From: a virus | Lineage: Duplodnaviria; Heunggongvirae; Uroviricota; Caudoviricetes | IMG/VR virus record: IMGVR_UViG_2700989544_000010 | Reading direction: 5' to 3' (one strand) | DNA: 17,037 bases | Shown here: piece by piece, positions 1 to 17,037 of the stretch | How the letters are laid out: each line of letters starts with the position of its first letter | How positions within the stretch are numbered: position 1 is the stretch's first letter | The notes under the pieces: model-generated | What the model was told of the DNA's origin: nothing | What the model saw: only the letters and a program-made list of their open reading frames with translations | The model's database searches: none | Position numbers and translations under genes: made by a program

Positions 1-264
1 GGTTTCAGCTCCGGAGGACTCAAAGCCTTCCGGTGGTGTCTGCTCCTGCTCCCCGGCACGCCAGACCGCAGTCACACCGTGTATCACGGGATTACCGTCC
101 GTGTCCGTCAGCGGGGTTTTGTTCACCAGGATACTCTGCAGTCCCTTCACCGGGCCTTCTATCGGTCCCTCACCAATCGCATCAATCACACTCATCATCT
201 GCGTGGACTTAAGATTGTCCTTTGCCTCAACCGGCGTGTGCGCCCTGCCGCCACCTTTACCCAT
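1..264 (-). CDS. J: Tail tip / host-specificity protein J homolog, N-terminal fragment (continues beyond left edge of window)
   Basis: Minus-strand ATG at 264..262 opens a frame reading [52 protein letters not shown]..., which matches the remembered N-terminus of lambda gpJ. The frame is open to the window edge. Not in the ORF track because it is partial. Confidence 0.8.
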
Positions 265-397
265 AATGTTCATCTCAATTGGTATTATTAATCGCAGTGA
301 TAGGATATTGCACAGCTATTGCGCGATATCATCAGAACGCTGTTTGTTACCCTGTAACCAGCAAGCTCAGTCTGTTAACGGAATTAATGAGGGTTTT

Positions 398-925
398 ATG
401 AAATGTAAAATCATTGCTGCCATTGCCATGCTGACAGCAGCATCATGCGGATACGCAGCAGAACAGGAAGTCCCAATGAACCTTGTCAGTGCTGACGGAA
501 AAGAAGTCAGCATTGGAAAAATAACCATTCAGGAGACCCCCTACGGTCTGCTGTTCACACCAGCCCTTCACTCTCTGTCTGAAGGCATTCATGGTTTTCA
601 TGTGCACGAAAAAGGAAATTGCGCCCCGGCACTAAAAGACGGAAAACCGGTCGCAGCATTATCGGCTGGCGGTCACTTTGACCCGAAAAACACCGGCAAA
701 CATCTTGGCCCCTGGTCTCCGGATGGACACCTGGGCGACCTCCCTGCGCTGTTCGTGACGCATGACGGAAAAGCGAACTACCCGGTCCTGGCCCCGAGAC
801 TGAACTCATTAAAAGAGATTAAAGGGCGTTCTCTCATGCTTCATGCTGGCGGTGATAACCATCATGACCATCCGGAGCCCCTGGGCGGTGGTGGTGCGAG
901 AATGGCCTGCGGCATCATTCAATAA
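398..925 (+). CDS. sodC: Periplasmic Cu,Zn superoxide dismutase (phage-borne SodC)
   Basis: ATG at 398 is in frame with track ORF 101..925, with GAGGG about 5 nt upstream. N-terminus [20 protein letters not shown] looks like a signal peptide. Conserved Cu/Zn-SOD blocks are present: [39 protein letters not shown] and C-terminal [12 protein letters not shown]. The part of the track ORF upstream of 398 has no SOD similarity. Confidence 0.9.
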
Positions 926-932
926 TCAGTCA

Positions 933-960
933 GGTAAGGGGCGGGCCCCTTACCTTTATT
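933..960 (+). terminator. Putative intrinsic terminator of sodC (9-bp GC-rich stem GGTAAGGGG/CCCCTTACC, 4-nt loop, then TTTATT)
   Basis: Perfect inverted repeat 933..941 / 946..954 starting 8 nt after the sodC stop codon, followed by a T-rich tract on the plus strand only. Confidence 0.5.
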
Positions 961-1073
961 CCTCAGGACGATAAATCCTTTCTCCCTGAAAAGAACGGCA
1001 CATCCTCCCTCTCTGGGTTAATGTTTTTGTCGTGACATAAGAATAATTCCTTACACTCAATCTTCGTAACGCT

Positions 1074-1110
1074 CCCGCAGTTCCTGTCCGTGAGCACTGC
1101 GGGATTTTTT
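1074..1110 (+). terminator. Second plus-strand terminator-like hairpin (CCCGCAGT ... ACTGCGGG followed by ATTTTTTCGCTTTT)
   Basis: 8-bp inverted repeat 1074..1081 / 1096..1103 with a 14-nt loop and a T6 run on the plus strand. It lies just outside the stop codon of I (1116..1118). On the minus strand no U-tract follows, so it is unidirectional. Confidence 0.4.
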
Positions 1111-1115
1111 CGCTT

Positions 1116-1796
1116 TTATGCCTGCCGCCCGATAACCACCACCTTCCCGTCACCGCCTTCATCACGGGTACTGATGTCCTGGGATATACGGCGGGAGCCA
1201 ACCAGCATTTCCCCGTAAGGCACCGGCATCGGGTTCCCCTGGGCAATCATGTTATCCAGCGAGGAAAAGTACGTGTTCTGTCTGCCGTTATCCGTTGCGC
1301 GGTAATCCGGTACTTTAGCCTTCGGGGCAAGCATCTGAGCCACACCACCCAGTATCATGCTGGCTCCAAGTGAAAACAGCATCGTGGTGGCAGAAAAACC
1401 ACCGGCTGCCAGGGCTGAACCCCATAACGCCATTGATGCCCCGGCAGTGAAGAAAGAGCCCACGATGGCTGCCGCCCCCAGCACAATCTGCAGTCCACCC
1501 TTTCCGGCCCCGGCCAGTCGCGGCACAATGTGGATGACCGTTCCCTCACCCAGCTGTTCGTGAAGACGGGCGTACACCGCCTCCGGTGCCGTGTCCTCAC
1601 CGCGAATACGTATCTGGTACCAGCCTTCGTTCATCTGACGGCGGAATCCCGGCATCTGCATCGACAGGGCACGGATGGCTTCCGCTGCCGTGTTCACATA
1701 CAGGCTGAGGCGGCGGCCAAATCGTTGTAAATCCCCGTGAAGGCAGATACGTGCCAGTGGCGGTGACGCCAGGCTGAATGCGTTCGTCGTTGCCAT
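1116..1796 (-). CDS. I: Tail tip assembly protein I homolog
   Basis: Track ORF 1116..1796 (226 aa): MATTNAFSLASPPLARICLHGDLQRFGRR... with a hydrophobic Gly/Ala-rich centre and C-terminal NTYFSSLDNMIAQGN, matching remembered lambda gpI. Confidence 0.85.
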   Translation of the reverse strand: MATTNAFSLASPPLARICLHGDLQRFGRRLSLYVNTAAEAIRALSMQMPGFRRQMNEGWYQIRIRGEDTAPEAVYARLHEQLGEGTVIHIVPRLAGAGKGGLQIVLGAAAIVGSFFTAGASMALWGSALAAGGFSATTMLFSLGASMILGGVAQMLAPKAKVPDYRATDNGRQNTYFSSLDNMIAQGNPMPVPYGEMLVGSRRISQDISTRDEGGDGKVVVIGRQA

Positions 1797-2437
1797 TTTT
1801 CGGAATACCTCTCCCGTTTACTCAGTTGTTCAGGCAGATGGTGAAGCAGCTCACCGTTGCCGCAGTATATGGCGGCATGATTGGCCACCGATGCGCCAAA
1901 GCAGCACAGCAGGATATCGCCAGGCTGTGCGGAAGGCAGGGAAATCCTGTAAAAACCAGTCGCCGCCATATTGTCCAGGTAAAGGTTCTGACCGTTGCGC
2001 CACCAGTCATCCTCACGCACAAAATCCGGCAGCGTTATCCCCGCCAGATGGTATGCATCCCGGAACAGGGTGTAACAGTCCGTCACCCCGTGCTCAAAAC
2101 GACGCCCGGTCAGGTGCGGCACACAGCGGAATTTGTGAATTTCCCCCCGGCAGACCAGCCACCAGGGCAGGGCACTCTTTATCTGCAGCCGCCGGTCCGC
2201 CTCGCTCAGCCAGGGCAGACCACCAGGGTGGCTGTGAACCAGCGCCACAATCTCCCCCTGCATCTCTGCCTGCAGCCAGTCTTCCGGCGCAATACGAAAA
2301 TACGCCTCCGGCTCTGCAGAGATATTCACACAAGGGATATACCGTTCCCCCTCCGGCGTGCTTATCACGAAGCCGCACGACTCCGCAGGCGCACACCGCC
2401 GGGCATGCGCCAGAATCGCTGATTCAGTCTGTGTCAT
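1694..2437 (-). CDS. K: Tail tip assembly protein K homolog (JAB/MPN-like plus NlpC/P60-like domains)
   Basis: Internal ATG at 2437..2435 of track ORF 1694..2698 starts MTQTESAILAHARRC.... It contains a JAMM-like motif EIVALVHSHPGGLPWLSEAD and NlpC/P60-like Cys/His context (DCYTLFRDAYH ... NHAAIY). The 3' end overlaps I by about 100 nt in another frame, as I recall for lambda K/I. The track ORF residues upstream of MTQTES are judged non-coding extension. Confidence 0.85.
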   Translation of the reverse strand: MTQTESAILAHARRCAPAESCGFVISTPEGERYIPCVNISAEPEAYFRIAPEDWLQAEMQGEIVALVHSHPGGLPWLSEADRRLQIKSALPWWLVCRGEIHKFRCVPHLTGRRFEHGVTDCYTLFRDAYHLAGITLPDFVREDDWWRNGQNLYLDNMAATGFYRISLPSAQPGDILLCCFGASVANHAAIYCGNGELLHHLPEQLSKRERYSEKWQRRTHSAWRHRHWHVSAFTGIYNDLAAASACM

Positions 2438-2447
2438 AAAACAGGAT

Positions 2448-3147
2448 TTACTGCGAAAGTTTATTGATGGAAAGGAAACCGCCAAAATTGACCGCCATGC
2501 CGCGCATCTCACACCCGCGCATGCATTTACTGCATCTGTCCTTCCGGATATCCGTGGTGGGTTTATCGAACTCATCCGCCACAGCCCCGCCCGTGTAACC
2601 ACACTCATCAGAGCGGTAGGTCCACATACAGGTGTTCGCCAGCATGATACGACCGGGAAACAGCGCTCCGTCCGTCTCGGTCGGTGTGGCCAGCACAAAC
2701 GAGGCCGTCATGGCTGTCAGCTGCGACATCTGCTCCACCACCCAGCGGTCGCTCAGCTCCTGCTCCGGGTCCGCTTCCGGATTGCCCGCCACAAAATTCA
2801 CCGCATCCAGAAAACGGGCATACACCCGGCGGCGGACCACCGTGGCCCCCCACCAGGCTCTGCAGGTCCTCCGCCATCCCGGTGACCAGACCAAACAGAT
2901 TGGACACCGTCAGCGACGGTCTGGCACTGCTGCCCTTCCCGTTCATCTCAAAGCCACTGCCGTCAATCGGGTATGCCTGATATTGCCGCCCCTGCCAGGT
3001 GACCGCCTCCCCTTTTTCATTCAGCTCATTGCAGAAAAAATACCGCTCACCACCCTGTACCGTCAGGTCGATTTCCCAGAGTACCACCCGCGGTGACTGC
3101 TCTGATTTAACCGACTCGTTCAGACTTTCTTCGTGAATATCCTGCAT
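2448..3147 (-). pseudogene. L: Tail tip protein L homolog, disrupted by a frameshift near 2843..2852
   Basis: The N-terminal 101 codons (MQDIHEESLNE...MAEDLQSLVGG) are in the frame of track ORF 2608..3147. The remainder (ATVVRRRVYARFLDAVNFV...GGFLSINKLSQ) is in the frame of track ORF 2448..2894. The two halves together recapitulate lambda gpL. The switch occurs at a G6/C6 homopolymer (plus-strand CCCCCC at about 2846..2851). Confidence 0.8.
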
Positions 3148-3476
3148 CAGTTCACCACCTGCTTAAACTCGGCACTGAATTCAACCCGCAGCATGCGAAC
3201 CCGTGATGACCAGGCGGCACAGGTCACCTTTATCTGCCGCTAGGCATAAGGCGGTGTCCACAGAAACGCCTTCCAGCCACCGTGCTCTGCCAGGAATGCC
3301 TCCAGATGTCGGGCCTCCTCCCGGGTCACGGAAAGCGTCACACGGTATGTTTTCAGGTCAGCATTCAGCCCCGCCGCCATACGCTGCGAATACCCGTCAC
3401 CAAAACGCACTTCACGCACCGATGGCTGCGAGTTCACCTCCATATCCGGCTTCACTTTCCAGCGAAATGTTTTCAT
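3147..3476 (-). pseudogene. M: Tail protein M homolog interrupted by an in-frame TAG (amber) codon at 3242..3240
   Basis: Track ORF 3240..3476 gives MKTFRWKVKPDMEV...FLWTPPYA then TAG. Reading on in the same frame gives RQIKVTCAAWSSRVRMLRVEFSAEFKQVVN, ending at TGA 3149..3147, which overlaps the L start ATG. Both halves match lambda gpM, and the TAG sits where lambda has Trp in my recollection. Confidence 0.8.
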
Positions 3477-6028
3477 CGCCTGCCTCCGGAAAAGACGCCG
3501 CCATCACGCATCTGCGCCTGAATCTCATCCTGCGCCCCCTTGCGGGCCATGTCATACACCGCCTTCATCAGCTGCGGCCCCGCCTGTCCGTTGGTGCCGT
3601 CGTTCTGAATCACCACGTGATTGTTCTGATTAAAATTAATGCCTTCCGTCCGCCGCATCTGCGCCGGACTTCCGGCACCGCCGACATAACCGCCATCCGC
3701 ATACCCCCGCATCAGACGGTACAGGTTGCCGACACCAATCCGGCTGGTTGCCTCCTTCGTGAAGACAAATTCACCACGGTGAACAATCCCCGCTGGCTCA
3801 TATTTGTCGCCGGTTCCCGTAAATCCTCCGGTTGCAAAATGGAATTTCGCCGCAGCGGCCTGAATGGCTGTACCGCCTGACGCGGATGCGCCGCCACCAA
3901 CAGCCCCGCCAATGGCACTACCGATACTCCCGACTATCCCCACCATCGCCTGCTTCAGAAAAATCTCTGTCAGCATGGAGAGCACAGAACGGGTGAAACC
4001 ACGCCAGTTCTGTTCGCTGCCGGTCAGCATCGCTGCCATATTCTGTGCAATACCGTCAAAGGTCTGCGTGGCCACGCTTTTAACCTGCGAAAAACTGTCC
4101 GTCGCACTTTCTGCCCACTCGCCCCAGCCGGACTTCAGACCGGCCATCCAGCTTCCACGAAGCTGCTCCTCCGCAGACCAGGTGTTCTTCAGTGCAGATG
4201 TGGCCTTCGCCAGCGCATCCGGATTATCACCGTACACGTCACGAAGGCGCTGCTCTTCCGACTCCCGCTGCGCCTGACGGTCGGTGAGGCCGCGGGCTTT
4301 TGCGCTGATGGCTGCCTGCTTCGCGCTCTGCTGCTGTTCAAACCGCGCCGCCTGCTGTGCCAGCTCATTCAGCCGTTTCTGGTGTTCAACCTTGTCGCCA
4401 AGCTCAGCCAGCTGGCGTTTGTACTCCAGCGTCTCTTTCTCATGGGCCAGCAGGGATTTTTCCTGCTCAGATAACTGGCGTTTCGTGGCAGCCTCTTTCA
4501 GGACCGCATACTGATTTTCCGCTTTCCATAAATCGCGACGCTGCTGGCTGATTTTCTCATTCGCACCGCTGTGTTTTTCCAGCGTCCGGAGCTCGGTTTC
4601 AAGCGCCAGCAGGGCTGCATGCGCCCGGTCTTCCTGGCGCTCACCGGCAGACACCTTCACAGCAGATGGCTTTTTCAGCGTCGACTCATAATCCTTTTTC
4701 GCCGCCGCCATCAGCGTGTTGTAATCCGCCTGCAGGATTTTCCCGTCCTTCAGTGCCTTGTTCAGTTCTTCCTGACGGGCGGTATATTTCTCCAGCGGCG
4801 TCTGCAGCCGTTCGTAAGCTTTCTGCGCCTCTTCGGTATATTTCAGCCGTGACGCTTCAGTATCGCTCTGCTGCTGCGCATTTTTGTCCTGTTGACTCTG
4901 CTGTTCAGCCTTCTTTCTCGCGGCTTCAAGCGCAAGACGGGCCTTTTCACGATCATCCCAGTAACGCGCCCGCGCTTCATCGTTAACAAAATAATCATCC
5001 TTGCGCAGACTCCAGATGTCGTCCGCTTTCTTAAACGCAGCCTCTGCCTTAATCAGCATCTCCTGAGCGGTATCAGGACGACCAATATCCAGCACCGCAT
5101 CCCACATGGATTTGAATGCCCGTGCTGTCCTGTCTGCCCAGGTCTCTAGCGTACCCATGTTCTCTTTCAGGCGGCGGGTCTGGTCATCAAATCCTTTCGT
5201 CGCGGCCTCGTTCGCCGCCTGCAATGCCCCGGCTTCATCGCCGGAACGCTGCAACTGAGCAACATACGCAATCTGCTCCGCCGTCACGTTATGGAACTGG
5301 CGTGCCATCGCTGTCAGCCCTGACGTCGGGTCTGTGGTCAGCTTCCCGAAGGCTTCAGCGACCTTGTCCACCTCCACGCCGGATGCAGAGGAGAAACGCG
5401 CCACACTCTGGCTGATGGATGCAATCTGAGCCTCACCGCTTACTCCCGCCTTAACCAGTGCGCTGAGTGACTCGCTGGTCTGGTTAAACGTCAGCCCTGC
5501 CGCCTGCCCGGCTCTGGACAGGACCAGCATACGATCTGCCGTCAGACCCGACTGATTGCCGGAAAGGACCAGCGTTTTGTTGAAATCGGACAGGGTTGAG
5601 TTGCCCTGATACCAGGCATACGCCAGCGCACCTGTCGCCACCGCCAGCGAGGTGACCCCGACCATCGGCAGGGTGATCGCACCGGCAAGCCCCCTGAACA
5701 TGGGGATCATCCCGCCGAAGGAGTCCTTCACCTGACCGCCCTGTTGCAGCAGGATCAGCCAGGGATTCTGACCACCGGCAAGCTGCGTGGCGATATCCGT
5801 AAACTGTGCGGGCAGGGTTCGCATGGCCGCTTTATACTGCCCGACGGAAATCCCGGCTTTTTGTGCAGCCAGCGCCTGACGACTCAGGTTCTGCTCAACG
5901 ACACCGGCGGTTTTTCTGGCGTCAGTCTCCAGTCCGGAAAAATGACGCCTTACCCGGCTCATCTGCTCATCGAAACGGACCGCATCCAGACTCAGGTCAA
6001 TAACAAGATCACCAACCGGCTGGGACAT
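3473..6028 (-). CDS. H: Tail tape measure protein H homolog
   Basis: Track ORF 3473..6028 (851 aa): MSQPVGDLVIDLSLDAVRFDEQMSRVRRHFSG... is near-collinear with remembered lambda gpH. Its stop overlaps the M start (ATGA). Confidence 0.9.
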   Translation of the reverse strand: MSQPVGDLVIDLSLDAVRFDEQMSRVRRHFSGLETDARKTAGVVEQNLSRQALAAQKAGISVGQYKAAMRTLPAQFTDIATQLAGGQNPWLILLQQGGQVKDSFGGMIPMFRGLAGAITLPMVGVTSLAVATGALAYAWYQGNSTLSDFNKTLVLSGNQSGLTADRMLVLSRAGQAAGLTFNQTSESLSALVKAGVSGEAQIASISQSVARFSSASGVEVDKVAEAFGKLTTDPTSGLTAMARQFHNVTAEQIAYVAQLQRSGDEAGALQAANEAATKGFDDQTRRLKENMGTLETWADRTARAFKSMWDAVLDIGRPDTAQEMLIKAEAAFKKADDIWSLRKDDYFVNDEARARYWDDREKARLALEAARKKAEQQSQQDKNAQQQSDTEASRLKYTEEAQKAYERLQTPLEKYTARQEELNKALKDGKILQADYNTLMAAAKKDYESTLKKPSAVKVSAGERQEDRAHAALLALETELRTLEKHSGANEKISQQRRDLWKAENQYAVLKEAATKRQLSEQEKSLLAHEKETLEYKRQLAELGDKVEHQKRLNELAQQAARFEQQQSAKQAAISAKARGLTDRQAQRESEEQRLRDVYGDNPDALAKATSALKNTWSAEEQLRGSWMAGLKSGWGEWAESATDSFSQVKSVATQTFDGIAQNMAAMLTGSEQNWRGFTRSVLSMLTEIFLKQAMVGIVGSIGSAIGGAVGGGASASGGTAIQAAAAKFHFATGGFTGTGDKYEPAGIVHRGEFVFTKEATSRIGVGNLYRLMRGYADGGYVGGAGSPAQMRRTEGINFNQNNHVVIQNDGTNGQAGPQLMKAVYDMARKGAQDEIQAQMRDGGVFSGGRR

Positions 6029-6880
6029 ATCTCACACCTCCGGAAATCCCCGCTGAAGCCATCATTAATGCGGCATCATCCACCATGACATCCGCCACAT
6101 CCGCAGACGATAAAATCTCACGCCCACCGTCCCCACCAAACCGTACGCCTCCGGCAAGTCCTGCCGCTTTCTGCATCAGCATTTTTTCCTCATCCGGCAT
6201 CTCCGTCTGCGCTTCCTCACGCCGGGGGGCAAGCAGACTGAAATCAGAGGGATGCATATCCGGATCGCAAAAAAACAGGCTGAGTACGGCGTACGTCAGC
6301 CCGGAAAAATGCATATCCAGTTGGGTATCGAGAAAATAATGCGTACGGTAAAAATGTCGCCAGTCGGCATATTCGGTGGATGTCATCCCGGCAAGCATGG
6401 CGCGCCAGTCAGGCCTCCCCATCTCACGCGCCAGTCTGAGGGCAAAATTCAGCTCGCCGTCGAAGACTTTCCCGCAGAAAAATCATCATCAGTCAGCGCG
6501 TTATTTTTCGCCACTTCGGTGCTGTCAGTATCCGCATGAACAGCCCCGCTCATCCCGGACAGACACAACACCACATCTTCCGCCCGGGCAATGGCATCCG
6601 CAGGCCAGGTGGTGAGCACCTCCTGTTCGATCTGCATCACAGCCTCATTCATTGACGGTGATGCCGTTTTCTGCGGATGGTTATGCCACAGGGACATCGC
6701 CACCAGAAACGCGCCGGTTCTGACGAGATCTTCCACGCTTACCTGCAGGTTGCCGCTGGATTCTGCCTGTTCTGCACGCCGTTTCAGGAGGGCAAGATGC
6801 TCAATACGCTGCAGCGCAGACAATTCGGAAAGCGTGACGGACACACCGTTATATTCAAATTGTTCTGTTTTCAGAAACAT
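6009..6880 (-). CDS. G-T: Tail assembly chaperone G-T fusion made by programmed -1 ribosomal frameshift at G GGA AAG (6473..6467)
   Basis: The slippery heptamer GGGAAAG lies on the minus strand at 6473..6467 within the last codons of G. The -1 frame then reads GKVFDGELNFALRLAREMGRPDWRAMLAGMTSTEYADW..., joining track ORF 6009..6422, which matches lambda gpT. The frame arithmetic is consistent (G frame to T frame is -1). Confidence 0.75.
6449..6880 (-). CDS. G: Tail assembly chaperone G homolog
   Basis: Track ORF 6449..6880 (143 aa): MFLKTEQFEYNGVSVTLSELSALQRIEHLALLKRRAEQAES... matches lambda gpG and ends ...FSAGKSSTAS. Confidence 0.85.
   Translation of the reverse strand: MFLKTEQFEYNGVSVTLSELSALQRIEHLALLKRRAEQAESSGNLQVSVEDLVRTGAFLVAMSLWHNHPQKTASPSMNEAVMQIEQEVLTTWPADAIARAEDVVLCLSGMSGAVHADTDSTEVAKNNALTDDDFSAGKSSTAS
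6467..6473 (-). promoter_or_regulatory. Programmed -1 frameshift slippery sequence G GGA AAG
   Basis: Exact heptamer in the G reading frame (gcG GGA AAG), the same sequence and context as the lambda G-T frameshift site. Confidence 0.75.
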
Positions 6881-6893
6881 GTATTACCTCCGT

Positions 6894-7646
6894 TTACCCT
6901 GCAGCGCCCGCTTCAGTAACGGTGACTTCAGCCACTGCGGCGAACTGACCATTTCCGCTCACCACAGGGATCTGCACCTTACCTGTCGCCACGCCGTTTA
7001 CCGTAATTGTCATATCTTTCACACTAATGGTGGCTTTCGACGGATCGGCGGAAACCGCTCTGAACGTCTTGTCTGTTGCACTTTCCGGCTCAAAAGAAAC
7101 CGTCAGGGTGGTTGTTTTCCCTTTTGCCACCGTACCGGATGTCGGCGTCACCTTAATCGCACTGACCGGCGTAATTTTGCTGCGTTCTTCCGCTACAGAA
7201 GGTTTACCCACGTTAGTGACTTTCACCGTGCGGGTGATCACTTCTTTCGCCGTCACGGCCTTACCGATACTGCTGACCCAGCCACGAAACACATCCACCG
7301 TGCCATTCGGAAAACGGATTTTATAGGCCCGGACATCGCCGCTTTCAAACCAGCCTATAAGCCCTTTCTGGCCTTCCTCTCCCGGTTTCCAGGCCAGCGT
7401 AAAACTGGTATCACCTGCAGATTTCTGCCCCTGCCCGGTCGCGGTCCAGTCCGCGTCTTCATCATCCAGGTAGTTATCATCGTAGGATTCTGCCGTCATC
7501 TCGCCCGGCGTCAGATCCTTCACCTTAGCCAGTCGCTGCCAGTCATCGTCTGACAACGGGTTTGCATAAGCGTCACCCTGACCGTTGTAAACCCACAGAG
7601 TGGTACCGGCACCTTTTACCGGCTCAAGGGGATTTGGTGTTGCCAT
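6894..7646 (-). CDS. V: Major tail tube protein V homolog with C-terminal Ig-like region
   Basis: Track ORF 6894..7646 (250 aa): [50 protein letters not shown]... matches lambda gpV. The C-terminal about 80 aa is Thr/Val/Ser-rich, Ig-like. Confidence 0.9.
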
Positions 7647-7653
7647 ATCGTCC

Positions 7654-8049
7654 TCACATCTCGTATGTAATGGAATAAGTCAGATCTGCAGAACTCCATA
7701 ACGCCATATCGTCATCACGACGATACTCATAGCCCTGCGTAACCATCGTGGTAATCAGTCCTGCCAGTGCCGGGATCGCGGTCATCGCCGGGTAAATCCG
7801 GCTTTCCATCCACTGATCAAGCTCTGAATCCGGTACCTGTGCCGGTAAAAACACCTCAATATGCAGCGTGGCCCGCCAGGTATCTGCATCCAGCTCTTCA
7901 CCGGTATACTCTGCATCCGTCAGATAAACCGCGATCGCAGGAAAATCCTCTTCGTCAAAAACAACGGGGCGACCATCAAACAGCGTCGCCCCGTGTTCAT
8001 GCTGCTCGAGTGCATCCAGCACTGCGGCACGAATGTCAGTGTGTTTCAT
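7654..8049 (-). CDS. U: Tail terminator protein U homolog
   Basis: Track ORF 7654..8049 (131 aa): [43 protein letters not shown]... has the same length and sequence pattern as lambda gpU. Confidence 0.85.
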
Positions 8050-8579
8050 CGTTTTATTGCAATCCTCAGTTGTTGTTTCAGCGCGGATGCCAGTTCTTTA
8101 GGCAGGCGTTCACGCCGGATACGGTCAACATTCTCATCAAATGCCTGTTTCAGTGGGGCCGCCATCGGGATTTTCACCACATCAATGGGGTAACGGTTTT
8201 TCCCGGCCACACGCTGCATGACATGCCAGCGACCATTTTTTAATCGCTGAATAAATGCCCGCTGATACCGATGCTGACCGGCTTTAAGTATGCTGTCCGG
8301 ACGACGCCCCGGCATCCTGATCCCCAGCTTAATCACAGGGAGATCACCGCGGTTAACGATAATTCTGGCATTCGGATTTCTGACCGTCGCCCGTTTCAGT
8401 CTGGACCGTTCCTTAACCAGTTTCCGGCGAACCTTTGTCTCCCGGGCAACCTGTGATGAAGACTGATTAATCGCCGTTGTGGCCACGCGGTTAATGGCCA
8501 TTGCTGAAGCCGCCGGAATGGCGTTTTTACGAACCCGACTCAGATTATCAATCGCCTGCTCAAGCCCTTTTATCGCCAT
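8046..8579 (-). CDS. Z: Tail completion protein Z homolog
   Basis: Track ORF 8046..8579 (177 aa): MAIKGLEQAIDNLSRVRKNAIPAASAMAINRVATTAINQSSSQVARETKVRRKL... with C-terminal NGRWHVMQRVAGKNRYPIDVVKIPMAAPL, matching lambda gpZ at both ends. It is about 15 aa shorter than lambda Z as I recall it. Confidence 0.8.
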   Translation of the reverse strand: MAIKGLEQAIDNLSRVRKNAIPAASAMAINRVATTAINQSSSQVARETKVRRKLVKERSRLKRATVRNPNARIIVNRGDLPVIKLGIRMPGRRPDSILKAGQHRYQRAFIQRLKNGRWHVMQRVAGKNRYPIDVVKIPMAAPLKQAFDENVDRIRRERLPKELASALKQQLRIAIKR

Positions 8580-8594
8580 AATTTCACCCTGCGT

Positions 8595-8948
8595 TTATCG
8601 TCGCCGGTTAACGGCGGGTGGTTTCCCACGGTTGAGCCAGAGATAACAGCTGCCCCCGTCATCCGGAGAAACACGATCCACCCAGAACGTCTCACCATTA
8701 ATGGTCAGCGTGTCACCACGCCGCACAGCACGAACCGTATCCGTCCGCACAAATAATGACGGGCTGCTTCCTTCAATACGGACCCCGCCACCGGCAAACC
8801 CCAGCGACTCCGGATCGTCAAAAACCCCCTGAACTTCGCTGCCACACTGTGCCCCCGAGGTGAACTGCGCACAGAGCCCCATCACTTCAACAATCGTGCT
8901 GTCCACCCCGGCGAGGGCAGCATCAAAGGCATTCTGAAAATCACGCAT
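8595..8948 (-). CDS. FII: Head-tail joining protein FII homolog
   Basis: Track ORF 8595..8948 (117 aa): ...GVFDDPESLGFAGGGVRIEGSSPSLFVRTDTVRAVRRGDTLTINGETFWVDRVSPDDGGSCYLWLNRGKPPAVNRRR, very close to lambda gpFII. Confidence 0.9.
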   Translation of the reverse strand: MRDFQNAFDAALAGVDSTIVEVMGLCAQFTSGAQCGSEVQGVFDDPESLGFAGGGVRIEGSSPSLFVRTDTVRAVRRGDTLTINGETFWVDRVSPDDGGSCYLWLNRGKPPAVNRRR

Positions 8949-9324
8949 GCTCAGCCGTTCCGTGCTGTATCATGGCTGTCGCCAGTGGTGATGGCACCAG
9001 AACACGCATGCCCCGGTACGTCAGTTCAACGGGACGGCCTGTCTCCGGGCAATACCCCATCACATGCAGGCATTTCCGCACACGGACCGCTTTAACATCA
9101 TCCGTAGCATCAGTGTTGTGCAACTGCTCACCATCGTCTGTGTGATTTTGCTCAGGCCCGCTCTCATCACCAGGCATAATGCCCTCCCGGGAAGCAGCAA
9201 GCTCCTCTTCCCACTCAGACACACGTTGCGCAATATCCGCAGCACTCCCCGACATATCCGCCTCGCGCCCCAGCAGGCCAGCCAGTTGACGAAGACGTTT
9301 CTGATTTTCTTCTTTTGTTGCCAT
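8941..9324 (-). CDS. FI: DNA-packaging / head assembly protein FI-like
   Basis: Internal ATG at 9324..9322 of track ORF 8941..9372 (MATKEENQKRLRQLAGLL...) is preceded by GGGGG about 5 nt upstream. The position between E and FII matches lambda FI, but sequence similarity to lambda FI is weak, so the call rests mainly on synteny and size. Confidence 0.6.
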   Translation of the reverse strand: MATKEENQKRLRQLAGLLGREADMSGSAADIAQRVSEWEEELAASREGIMPGDESGPEQNHTDDGEQLHNTDATDDVKAVRVRKCLHVMGYCPETGRPVELTYRGMRVLVPSPLATAMIQHGTAEHA

Positions 9325-9344
9325 ATCAGCCCCCTGTGAAAAAA

Positions 9345-9366
9345 GACACGGGGGCATTTCGCCCCC
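9345..9366 (-). other. Intergenic GC-rich stem-loop between E and FI (minus-strand GGGGGC-GAAAT-GCCCCC, then GUGUC UUUUUU)
   Basis: Inverted repeat 9350..9355 / 9361..9366 immediately 3' of the E stop codon, with a T6 tract 5 nt downstream on the minus strand. Lambda has a hairpin at the equivalent place. Confidence 0.45.
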
Positions 9367-9375
9367 GCTCACGGA

Positions 9376-10404
9376 TTATTTCACCTGCACCACCACAAAC
9401 TCATCCGGATCCGGCAGCACCATCAGCGGTGCGGACTGCGTCATGGTAAATTCACGGGCCGGATCGCCCACGGTCAGCCAGTGTTTCGGGTAACGGGAAG
9501 AAGCCACCACACCTTCGGACAACGCCTGCGCATCCTGAATGGCACCGTAACAACGGATCCCATCTGCAGCCGTATTTCCCAGGACCAGCGTGCCCTCCGG
9601 CAGATAACGTTTTTCGGTACCGTCCTCTGCCACATAAGACGTTTTCGCCACCACAATGGCCAGATCGCCGTAATACCCTTTGAAAGACACCACCGCCCCC
9701 AGGTCTTTCACTGCCGTTTCGAGTTGTGAATTTGAGCCGCGACGGGTATCCAGTTTTTCGCGGAACAGCTTAAAGCCATTCAGCAGACGCCAGACAGTAC
9801 CGTCCATAATGGCGATATTCACAAGACCGCTGGCCTGATCGCAGTAGAGGTCAATATCATGCGTCGGATCAAACGTATCACGGTCCTGCTCAGACCATTT
9901 TTTACCGTCAGCCTGCTCAATGTTATTTCCTTCAGAGCGTCCAAAATCCACCTCAACCGTGTCAAACTGATCCCCTTCCATGGTGTATTTGCCATACAGC
10001 ACGGCATTCACCGCCTGCATTTCTTCCACCTGGACAATGGCATGCTCTTCCTGTTTGAGGTTATCGGTGATGATACGCAGACGACGGTAGGCCGGGTCGT
10101 TCAGTTGAGCCGGATCTTCACCGGGAAGACGCTCAACCGCCTGCTGGTAATTAAATTCGTGTTTCGGCTTGACGTAGCCCGGACGTAACACGCGGGTTTC
10201 ACCACCGCGATGACGCAGCACTTTTCCTTCAACAACCGGGGAGACATAGGCCGCCACCGGCGTTTTTCCGGTAATTTTGTCCAGCATCACCTCTTCGGTA
10301 TGGAAATTCACCGTACGGCGGAAAAACAGCTCCAGAAACAGCGCACGAAATTTCACTTTTTGTTCGGTATAACCGAGTAACTGGCGGGTCGTAAACAATC
10401 CCAT
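9376..10404 (-). CDS. E: Major capsid protein E homolog
   Basis: Track ORF 9376..10404 (342 aa): ...RGGETRVLRPGYVKPKHEFNYQQ...EKLDTRRGSNSQLETAVKDLG...GDPAREFTMTQSAPLMVLPDPDEFVVVQVK, collinear with lambda gpE. AAAGGA RBS lies upstream of the ATG. Confidence 0.9.
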   Translation of the reverse strand: MGLFTTRQLLGYTEQKVKFRALFLELFFRRTVNFHTEEVMLDKITGKTPVAAYVSPVVEGKVLRHRGGETRVLRPGYVKPKHEFNYQQAVERLPGEDPAQLNDPAYRRLRIITDNLKQEEHAIVQVEEMQAVNAVLYGKYTMEGDQFDTVEVDFGRSEGNNIEQADGKKWSEQDRDTFDPTHDIDLYCDQASGLVNIAIMDGTVWRLLNGFKLFREKLDTRRGSNSQLETAVKDLGAVVSFKGYYGDLAIVVAKTSYVAEDGTEKRYLPEGTLVLGNTAADGIRCYGAIQDAQALSEGVVASSRYPKHWLTVGDPAREFTMTQSAPLMVLPDPDEFVVVQVK

Positions 10405-10433
10405 AAATCAGTTCCTTTCATTCAGAAATCAGT

Positions 10434-10453
10434 CAGGCCACCGCGGTGGCCTG
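10434..10453 (-). other. Intergenic perfect palindrome CAGGCCACCGCGGTGGCCTG between D and E
   Basis: 20-nt perfect inverted repeat 8 nt 3' of the D stop codon and about 30 nt 5' of the E start. No adjacent U-tract. Lambda has a hairpin in its D-E spacer. Confidence 0.4.
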
Positions 10454-10461
10454 ATAACGTG

Positions 10462-10809
10462 TTACGGCAGCGCCGCGTGACTCAGGGCACTGCCGGCAAA
10501 GGCATTTGCCTTTTTGTGTTCATCCACACTGTCAGGCCAGCGGATTGCCTCCGTCGCAAAGGTCCCCGACTTGTAATACGTCAGTACCGTCTCTGTGCCT
10601 TCAAGCGGCAGTACCAGTATGCCAACCGCACTACCGGCTTTCTGTCCGTCCCAGACCACCAGTTTCCCGGTAGCTTCATCCAGCATCAGGGGCGTCAGTG
10701 CCGGTGTTGCCGAGGAAATCCCGCTGCTGCCTGTGGCGGTATGAGCCGGATCATTACCGGCAAAAATACGTACTTCCGCACGCTGTTCAGTGATGGTTTT
10801 CGTTACCAT
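10462..10809 (-). CDS. D: Head decoration protein D homolog
   Basis: Track ORF 10462..10809 (115 aa): ...NDPAHTATGSSGISSATPALTPLMLDEATGKLVVWDG...GILVLPLEGTETVLTYYKSGTF..., matching lambda gpD motifs (DPAHTAT, TPLMLD, YKSGTF). Confidence 0.9.
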   Translation of the reverse strand: MVTKTITEQRAEVRIFAGNDPAHTATGSSGISSATPALTPLMLDEATGKLVVWDGQKAGSAVGILVLPLEGTETVLTYYKSGTFATEAIRWPDSVDEHKKANAFAGSALSHAALP

Positions 10810-10845
10810 ATTGTAAAAACCTCCTGTTGATGGTCAGCACTGACT

Positions 10846-11298
10846 TCATGGCATAGCCATGAGCATTTTCACGTCCGCATCACCGTCTGCTGACGTCTGT
10901 GGCACGCCACCCTGTACCGCTGCCGGTGAATGGTTCGCCATGATGCGTTCAAACAGGGCGGTTGTGGATGCAGAGACCGGTTCTGCCTTACCTGATCCCG
11001 CAGCCAGCACAGCCCGGGCGCTCTCCACAGTCATTCCCGGGCAGGCAGCCAGCTGTTCAGCCTGCGCCTCAGCCCCTTTTGCCTCATCCAGTGCCATGAT
11101 CTGATCACGGAGTGAGGGTCCGGCATCCGCCTGCGGTGAAGCAGCCAGGATCGGGCGGGCTTTTTCCACCGTCATCTCCGGCATCGCCGCCAGCGTTGCC
11201 GCCAGTTGTTCACGTCCTTTCGCTTCCTGGCATGTCAGGATCCCCATCACTCGCTGGTTCTCCTGCGCGGCGGCTTCCGTTGCAGTTAATTGCGGCAT
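10846..11298 (-). CDS. Nu3: Putative scaffold protein Nu3-like product from an in-frame internal start within C
   Basis: In-frame ATG at 11298..11296 (MPQLTATEAAAQENQRVMGILTCQEAKGREQ...) is preceded by a strong GAGGAGG Shine-Dalgarno 5-6 nt upstream. This mirrors the nested C/Nu3 arrangement of lambda. Confidence 0.55.
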   Translation of the reverse strand: MPQLTATEAAAQENQRVMGILTCQEAKGREQLAATLAAMPEMTVEKARPILAASPQADAGPSLRDQIMALDEAKGAEAQAEQLAACPGMTVESARAVLAAGSGKAEPVSASTTALFERIMANHSPAAVQGGVPQTSADGDADVKMLMAMP

Positions 11299-12201
11299 AG
11301 TGCCTCCTCTGACATTACTGTTCAGCGCCGTGGCCATCACACTGATGGCATCCGACGCATTGACTAATTCATCCGCCAGCCCGGCATCAATGCCGGACTG
11401 ACCTTCAAAAACGGCGGCCTCTGTTCCCGTGACGGCATCAACAGACAGACCGGTAAACATGGCCACTTTTTCGGCAAACATCCGGCGCGCCGCATCAATG
11501 CGCTGCTGCATGTCCTGGCGAACCTCTGCCGGTAAGGCTTCAAACTGATTGCCATCCACCTTGTGCGCCCCTGAGTAAATCAGCGTGATATCCACACCGG
11601 CCTGCGCCAGATGACCGGCATAGCTGACATGGCTCATCATCACGCCAATGGAGCCGATACGGGATGTCTGGGTAACCAGCCGTCGGGAGCAGGCCGACGC
11701 CAGCAGCATGGCTGCAGAACAGGCCGTGTCATTGCACAGTGCCCAGACCGGCTTCTGCTGACGGAGGCGGTAAATCATGTCAGCGCAGTCAAACGCGCCG
11801 GCGGCCTGCCCGCCCGGACTGTCAATGTCCAGCAGTACGCCCCGCACCTGGCTATCCGCCATTGCCTGCTGAAGACAGGCGACAATGCCGTCATAGCCTG
11901 TCATTCCGGAAAATGGCCGCATACCCCCCAGCCGGTACACCAGCGTGCCGGTCACCGGCAGTACAGCAATACCGTTCACCACCCGGTAAACACGGGCCGG
12001 TCGTTTACCTCCGGCCATGTACTCGTCCGTTTCAGCCAGCATTCCGGGAGCATCAAGCTGTACCTGCTGCTGTGGTACCGAAAGACTTGCTGCCCCCATC
12101 TCGCGCCCGAGCGCGCAAAAGAAAACCCGCGCATAGGCGGGCTCCAGAAGCAGCGGTTCATTGAATGCTGCGGCAATAATGTGTGAAAGATTACGTCTCA
12201 C
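10846..12201 (-). CDS. C: Head maturation protease / scaffold protein C homolog (S49/ClpP-like)
   Basis: Track ORF 10846..12201 (451 aa): MRRNLSHIIAAAFNEPLLLEPAYARVFFCALG...GVLLDIDSPGG...VWALCNDTACSAAMLLASACSRRLVTQTSRIGSIGVMM..., collinear with lambda gpC. Confidence 0.9.
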   Translation of the reverse strand: MRRNLSHIIAAAFNEPLLLEPAYARVFFCALGREMGAASLSVPQQQVQLDAPGMLAETDEYMAGGKRPARVYRVVNGIAVLPVTGTLVYRLGGMRPFSGMTGYDGIVACLQQAMADSQVRGVLLDIDSPGGQAAGAFDCADMIYRLRQQKPVWALCNDTACSAAMLLASACSRRLVTQTSRIGSIGVMMSHVSYAGHLAQAGVDITLIYSGAHKVDGNQFEALPAEVRQDMQQRIDAARRMFAEKVAMFTGLSVDAVTGTEAAVFEGQSGIDAGLADELVNASDAISVMATALNSNVRGGTMPQLTATEAAAQENQRVMGILTCQEAKGREQLAATLAAMPEMTVEKARPILAASPQADAGPSLRDQIMALDEAKGAEAQAEQLAACPGMTVESARAVLAAGSGKAEPVSASTTALFERIMANHSPAAVQGGVPQTSADGDADVKMLMAMP

Positions 12202-13783
12202 GGGGTGTTGTCTCCTCTTCCGGCCTGCGACTCTCCGCTATCTGCTGCTGATACGCCTGCGCTATCCACACCGGACGTGAGAGTCCGGCTTTTTGCCGCT
12301 CTGCAGATTCCCTGACCTGCTGGCGGAAAATGTCCTGATAATCCTCGCCCATCAGCGCCAGCTCTTTCTCATACGTGCTCAGTCCGGCCTCAATGCGCAT
12401 CACCGATTCCTGAACCTCCTTGAGCCCGTCAATGGCCATTCTTCCGGCACCAATCCACTCTGCCCGTGACCAGGCTGATCGCGCCTGATAAAAATCAAAA
12501 CGCGCCCGTGGCGGACGGATAATCCCCCGAAGAAGTGCCTCTTCCAGCCAGCAGGAAAACATCTGCGTGGCCAGCCGGGCCGCAATAAATTTTCGCCGCC
12601 CCATAAAATAGCGCCACGACTCATTGGCAGAGGCCCTGGCACTTGAATAACTGACCTTCGAGTAATCACGGGACAACTGTTCGTAGGAAACGCCAAGACC
12701 GGCGGCGATATACCGCAGCAGCGCCTGTTCAAGCGCCGAAAATCCATTGTCTGAATCCTGCGCAGTCTGTAGTTTCAGATCATCCCCGGGGAAAAGGTGC
12801 GGAATTTTGACACCACCCAGCGTCACGTTATTCGTGTCATACCAGCTGGAGAACTTCTCCAGAATATTAATAAGCGGATTATCCTTCTGCCCCTGCGGCG
12901 CACCGGCGATATATTCAAAGGCCTTTTCGGTATCAAGGTCACTTTCAATCGTCGCTGCATACATGGCTTTCACAATGGCCGACTGAAGCTGTGTTGCCTG
13001 CAGGGAATCGAGCATCTTCAGCCGTTCCATGACGCTGTAAAACTGGTTGGCCCCACGGGTCTGCCCGTCCTCCACCGGCTCGAAAATATGCAGCATGGCC
13101 GGACGCCCGGTGGGAAGTTCACGCGGGATCCGTTCCCATCGTCCACTCCCGAAGCGAGGAAAATCATCCTCACAGATATGGTACGCAACGGCACGGCCAT
13201 ATCGATCGACCTCCACCCCGGCCCGCAGAAAACGGTTCCCCATACCGTGTCCTGGCGTGTCCACCCGTTTCGGACTCACGGCTTTAAAACGCGTACGGAA
13301 TAACTGCGTGGTTTCCGTATCCCAGACCGGCTGCACAAAGATTTCGCCGTTAAACGCATGAACGCCCACACCTTCACGGATAAATTCCGTGAACGTGCGT
13401 TTTCCTTCCACGTCGATCTCGCCAGACATCCCTTCGGCGTATTCCGACCAGGCCGCCTCCACCTCATCGACAAAGCTTTTTGCTGCGGTCTCCCGCATCC
13501 CCAGCCAGCGCCAGTTCGGACGGTAGCTGATAAGAAACATATGCCCGACAATGTGATCCTTATGCAGTGCCACCGCATTGGCCGCTATTCCGTTATTGCG
13601 CACCAGATCATCTGCCCGGGCATTCCCCAGACGCAACGCGGGCAGCAGGGCCGCATCGGCACTCTGCGCCGGTGGCAACCACTCCGCCATTTGCCCGCCA
13701 AATCCTGCACCGCCCCCGTTGTAGCTGAGACTCTCACGAAGCGGAACGCCGTTCACATCAATCAGGACAGGCGTTCGTTTCAT
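12191..13783 (-). CDS. B: Portal protein B homolog
   Basis: Track ORF 12191..13783 (530 aa): MKRTPVLIDVNGVPLRESLSYNGGGAGFGGQ...EPVEDGQTRGANQFYSVMERLKMLD...SALEQALLRYIAAGLGVSYEQLSRDY..., collinear with lambda gpB. Confidence 0.9.
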   Translation of the reverse strand: MKRTPVLIDVNGVPLRESLSYNGGGAGFGGQMAEWLPPAQSADAALLPALRLGNARADDLVRNNGIAANAVALHKDHIVGHMFLISYRPNWRWLGMRETAAKSFVDEVEAAWSEYAEGMSGEIDVEGKRTFTEFIREGVGVHAFNGEIFVQPVWDTETTQLFRTRFKAVSPKRVDTPGHGMGNRFLRAGVEVDRYGRAVAYHICEDDFPRFGSGRWERIPRELPTGRPAMLHIFEPVEDGQTRGANQFYSVMERLKMLDSLQATQLQSAIVKAMYAATIESDLDTEKAFEYIAGAPQGQKDNPLINILEKFSSWYDTNNVTLGGVKIPHLFPGDDLKLQTAQDSDNGFSALEQALLRYIAAGLGVSYEQLSRDYSKVSYSSARASANESWRYFMGRRKFIAARLATQMFSCWLEEALLRGIIRPPRARFDFYQARSAWSRAEWIGAGRMAIDGLKEVQESVMRIEAGLSTYEKELALMGEDYQDIFRQQVRESAERQKAGLSRPVWIAQAYQQQIAESRRPEEETTPRET

Positions 13784-13986
13784 AACCTCACTCCCAGCGG
13801 ACGACGGCGACGCCGGGTTGTCCCCAGTACCGACTCCGCATCATTGATCGCCCGGTTAAGCTCATCCAGAGAAGCCGCCGTATATTCAATTCTGCGACCA
13901 TCTTTCTGGACAGACACCACCCGTTTACCGGTTAATAAATCAAGGCGCGCCTGACGCAGCGCCTGCAGTTCAGCGACTGTAACCAT
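13780..13986 (-). CDS. W: Head-tail joining protein W homolog
   Basis: Track ORF 13780..13986 (68 aa): MVTVAELQALRQARLDLLTGKRVVSVQKDGRRIEYTAASLDEL..., same length and motif (TGKRV..VQKDGRR) as lambda gpW. Its start overlaps the 3' end of A. Confidence 0.85.
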   Translation of the reverse strand: MVTVAELQALRQARLDLLTGKRVVSVQKDGRRIEYTAASLDELNRAINDAESVLGTTRRRRRPLGVRL

Positions 13987-15898
13987 TCACTCCTCCGGAC
14001 AGCTTCGCTGCCAGTTCTTTCAGGGTTGGCCGGGTCGTCTCTTCTTCCCGGGATTTTGCCAGTACAGCCAGATCAAGCTGCCAGCGTTGCACGGACACAC
14101 GTAATGCCGCGTAGGCATACACCAGGCAGTCCAGCGCTTCGTTACGCCGCTTTTTGTTATCCCACAGCAGACGCATCTTTCCTTTTTCCCACTTCTCCAC
14201 CAGCTCTTCCGCCACCAGTTGCTGCGCCTCTGTCTGCGAAAAAATCTCCGGATCATCAGGAAAACGGATGGCATACGACGTGGCTTCATCCGCAGGCGAG
14301 GGATCGGCTTTCATACGGGCATAGAGAATTTCTTTTGCGGTGTCCGTTCCCACTTCACACAGATACACGCCCCGCTGATTGCGGGTTTTTGGCATGGTGA
14401 TCACCGGCTTGCCATAGACAGATGCGCCTTTTACCGGCAGCCCCCGGAAAACACCGTGTTTTTTTGATCTCTGATAAACAATTTCACCATCGATCCCCCC
14501 GGTGTCCCAGCAGACACGGGAAATAGTCATTTCGGTGCCATCCGCATGGCGGTATTTTTTGTTGATCGCCGCATCCACACGTAACAGCGTCTCTTCCTCA
14601 TCAGGACGCCCCATAATGATGATTTTATCCACCAGAAAGGCTTCCTCTCCCGGAGCCCATCCCCAGACATACATCTCAAAACGGTTTCGCTGCGAGTCAA
14701 TGCCCGCCGTCAGATAAACCACCCGGGCAGGCACCGCCGCCGTGTAACGCACCACCTTATCCATCAGTACCTAGTGATCGAGTTTTTCGCCCACGGCCTC
14801 TTCCCAGGTCTCGCCCAGCGTGGTGTTCACAAAGGTTTTCAGGCCGTTGGGATCTTTCAGTGCATCCAGCCAGTCATAGACAATCTGTACCCAGGTGGTG
14901 AACGGACTGTACGCCGTCCAGATATGGAACGTGATGGAGCGCGGCGGCGGAATTTCATCACCCCGGGCGCTGAAAAACGTCAGACCGTCACGGGTCCACA
15001 TGCCCGTGTTTTCACAGATCCACCGCCCGTTGCTCTGGTCCAGTTCAGACTGATGGATCACGCAGCCATGATGTTCACAGAGGTAGAAAACACTTTCAGG
15101 GCTGTCCTTCTCCCATTTAAGCCCAAAAGGCGTGGACTCATCGCCAAATTTCAGATACTGCTCCTCCCCACAGTGCGGGCAGGGCACATAAAAACGCATA
15201 AAATGCGCCGACTCGTTAGCGGCTTTTTCGATCTGGCAGGTGCCTTTGATTTTAGGCGTCGAGCCGCGAATGGATTTTGGCCACACCGACCCCTCAATAC
15301 GCTTATCCCCCAGCAGGGTTGGCGAGCCCTCTTTTTCGACATCCGGCTCGAACGAGGAAAGTTCGTCATAGCAGACCACGTCCACGGATTTTTCACGGTA
15401 GTTTTTGGCGGCAGCGCCGCCCAGGCACCAGAAACCGACGCCCGATGAAAAGCGTTTCAGCGTGAGAGTATTGTCACGATGTTTACGACCCAGCCATGGG
15501 GAAAGGTCTTTCAGGCATGGCACGTTCCGAATCGTCGCCTCCACGTGAGACTTCATAAAATCTTCAGCGGCAGAATCCGTGGGCTGAAAAAGCAGACTGT
15601 TTCGGGATTTATGCTCAATAAAATACCCGACCACCCCCAGCAACATCTTTGTATAGCCAACACGGGCAGATTTAATCAGATTAACAGTGCGGATCTGATC
15701 ATTCCCCATGCTGTTCATGATGGCGATCTGGAATGGCAGCGTTTTCCATTCGCCCTCACCATATGAAGATTCTTTAGGCAGATAATAATTTTGATCAGCC
15801 CATTCAACTGGCGTCACCGGCAATGCCCTTATCAGGGGCTGTAATGCAGTTGTGACAGCGCTCATCATATTATTCAGTTGTTGCTCTGATATATTCAT
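13970..15898 (-). pseudogene. A: Terminase large subunit A homolog, interrupted by an in-frame TAG codon at 14773..14771
   Basis: The N-terminal part is in track ORF 14771..15955 from internal ATG 15898 (MNISEQQLNN..., Walker-A-like KSARVGYTK) and ends ...TTLGETWEEAVGEKLDH-TAG. The same frame continues VLMDKVVRYTAAVPARVVYLTAGIDSQ... as track ORF 13970..14764. The combined length matches lambda gpA, and the TAG replaces a sense codon (Glu in lambda as I recall). Confidence 0.85.
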
Positions 15899-16376
15899 CA
15901 AGTAAATCCGGTAATTTATCCCCTGCCCGCGCACACTGATTTGCCCCCTTAGCAATAAGGGTTTTCAGATGGTCAAGATGGCGCGGTGTTAAATCAGGAA
16001 ACTGTCGCTGCATGGATAAAGGGATGGAATCAAGCGTACTGGATAACGCCATTGCCAGCTTACTGAGGGCAAAAATACAGAATCCGGTGTCAATAAGCTT
16101 ACCTTCGGTTACCTGATTTTTAAGTTTTTGAGCTACGGCCTGTTCTTCTGTCAGTTCAGCTCTGGCCCGAAGCAGCCTTTCCTCCAGATCGCCCTCGTCA
16201 TCAGGTATTCTCTGATTGTGTTGTCGCCGCTCGCGATCTATCTCCAGTACAGTTTTAACGTCATAAAAAACTTCCCTCCCACGACGCTCAACAGGAGGAA
16301 CGCCCCATTTATCAAATGCCTGAACAGATATACCGATGGAGGAGGCCATATCACTTTTATTCAATAAAAAGGCCAT
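15870..16376 (-). CDS. Nu1: Terminase small subunit Nu1-like (C-terminal half lambda-like, N-terminal DNA-binding part divergent)
   Basis: Track ORF 15870..16481. The likely start is the internal ATG at 16376..16374 (MAFLLNKSDMASSIGISVQAFDKWG...), preceded by GGAGAGGAG. The C-terminal FCIFALSKLAMALSSTLDSIPLSMQRQFPDLTPRHLDHLK...LPDLLDEYI matches lambda gpNu1. The 3' end overlaps A by about 29 nt. Confidence 0.8.
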   Translation of the reverse strand: MAFLLNKSDMASSIGISVQAFDKWGVPPVERRGREVFYDVKTVLEIDRERRQHNQRIPDDEGDLEERLLRARAELTEEQAVAQKLKNQVTEGKLIDTGFCIFALSKLAMALSSTLDSIPLSMQRQFPDLTPRHLDHLKTLIAKGANQCARAGDKLPDLLDEYIRATTE

Positions 16377-16591
16377 CTCCTCTCCATAAGCCATCGATAA
16401 AAAGCGATACAACAACCATGTGTTTTTACAAAACCATTTGATATCATTGACATTTTTCGCATTGACGACATCAAAACACATCGTAAGGTTGTTGTATTTA
16501 TTTTATTTTCACCTTACTTATCAATTAGATATGCCAAACAATTAAACAACAACTCCCCCTCAAAAAATCTCATAAATAGCGAAAACCCGCG
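16377..16591 (-). promoter_or_regulatory. Candidate cosB region (terminase small-subunit binding sites), not lambda-like in sequence
   Basis: AT-rich spacer between cosN and the Nu1 start, the same position and similar length as lambda cosB. It diverges from lambda after the first about 22 nt inside cosN and contains ACAACAAC motifs in both orientations (about 16488..16496 and 16547..16554). Confidence 0.4.
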
Positions 16592-16603
16592 AGGTCGCCG
16601 CCC
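16592..16603 (-). other. cosN cohesive-end site (12-nt GGGCGGCGACCT on minus strand)
   Basis: Plus-strand AGGTCGCCGCCC at 16592..16603 is the reverse complement of the lambda cohesive end. Identity with lambda extends on the Nu1 side (CGCGGGTTTTCGCTATTTATGA) and on the other side (CGTAACCTGTCGGATCGCCGGAAAGGACCCGC, matching the lambda right end). Confidence 0.8.
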
Positions 16604-16665
16604 CGTAACCTGTCGGATCGCCGGAAAGGACCCGCAAAATGATAATAATTATCATCTACATATCA
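16604..16665 (-). promoter_or_regulatory. cosQ-like region / phage genome right end
   Basis: Minus-strand ...CGTTGTGATATGTAGATGATAATTATTATCATTTTGCGGGTCCTTTCCGGCGATCCGACAGGTTACG matches the remembered last about 60 nt of the lambda genome (cosQ) with a few substitutions. Confidence 0.6.
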
Positions 16666-16802
16666 CAACGTGCATCTACGCCATCAAACCACGTCAAATA
16701 ATCAATTATGACGCAGGTATCGTATTAATTGATCTGCGTCAAATTAACGTAAAAGCAACTTCAGATAATACAAATCAGCAACACTGAATATGGGGAAACA
16801 TT

Positions 16803-17037: not shown

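Follow-up and report, generated by a model that had tools for sequence, protein, structure and literature searches.

A sodC-F-type cassette and a PasB-like small RNA body share the spacer between tail genes I and J of a lambda-like prophage

The closest described relatives of the gene studied here are SodC-F1 and SodC-F2, Cu,Zn superoxide dismutases encoded by lambdoid prophages of Escherichia coli O157:H7 (D'Orazio et al. 2008, BMC Microbiol 8:166, PMC2569942). A lipobox and a signal peptidase I site have been described for both proteins, and SodC-F splits between periplasm and membrane, a dual periplasmic and lipoprotein location (PMC2569942). The enzyme is dimeric, its activity and stability exceed those of chromosomal SodC, and an activity of 19380 U/mg was given for SodC-F1 of O157:H7 (PMC2569942). 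It is also protease-resistant and thermostable, according to a literature that includes the same study, and it helps peroxide resistance (PMC2569942). SodC-F is seen in exponential phase and in anaerobic cultures, and bacteria recovered from within Caco-2 cells contain more of it relative to chromosomal SodC; a lacZ fusion to the 299 bp upstream of the sodC-F coding sequence was active in O157:H7, and expression was RpoS-independent (data not shown in PMC2569942).

Two Salmonella phages carry comparable genes. Fels-1 sodCIII is likewise a Cu,Zn-SOD gene, placed antisense to the tail operon in the slot between tail genes I and J, and Gifsy-2 sodCI, which encodes a virulence-associated dimeric enzyme, is also an antisense sodC moron within a lambda-like tail module but occupies a different slot, between a lom-like gene and L. 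The I-J spacer is home to a small RNA gene as well: PasB of prophage PP6 in EPEC E2348/69 is a validated small RNA (Pearl Mizrahi et al. 2021, Sci Adv, PMC8550237), 83 nt long, at NC_011601 1466343-1466261 on the minus strand, with the Northern probe AATCCCGCAGTGATCGCGGAGCT (table S6, PMC8550237). Expression and Hfq dependence have been shown for the E2348/69 copy only (Pas literature).

The DNA analysed here, called the window throughout, is a 17,037-nt stretch of a lambda-like prophage that covers its late region, with the head and tail genes; on the minus strand these run terminase, portal, protease, capsid, tail genes, tape measure (3473-6028), M, L, K and I, followed by the beginning of J. 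An earlier note on this DNA had put about 850 bp between I and J, and the measured gap is 851 bp (265-1115). The features of this interval and of the genes beside it are as follows.

1-264, minus strand: 5' end of the tail tip gene J, first 88 codons, start codon at 262-264
265-1009, plus strand: sodC moron, 745 bp, missing from close relatives
265-397, plus strand: sodC upstream region, the probable place of the sodC promoter; its other strand is the ribosome-binding region of J
316-347, plus strand: block conserved in the window/cM8a alignment, with a -10-like TATCAT (327-332)
398-925, plus strand: sodC coding sequence, 175 aa and stop, between I and J and antisense to them
932-964, plus strand: predicted intrinsic terminator of sodC (hairpin 1), hairpin at 932-955 with a 10-bp GC-rich stem, a 4-nt loop and an interrupted U-tract, UUUAUUCCU
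1010-1115, plus strand: resident I-proximal spacer with a promoterless PasB-family body, PasB equivalent at 1028-1110
1073-1110, plus strand: predicted PasB-family terminator (hairpin 2), 9-bp stem 1073-1081/1096-1104, T6 at 1105-1110
1116-1796, minus strand: tail assembly gene I, Pfam Lambda_tail_I, E 5.5e-16

The first 88 residues of J match NCBIfam lambda_TipJ at positions 1-88 (E 1.8e-50). In annotated relatives J is named gpJ and I is called a tail assembly protein.

The product of 398-925 matches the whole of the NCBIfam SodC equivalog NF007628 apart from its first position (218.4 bits against a cut-off of 165, positions 2-172 of 172) and nearly all of Pfam Sod_Cu PF00080 (E 3.9e-32, 111.9 bits against a cut-off of 28.9, profile positions 3-133 of 133). 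This is the protein search against SodC families that the earlier note had proposed; both matches lie above the curated cut-offs and, with the matches of the flanking genes, they bear out the note's reading of a complete Cu,Zn-SOD frame lying antisense between I and J. Among solved structures, those of bacterial SodC match at E ~1e-62, and the metal-binding motifs align with structure 1z9n, giving H68, H70, H93 and H149 as copper ligands (H93 bridging) and H93, H102, H111 and D114 as zinc ligands. The disulfide pair C75-C171 and the catalytic R168 are present, as are the canonical motifs FHVHE, GGHFDP, KH, GHLGDLP, HAGGDN and GGARMACG. Residues 1-20 form the leader, with a lipobox AASC at residues 14-17 (nt 437-448) and a signal peptidase I site at 20/21 (A20/A21) that agrees with D'Orazio et al. 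2008 (PMC2569942). A Shine-Dalgarno sequence, GAGG, precedes the frame at 389-392.

The protein is identical at 174 of 175 residues (99.4%) to the O157:H7 prophage copy of strain ATCC 35150, and it combines this near identity to the O157:H7 copies with their dual signal peptidase I/II leader. By sequence, then, 398-925 is sodC-F, the known prophage-type Cu,Zn superoxide dismutase of pathogenic E. coli. The lipobox, the signal peptidase I site, the lambdoid prophage setting and the I-sodC-J arrangement are those of O157:H7, at 99% nucleotide identity, and we see no difference of substance: it is the same gene in the prophage of another strain, apparently a defective one here. The function, location, dimeric state, stability and promoter activity ascribed to the window gene are taken from the literature on these near-identical genes and would hold by analogy. 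At least 1000 public contigs carry exactly this protein sequence, named SodC there. The sodC moron is thus already known, annotated in hundreds of genomes and with a biochemically characterised product; the limits of the cassette and the adjoining small RNA are not described in the 2008 study (PMC2569942).

Among the Salmonella proteins, Fels-1 SodCIII is 60.5% identical to the window SodC at the amino acid level and Gifsy-2 SodCI 58.8%, the three proteins being 59-61% identical to one another. These copies, with those of O157:H7, bear out the earlier note's statement that SodC is a prophage-borne factor in Salmonella and enterohaemorrhagic E. coli. Unlike the window protein, Fels-1 SodCIII has an ordinary signal peptide; moreover, since only 53 bp lie between the sodC stop codon and gene I in Fels-1, that phage has no PasB-like body. 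When the window, Fels-1 and Gifsy-2 cassettes were compared for shared promoter or flank sequence, similarity did not rise above that of shuffled sequences (score 22; the shuffles averaged 17.7, and 37 of the 300 did as well). A scan of one genome per species for a donor lineage gave, among the matches listed, best identities of 62-69% at the amino acid level, in Serratia, Pseudomonas and others, and none of the 80 SodC loci among these matches had an I, J or K homologue beside it.

The limits of the insert become clear from sodC-less phages whose I and J are nearly identical to those of the window, namely phage JLK-2012 and many Stx1a and Stx2c phages. In BLAST comparisons these match the window at 1-264 and 1010-1900 only, and 265-1009 is left unmatched; in its place they hold 132-142 bp of unrelated sequence. 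We also surveyed the spacers of the 80 IMG/VR loci in which gpI has 97% or higher identity to its window counterpart. Spacers of 851-852 bp with sodC were found in 26 loci and sodC-less spacers of 234-259 bp in 42 and of 342-343 bp in 11, one of the 80 being unclassifiable, so that at one and the same junction the cassette is present in 26 and missing in 53. The earlier note had measured the gap against the short I-J spacer of lambda, and that spacer is indeed short (60 bp). It is the wrong baseline, however: lambda's 60 bp occurs in none of the 80 loci, and the close sodC-less relatives have 234-343 bp. The comparison with prophages lacking the insert, which the note had called for, thus finds that the 851-bp spacing is not the form of the sodC-less relatives. 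The claim of a moron inserted here stands, with two amendments: it covers 265-1009 (745 bp) rather than the whole of the ~850 bp, and resident DNA was replaced. Because none of the surveyed spacers has the lambda length, the event is best described, on the aligned sequences, as a 745-bp replacement of the J-proximal part of a ~240-bp resident spacer and not as a pure addition. On the J side, homology to the sodC-less phages stops exactly at the start codon of J, which means that the cassette supplies the ribosome-binding region of J.

The cassette also stands out as a trough of diversity. Among the 26 sodC-carrying sequences nucleotide diversity is 0.049 at the 5' end of J, falls to ~0.001 across 265-1009, and is 0.014 in 1010-1115 and 0.036 in I; segregating sites number 4 of 745 in the cassette and 117 of 939 in I and J (Fisher p 4e-26). 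A nearly uniform cassette on diverged I and J genes therefore marks 265-1009 as a discrete unit that spread recently across diverged backbones, presumably by recombination between lambdoid phages. The spread is wide: the cassette, annotated as sodC, occurs in 547 of 5426 complete E. coli genomes (~10%), with up to five copies per genome, and the same number of genomes, 547, have it with both the I and the J flank. Identity reaches at least 99% in 542 of 549 cassette records. The I-sodC-J arrangement is also annotated in two Stx2a phages, at 96% nucleotide identity.

Base composition sets the unit apart as well, since the upstream region (265-397) has a GC fraction of 0.39 and the coding sequence 0.525, against 0.60 in I and 0.59 at the 5' end of J. 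The flanks of sodC had been called AT-rich relative to the phage genes, which holds for 265-397 and for 1010-1115 (0.44) but not for 929-1009 (0.53). The classical lambda morons bor and lom (Hendrix and colleagues) are likewise extra DNA between conserved phage genes, have their own terminator and a distinct base composition, and are prophage-expressed and of benefit to the host. The window sodC differs from them in lying antisense to the late operon and in having replaced resident spacer instead of being cleanly added.

Where sodC transcription starts is best judged from a rare second allele of the cassette, found in strain cM8a and five other genomes, which encodes a SodC of 80% amino acid identity in the same I-J slot. 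A sigma-70 consensus scan of 1-1800 yielded no promoter, with no match of 9/12 or better within 265-397, in agreement with the earlier note, which had found no convincing -35/-10 pair there by eye. The window and cM8a alleles differ by ~20%, yet a block of 32 nt (316-347) on the plus strand is identical between them; it includes the -10-like TATCAT and would be the most likely candidate for a core promoter or operator. Evidence for a promoter carried by the cassette itself thus consists of this conserved block and of the 299-bp fusion, which was active in another strain, O157:H7. A promoter picked by eye (TTGGTA at 279-284, a 16-nt spacing and TGaTAGGAT at 298-306) was dropped after proving not to be conserved in the cM8a allele, and a search by eye for a PhoP box or an FNR site gave nothing convincing.

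The resident block on the other side of sodC, 1010-1115, belongs to the PasB family in everything except its promoter. In NC_011601 the PasB interval lies between gpI (ends 1466255) and gpJ (starts 1466496), antisense to both, and the Northern probe matches exactly inside it; in the coordinates of the E2348/69 locus of our set (L168) the gene is at 1762-1844 on the minus strand, flanked by I, which ends at 1756, and J, which starts at 1997. In the window, 1095-1106 matches the first 12 nt of this probe. Over its full length PasB is identical to window 1028-1110 at 60 of 83 positions (72%), the terminator stem being the same in both. The window copy shares with it the position between gpI and gpJ, the antisense orientation, a terminator abutting the stop codon of I and an AATCTTC-type motif. 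It differs from E2348/69 PasB in holding another variant of the body, one without -35 and -10 elements, a lack put down to the sodC cassette. To the copy in phage JLK-2012 the body is far closer, with 105 of 107 nt identical.

This block is kept in the sodC-less phages, where it ends at CCCGCAG...CTGCGGG and a T-run beside the I stop codon. When 24 distinct sodC-less spacers are aligned, a promoter region proves to be conserved, and hairpin 2 occurs in all sodC-less spacers. The body, of ~95 nt, exists in at least six sequence variants with the AATCTTC-type motif conserved, and the terminator stem is invariant in nine sequence variants of the PasB-family RNA. In JLK-2012 the body is preceded on the same strand by TTCACA-16-AATAAT, which matches the sigma-70 consensus at 10 of 12 positions, and the promoter of the cM8a copy matches at 11 of 12. 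The window lacks this family promoter (TTCACA, 16 nt, TATAAT or AATAAT): where relatives have ...TTCACA...TAATAAT it reads ...GGCACATCCTCCC before TCTCTGGGTTAATG. All 26 sodC-carrying loci share one junction and one body variant, with the terminator stem unbroken in each. By homology, window 1010-1115 is a promoterless PasB-family copy and not an intact gene. The cM8a allele carries in tandem sodC, its terminator, an intact PasB promoter, the body and the PasB terminator. Because sodC and an intact PasB promoter stand together there, the common sodC allele looks like a derivative that lost ~45-50 bp, the PasB promoter included.

An Rfam scan at gathering thresholds of the window and of two sodC-less relatives returned no match and missed PasB as well. 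As residents of the I-J spacer, the anti-sRNAs AgvB and AsxR (Tree 2014) were set aside, being described downstream of PR' and not at I-J; the supplement of Tree 2014 does not mention sodC. Neither do the main texts of Pearl Mizrahi 2021 (PMC8550237) and of the 2026 bioRxiv survey of Pas sRNAs. A literature search for a link between sodC and EHEC small RNAs brought up nothing relevant, and a link between sodC-F and PasB is mentioned neither by the SodC-F paper (PMC2569942) nor by the two Pas papers.

We consider it highly probable that 265-1009 is a lysogenic-conversion moron carrying sodC-F and that 1010-1115 is the body and terminator of a PasB-family gene whose promoter has been lost. As a transcription unit of its own, running opposite to the late operon that is silent in the prophage, the cassette would consist of an upstream region with a promoter, a Shine-Dalgarno sequence, a 175-aa precursor whose signal peptide also serves as a lipobox, and an intrinsic terminator. 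In the periplasm and at the membrane, the exported SodC would clear superoxide, to the advantage of the lysogen. Sitting in the J-proximal part of the ~240-bp spacer, the unit would move between diverged lambdoid backbones by recombination; the 1010-1115 segment would lie outside it, as the remnant of an Hfq-dependent PasB-family sRNA gene that keeps body and terminator and has lost its promoter in the dominant allele. During lytic growth, polymerase modified by Q would read through the cassette to J.

The two hairpins downstream of sodC were also treated in the earlier note, which took them as a tandem pair that stops sodC transcripts and lets late transcription pass. Both hairpins do exist. 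Hairpin 1 (932-955) has a predicted energy of -17.9 kcal/mol, a tail of TTATTCC and a z of -2.5, and hairpin 2 (1073-1104) has -16.1 kcal/mol, with a T6 ending 5 nt from the I stop codon; in either case only 2 of 200 shuffled sequences folded as well or better, and each has its T-run on the plus strand only, with none on the minus strand. The U-tract of the first hairpin is interrupted. Its stem is kept in the cM8a allele with a different loop, which fits a terminator of the cassette's own, predicted from 932-955 and the U-rich tail on the plus strand. That the second hairpin, too, came with sodC is quite improbable. It does lie downstream of sodC on the same strand with a T-run, and it would physically stop read-through, so that it can serve as a back-up stop for sodC transcripts on the predicted fold. 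As an account of its origin, however, the tandem-pair reading is contradicted by the conservation of hairpin 2 and the preceding 60 nt in sodC-less phages; the hairpin also coincides with the mapped 3' end of PasB and with the Northern probe, and diversity rises at 1010, where the cassette ends. Hairpin 2 is rather the resident terminator of the PasB-family gene.

Late transcription in lambdoid phages is Q-antiterminated, and it would therefore pass these hairpins in either orientation. Read-through to J had been explained by the missing T-run on the minus strand; that observation is sound, but antitermination by Q is the more basic reason. The sodC-less spacers themselves have a terminator-like hairpin in the late direction, J-proximal, of the form CAGGCAxCC...GGxTGCCTG followed by TTGTTTTT, in which a compensatory change from C:G to T:A is seen. 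Judged from the aligned spacers, the sodC cassette removed this hairpin.

A different history would make sodC ancestral in the I-J slot of this phage group, with the ~240-bp spacers arising by its loss. Fels-1 does have its sodCIII in the same slot and orientation, the identity of its SodC to that of the window (60%) comes near that of the flanking I, J and K proteins (66-74%), and the diverged E. coli allele (80%) also sits between I and J. This history is nevertheless highly improbable. The near invariance of the cassette across backbones that differ by 4-5% speaks for recent spread and not for long residence, and the sodC-less spacers hold a complete PasB gene with promoter and the J-proximal hairpin, neither of which resembles a deletion scar. 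Moreover, the promoter missing from the window form is kept by both the sodC-less and the cM8a forms, so the window form is the derived state, and no homology can be detected among the non-coding flanks of the three cassettes (Fels-1, Gifsy-2 and window). Since diverged sodC genes occur in this slot in Fels-1 and in the rare allele, the association of slot and sodC is older than the recent sweep. The PasB-like body might, alternatively, still be expressed, by read-through of the sodC terminator and processing into a 3'-UTR sRNA under sodC-F regulation. In favour are the intact body, so close to a promoter-bearing copy, with its terminator stem unbroken in the 26 sodC-carrying copies, the interrupted U-tract of terminator 1 and a distance of only 54 nt from that terminator to the body. 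On the other hand, terminator 1 has a strong 10-bp stem, and diversity in 1010-1115 (0.014) exceeds the cassette value more than tenfold, an excess for which backbone history and relaxed constraint are equally good explanations; we regard continued expression as rather unlikely. Much the same low probability attaches to the broader proposal that the cassette captured or silenced PasB, leaving either a sodC-driven, Hfq-binding 3'-UTR sRNA (~1015-1110) or an sRNA switched off in ~10% of E. coli genomes, with the cM8a-type allele as the intermediate.

For the moron reading preferred here, the useful outcome is the exact limits of the sodC cassette and the evidence that it has spread as a unit across diverged tail modules. 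To what was known of sodC-F, the analysis makes a small addition, a corrected anatomy of the junction and the link between sodC-F and PasB. In E. coli lambdoid prophages the I-J spacer emerges as an accessory slot of two parts, a J-proximal segment that can be swapped and a PasB-family sRNA gene. Studies of PasB distribution or of sodC-F regulation may take into account that the two genes adjoin and that the common sodC allele is without the PasB promoter.

The earlier note had also hinted at a host of the EHEC or Shigella type, with IS629 among its grounds. The genome closest to the whole window (99.6% identity) is that of a bovine E. coli from Okinawa, which has an EspF-repeat effector gene beside the prophage; the window itself has an IS629-like end at 16921-17037, and many of the ~10% of E. 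coli genomes that bear the cassette are STEC or EPEC. The hint is reasonable on these grounds, and an EHEC or EPEC-like host is plausible. The terL gene of the prophage contains a nonsense codon, and the prophage looks defective.

Spacers between tail genes I and J that lack sodC carry a J-proximal hairpin, given here from the sodC-less relative L002:

L002 1806-1829, minus strand: J-proximal hairpin, T-run toward the late-operon direction

The same element is present in 42 IMG/VR loci, and a compensatory substitution of T:A for C:G distinguishes its variants. We describe it as terminator-like, lying between I and J and oriented in the late-operon direction. It is deleted in the window. A third type of I-J junction, found in L128, L134, L140, and eight other loci, has spacers of 342-343 bp, with about 100 bp extra on the J-proximal side, and this extra segment brings a terminator-like hairpin of its own on the plus strand, AAACCCCGGTATC...GATACCGGGGTTTTCTTT. 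Thus, the J-proximal part of the I-J spacer appears to serve generally as an exchange point for small cargo. In the window, the sodC cassette DNA also provides the ribosome-binding region of J (265-300, minus strand; …TTGAGATGAACATT-ATG). Compared with the AAGAGGTGA found in relatives without sodC, this region appears weaker and may affect the translation of J.

In E. coli lambdoid prophages, the I-J spacer also houses a PasB-family small RNA gene (window 1010-1115; surveyed IMG/VR loci L088-L167; 1757-1996 in L168, the E2348/69 prophage locus). The promoter and terminator of this gene are conserved, but at least six sequence variants of its body occur, and the published PasB represents a single one of these. 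A diverged allele of the sodC cassette (80% at the amino acid level) occupies the same I-J slot in six genomes, including E. coli cM8a (L170 2488-3391), where the PasB promoter is intact and lies downstream of sodC; the cM8a-type allele is likely an intermediate form.

Three other features of the window are the following:

13970-15898, minus strand: terL, large terminase gene, with a stop in frame at 14771-14773
10846-12201, minus strand: S49 protease/scaffold gene, 50 aa shorter than that of the closest relative
16921-17037: left end of an IS629-like element (IS3 family), orfA start MTKNTRFSPEVRQRAIRMVLE

The terL stop falls at codon 376 of 642, whereas the gene of the closest relative, differing at only 2 of 1,991 nt, is intact; the window prophage is probably packaging defective. 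The S49 shortening results from an in-frame 150-bp difference. The closest relative has an intact copy of the YlcI/YnfO-family gene that the IS629-like element breaks in the window.

What the first reader, a model, noticed from the sequence alone, without database searches (positions are those of the whole stretch)
2840..2855. Frameshift in tail gene L at a G6/C6 homopolymer
The N-terminal 101 codons and the C-terminal about 132 codons of an otherwise lambda-like L lie in different frames. The junction is at the run CCCCCC (plus strand, about 2846..2851), consistent with a 1-nt insertion or 2-nt deletion relative to an intact L. The homopolymer context means this could be a genuine slippage mutation or a sequencing/assembly artefact.
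Basis: seen in the sequence. Interest (0 to 1): 0.45.

Follow-up and report, generated by a model that had tools for sequence, protein, structure and literature searches.

The report
Broken tail gene L in prophage
A lambda-like prophage of E. coli has one extra G in a run of Gs that breaks its tail-tip gene L, and the neighbouring gene M carries a stop codon, so this is an ordinary, genuinely mutated, decaying prophage and not a sequencing error or a new mechanism.

Summary
The plus strand has CCCCCC at 2846-2851, which is G6 on the coding (minus) strand. In-frame relatives have G5 or GGGTG there. It is a 1-nt insertion, not a 2-nt deletion. Deleting one G restores a 232-codon ORF that is 76% identical to lambda gpL with no gaps.

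The change is very probably a real, inherited mutation:
- The L gene with G6 is base-for-base identical in all six other assemblies and viral contigs compared over its full length, and in two more over the 357 nt their contigs hold. Its 119-residue contig-end fragment is recorded on 54 contigs.
- It is the only indel in 11.2 kb against the closest complete genome.
- The lineage then collected further damage: a TGG-to-TAG amber at M codon 79 (window 3240-3242), a J frameshift in a sister strain, and an IS end at 16921.

The frameshift product keeps 100 native residues. It lacks the rest of the hub beta-sandwich and the whole [4Fe-4S] domain, so the prophage cannot build a tail tip alone. Co-resident prophages with an intact L could complement or repair it.

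I found no support for programmed recoding. This is a known kind of prophage pseudogene, and NCBI's PGAP pipeline already labels the same lesion "frameshifted" in another strain. Interest is low.

The parts
2846..2851 (-). G6 homopolymer (C6 on the plus strand). This is the site of the 1-nt insertion; relatives have G5 or GGGTG.
2848..3147 (-). L codons 1-100, the N-terminal part of the hub HDI beta-sandwich. The start ATG at 3147-3145 overlaps the M stop (TGATG).
2608..2847 (-). Out-of-frame tail of the 179-aa frameshift product: 79 Gly/Pro-rich codons with no homology to L, then the stop at 2608-2610.
2448..2846 (-). L codons 101-232 in the other frame, with the stop TAA at 2448-2450. This part encodes the rest of the HDI domain and the [4Fe-4S] domain with its four coordinating Cys. 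It is not reached by ribosomes reading from the L start.
3147..3476 (-). Tail gene M (distal tail protein, 109 codons), interrupted by an amber codon at codon 79.
3240..3242 (-). TAG replacing TGG (Trp79) in M. The changed base is window 3241.
3473..6028 (-). Tape measure gene H. It is intact and its product is 100% identical to that of OkiPb01713. Included as context.
1697..2437 (-). Tail gene K (C40/JAB peptidase, 247 aa). It is intact and carries a mosaic patch relative to OkiPb01713. Included as context.

Best explanation
One G was added to a G5 run in codons 99-101 of tail-tip gene L of a lambdoid prophage that also carries sodC. The most likely cause is replication slippage. The mutation is real and has been inherited within an E. 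coli lineage.

Ribosomes that start at the L ATG read 100 native codons, then 79 out-of-frame codons, and stop at 2608. The product lacks the second half of the HDI beta-sandwich and the whole C-terminal [4Fe-4S] domain (Cys173/182/205/212). It therefore cannot form the gpL3-gpJ3 hub ring.

After L was lost, a TGG-to-TAG nonsense mutation arose in the upstream, translationally overlapping gene M in the sub-lineage that this window belongs to. All other late genes in the window remain intact, so the decay is recent.

Alone, the prophage cannot make tail tips. It can probably still make heads. It could be rescued in trans, or repaired by recombination, using nearly identical L and M genes of co-resident lambdoid prophages.

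Shown here: the insertion, the amber codon, their distribution among assemblies, and the domains lost. Inferred: slippage as the cause, loss of function, the order of events, and rescue by other prophages.
For: - The extra G is seen against four in-frame relatives. It is the only indel in 11.2 kb against OkiPb01713.
- Repairing it gives a 232-aa protein 76% identical to lambda gpL. The repaired protein scores 304 bits on PF05100 and matches PDB 8iyk chain L at 5e-122.
- The exact 179-aa product is on record on 5 contigs, including PVMF01000005.1 (100% identical to the window over 7147 nt), CP027597.1 and BGBU01000109.1.
- The 119-aa contig-end version is on 54 contigs, for example AAREYT010000079.1, which is shared by 14 samples.
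- The L DNA is 100% identical in all of these.
- G6 occurs with M TGG in CP027597, AAREYT and AASZVW. It occurs with M TAG in PVMF01, BGBU01, AEZJ02 and two IMG/VR contigs. The L lesion is therefore older than the M lesion.
- Further damage in the same lineage: J is split in CP027597, and an IS end cuts ylcI/ynfO at 16921.
- Assemblies where G6 is an artefact look different. They have 12-14 single-base indels in 1-3.5 kb, whereas the window lineage has one.
- G6 is rare. It is the best match in 1 of 1844 complete-genome records. In IMG/VR, 2 contigs have G6 and at least 120 have G5.
- Domain boundaries and the Fe-S cysteines of gpL come from PMC10721106.
- A second prophage in IMG genome 2534681674 has an intact L that is 97.8% identical. 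Genomes with this gene hold a median of 2 and up to 12 copies.
- Complementation among defective lambdoid prophages is argued in PMC2669165.
Against: - No reads could be inspected.
- The 4.4-Mb source-like contig suggests a long-read assembly, and this same G5 run is miscalled as G6 in noisy assemblies. The tract is therefore error-prone in sequencing as well.
- That the draft assemblies with short contigs are Illumina data is my inference from accession style and contig size. It is not a recorded fact.
- Loss of function was not tested. A low level of +1 slippage on GGG-G would restore some full-length L.
Confidence: 0.9

Rival explanations
1. Sequencing or assembly artefact. The true run is G5, L is intact, and the extra G is a homopolymer miscall.
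For: The same run appears as G6 in three assemblies that carry 12-14 single-base indels within 1-3.5 kb (CP058233.1, CP058922.1, JAVRGH010000002.1). The window matches a 4.4-Mb contig, which suggests long reads.
Against: - The identical L allele with G6 recurs in other records: CP027597.1, BGBU01000109.1, AEZJ02000009.1, two IMG/VR contigs, and a partial product on 54 contigs.
- The window has no other indel in 11.2 kb against its closest relative.
- All 18 other late genes checked are full length.
- The neighbouring M lesion is a substitution, not a homopolymer error.
Confidence: 0.04
2. Recoding. L is still expressed full length from the G6 allele, either by a +1 ribosomal shift on GGG-G or by RNA polymerase slippage on the G run.
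For: tRNA-Gly could re-pair perfectly after a +1 slip on G GGG GGC (read from the sequence). The region folds into a GC-rich hairpin with z = -2.2.
Against: - The G6 configuration is not conserved. Relatives have G5 or GGGTG and one continuous ORF.
- There is no stop or rare codon in the A site; it is GGC.
- There is no Shine-Dalgarno-like element at the 3-nt spacing seen in prfB (sequence; the prfB rule is from my own knowledge).
- The run lies inside the predicted stem rather than upstream of it, and 6 of 200 shuffles fold as well.
- No Rfam family matches.
- The lineage went on to lose M, and in a sister strain J, as expected once L was already non-functional.
- The genuine lambda-type -1 slippery heptamer GGGAAAG is present where expected, at the end of G (6467-6473).
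Confidence: 0.03
3. Phase-variable switch. The G run toggles between G5 and G6 at a useful rate, turning tail production of this prophage on and off.
For: Homopolymers are slippage-prone. G6 is also seen in a divergent L background (CP034801.1, annotated 'frameshifted').
Against: - A 5-6 nt run is shorter than typical contingency tracts (my own knowledge).
- Every member of the window-type lineage sampled has G6. None has reverted to G5 with an otherwise identical L.
- The other multi-background cases come from noisy assemblies.
- The M amber in this window would keep the tail off even after reversion.
Confidence: 0.03

Closest known systems
Bacteriophage lambda gpL (tail tip / hub protein L; PDB 8IYK chain L; Pfam PF05100)
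   Same: The repaired ORF has the same length (232 aa) and is 76% identical with no gaps. The gene order H-M-L-K-I-J is the same. The four Fe-S cysteines are conserved.
   Different: Here the ORF is broken after codon 100. Lambda itself has no homopolymer at this place; it reads CTGGTCGGCGGAACG.
L pseudogene annotated 'frameshifted' by PGAP in E. coli 2010C-3142 (NZ_CP034801.1, AYR10_RS25605)
   Same: The same G6 sits at the same codon of a prophage L gene. The 71 nt around the site are identical.
   Different: The L background differs (43 substitutions in 700 nt). M is intact and of another allele. The tape measure gene has a different length. Independent origin and recombination cannot be told apart.
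Defective lambdoid prophages of EHEC O157 Sakai (Asadulghani et al. 2009, PMC2669165)
   Same: These are lambda-like prophages with point defects in morphogenesis genes. They sit among several nearly identical co-resident prophages that can supply virion proteins or recombine.
   Different: That study did not describe this particular lesion. Whether this window's host strain shows such interactions was not tested.
Frameshift in the side tail fibre gene stf of laboratory lambda
   Same: A single frameshift silences a tail gene in an otherwise complete phage, as cited in PMC10721106.
   Different: stf is dispensable for plaque formation. L is required for tail assembly (classical lambda genetics, from my own knowledge).
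Programmed -1 frameshift of lambda G/GT
   Same: It is a frame change inside the tail gene cluster. Its slippery heptamer GGGAAAG is present in this window at 6467-6473.
   Different: That site is conserved and lies at the 3' end of G. The L site is a rare allele, needs a +1 shift and has no recognisable stimulator.

Membership tests
Lambda gpL / Phage_tail_L (PF05100) | Sequence homology over the whole family profile | tested here: met
   The N-terminal ORF matches profile positions 3-73 and the C-terminal frame matches 72-206. The repaired protein scores 304 bits (cut-off 25). It is 76% identical to gpL and matches 8iyk_L at 5e-122.
Lambda gpL / Phage_tail_L (PF05100) | Position between M and K in the H-M-L-K-I-J tail-tip module | tested here: met
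   tblastn mapping of all neighbouring genes. Annotated relatives show the same order.
Lambda gpL / Phage_tail_L (PF05100) | Four conserved Cys that coordinate the [4Fe-4S] cluster (Cys173, 182, 205, 212 in lambda) | tested here: met
   All four align in the C-terminal frame. The residue numbers come from PMC10721106. They lie downstream of the frameshift, so they are not translated from the L start.
Lambda gpL / Phage_tail_L (PF05100) | One uninterrupted ORF of about 232 codons (a functional gene) | tested here: not met
   The gene is 700 nt with the frame broken after codon 100. It belongs to the family as a pseudogene.
Programmed ribosomal frameshift site | The two-frame arrangement is conserved among functional relatives | tested here: not met
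   In-frame G5 or GGGTG is the best match in 1843 of 1844 complete-genome records. Among fetched loci, 113 have G5 and 11 have G6. In IMG/VR, at least 120 have G5 and 2 have G6.
Programmed ribosomal frameshift site | Slippery site plus a stimulator: a hungry or stop codon, a correctly spaced SD-like element, or a downstream structure | tested here: not met
   The A-site codon is GGC and no stop codon is present. The run lies inside the predicted hairpin, not upstream of it, and the z-score is only -2.2. There is no Rfam match.
Phase-variable homopolymer (contingency locus) | Tract length varies among otherwise identical close relatives | tested here: not met
   All loci with a window-type L have G6. 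No G5 copy with an otherwise identical L was found among 146 loci.
Defective (cryptic) lambdoid prophage | Inactivating lesions in essential phage genes | tested here: met
   L frameshift and M amber. An IS end lies at 16921.
Defective (cryptic) lambdoid prophage | Inability to produce infectious particles on its own | not testable with these tools
   This needs induction and plating in a host free of other prophages.

The most novel reading that the evidence does not exclude
The G5 run in L is a recurrent break point, and prophages broken there are repaired by gene conversion from co-resident lambdoid prophages.

Over the 3.4 kb available for AAREYT-type contigs, OkiPb01713 differs from the G6 / M-TGG lineage only by a patch of about 107 bp (window 2787-2893). 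That patch spans the frameshift site and carries a common foreign L allele (GGGTG). It could be a direct footprint of such a repair, which would make L a reversible on/off point for tail production within a prophage pool.
Probability: 0.1. Interest if true: 0.3.

Novelty: already known. Interest (0 to 1): 0.08.

Why it matters
The main value is for annotation. L (2448-3147) and M (3147-3476) should be labelled as pseudogenes, and the prophage as tail-defective.

The case also gives a practical way to tell a real homopolymer frameshift from a miscall without access to reads. A real one shows the same allele in independent assemblies and no other indels nearby. A miscall sits among many scattered single-base indels.

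Biologically it adds one more example of early prophage decay in E. coli strains that carry several lambdoid prophages. In such strains, defects in minor tail genes can be masked or repaired by sister prophages.

Tried and rejected
- A scan of GTDB species-representative genomes for the G6 junction found nothing. This is uninformative, because E. coli is represented by a single genome there.
- A literature search for the assembly accessions (PVMF, CP027597, BGBU) found nothing, so the host serotype remains unknown.
- The 78-aa M product is listed on 199 contigs. I did not use this as a frequency of the amber allele. Most of those copies are gene calls cut off at a contig end after codon 78. 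Only PVMF01, BGBU01, AEZJ02 and two IMG/VR contigs were confirmed to carry TAG.
- I first read G6 in several other L backgrounds (P0002, P0005, P0013) as proof of a recurrent hotspot. I rejected that reading because those assemblies have 12-14 single-base indels per 1-3.5 kb.
- Tandem Repeats Finder found no repeat that explains the 150-bp in-frame difference in the gpC-like gene.
- Rfam gave no match. The RNA fold around the run is only modestly better than shuffles.
- The long plus-strand ORFs antisense to L (2358-2885, 2632-3096) probably reflect the GC-rich coding region. I did not pursue them.

Full report
**What is there.**
The window is the late (head and tail) region of a lambda-like prophage, encoded on the minus strand. 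tblastn with the annotated proteins of the closest complete genome (E. coli OkiPb01713, 99.6% identical over 16.9 kb) maps these genes in lambda order:
- Nu1, A, W, B, C, D, E, FI, FII, Z, U, V, G, T
- H at 3473-6028
- M at 3147-3476
- L at 2448-3147
- K at 1697-2437
- I at 1116-1697

A sodC gene lies on the opposite strand at 398-925. The start of J is at the left edge, inferred from the gene call in L007.

**The observation.**
The plus strand has six Cs at 2846-2851. The coding strand reads CTG GTG GGG GGC CAC.

The intact L of OkiPb01713 maps in two frames. The N-terminal piece starts at 3147 in frame -1 and stays homologous as far as the G run. Residues 100-232 run from 2849 to 2451 in frame -2. 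Pfam PF05100 covers profile positions 3-73 in the 179-aa ORF that starts at the L ATG, and positions 72-206 in the other frame.

An alignment with four in-frame relatives shows a single extra G. DEC5E, Stx2_EH2201 and PhiR5_1 have G5, and OkiPb01713 has GGGTG. Against OkiPb01713 this is the only indel in 11.2 kb.

Deleting one G gives a 699-nt, 232-codon ORF. It is 76% identical to lambda gpL over all 232 residues with no gaps. It scores 304 bits on PF05100 and 5e-122 against PDB 8iyk chain L.

So the lesion is a 1-nt insertion, not a 2-nt deletion. Lambda itself has no homopolymer here (CTGGTCGGCGGAACG).

M codon 79 is TAG where relatives have TGG (Trp, also Trp in lambda) or TAC. This is window 3240-3242, with the changed base at 3241. 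It removes the last 31 of 109 residues. The M stop and the L start overlap (TGATG at 3145-3149). Early termination in M probably also lowers L translation, but that is an inference.

**Real mutation or artefact?**
Several lines point to a real mutation.
- The exact 179-aa frameshift product is on record on 5 contigs. Three distinct places were returned: PVMF01000005.1 (a 4.4-Mb contig, 100% identical to window 1-7147), CP027597.1 and BGBU01000109.1.
- A 119-aa version, cut off by contig ends, is on 54 contigs. Examples are AAREYT010000079.1, which is shared by 14 samples, and AASZVW010000061.1.
- AEZJ02000009.1 and two IMG/VR contigs also carry G6.
- The L DNA is 100% identical in all of these.

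Assemblies where G6 is clearly an artefact look quite different. CP058233.1, CP058922.1 and JAVRGH010000002.1 carry 12-14 single-base indels within 1-3.5 kb. The window-type lineage carries exactly one.

I cannot see reads. My belief that the short-contig drafts are short-read assemblies is an inference. Even so, one identical allele across many records, together with a neighbouring substitution lesion, makes an artefact unlikely (about 4%).

**Order of events.**
G6 occurs with an intact M (TGG) in CP027597, AAREYT and AASZVW. It occurs with the M amber in PVMF01, BGBU01, AEZJ02 and two IMG/VR contigs. The L frameshift therefore came first and the M amber arose later in a sub-lineage.

In CP027597, J is also split into 138 aa and 1036 aa. 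In the window, an IS3-family element begins at 16921 and cuts a ylcI/ynfO-like gene. This pattern fits relaxed selection after loss of function. All other late genes in the window are full length and mostly 100% identical to those of OkiPb01713, so the decay is recent.

**Consequence.**
The cryo-EM study of lambda (PMC10721106) describes gpL as follows:
- a C-terminal iron-binding domain (residues 154-232), with Cys173, 182, 205 and 212 holding a [4Fe-4S] cluster.

The frameshift product keeps only residues 1-100, followed by 79 unrelated residues. gpM forms the hexameric ring that joins the tip to the tube, and here it lacks its last 31 residues. Classical lambda genetics (my own knowledge) holds that M and L are both needed for tail assembly. 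The prophage should therefore be unable to make tails alone.

**Rescue.**
E. coli genomes that have this gene hold a median of 2 and up to 12 copies. IMG genome 2534681674 carries the G6/TAG prophage (L022). It also carries a second prophage (L044) with an intact L that is 97.8% identical at the protein level. Complementation and recombination among defective lambdoid prophages are argued for O157 Sakai (PMC2669165).

One possible footprint of repair stands out. Over the 3.4 kb available, OkiPb01713 differs from the G6/TGG contigs only by seven substitutions and the indel. All of these lie in window 2796-2893, which spans the frameshift site. That patch allele is common in other prophage L genes, with 355 records at 99% identity or more. 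The direction of change is unresolved. Other mosaic patches exist in K, J and the gpC-like gene, so coincidence is quite possible.

**Rivals.**
Programmed +1 frameshifting or transcriptional slippage is not supported:
- The arrangement is a rare allele.
- There is no hungry or stop codon and no SD-like element at the right spacing.
- The predicted hairpin contains the run rather than following it, and it is only modestly better than shuffles.
- Rfam finds nothing.
- By contrast, the canonical lambda G/GT slippery heptamer GGGAAAG is present at 6467-6473.

Phase variation is unlikely. No otherwise identical G5 copy was found among 146 loci, and the M amber would keep the tail off in any case.

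**Verdict.**
The mutation-versus-artefact question is settled in favour of a genuine inherited mutation, short of reading the raw data. This is a known kind of thing: PGAP already labels the same lesion 'frameshifted' in strain 2010C-3142. Interest is low.

Noticed in passing
window 3240-3242 (minus strand): There is an amber codon (TGG to TAG) at codon 79 of tail gene M, directly upstream of L. It is present in only part of the G6 lineage, so it is younger than the L frameshift.
   Followed up: yes
window 16921-17037: Homology to the related prophage stops at 16921, inside a ylcI/ynfO-like gene after codon 39. The remaining 117 nt match a multi-copy element annotated as transposase in thousands of E. 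coli records. From memory this is the left end of an IS3-family element of the IS629/IS1203 type.
   Followed up: partly
window 11189-11226: The gpC-like S49 peptidase gene is 150 bp (50 codons) shorter than in OkiPb01713, and the change is in frame. A short diverged stretch of about 38 bp sits at the junction. No tandem repeat was detected in either sequence.
   Followed up: partly
window 2787-2893 versus L003/L006 (OkiPb01713): The closest complete genome differs from the G6 lineage in L only by a patch of about 107 bp that spans the frameshift site and carries a common foreign L allele (GGGTG). It could be a gene-conversion repair of the frameshift, or unrelated mosaicism.
   Followed up: partly
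window 1728-2291 and 31-190: Clusters of substitutions against OkiPb01713 lie in K and at the start of J. CP027597.1 differs from the window at the same K and J positions; BGBU01000109.1 does so in K only. These are recombination patches specific to the window's sub-lineage. K remains intact.
   Followed up: no
window 398-925 (plus strand): A sodC (Cu/Zn superoxide dismutase) cargo gene sits between I and J on the opposite strand. Its product is 100% identical to that of OkiPb01713.
   Followed up: no
window 6467-6473 (minus strand): The canonical lambda G/GT -1 slippery heptamer GGGAAAG is present near the end of G. It is a genuine programmed frameshift site in the same gene cluster and a useful contrast to the L lesion.
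   Followed up: partly
L145 (CP058233.1), L146 (CP058922.1), L147 (JAVRGH010000002.1): These public assemblies carry 12-14 single-base indels per 1-3.5 kb across the tail genes, including G6 at this same run. They are probably uncorrected long-read errors, which inflate the apparent number of L frameshift variants in protein databases.
   Followed up: yes
L014-L019 (contig ends): Many draft assemblies break exactly after M codon 78. This yields 78-aa 'partial' M proteins identical to the amber-truncated product. The count of 199 contigs for that protein is therefore mostly an assembly-break effect, not the amber allele.
   Followed up: partly
window 2760-2875 (minus strand RNA): The G run lies inside a predicted GC-rich hairpin of -57.6 kcal/mol (z = -2.2; 6 of 200 shuffles fold as well). 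It is probably incidental.
   Followed up: partly

What the first reader, a model, noticed from the sequence alone, without database searches (positions are those of the whole stretch)
3237..3245. In-frame amber codon in tail gene M
M reads through 78 codons, hits TAG at 3242..3240, then continues in the same frame for 30 more lambda-like codons to a TGA that overlaps the L start in the classic ATGA arrangement. This is the second TAG nonsense lesion in the module, and both are amber. Two events are too few to claim a pattern, but it raises the question of whether this element was propagated in a suppressor background.
Basis: partly seen in the sequence, partly recalled or inferred. Interest (0 to 1): 0.55.

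Follow-up and report, generated by a model that had tools for sequence, protein, structure and literature searches.

The report
Amber-stopped tail gene in decaying prophage
A single G-to-A change has turned the tryptophan-79 codon of the lambda-type tail-tip gene M into a stop codon in a decaying E. coli prophage; this is ordinary pseudogene formation, already flagged as "internal stop" in a public genome, and needs no suppressor host to explain it.

Summary
On the minus strand, M starts at 3476 and hits TAG at 3242..3240 (codon 79). It then continues in frame for 30 lambda-like codons to TGA at 3149..3147. One detail is off: the M/L junction is TGATG, not ATGA.

The closest complete genome (99.6% identical) has TGG at this codon, and lambda gpM has Trp79. 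The window is the whole contig LKDA01000069.1 of the draft E. coli assembly GCA_001440575.1.

The same TAG is in at least five other assemblies. One is the complete genome E105, where RefSeq already marks M "internal stop". It is therefore not a read error.

The module carries two more lesions:
- CAG>TAG at codon 376 of the terminase large subunit.
- A +1 frameshift in L, which no amber suppressor could rescue.

Each amber also occurs alone in a different prophage background.

TAG makes up 47-69% of all possible single-base nonsense changes in these genes, so two ambers are expected by chance (P 0.22-0.48).

No tRNA gene lies in the window or the four related prophage loci scanned, and E105 lacks supE and supF.

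Verdict: routine decay of a chromosomally inherited, cargo-carrying lambdoid prophage. Interest is low.

The parts
3147..3476 (-). Tail-tip gene M (lambda gpM homologue, PF05939), now a pseudogene. It has 109 codon positions plus TGA.
   Evidence: The orthologue in L001 is an intact 330-nt CDS.
3240..3242 (-). In-frame amber codon TAG at codon 79. It derives from TGG (Trp79) by a G>A transition at window base 3241.
   Evidence: window T versus L001 C on the + strand; lambda W79; the same base is found in L002, L003, L004, L005, L011 and L012.
3243..3476 (-). The 78-codon truncated M reading frame. It covers only positions 1-76 of the 108-position Pfam profile.
3147..3239 (-). Untranslated remnant of M: 30 in-frame lambda-like codons plus TGA. 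The TGA overlaps the L start as TGATG.
2448..3147 (-). Tail gene L, inactivated by a +1 frameshift. The length is 700 nt instead of 699, and the frame ends after 179 codons at 2608.
   Evidence: L is an intact 699-nt CDS in L001 and E105.
2846..2851 (.). Homopolymer run C6 (G6 on the coding strand), the site of the +1 slip in L. E105 has C5 here and L001 has CACCC.
   Evidence: The run is shared by L002, L003 and L004.
13970..15898 (-). Terminase large subunit gene (gpA homologue), split into a 375-aa and a 264-aa reading frame.
14771..14773 (-). Second amber codon, TAG at codon 376 of the terminase large subunit. It derives from CAG (Gln) by a C>T transition.
   Evidence: window A versus L001 G on the + strand at 14773; shared by L013-L021; also present in O111:NM 2010C-3053, where it is annotated 'internal stop'.

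Best explanation
The TAG is a loss-of-function point mutation (TGG>TAG, Trp79>stop) in the gpM-type tail-tip gene of a lambdoid prophage. The prophage is inherited vertically as part of an E. coli chromosome and is no longer under selection to make virions.

Translation ends after 78 residues. That removes the last 31 residues of a 109-residue single-domain protein which, in lambda, is an essential part of the tail tip.

The same module also has a nonsense-split terminase and a frameshifted L, so the element cannot package DNA or build tails on its own. It persists because the host replicates it, and probably because it carries cargo: sodC in the window, and a TccP2/EspF-like effector next to the tail fibres in relatives.

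Shown: the lesion, its ancestral state, its presence in independent assemblies, and the co-occurring lesions. Inferred: loss of M function, vertical persistence, and spread of the allele between prophage backgrounds by homologous recombination.
For: Base change and ancestral state:
- between window 2894 and 11194 the only difference from the closest complete genome (OkiPb01713, L001) is base 3241. L001 has TGG there and an intact 330-nt M.
- lambda gpM aligns end to end, with W79 opposite the TAG.
- the truncated product keeps only 76 of the 108 Pfam profile positions.

The allele is real:
- the identical TAG is in GCA_003015285.1 (a 4.4-Mb contig), GCA_000194215.2, GCA_005393035.1 and GCA_001607265.1.
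- it is also in the complete genome E105, where RefSeq annotates 'phage tail protein, internal stop'.

Other lesions and their distribution:
- CAG>TAG in the terminase, and a C5>C6 frameshift in L shared by three other assemblies.
- each amber occurs alone in a different mosaic. M-amber alone is in E105. A-amber alone is in O111:NM 2010C-3053.
- each amber sits inside a locally identical tract of about 370-460 bp, within more diverged flanks.

Chance and context:
- both lesions are G:C>A:T transitions, and TAG is the commonest nonsense outcome (47-69%).
- none of the 40 matching phage records carries the exact TAG version of this 71-mer.
- (PMC2669165, Table 1): most lambdoid prophages of O157 Sakai are scored defective in morphogenesis or packaging functions, so this state is the norm.
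Against: - In the 14-kb near-identical tract from Nu1 to M, the only derived point changes of the window lineage relative to L001 are the two nonsense codons. That is more than the 3.6% (1626 of 45639 possible changes) expected for random substitutions (counts). The numbers are tiny and the comparison is post hoc. Import of pre-existing null alleles by recombination explains it.
- No functional test of M was possible.
- Low-level natural read-through of UAG cannot be excluded from sequence alone.
Confidence: 0.9

Rival explanations
1. Suppressor background. The prophage was or is propagated in a host carrying an amber suppressor tRNA, so the TAGs in M and A are read as sense and both genes remain functional.
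For: Both nonsense codons in the module are amber. None of the 19 natural stops of the module in L001 is TAG, so suppression would not extend any native product. In E105 the M amber is the only lesion annotated in the morphogenesis genes of that module.
Against: - Two ambers are expected by chance (P 0.22-0.48).
- L carries a frameshift that is not suppressible.
- No tRNA gene lies in the window or the four related prophage loci scanned. Only Met/Arg/Arg tRNAs are in the O111 relative.
- E105 has CTG anticodons in both glnV/glnX copies.
- The supF allele is absent from all 5426 complete genomes.
- The 60 listed records out of 155 with the exact supE allele are, by strain name and genome size (4.50-4.83 Mb), almost all K-12 laboratory derivatives.
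Confidence: 0.03
2. Sequencing or assembly error. The true base is G (TGG), and the TAG is an artefact of a short-read draft assembly.
For: The window is a 17-kb contig of a draft assembly. It also shows a probable repeat collapse of 150 bp in the C/Nu3 gene that the other assemblies do not share.
Against: The same base is found in at least five other assemblies from different projects. These include a 4.4-Mb contig and a finished genome.
Confidence: 0.01
3. Programmed feature. Either M naturally ends at codon 78 in this phage group, or the TAG is decoded by recoding or read-through, as in stop-codon-reassigned phages.
For: The 30 codons after the TAG are still perfectly lambda-like and in frame.
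Against: - 420 of 421 complete genomes with this 71-mer, and all 40 matching phage records, lack the exact TAG version.
- The Pfam family profile runs through to position 108.
- Only 2 in-frame TAGs occur in 20 reading frames, and they replace two different amino acids, W and Q.
- No phage-borne suppressor tRNA was found.
- Preservation of the downstream frame is explained by the youth of the lesion: the flanking 8 kb is identical to an intact relative.
Confidence: 0.01
4. Selected null allele. The nonsense alleles are favoured rather than merely tolerated. Possible reasons are that they stop virion production while keeping cargo genes, or that the 78-residue gpM fragment interferes with tail-tip assembly of other lambdoid phages. 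The alleles would spread between co-resident prophages by gene conversion.
For: - Disabling lesions are over-represented among the very few differences from the nearest relative.
- Each amber is found in a second, diverged prophage background inside a short identical tract.
- Several assemblies break contigs exactly at the polymorphic base. That suggests TAG and TGG copies coexist in one genome.
Against: - Lesions in tail and terminase genes do not protect the induced cell from lysis, so a direct host benefit is unclear.
- The sample is tiny and was examined post hoc.
- The relative L001 has its own, different lesions (frameshifts in J and the tail fibre), as expected from unselected decay.
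- The TAG allele is rare: 1 of 421 complete genomes carrying this M 71-mer.
Confidence: 0.05

Closest known systems
Defective lambdoid prophages of EHEC/EPEC E. coli (for example the Sp prophages of O157:H7 Sakai; Asadulghani et al. 2009, PMC2669165)
   Same: They share the lambda-type Nu1-A-W-B-C-D-E...H-M-L-K-I-J module, cargo genes, IS elements, and point or indel lesions in morphogenesis and packaging genes. They are inherited with the chromosome and can sometimes be mobilised with help from co-resident prophages.
   Different: Nothing of kind. This is simply another prophage lineage, with its own set of lesions: M W79amber, A Q376amber, and a +1 frameshift in L.
RefSeq pseudogene J0O73_RS09060 in E. 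coli E105 (NZ_CP071375.1), 'phage tail protein, internal stop'
   Same: The TAG is at the same codon, inside a 461-bp tract identical to the window.
   Different: The surrounding prophage is only about 94-97% identical. Its terminase and L are intact.
Laboratory sus/amber mutants of phage lambda in genes A and M (classical conditional-lethal mutants grown on supE/supF hosts; from established phage genetics, not tested here)
   Same: They have TAG codons created by G:C>A:T transitions in essential head and tail genes, with an otherwise intact downstream reading frame.
   Different: Those mutants were produced by mutagenesis and kept on suppressor strains. Here the alleles are in natural isolates, sit next to a non-suppressible frameshift, and no suppressor was found where it could be checked.
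Stop-codon-reassigned phages (TAG read as an amino acid, with phage-borne suppressor tRNAs; established knowledge)
   Same: In-frame TAG in late or structural genes.
   Different: Those genomes carry many in-frame TAGs aligned with one amino acid, plus a suppressor tRNA. Here there are two TAGs, replacing W and Q, with no tRNA, and sense codons in all close relatives.

Membership tests
Lambda gpM / Phage_min_tail (PF05939) tail-tip protein gene | Sequence match to the family profile over its full length | tested here: met
   The read-through product scores 132.9 bits (cut-off 39) over profile positions 1-108/108. It matches lambda gpM, PDB 8iyk, at E 6.5e-58 over 1-109.
Lambda gpM / Phage_min_tail (PF05939) tail-tip protein gene | Position between the tape-measure gene H and gene L in a lambda-type tail module | tested here: met
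   Gene order is H (3473-6028), M, L, K, I, then sodC, then J.
Lambda gpM / Phage_min_tail (PF05939) tail-tip protein gene | Uninterrupted reading frame encoding the whole domain | tested here: not met
   TAG at codon 79 means only 76 of the 108 profile positions can be translated.
Pseudogene by nonsense mutation | Close orthologues have a sense codon at the position, and the flanks are otherwise near-identical | tested here: met
   L001 has TGG, and this is the only difference across 8.3 kb. 420 of 421 complete genomes lack the exact TAG version of the 71-mer.
Pseudogene by nonsense mutation | The downstream sequence stays homologous in the same frame | tested here: met
   The 30 codons after the TAG align with lambda gpM residues 80-109.
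Pseudogene by nonsense mutation | The lesion is reproducible in independent sequence determinations | tested here: met
   It is present in five further assemblies, including one finished genome.
Pseudogene by nonsense mutation | Loss of the protein's function | not testable with these tools
   Inferred from the loss of 31 of 109 residues of a single-domain protein. It needs a plating or complementation assay.
Suppressor-dependent (sus/amber) phage | All inactivating lesions are suppressible amber codons | tested here: not met
   L has a +1 frameshift in a C6 run.
Suppressor-dependent (sus/amber) phage | The host or the element carries an amber suppressor tRNA (anticodon CUA) | tested here: inconclusive
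   None is in the window or the four related prophage loci scanned, and the O111 relative has only Met/Arg/Arg tRNAs. E105 lacks supE and supF. serU, leuX and the window's own host genome were not scanned.
Suppressor-dependent (sus/amber) phage | More amber codons than chance among nonsense lesions | tested here: not met
   P(both TAG) = 0.22-0.48.
Stop-codon-reassigned (TAG-recoded) phage | Many in-frame TAGs across genes, aligned with one amino acid in relatives | tested here: not met
   There are two TAGs in 20 reading frames, opposite W and Q.
Stop-codon-reassigned (TAG-recoded) phage | A phage-encoded suppressor tRNA | tested here: not met
   No tRNA gene is in the window or in L001, L002, L003 or L013.

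The most novel reading that the evidence does not exclude
The two amber null alleles are not just debris. They circulate as discrete alleles among co-resident lambdoid prophages by gene conversion, and are favoured by selection. Possible reasons are that virion-incompetent prophages keep their cargo in the lineage, or that the 78-residue gpM fragment poisons tail-tip assembly of competing lambdoid phages.
Probability: 0.05. Interest if true: 0.45.

Novelty: already known. Interest (0 to 1): 0.1.

Why it matters
It matters little beyond annotation. The finding marks this prophage as unable to form tails or package DNA on its own. That is useful when judging whether its cargo (sodC here, a TccP2-like effector next door in relatives) can still move horizontally. 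Movement would need helper prophages, as shown for O157 Sakai.

The one mildly interesting point is population-genetic. The same null alleles appear in different prophage mosaics. This fits the view of the E. coli lambdoid prophage pool as a recombining population in which broken alleles also travel.

Tried and rejected
- **Read error.** Rejected because the allele is in independent assemblies.
- **Natural short M.** Rejected by Pfam coverage, lambda gpM, and the E. coli and phage surveys.
- **'Two ambers are a pattern'.** Rejected by enumerating all 1626 possible nonsense changes in the intact relative.
- **Suppressor tRNA in the element.** None found.
- **Suppressor in a host.** Only E105 could be checked. 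glnV/glnX are wild type. supF is absent from every complete genome. The supE survey listed only 60 of 155 exact records, so E105 had to be checked directly. serU, leuX and trpT were not examined.
- **Literature search for the assembly accessions** (LKDA, PVMF, AEZJ). It found nothing, so the serotype of the source strain stays unknown.
- **Paper search on amber suppressors in natural isolates**. It gave nothing usable.
- **Excess of nonsense among lineage-specific SNPs as evidence of selection.** I set this aside because n=2, the test is post hoc, and both alleles exist in other backgrounds and can have been imported by recombination.
- **Not attempted.** No structure prediction, large protein search or RNA search was run, because none could change the verdict.

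Full report
**1. What is in the sequence**

The window carries a complete lambda-type head and tail module on the minus strand. It runs from Nu1 and A at the right end to I and the first 88 codons of J at the left end. sodC lies on the plus strand between I and J.

Gene M starts with ATG at 3476, inside the ATGA overlap with the stop of the tape-measure gene H. It runs for 78 sense codons and meets TAG at 3242..3240. It then continues in the same frame for 30 codons to TGA at 3149..3147.

The finding's coordinates and counts are therefore correct. The only slip is the M/L junction, which is TGATG (one shared base), not ATGA.

With Trp put back at codon 79, the protein matches Pfam PF05939 over the whole profile (1-108 of 108, 132.9 bits). 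The 78-residue product covers only profile positions 1-76. It also aligns end to end with lambda tail tip protein M of PDB 8iyk (E 6.5e-58), with lambda Trp79 opposite the TAG.

**2. Where the window comes from and what the ancestral codon was**

The window is identical to the whole 17037-bp contig LKDA01000069.1 of the draft E. coli assembly GCA_001440575.1.

The closest complete genome is strain OkiPb01713 (NZ_AP042682, locus L001), 99.6% identical. All its head and tail genes from Nu1 to I are annotated intact.

A base-by-base comparison shows that between window 2894 and 11194, which is 8.3 kb, the only difference is base 3241. It is T in the window and C in L001 on the plus strand, so TAG against TGG on the coding strand.

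Among 5426 complete E. coli genomes, 421 match the 71-mer centred on the codon, and only one has the exact TAG version. None of the 40 matching phage records has it.

**3. Is it a sequencing error?**

No. A look-up of the exact 78-residue product found a true TAG, with the gene called with its stop codon, in four assemblies:
- GCA_003015285.1, on a 4.4-Mb contig. This locus is 99.97% identical to the window over the 11.2-kb aligned block, ignoring the 150-bp indel in C/Nu3.
- GCA_000194215.2.
- GCA_005393035.1.
- GCA_001607265.1.

The finished genome of strain E105 (NZ_CP071375) has it too, and RefSeq already annotates that gene as 'phage tail protein, internal stop'.

Many other index entries are contigs that simply end inside codon 79. 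One of these ends in ..CCTA and four end in ..CCTG. This most likely reflects assembly forks at the polymorphic base in genomes that hold both alleles in different prophages. That is an inference.

**4. The other lesions**

Translating all 20 reading frames of the window shows exactly two internal nonsense codons in native frame, and both are TAG. One is M codon 79 and the other is terminase large subunit codon 376, at 14773..14771. The second derives from CAG. It is shared by at least nine further contigs, from six NCBI assemblies and three Logan-assembled sequencing runs.

Gene L is 700 nt long instead of 699. A C6 run at 2846..2851 replaces the C5 run seen in E105, so the frame ends after 179 codons. 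The same slip is in three other assemblies.

In GCA_003015285.1 an IS3-family element sits upstream of Nu1. The window's right end (16919-17037) runs into it and is identical to IS1203 of an O111 strain.

The module is thus broken in at least three essential genes, and one of those lesions cannot be suppressed.

**5. Are two ambers a pattern?**

I enumerated every single-base change that creates a stop codon in the 19 intact genes of L001. There are 1626 such changes among 45639 possible ones.

- TAG accounts for 46.5% of them under a uniform model.
- It accounts for 51-56% with transition-biased weights.
- It accounts for 69% if only G:C>A:T transitions are allowed, because CAG and TGG are common codons.

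Both lesions are G:C>A:T transitions. The probability that two random nonsense lesions are both TAG is 0.22 to 0.48, so there is no pattern to explain.

**6. The suppressor idea**

- No tRNA gene lies in the window or in the four related prophage loci scanned.
- The related O111 prophage carries only Met(CAT), Arg(TCG) and Arg(TCT) tRNAs.
- The supF allele of tRNA-Tyr is absent from all 5426 complete genomes.
- The exact supE allele of tRNA-Gln is in 155 records. The 60 listed are, by strain name and genome size (4.50-4.83 Mb), almost all K-12 laboratory derivatives.
- In E105, the one finished genome with the M amber, both glnV/glnX copies have the wild-type CTG anticodon.

The window's own host genome could not be read with these tools, so a suppressor there is not excluded. 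Nothing calls for one, however, and the L frameshift would remain lethal to the phage anyway.

**7. History of the alleles**

The M amber occurs alone in E105, in a prophage only about 94-97% identical to the window. It sits inside a 461-bp tract that is identical to the window.

The terminase amber occurs alone in O111:NM strain 2010C-3053, where it is again annotated 'internal stop'. That background is 98.3% identical, and the amber sits inside a 368-bp identical tract. M and L are intact there.

The window lineage combines both ambers with the L frameshift. The simplest reading is that these are older null alleles moving between related prophages by homologous recombination. Such recombination is well documented for this prophage pool (established knowledge; for the Sakai prophages).

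This also defuses one oddity. In the 14-kb near-identical tract from Nu1 to M, the only derived point changes of the window lineage relative to L001 are the two nonsense codons. That would be unlikely for fresh random substitutions, of which about 3.6% create stops. Note that L001 has its own, different lesions: frameshifts in J and in the tail fibre gene.

**8. Mechanism and verdict**

The TAG ends translation of M after 78 residues. The product lacks 31 of the 109 residues of a small single-domain protein that in lambda is a structural part of the tail tip (for the structure entries; essentiality is from classical lambda genetics). Loss of function is therefore inferred, not shown.

With terminase and L also broken, the prophage cannot make virions by itself. 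It is kept because the chromosome replicates it. At best it could be mobilised by helper prophages, as reported for defective prophages of O157 Sakai (PMC2669165).

This is ordinary prophage decay. The very same lesion is already labelled as a pseudogene in a public record. Interest is low. The only loose thread worth a look is whether such null alleles spread, or are favoured, within the prophage pool.

Noticed in passing
window 14771-14773 (gene A, 13970-15898, minus strand): Second amber: CAG>TAG at codon 376 of the terminase large subunit. It splits the gene into 375-aa and 264-aa frames. It is shared by at least nine other contigs. It also occurs alone in the finished genome O111:NM 2010C-3053, annotated 'internal stop'.
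   Followed up: yes
window 2846-2851 (gene L, 2448-3147, minus strand): A +1 frameshift in a C6 homopolymer run (C5 in E105, CACCC in L001). L ends after 179 codons. The same slip is in GCA_003015285.1, GCA_000194215.2 and GCA_005393035.1.
   Followed up: yes
window about 11207-11226 (gene C/Nu3, 10846-12201, minus strand): A 150-bp in-frame deletion relative to every related locus (451 aa instead of 501). It removes one of two roughly 50-residue tandem repeats. Among the loci compared it is seen only in this contig, so it may be a short-read repeat collapse rather than a real allele.
   Followed up: partly
window 16919-17037: The right end of the contig runs into an IS3-family element. It is 100% identical to IS1203 in O111:NM 2010C-3053. 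In GCA_003015285.1 the element sits between the lysis genes and Nu1. This explains why the draft contig ends here.
   Followed up: partly
window 398-925 (+ strand): An intact sodC (Cu/Zn superoxide dismutase, 175 aa) sits as cargo between tail genes I and J, on the opposite strand. One third-position difference from L001 lies at 634.
   Followed up: partly
window 6467-6473 (minus strand): GGGAAAG lies just upstream of the stop of G. This is the lambda-type slippery site for the G/GT -1 frameshift. The motif count in the window is not above chance, but the position is the expected one.
   Followed up: partly
L005-L009 (contig ends): Several pathogen-surveillance assemblies break a contig exactly at the polymorphic base of M codon 79. 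One ends in ..CCTA and four end in ..CCTG. This suggests genomes that carry both the TAG and the TGG copy in different prophages.
   Followed up: partly
window 3241-16594 compared with L001: In the 14-kb near-identical tract from Nu1 to M, the only derived point changes of the window lineage are the two nonsense codons. The other two singletons (15633, 16594) are not new changes on the window lineage. At both, the window shares its base with E105. At 15633 the alternative base is also in L006, so that site looks like an older polymorphism.
   Followed up: partly
L001 2789-6264 and 744-2058: The closest intact-looking relative (OkiPb01713) has its own lesions. J and the tail-fibre N-terminal gene are annotated as frameshifted.
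   Followed up: no
E. coli complete genomes: The exact supE (glnV CUA) allele is present in 155 complete-genome records. In the listed ones, no feature is annotated under the match, so suppressor tRNA genes appear to go unannotated in RefSeq.
   Followed up: no

What the first reader, a model, noticed from the sequence alone, without database searches (positions are those of the whole stretch)
14762..14779. In-frame amber codon splits terminase large subunit gene A
The A frame is continuous from 15898 to 13970 except for one TAG at 14773..14771 (...GETWEEAVGEKLDH * VLMDKVVRYTAAVPARVVYLTAGIDSQ...). Flanking residues align without a gap to lambda gpA, so this looks like a point substitution, not a rearrangement. 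An in-frame ATG lies three codons downstream, so a C-terminal fragment could in principle be made separately from the N-terminal Walker-A-containing part. Without a suppressor the prophage cannot package DNA even though cos is intact.
Basis: partly seen in the sequence, partly recalled or inferred. Interest (0 to 1): 0.6.

Follow-up and report, generated by a model that had tools for sequence, protein, structure and literature searches.

The report
Amber-stop pseudogene of prophage terminase
A single C-to-T change at a well-known E. coli mutation hotspot has put a stop codon in the middle of the DNA-packaging enzyme gene of an already damaged lambda-like prophage; this is ordinary prophage decay, not a new mechanism.

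Summary
Gene A (terminase large subunit, 15898..13970, minus strand) is a 642-codon frame interrupted only by TAG at 14773..14771 (codon 376). The nearest intact alleles and phage 21 have CAG (Gln) there; the gene differs from those alleles at only one other base.

It is not a sequencing error. The window is contig LKDA01000069.1, and the exact 375-aa and 264-aa fragments are called on 55 and 67 public E. coli contigs.

The wild-type context is CAC-CAG-GTA, which contains the Dcm site CCAGG. The mutated base is the methylated inner C (CCAGG to CTAGG), the classic 5-methylcytosine deamination route to amber codons. The same TAG also sits on a second haplotype, in O111:NM 2010C-3053, where NCBI's annotation pipeline (PGAP) marks the gene a pseudogene with an "internal stop".

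The stop separates the ATPase part (K76, D178/E179) from all three invariant nuclease aspartates (D401, D465, D590). Diverse homologues are not naturally split here (101 of 108 continue). The downstream ATG has only an average ribosome-binding signal, and no suppressor tRNA is present.

The prophage has other lesions: a gpL frameshift, a 150-nt deletion in gene C, and an IS insertion upstream of cos.

Verdict: real, inherited, ordinary pseudogene. Interest is low.

The parts
13970..15898 (-). Gene A, lambda/phage 21-type terminase large subunit. It has 642 codons and is now a pseudogene with one internal amber codon.
   Evidence: Translation. 99.7% aa identity to the intact E. coli allele, 91.7% to phage 21 gp2 and 66.2% to lambda gpA. 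Pfam GpA_ATPase covers 48-293 and GpA_nuclease 323-601 in the intact allele. PGAP annotates the homologous gene as 'phage terminase large subunit family protein'.
14771..14773 (-). Amber codon TAG at codon 376. It is CAG (Gln) in the relatives.
   Evidence: CAG is present in L001, L002, L025 and phage 21.
14770..14774 (-). CTAGG, the mutated form of a Dcm methylation site (CCAGG in intact alleles). The changed base is the inner, methylated C.
   Evidence: One search gives the sequence context and a list of the 5 CCWGG sites in the gene. The hotspot mechanism is described in PMC12606429, reviewing Coulondre et al. 1978.
14771..15898 (-). N-terminal ORF of 375 aa plus the stop. It holds the ATPase part: Walker A K76, D178/E179 and the Cys cluster C240/C243/C274.
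   Evidence: The exact product is called on 55 public contigs.
13970..14764 (-). C-terminal ORF of 264 aa starting at ATG 14764 (M379). It holds the nuclease part with invariant D401, D465 and D590 and the C-terminal tail. Whether it is translated is unknown.
   Evidence: The exact product is called on 67 public contigs. The Shine-Dalgarno pairing is weak, -3.7 kcal/mol.
15870..16349 (-). Terminase small subunit gene (Nu1-like), intact. Its end overlaps the start of A.
   Evidence: 100% aa identity over 159 aa to the PGAP-annotated small subunit of OkiPb01713. Pfam Phage_Nu1 hits the called gene.
16592..16603 (-). cosN cohesive-end sequence GGGCGGCGACCT. It matches lambda and phage 21 exactly, and the flanks are lambda-like.
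16919..17037 (.). End of an IS3-family element (IS1203/IS629-like). It truncates a ylcI/ynfO-like gene, lies between the lysis genes and cos/Nu1, and the contig ends inside it.
   Evidence: 119 nt are 100% identical to the IS1203 copy annotated in L003. The ylcI match stops at residue 39 of 61. Both IS ORFs are seen at this place in the 4.4-Mb contig of a sister assembly (L004).
2448..3147 (-). Tail gene L, broken by a +1 frameshift at the G/C run near 2846-2851.
   Evidence: Two ORFs in different frames. tblastn splits into two pieces. There is one extra base at 2846 relative to OkiPb01713. The same truncated product occurs in GCA_003015285.1 and CP027597.1.
10846..12201 (-). Gene C (S49 protease/scaffold) with an in-frame 150-nt deletion (451 vs 501 aa). 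The junction is at about 11207-11214, in the 8-nt microhomology TGTTCACG.
   Evidence: Every other assembly of the lineage that was read has the 501-aa form.

Best explanation
This is a true, heritable nonsense mutation that turns the terminase large subunit gene of a lambda/phage 21-like E. coli prophage into a pseudogene. Shown: one C->T transition on the coding strand changes Gln376 (CAG) to amber (TAG). The allele is fixed in a set of near-identical E. coli isolates. The stop lies after the ATPase catalytic residues and before all three invariant nuclease aspartates. Inferred origin: the changed base is the inner cytosine of a Dcm site (CCAGG -> CTAGG). Spontaneous deamination of 5-methylcytosine to thymine, which escaped very-short-patch repair, is therefore the likely cause. 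This also explains why the same TAG appears on a second, independent haplotype. Inferred consequence: the ribosome releases a 375-aa fragment that has the ATPase and Nu1-binding parts but no nuclease, no C-terminal DNA-binding region and no portal-binding region. The prophage's own terminase therefore cannot nick cosN or package DNA. Low-level restart at ATG 14764, 6 nt downstream, may produce a free nuclease fragment, but two unlinked halves are not expected to form a working motor. The mutation is one of several lesions in a decaying prophage. Any packaging of this element would depend on a compatible terminase and tail proteins from co-resident lambdoid prophages.
For: TAG position and continuous frame. 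The closest intact alleles differ by the TAG base plus one other base. Functional phage 21 has Q at this residue. Only 1 of 5426 complete E. coli genomes carries the TAG 81-mer; 1678 genomes match this 81-mer, the rest not exactly, and the ones shown differ by one base. In that one genome PGAP marks the gene as a pseudogene, 'internal stop'. The window is contig LKDA01000069.1, and sister assemblies are 100% identical over 17037..11207, including the TAG and the IS junction. The exact fragments occur on 55 and 67 contigs. CCAGG context: of 59 possible G:C->A:T nonsense transitions in the gene only 3 lie at Dcm inner cytosines, and this is one of them. Two haplotype backgrounds: O111:NM 2010C-3053 differs from O111 RM9322 only at this base but from the window allele at 7 bases. 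Dcm amber hotspots are established: PMC12606429. Domain split: Pfam coordinates and invariant K76, D401, D465, D590 in a 51-sequence alignment. No natural split. No suppressor tRNA in the window or in the O111:NM prophage region. Other lesions.
Against: No experiment or read pile-up was available. Loss of function is inferred from which residues are lost, not measured. Dcm activity in the source strain was not checked. The other two Dcm-derived amber possibilities in the gene (W335*, W364*) were not found in 1873 complete genomes, so the hotspot claim rests on two occurrences at one site. A gene-conversion tract shorter than 369 bp could also have moved the TAG between haplotypes. Pfam's nuclease model starts at residue 323, so by Pfam's boundaries the stop lies inside a domain model rather than in a clean linker. 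All other head genes apart from C, and all tail genes apart from L and K, are 99-100% identical in protein to those of an intact relative. The inactivation is therefore recent, and selection cannot be assessed.
Confidence: 0.88

Rival explanations
1. Sequencing or assembly error: the true base is C and the gene is intact.
For: The source is a draft short contig (17037 bp), and the change is a single base.
Against: The same base is found in many independent assemblies from different projects and in Logan assemblies of separate SRA runs. These are 100% identical to the window across 17037..11207 or the part they cover. The exact fragment proteins are on 55 and 67 contigs. The same TAG is in a finished O111:NM genome.
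Confidence: 0.01
2. Functional two-piece terminase. Termination at TAG is followed by reinitiation at ATG 14764, and the free ATPase and nuclease halves assemble non-covalently into an active enzyme.
For: The stop and the ATG are 6 nt apart. The stop falls in a poorly conserved stretch (residues 366-392, entropy 2.9 bits at 376, some indels). This stretch lies between the conserved KTFxNTxLGExWE motif and the first nuclease motif LTAGxDxQ, and may be an interdomain connector. Each half keeps its own catalytic residues. Both ORFs persist in the lineage.
Against: 101 of 108 diverse representatives that cover the N fragment continue for at least 200 more residues. The 3 that stop within 60 residues have scrambled C-termini typical of frameshifts. 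The TAG is confined to near-identical sequences. The Shine-Dalgarno pairing for the restart is only the median of internal in-frame starts. Pfam's nuclease model starts at 323, upstream of the break. In T4 gp17 the packaging mechanism depends on a covalent hinge that relays signals between the two domains (PMC3074133). From my own knowledge, not tested here: mixing separately made gp17 domains does not restore packaging.
Confidence: 0.04
3. The amber is read through or suppressed (host or phage suppressor tRNA, or a leaky context), giving enough full-length gpA. A glutamine-inserting suppressor (supE type) would restore the exact wild-type protein.
For: CAG->TAG is the change that a Gln-inserting amber suppressor reverses exactly (inference from the code). 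Terminase is needed in small amounts.
Against: There is no tRNA gene in the window. The tRNAs in the O111:NM prophage region have CAT, TCG and TCT anticodons, none of which reads UAG. The TAG is not conserved in any diverged homologue. Natural E. coli isolates normally lack amber suppressors (general knowledge). The rest of the source genome could not be examined.
Confidence: 0.03
4. Single origin: the TAG arose once and was moved between the two prophage haplotypes by a short gene conversion, rather than arising twice at a hotspot.
For: Lambdoid prophages in Shiga-toxin-producing E. coli (STEC) recombine often. The window shows mosaic patches in K and L. The nearest differences between the two TAG haplotypes flank a 369-bp identical tract (gene positions 894 and 1263).
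Against: O111:NM 2010C-3053 differs from many other O111-type alleles by this one base only. A very short tract and co-residence of both prophages would be needed. A known hotspot gives a simpler account.
Confidence: 0.15

Closest known systems
Lambda gpA / phage 21 gp2 terminase large subunit (Pfam GpA_ATPase PF05876 + GpA_nuclease PF20454)
   Same: The gene order is the same (cos, Nu1, A, W, B, C, D, E...). Identity is 91.7% to phage 21 gp2 and 66.2% to lambda gpA with an ungapped alignment around the stop. Both Pfam domains are present, the catalytic residues are conserved and cosN is identical.
   Different: The reading frame is broken by TAG at codon 376, so no full-length protein is encoded. 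cosB differs from both lambda and phage 21.
Amber hotspots at Dcm sites in lacI (Coulondre, Miller, Farabaugh & Gilbert 1978; reviewed in PMC12606429)
   Same: It is a G:C->A:T transition at the second C of CCAGG that creates an amber codon from CAG, and it is seen recurrently.
   Different: Here the mutation is seen in natural isolates in a prophage gene, not in a selected laboratory collection. Methylation at this site and the mutation rate were not measured.
Defective lambdoid prophages of enterohaemorrhagic E. coli (O157 Sakai prophage pool, PMC2669165)
   Same: Both are lambda-like prophages with a few inactivating lesions (IS insertions, frameshifts) in packaging or morphogenesis genes, next to otherwise intact modules. 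Sakai prophage Sp4 lacks an intact terminase yet is packaged, most likely in trans.
   Different: In Sp4 the lesion is an IS in nu1; here it is a nonsense codon in A. Whether the source strain holds a compatible helper prophage is unknown.
Laboratory lambda Aam mutants (amber alleles of gene A)
   Same: Both have an amber codon in the same gene with an expected packaging-null phenotype that a suppressor host would relieve (my own knowledge, not tested here).
   Different: This is a natural allele in a different phage lineage, not lambda (66% aa identity), and it comes with further lesions.

Membership tests
Lambda-type terminase large subunit (gpA family) | N-terminal GpA_ATPase domain with Walker A lysine and Walker B Asp-Glu | tested here: met
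   PF05876 matches residues 48-293 with E 2.9e-56 in the N fragment. K76 is invariant and D178/E179 are at least 90% conserved in 51 homologues.
Lambda-type terminase large subunit (gpA family) | C-terminal GpA_nuclease domain with conserved acidic residues | tested here: met
   PF20454 matches 323-601 in the intact allele, and the C fragment matches profile positions 70-287 with E 2.4e-49. D401, D465 and D590 are invariant.
Lambda-type terminase large subunit (gpA family) | Both domains encoded in one uninterrupted reading frame | tested here: not met
   TAG at codon 376. 101 of 108 diverse homologues are fused. The gene is therefore filed as a pseudogene of this family.
Lambda-type terminase large subunit (gpA family) | Genomic context: cos site and small-subunit gene upstream, W and portal genes downstream | tested here: met
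   cosN at 16592-16603, Nu1 at 16349..15870, W at 13986..13780 and the portal gene at 13783..12191.
Dcm (CCWGG) 5-methylcytosine deamination hotspot mutation | The ancestral sequence is CCWGG and the mutated base is the inner C (or its partner G) | tested here: met
   Intact alleles read CACCAGGTA and the window reads CACTAGGTA.
Dcm (CCWGG) 5-methylcytosine deamination hotspot mutation | The change is a G:C->A:T transition | tested here: met
   C->T on the coding strand at 14773.
Dcm (CCWGG) 5-methylcytosine deamination hotspot mutation | Recurrence of the same change in independent lineages | tested here: inconclusive
   The TAG is present on two haplotypes, each with a CAG sibling that differs by 0-1 other base, but a short gene conversion is not excluded. 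The two other Dcm-derived amber sites of the gene were not hit in 1873 complete genomes.
Dcm (CCWGG) 5-methylcytosine deamination hotspot mutation | The host has active Dcm and the site is methylated | not testable with these tools
   Only one contig of the source genome is available and there are no methylation data. Most E. coli carry dcm (general knowledge).
Naturally split (two-gene) large terminase | The split is conserved among diverged homologues, with its own start signal for the second gene | tested here: not met
   Searches show no such class among the 150 best 50%-identity representatives. The Shine-Dalgarno pairing of -3.7 kcal/mol equals the median of internal in-frame starts.
Programmed stop-codon suppression or readthrough | The stop codon is conserved in relatives, and/or a cognate suppressor tRNA is encoded nearby | tested here: not met
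   The TAG is found only in near-identical sequences. No tRNA lies in the window and none of the tRNAs in L003 reads UAG.

The most novel reading that the evidence does not exclude
The break falls in the connector between the ATPase and nuclease domains, with an ATG 6 nt downstream. This lineage may therefore make the two halves separately, and they may still work, either as a non-covalent terminase or as a free cos-nuclease or ATPase that interferes with or assists co-resident lambdoid phages. That would be a natural 'split terminase' experiment. A weaker version is that the Dcm site in this codon acts as a recurrent, built-in weak point that repeatedly immobilises phage 21-type prophages in E. 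coli.
Probability: 0.04. Interest if true: 0.5.

Novelty: already known. Interest (0 to 1): 0.12.

Why it matters
It matters little beyond correct annotation. The two ORFs at 15898..14771 and 14764..13970 should be annotated as one pseudogene (terminase large subunit, internal stop), not as two terminase genes. The prophage should be scored as defective for self-packaging. The case is a tidy natural example of the textbook Dcm amber hotspot, apparently hit twice in the same prophage codon. It could serve as a lineage marker for the isolates that share it. Because this prophage carries a cargo gene (sodC), its mobility would depend on helper prophages; co-resident prophages are known to package defective prophages in O157.

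Tried and rejected
- An exact 34-mer containing the TAG was scanned against one genome per species (genome contigs) and gave 0 hits. This is uninformative, because the allele is strain-level.
- A paper search for the assembly and WGS accessions (LKDA, PVMF, LKDF, GCA numbers) gave 0 papers. The serotype and lineage of the source remain unidentified.
- A search for the IS/ylcI junction in complete E. coli genomes found no contiguous match. The window's lineage is therefore not in that collection. NZ_CP027597.1 is not held, so I could not check whether that finished genome, which shares the gpL frameshift, also has the TAG.
- PDB searches with the intact protein (phmmer) and with a 51-sequence profile found no homologous structure, only a weak zinc-ribbon resemblance at residues 235-281. 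The position of residue 376 relative to a solved domain boundary could not be set.
- I ran no further search on this, because the verdict does not depend on it.
- A test for amber alleles at the two other Dcm-derived sites (W335*, W364*) found none in 1873 genomes. The test has low power and is neither for nor against.
- A tandem-repeat explanation for the 150-nt gene C deletion was rejected: TRF found nothing and the repeat finder only an unrelated 15-nt pair. The junction is an 8-nt microhomology.
- PMC2082050 (Ortega et al. 2007, on the gpA maturation domain) is not held.
- My first comparison with L003 used a slice that was 2 nt out of register (first part). It was redone correctly.

Full report
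**1. The observation**

On the minus strand the window reads ...GAA AAA CTC GAT CAC TAG GTA CTG ATG GAT AAG... The TAG is at 14773..14771 and an in-frame ATG is at 14764..14762, the third codon after the stop. Translating 15898..13970 gives a 642-codon frame with one internal stop, at codon 376. The mechanical ORF list shows the two pieces, 14771..15955 and 13970..14764.

**2. What the gene is**

The product aligns end to end, with no gap near the stop, to three references: phage 21 gp2 (91.7% identity), lambda gpA (66.2%) and intact E. coli prophage alleles (99.7%).

Pfam places GpA_ATPase at residues 48-293 and GpA_nuclease at 323-601 of the intact allele. The N fragment keeps the whole ATPase model and the first ~55 positions of the nuclease model. 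The C fragment matches nuclease profile positions 70-287.

The neighbourhood is a complete lambda-type late region on the minus strand:
- cosN, then the small subunit gene, A, W and the portal gene;
- the S49 protease/scaffold gene, the decoration and major capsid genes, FI and FII;
- Z, U, V, G, T, the tape measure gene, M, L, K and I;
- a sodC cargo gene and the start of J.

cosN (GGGCGGCGACCT) is exact at 16592-16603, with lambda-like flanks. cosB differs from both lambda and phage 21.

**3. The change is a single base and it is real**

The two closest complete-genome alleles are E. coli 2003-3014 and OkiPb01713. Each differs from the window's gene at two bases, one of which is C (CAG, Gln) where the window has T. 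Over 11226..16921 the window differs from OkiPb01713 at only three positions: 14773, 15633 and 16594. Phage 21, a working phage, also has Gln at this residue.

The window turns out to be a whole draft contig, LKDA01000069.1 of GCA_001440575.1. The exact 375-aa and 264-aa products are called in many other public assemblies, both NCBI drafts and Logan assemblies of SRA runs. They lie on 55 and 67 contigs respectively. The sister contigs I read are 100% identical, or differ by 1-6 bases, across 17037..11207 or the part they cover. That stretch includes the TAG and the IS junction. A sequencing error is excluded: the allele is inherited in a group of closely related isolates.

Among 5426 complete E. 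coli genomes, 1678 match the 81-mer around the site. Only one matches it exactly (with TAG); the others shown differ by one base. That genome is O111:NM 2010C-3053, where PGAP already marks the gene as a pseudogene with an 'internal stop'.

**4. How it most likely arose**

In the intact alleles the sequence is CAC-CAG-GTA, which contains CCAGG, a Dcm methylation site. The mutated base is its inner, methylated cytosine, giving CTAGG. This is the classic route to amber codons in E. coli: 5-methylcytosine deaminates to thymine, which uracil glycosylase cannot recognise. Coulondre et al. (1978) found that the dominant lacI amber hotspots are exactly G:C->A:T at the second C of CCAGG (reviewed in PMC12606429).

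Of the 59 G:C->A:T transitions that could create a stop in this gene, only three lie at Dcm inner cytosines, and this is one of them.

The TAG also sits on two different haplotypes. The window allele differs from the O111:NM allele at 7 bases. The O111:NM allele differs from that of O111 RM9322 at this base alone; many other genomes give the same one-mismatch bit score. Two independent hits at a hotspot is the simplest account. A gene-conversion tract shorter than 369 bp is the alternative.

A search for amber alleles at the other two Dcm-derived sites found none in 1873 complete genomes. That test has little power. The Dcm origin is therefore an inference that fits the context well; it is not a demonstrated fact.

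**5. What it does to the protein**

In an alignment of 51 diverse full-length homologues the invariant residues are Q57, K76 (Walker A), G191, C240, C243, C274, W336, D401, D465, G468 and D590. D178 and E179 are nearly invariant. The stop at 376 leaves the ATPase residues and the Cys cluster in the N fragment. It removes all three invariant aspartates of the nuclease, together with the whole C-terminal region.

From established work on lambda terminase (my own knowledge, not tested here), that C-terminal region also carries DNA-binding and prohead-binding functions. Without suppression, the prophage's own enzyme should therefore neither nick cosN nor dock and translocate DNA.

Residue 376 itself is variable (entropy 2.9 bits; the commonest residue is Glu, in 15 of 51 sequences). 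It lies in a variable stretch with some indels (366-392). This stretch sits between the conserved KTFxNTxLGExWE motif and the first nuclease motif LTAGxDxQ. That would fit an interdomain connector like the hinge of T4 gp17 (PMC3074133). However, Pfam's nuclease model begins upstream at 323, and no solved homologue could be found to settle the boundary.

**6. Is the split meaningful?**

I searched the N fragment against 1.84 billion 50%-identity representatives. Of the 108 hits among the best 150 that cover the query to its end, 101 continue for at least 200 more residues. Only three stop within 60 residues. Those three have C-termini that diverge from the family consensus in the way frameshifted pseudogenes do. 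There is no class of naturally split enzymes.

The ATG at 14764 is preceded by AGGU with a 4-nt spacer. Its predicted pairing to the anti-Shine-Dalgarno sequence is -3.7 kcal/mol, exactly the median of the 40 internal in-frame ATG/GTG/TTG codons of the gene and far weaker than most real starts in this operon.

Restart after termination 6 nt upstream is mechanistically possible, so some free C fragment may be made. Nothing suggests that it was selected. In T4 gp17 the packaging mechanism relies on a covalent hinge between the two domains.

No tRNA gene lies in the window. The three tRNAs of the O111:NM prophage region have anticodons CAT, TCG and TCT.

**7. The prophage is otherwise damaged**

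Relative to OkiPb01713 the window has three further lesions:
- an extra base at the G/C run near 2846 that frameshifts tail gene L. This lesion is shared with GCA_003015285.1 and with CP027597.1;
- an in-frame 150-nt deletion in gene C (451 vs 501 aa) at an 8-nt microhomology. Among the loci read it occurs only in this contig, which the index lists for two samples;
- an IS1203/IS629-like element that truncates a ylcI-like gene about 320 bp upstream of cosN. The contig ends inside it.

All remaining head and tail proteins are 99-100% identical to those of the intact relative, apart from K at 96%. The decay is therefore recent. An amber suppressor alone would probably not give viable phage, because gpL is also broken.

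Conversely, 'cannot package' is too strong for the element as a whole. In O157 Sakai, prophage Sp4 lacks an intact terminase yet is packaged, most likely by the terminase of a co-resident prophage with a near-identical cos (PMC2669165). E. coli genomes that carry this gene have a median of 2 and up to 5 copies.

**8. Comparison with what is known, and verdict**

The gene is a member of the lambda gpA family in every tested respect except the uninterrupted frame, so it is a pseudogene of that family. The mutation has the defining sequence features of a Dcm hotspot amber. The element behaves like the defective lambdoid prophages long described in enterohaemorrhagic E. coli.

The same lesion is already annotated as an internal stop in a finished genome. 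The fragments are already deposited as 'phage terminase large subunit' proteins.

The finding is ordinary and is best handled as an annotation note. Interest is 0.12 and novelty is 'already known'. The only reading with some novelty is a working or interfering two-piece terminase, which I put at about 4%.

Noticed in passing
window 2448-3147 (minus strand), frameshift near 2846-2851: Tail gene L is split into two frames by one extra base at a G/C run, within a short mosaic patch (several substitutions at 2787-2893). The same truncated 179-aa product is called in GCA_003015285.1 and in the finished genome CP027597.1, so the lesion is inherited and may predate the amber in A.
   Followed up: partly
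window 10846-12201 (minus strand), junction about 11207-11214: There is an in-frame 150-nt (50-aa) deletion in the S49 protease/scaffold gene C relative to every other assembly read. It is bounded by the 8-nt microhomology TGTTCACG inside two imperfect 38-nt repeats. It occurs only in this contig, which the index lists for two samples. It could be a real deletion or an assembly collapse.
   Followed up: partly
window 16919-17037: The contig ends inside an IS3-family element (100% identical to an annotated IS1203 copy). The element is inserted in a ylcI/ynfO-like gene between the lysis genes and cos/Nu1. A sister 4.4-Mb contig shows the whole IS at this place. It may affect late-operon transcription into the head genes.
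   Followed up: partly
window 16592-16603; L002 20743: cosN is identical to lambda in the window. The otherwise nearly identical OkiPb01713 prophage, whose gene A is intact, has a substitution inside the 12-nt cohesive end (GGGCGGCGAGCT). That relative may therefore have its own packaging problem.
   Followed up: no
window 398-925 (plus strand): A sodC (Cu,Zn superoxide dismutase) cargo gene lies between tail genes I and J on the opposite strand. It is 100% identical in protein to the copy in OkiPb01713.
   Followed up: no
window 14442 (codon 486 of gene A): A Val->Gly change sits in the conserved HG(V/L)FRV(L/I)P motif (Val in lambda, phage 21 and most alleles). It is shared with the intact OkiPb01713 allele, so it is not a consequence of the pseudogene state.
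   Followed up: no
window 1728-2291 (gene K): A dense patch of substitutions relative to OkiPb01713 (about 35 in 560 bp, protein 96% identical) lies inside an otherwise almost identical tail region. It is a recombination mosaic typical of lambdoid prophages.
   Followed up: no
gpA residues 235-281 (window about 15196-15056, minus strand): The invariant Cys cluster (C240, C243, C274) gives a weak profile match to zinc ribbons of RNA polymerase subunits and TFIIS-like proteins in the PDB (E 0.002). This suggests a zinc-ribbon insert in the ATPase half of gpA-family terminases.
   Followed up: no
L014 (GCA_045749525.1, JBBUQA010000084.1): This contig holds two diverged copies of the W-to-tape-measure head and tail genes in inverted orientation, joined inside gene A. 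One arm begins at window 14950, upstream of the TAG, and the other at 14742. It is probably a chimeric assembly of two co-resident prophages, which hints that some isolates of this group carry a second related prophage.
   Followed up: no
L010, L011, L012, L019 (Logan contigs): Several independent Logan contigs begin exactly at window 16599, inside cosN. This is probably an assembly-graph branch point caused by cos being shared among prophages, not a physical DNA end.
   Followed up: no

What the first reader, a model, noticed from the sequence alone, without database searches (positions are those of the whole stretch)
16377..16665. Mosaic packaging origin: lambda-type cosN/cosQ with non-lambda cosB and Nu1 N-terminal domain
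The 12-nt cohesive end and about 20 nt on either side, plus the cosQ-like right end, are nearly identical to lambda. The Nu1-proximal spacer diverges completely from lambda cosB, and the N-terminal part of Nu1 (the DNA-recognition part in lambda) is also unlike lambda while its C-terminal, A-interacting half is conserved. This is the pattern expected for a lambdoid phage with a different packaging specificity, as in the lambda versus phage 21 cosB/Nu1 specificity swap.
Basis: partly seen in the sequence, partly recalled or inferred. Interest (0 to 1): 0.45.

Follow-up and report, generated by a model that had tools for sequence, protein, structure and literature searches.

The report
N15/Monarch-type cos site in prophage
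This is the DNA-packaging start site of a decayed lambda-like prophage of E. coli: its cutting site is lambda's, but its recognition site and matching protein domain are a swapped-in cassette of the phage N15 type, a combination already described in 2015 and present in about 5% of complete E. coli genomes.

Summary
cosQ, cosN and bp -16 to +34 around the cut site are lambda's. From bp +42 to the small-terminase (TerS) start there is no similarity to lambda or phage 21 cosB.

The protein part is overstated. TerS belongs to the Nu1 family throughout. It is 35% identical to lambda Nu1 over residues 1-48 and only 43% over residues 93-168. The clean mosaic is against an O157-type prophage: 97-100% identical on both sides, unrelated across about 460 bp (cosB plus TerS codons 1-~90).

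That cassette is N15-type. TerS 1-48 is 77% identical to N15 gp1, and the recognition helix ISVQAFDKWGV is identical. The core GTTGTTGT sits at bp 51-58, inside N15's mapped R3. It recurs inverted at bp 109-116 and direct at bp 188-195, with an IHF-like site at lambda/21's I1 position.

This matches the "Monarch group" of Feiss et al. 2015: N15 specificity with a lambda-style R3-I1-R2-R1 cosB. The R and IHF blocks are invariant across diverged relatives. At least 297 of 5426 complete E. coli genomes carry the cassette.

The host prophage is defective: nonsense codon in TerL, IS1203 nearby, decayed tail genes. The finding is real but ordinary.

The parts
16627..16633 (-). cosQ (GGGTCCT), the packaging-termination subsite, at bp -30..-24 from the left cohesive end
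   Evidence: Read directly from the sequence. It is identical to lambda, 21 and N15. It is invariant in all 9 family members aligned. Phage 21's record annotates the same heptamer as cosQ.
16592..16603 (-). cosN, the 12-nt cohesive-end sequence GGGCGGCGACCT (bp 1-12)
   Evidence: 12/12 match to lambda. [quoted passage not shown]
16570..16591 (-). bp 13-34, the cosN-proximal segment identical to lambda. The left recombination junction of the cassette lies just beyond it, at bp 35-42.
   Evidence: The mismatch list against lambda has its first differences at bp 35 and 37, with full divergence from bp 42. Megablast matches to lambda-like phages end at window 16563.
16545..16556 (-). R3, the proposed critical TerS binding site (bp 48-59, GGAGTTGTTGTT; core GTTGTTGT at 16546..16553)
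   Evidence: It occupies the same bp 48-59 as N15 R3 (GAGGTTGTTGTT) and matches it 10/12. The bases at bp 54-59, whose scrambling cut N15hy4 yield 100-fold, match 6/6 (PMC4669245). GTTGTTGTTT is invariant in 9 family members. It is also present at the equivalent place in 8 distant genera that have the same TerS helix.
16519..16531 (+). I1, an IHF-like site between R3 and R2 (TATCAATTAGATA, bp 73-85, on the bottom strand of the phage)
   Evidence: It matches WATCAANNNNTTR at 8/9 specified positions. Phage 21's I1 is annotated at bp 74-86 on the same strand. The TTGATAA core is invariant across the family. Binding was not tested.
16487..16495 (+). R2, an inverted copy of the R core (GGTTGTTGT on the + strand, bp 109-117)
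   Evidence: Exact 9-mer match; 0.15 are expected per window. It forms inverted-repeat pairs with R3 and with R1. ACAACAACCT is invariant in the family. Its position matches R2 of phage 21, annotated at bp 107-122.
16431..16443 (-). Second IHF-like site, between R2 and R1 (TATCAAATGGTTT, bp 161-173)
   Evidence: 8/9 match to the IHF consensus. ATCAnAnnGTTT is conserved in all 9 family members. cosB holds 3 such matches against 0.73 expected from its composition, P about 0.04. Its function is inferred only.
16409..16417 (-). R1, a direct copy of the R core (GGTTGTTGT, bp 187-195)
   Evidence: Exact 9-mer match. It is conserved in 8 of 9 family members, with one T>A variant. It lies 79 bp from R2, against about 43 bp in lambda and 21.
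15870..16376 (-). terS (Nu1 homologue), 168 aa and intact. Residues 1-48 form the N15-type DNA-binding domain, with recognition helix ISVQAFDKWGV. Residues 93-168 are of the O157/PhiR12 type.
   Evidence: Pfam Phage_Nu1, E 2.9e-21.
16100..16563 (-). The swapped specificity cassette: cosB plus terS codons 1 to about 90 (bp 41 to about 500)
   Evidence: Binned identity to the O157 prophage L006 is 0.93-1.00 for bp -299..+20, except one bin at 0.85. It is 0.40-0.72 across bp 21-500, then 0.90-1.00 from bp 501 on. Family members deer48, RM10410 and Oki01690 share the cassette but have different left flanks.
13970..15898 (-). terL (gpA homologue), inactivated by an in-frame TAG at 14771..14773 (codon 376)
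   Evidence: The translation shows a single internal stop. L004 and L006 have CAG at that codon. Pfam GpA_ATPase lies before the stop, and GpA_nuclease is split by it.

Best explanation
The region is the cos site of a lambdoid prophage found in O111-type STEC strains. Its packaging-recognition module is of the N15 specificity class, laid out in the lambda-like tripartite form R3-I1-R2-R1. This is the "Monarch group" of Feiss et al. 2015.

Proposed mechanism, by analogy with lambda:
- A dimer of the TerS N-terminal winged-helix domain reads GTTGTTGT cores through its recognition helix ISVQAFDKWGV.
- IHF bends the DNA at I1 so that R3 and the inverted R2 are presented together.
- TerS bound at R3, at the same distance from cosN as in lambda and N15, positions TerL to nick the lambda-identical cosN.
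- cosQ serves packaging termination.

The cassette (cosB plus about 90 TerS codons) was exchanged by recombination. One crossover lies in the conserved cosN-proximal DNA (bp 35-42) and the other inside terS (about codon 90). The TerS C-terminus therefore still matches its own TerL.

Status of each step:
- Shown here: the sequence anatomy, the homology, the conservation, and the covariation between helix and site.
- Inferred: TerS binding, IHF binding, and the packaging specificity.

In this particular copy TerL carries a nonsense codon. The site could be used only in trans, by a co-resident phage of the same specificity.
For: Match to N15 and position of the sites:
- The recognition helix and flanks are identical to N15 gp1. 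The DNA-binding domain matches at 37/48, against 17/48 for lambda, 10/48 for 21 and 5/48 for the O157 type.
- The R3 core lies at bp 51-58, inside N15's mutationally mapped R3 at bp 48-59 (PMC4669245).
- Three copies of the core occur in direct/inverted/direct order. There are 5 GTTGTTGT in the whole window against 0.56 expected, and 3 of them lie in cosB.
- R3 and R2 positions equal those annotated for phage 21.
- The I1 match has the same position and strand as in 21.

Conservation and covariation:
- In 9 relatives of 75-100% identity, the invariant blocks are exactly cosQ, R3, I1, R2, the second IHF-like site and R1.
- Eight distant genera with the same helix all carry GGTTGTTGTTTA at the R3 position.
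- A variant with helix VSATAFDKW carries GGTTGGTGT repeats instead.
- The mosaic junctions are mapped.

Literature and frequency:
- The cassette occurs in at least 297 of 5426 complete E. coli genomes. Most copies checked sit next to terL genes annotated as full length.
Against: - No binding or packaging experiment exists for this sequence, nor, as far as I could find, for any Monarch-type cosB.
- I could not obtain the Monarch sequence itself. The primary paper, Virology 482:260, is not held. Assignment to that group therefore rests on its published description.
- R1 is 79 bp from R2, against about 43 bp in lambda and 21. The geometry may not be lambda-like beyond R2.
- The IHF matches are only modestly above the composition-based expectation (P about 0.04).
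- This copy sits in a decayed prophage, so it need not be functional today.
Confidence: 0.85

Rival explanations
1. It is a phage-21-type specificity swap. Under this reading, cosB and the TerS N-terminus are the phage 21 alleles.
For: The layout is the same as in 21: lambda-identical cosQ and cosN, then R3-I1-R2-R1, with R3 and R2 at the same bp positions.
Against: - The DNA-binding domain matches 21 gp1 at only 10/48.
- Overall BLASTP identity is 32%.
- Sensitive blastn of the cosB region finds no phage 21 record, although OL657228 is in the collection.
- The repeated cores in 21's annotated R sites are TGTCGG-like, not GTTGTTGT.
Confidence: 0.02
2. It is the simple N15-type cosB. Under this reading, only R3 (plus a remote rR2 inside terS) matters, and the 140 bp between R3 and terS are filler.
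For: - The R3 and the recognition helix are N15's.
- N15 needs only R3 (PMC4669245).
- The simple layout is the one found in 8 other genera.
- A degenerate ACAACAC sits at +152 in terS, at window 16224..16218.
Against: - terS starts at bp 228, not bp 89 as in N15.
- Exact inverted and direct copies of the 9-mer are present, and they are invariant while the DNA between them diverges.
- There is no exact rR2.
- The IHF-like site is conserved at the I1 position.
Confidence: 0.08
3. It is a drifting relic. Under this reading, the spacer is a former lambda cosB that decayed in a dead prophage and now has no recognition function.
For: The prophage is defective. TerL has a nonsense codon, IS1203 sits 320 bp away, the tail gene L is split and J is missing.
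Against: - The same cassette, with invariant R and IHF blocks, is present in at least 297 genomes at 75-100% identity. Most copies checked sit next to terL genes annotated as full length.
- terS is intact, and its DNA-binding domain is identical to that of relatives.
- The spacer shows no residual similarity to lambda cosB.
- The boundaries are sharp, as expected from recombination rather than drift.
Confidence: 0.03
4. It is the cos of a phage satellite (PICI) that redirects a helper terminase through an Rpp-like protein.
For: - PICI cos sites keep cosQ and cosN and replace cosB (PMC9026076).
- The same cosB cassette does occur in terminase-less islands elsewhere.
Against: - Here the downstream gene is a full-length Nu1-family TerS with the TerL-binding C-terminus.
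- It is followed by terL, portal, capsid and tail genes.
- There is no integrase or replication island in the window.
Confidence: 0.02

Closest known systems
Monarch-group prophage cos (Feiss et al. 2015, Virology 482:260; described in PLoS One 10:e0141934, PMC4669245)
   Same: - N15-type R3 sequence and an N15-identical TerS recognition helix.
- Three R sequences with R2 inverted.
- An IHF site between R3 and R2.
- No exact rR2 inside terS.
- Lambda-like cosQ and cosN.
   Different: This copy may differ in three ways that may or may not hold for Monarch: its cosN is exactly lambda's, it has a 79-bp R2-R1 interval with a second conserved IHF-like site, and its TerS C-terminus is of the O157/PhiR12 type.
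Phage N15 cos and gp1 (NC_001901)
   Same: - The recognition helix ISVQAFDKWGV is identical.
- The DNA-binding domain is 77% identical.
- R3 lies at the same bp 48-59, with the critical bp 54-59 identical.
- cosQ is identical.
   Different: - N15 has a simple cosB: R3 only, terS at bp 89, and rR2 inside terS.
- Its cosN differs from lambda's at bp 9 and 12.
- Its TerS C-terminus is lambda-like.
- The window has R2, R1 and IHF-like sites, terS at bp 228, lambda's cosN, and a TerS C-terminus only 43% identical to N15's.
Phage lambda cos and Nu1 (J02459)
   Same: - cosQ, cosN and bp -16..+34 are identical.
- The subsite order is the same: cosQ-cosN-R3-I1-R2-R1-terS.
- The R3-to-cosN distance and the roughly 58-bp R3-R2 distance are the same.
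- TerS belongs to the Nu1 family and TerL to the gpA family.
   Different: - The R sequence is GTTGTTGT, against lambda's CGTTTCC-type.
- The recognition helix shares only S and W with lambda's.
- R2-R1 is 79 bp, against 42 bp.
- TerS is 37% and TerL 70% identical in protein.
Phage 21 cos and gp1 (OL657228), the classical lambda/21 specificity pair
   Same: The principle is the same: shared cosQ and cosN, with a private cosB and TerS DNA-binding domain. The subsite coordinates are also the same (R3 50-65, I1 74-86, R2 107-122).
   Different: The R sequences and recognition helix are unrelated. The DNA-binding domain matches at 10/48.

Membership tests
lambda-like cos (12-nt 5' cohesive ends; cosQ-cosN-cosB) | A 12-bp cosN with strong identity to lambda's GGGCGGCGACCT | tested here: met
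   12/12 at window 16603..16592.
lambda-like cos (12-nt 5' cohesive ends; cosQ-cosN-cosB) | The 7-bp cosQ GGGTCCT about 30 bp to the left of cosN | tested here: met
   Present at 16633..16627, i.e. bp -30..-24. Invariant in the family.
lambda-like cos (12-nt 5' cohesive ends; cosQ-cosN-cosB) | Terminase actually nicks here to give cohesive ends | not testable with these tools
   This needs virion DNA end mapping or an in vitro cos cleavage assay.
N15 packaging-specificity class | TerS recognition helix identical or near-identical to N15 gp1 | tested here: met
   ISVQAFDKWGV is identical. The DNA-binding domain matches at 37/48.
N15 packaging-specificity class | An R3 matching N15 R3 at bp 48-59, especially bp 54-59 GTTGTT | tested here: met
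   GGAGTTGTTGTT against GAGGTTGTTGTT is 10/12. bp 54-59 match 6/6, at the same distance from cosN.
N15 packaging-specificity class | Packaged by N15-specific terminase but not by lambda or 21 terminase | not testable with these tools
   This needs a helper-packaging assay, as in PMC4669245.
Monarch subgroup (complex cosB with N15-type R sequences) | Three R sequences, with R2 inverted relative to R3 and R1 | tested here: met
   Cores lie at bp 51-58 (direct), 109-116 (inverted) and 188-195 (direct). Chance expectation is 0.56 per window. They are conserved in relatives.
Monarch subgroup (complex cosB with N15-type R sequences) | [quoted passage not shown] | tested here: inconclusive
   An 8/9 consensus match lies at bp 73-85, on the same strand and at the same position as the annotated I1 of phage 21. 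Its core is conserved. The enrichment is modest and binding is untested.
Monarch subgroup (complex cosB with N15-type R sequences) | The rR2 sequence inside terS is absent | tested here: met
   There is no exact R core inside terS. Only a degenerate ACAACAC is present, at 16224..16218.
Monarch subgroup (complex cosB with N15-type R sequences) | Sequence identity to the Monarch prophage cos itself | not testable with these tools
   The primary paper and the Monarch sequence are not held.
N15 simple cosB | A single R3, no IHF site, terS starting at about bp 89, and rR2 about 200 bp distal inside terS | tested here: not met
   terS starts at bp 228, R2, R1 and IHF-like sites are present, and there is no exact rR2.
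lambda packaging specificity | Lambda R consensus (CGTTTCC-type) and the Nu1 recognition helix with Q20/E24 | tested here: not met
   The spacer is 25-37% identical to lambda, which is chance level. The helix shares only S and W with lambda's.
phage 21 packaging specificity | Phage 21 R sequences and the gp1 recognition helix | tested here: not met
   There is no blastn similarity, and the DNA-binding domain matches at 10/48.
Nu1/TerS protein family (PF07471) | Full-length match to the Phage_Nu1 profile above the curated cut-off | tested here: met
   76.2 bits against a cut-off of 30. Residues 6-149 match profile positions 4-163 of 164.
Gram-negative PICI cos with Rpp | cos followed by a short rpp gene that lacks the TerL-binding C-terminus, in an island without terminase or head genes | tested here: not met
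   The downstream gene is a full-length TerS, followed by terL and a complete head module.

The most novel reading that the evidence does not exclude
The E. coli tripartite form may be a distinct architecture rather than a lambda copy. It would be R3-I1-R2-I'-R1, with a second conserved IHF-like site and a 79-bp R2-R1 interval, allowing two alternative or simultaneous IHF-bent TerS-dimer complexes. It may also have been built up from the widespread simple N15-type cosB, which is the only form I saw in 8 other genera. That would reverse the published proposal that N15's simple cosB arose from a Monarch-like one by deletion. The same cassette is also borne by terminase-less capsid-encoding islands. 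That would make it a shared packaging address between helper phages and satellites.
Probability: 0.2. Interest if true: 0.4.

Novelty: new member of a known kind. Interest (0 to 1): 0.2.

Why it matters
Packaging specificity decides which co-resident prophages, satellites and recombinants a lambdoid phage can mobilise. STEC strains carry many lambdoid prophages side by side. Knowing that this one bears the N15/Monarch address on a lambda cosN predicts two things. Its DNA can be packaged only by terminases of that class. By analogy with N15, such terminases might also package lambda-type DNA. For the field this is a further, clean natural example of the cosB + TerS-DBD cassette moving as one recombination unit. 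It is not a new principle. The class was described bioinformatically in 2015, and the cassette is common in sequenced E. coli.

Tried and rejected
- Qin prophage (nohA) of K-12 as a stand-in for phage 21: its cosB turned out to be lambda-type. I used the annotated phage 21 genome OL657228 instead.\n- The O157 prophage cosB as 21-type: rejected. Only bp 1-41 match phage 21. It is yet another cosB/DBD type, shared with the PhiR12 phages.\n- PDB sequence search with TerS: only a marginal hit to lambda TerS (6hn7_B, E 0.48). Homology rests on Pfam and BLASTP instead.\n- The third exact GGTTGTTGT at 16830..16838: rejected as part of cos. It lies in the ynfO-like gene and is also present in lambda and the O157 prophage, which have other specificities.\n- The 203-aa ORF 15870..16481 spanning cosB: rejected as the gene. 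The start at 16376 matches N15 gene 1 and most PGAP calls, although PGAP picks the second ATG at 16349 in L004.\n- The primary Monarch paper (PMC4461450) and the lambda/21 contacts paper (PMC5006951): not held.\n- The genome-contig scan returned only distant genera, one genome per species, and no E. coli. It was useful for covariation but not for close relatives.\n- Structure prediction was not run. Pfam and BLASTP already settle family membership, and a model would not address specificity.

Full report
**Orientation and coordinates.** The window carries lambda-like head and tail genes on the minus strand, so cos reads right-to-left. On the minus strand the sequence ...GGGTCCTTTCCGGCGATCCGACAGGTTACG|GGGCGGCGACCT|CGCGGGTTTTCGCTATTTATGA... 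places cosN at window 16603..16592 and cosQ at 16633..16627. [quoted passage not shown] The small-terminase gene (terS, the Nu1 homologue) starts at ATG 16376 (bp 228) and ends at 15870. It encodes 168 aa, has the same length and start context as N15 gene 1, and is preceded by GGAGAGGAG.

**Checking the observation.**
- Against lambda (J02459), the window differs between bp -60 and +41 only at bp -44, -36, -32, -17, +35 and +37. It loses all similarity from bp +42.
- Megablast of 16300..16720 against 50,697 phage records matches only 16720..16563. Lambda gives 93.7% and E 3e-60. No record covers the spacer.
- Sensitive blastn of 16150..16565 returns only three records. All three match inside terS, and two of them are phage N15 at 79.6% over 98 nt. 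Lambda and phage 21 are absent.
- The DNA claims are therefore correct. The protein claims are overstated.
- TerS is a Nu1-family protein over its whole length (Pfam PF07471, 76 bits, residues 6-149). It aligns to lambda Nu1 from residue 5 at 37% identity, E 9e-33.
- Domain by domain, identity to lambda is 17/48 for residues 1-48 and 33/76 for residues 93-168. It is 15/38 for the last 38 residues, the TerL-binding part.
- The C-terminal half is thus not notably more lambda-like than the N-terminal domain. TerL is 70% identical to gpA in protein.

**Where the mosaic really is.** Binned identity along bp -300..+1100 gives the boundaries.

| Segment | Against O157 prophage (L006) | Against lambda |
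|---|---|---|
| bp -299..+20 | 0.93-1.00, except one bin at 0.85 | about 90% or more, same exception |
| bp 21..500 | 0.40-0.72 | 0.30-0.75 |
| bp 501 onward | 0.90-1.00 | about 55-70% |

- TerS residues 93-168 are 76/76 identical to the O157/PhiR12 TerS, and residues 1-48 only 5/48.
- So a cassette of about 460 bp, comprising cosB plus roughly the first 90 codons of terS, has been exchanged.
- One junction lies in the conserved cosN-proximal DNA (bp 35-42). The other lies inside terS.
- Relatives that share the cassette (deer48, RM10410, Oki01690, P393F10) have different left flanks and even different cosN sequences. The cassette therefore moves as a unit.

**What the cassette is.**
- TerS residues 1-48 are 37/48 identical to N15 gp1. 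The stretch ISVQAFDKWGV, which aligns with the lambda recognition helix, is identical.
- N15's critical TerS site R3 was mapped by block mutations to bp 48-59 (GAGGTT GTTGTT). Scrambling bp 54-59 reduced yield 100-fold (PMC4669245).
- The window has GGAGTT GTTGTT at bp 48-59. The critical half is identical and lies at the identical distance from cosN.
- The core GTTGTTGT occurs 5 times in the 17-kb window, against 0.56 expected. Three of these are in cosB: bp 51-58 direct, bp 109-116 inverted and bp 188-195 direct.
- These three extend to AGTTGTTGTTTAATTG, GGTTGTTGTATTTATT and GGTTGTTGTATCGCTT.
- That is the lambda/21 layout R3, inverted R2, R1. Phage 21's record annotates R3 at 50-65, I1 at 74-86, R2 at 107-122 and R1 at 150-166.
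- An 8/9 match to the IHF consensus WATCAANNNNTTR lies at bp 73-85, on the same strand as the annotated I1 of 21.
- Only 6 matches of that quality occur in the whole window, and 3 are inside cosB. Corrected for the 34% G+C of cosB, this is 3 against 0.73 expected, P about 0.04.

**Conservation and covariation.**
- The cosB cassette is found in 435 of 5426 complete E. coli genomes. In 297 of them coverage is at least 80%, at 75-100% identity.
- Nine members spanning that range were aligned. The invariant blocks are cosQ, GTTGTTGTTT (R3), TTGATAA (I1), ACAACAACCT (R2), ATCAnAnnGTTT (a second IHF-like site at bp 161-173) and GGTTGTT(G/A)T (R1). The DNA between these blocks diverges or carries indels.
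- Eight prophages from other genera encode the same helix: Pseudocitrobacter, Erwinia, Aeromonas, Pseudomonas, Oceanimonas, Halomonas and an Oceanospirillales bacterium. All have GGTTGTTGTTTA at the R3 position. Most have an inverted CAACAAC about 150-160 nt into terS, which is N15's simple cosB with rR2.
- An E. coli variant (ATCC 25922) with helix VSATAFDKW carries GGTTGGTGT/ACACCAACC repeats instead.
- This helix-site covariation is the best computational evidence available that the GTTGTTGT cores are the TerS recognition sites.

**Comparison with what is known.**
- Feiss and co-workers define lambda-like phages by their cohesive ends. They document three specificities: lambda, 21 and N15.
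[quoted passage not shown] These have an N15-identical recognition helix and strong R-site identity. [quoted passage not shown]
- The window fits every feature of that description that I could test.
- I could not compare it with the Monarch sequence itself, because the primary paper is not held.
- It is not the 21 type.
- It is not the simple N15 type, because terS is at bp 228 rather than bp 89.
- It is not a PICI cos, because the downstream genes are a full-length TerS, TerL and the head genes.
[quoted passage not shown] Whether Monarch-type terminases behave likewise is untested.

**Likely mechanism.** Everything in this paragraph is inferred by homology and not shown here.
- A TerS dimer docks its two winged-helix domains on R3 and the inverted R2, which are brought together by an IHF bend at I1.
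- TerS bound at R3 positions TerL to nick cosN.
- R1 is accessory.
- cosQ acts at termination.
- One difference from lambda and 21 is the 79-bp R2-R1 interval, against about 43 bp. It contains the second conserved IHF-like site, whose role is unknown.

**State of this copy.**
- terL has an in-frame TAG at 14773..14771 (codon 376). Near-identical prophages have CAG there. The stop falls near the start of the nuclease domain, 52 residues into its Pfam match.
- An IS1203-family element begins at 16922 and truncates the ynfO/ylcI-like gene. No complete genome in the collection has that junction.
- Tail gene L is split over two ORFs, and J is missing next to sodC.
- The nearest relatives are prophages of O111:H8/H- STEC and bovine isolates.
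- terS and cos are intact, so the site could still be used in trans.

**Verdict.** However, this is an instance of an already described class, the N15/Monarch specificity with a complex cosB. It is common in E. coli and sits in a defective prophage. Interest is low.

Noticed in passing
window 14771..14773 (within terL 13970..15898, minus strand): The large terminase gene has a single in-frame TAG at codon 376. The near-identical prophages L004 and L006 have CAG there. Because of this stop, the prophage cannot cut its own cos.
   Followed up: yes
window 16922..17037: The left end of an IS3-family IS1203 (IS629-like) element truncates the ynfO/ylcI-like gene (16803..16922), about 320 bp left of cosN. 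None of the 5426 complete E. coli genomes shows this junction; the best hits all stop at window 16921.
   Followed up: partly
window 101..3476: The tail module looks decayed. The L-like gene is split between ORFs 2608..3147 and 1694..2698, and the M-like ORF is short. No J gene lies between the I-like gene (1116..1796) and a phage-borne sodC (superoxide dismutase precursor, within 101..925, + strand).
   Followed up: partly
L028 (E. coli AR_0085, NZ_CP029741) 11600..22300; also L020 and L024: The same R3-I1-R2-R1 cosB, with cosQ and a cosN variant GGGCGTCGACCT, sits at the end of an ~11-kb island between allC and allE. The island encodes an integrase, a RepA helicase, SSB, PerC, a major capsid protein, a decoration protein and a head-tail connector, but no terminase. 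It looks like a phage satellite that copies the full Monarch/N15-type packaging address rather than using an Rpp-type redirector.
   Followed up: partly
L021 (OkiPb01690) and L024 (Z0117EC0133), cos region: The same cosB cassette is joined to a quite different 12-bp cut-site sequence (GTCGGTAGACGC or GTCATGGGACGC), while cosQ is kept. cosB and cosN types therefore assort independently.
   Followed up: no
L025 (E. coli ATCC 25922) 690..1376: A sister specificity variant has R repeats GGTTGGTGT/ACACCAACC in place of GGTTGTTGT, and TerS helix VSATAFDKW in place of ISVQAFDKW. This is a natural covariation of site and helix.
   Followed up: partly
L010-L017 (Pseudocitrobacter, Erwinia, Aeromonas, Pseudomonas, Oceanimonas, Halomonas, Oceanospirillales): All eight carry the helix ISVQAFDKWGV with a single GGTTGTTGTTTA at the R3 position, and usually an inverted CAACAAC about 150-160 nt into terS. 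The simple N15 layout is thus the widespread one, and the tripartite layout was seen only in E. coli. This sits awkwardly with the published idea that N15's cosB arose by deletion from a Monarch-like one.
   Followed up: partly
L006 (O157 AR-0430) and L009 (phage PhiR12_2), cos region: The O157/PhiR12 prophages share this window's TerS C-terminus and TerL. They have yet another cosB and TerS N-terminal domain (VATQTEVARHLSLTDRQLRRLQ...) that is neither lambda-, 21- nor N15-type. This may be a further packaging specificity.
   Followed up: partly
window 16830..16838: A third exact GGTTGTTGT lies in the ynfO-like gene, 235 bp left of cosN. It is also present at the same place in lambda and the O157 prophage, so it is most likely a coding coincidence.
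   Followed up: yes
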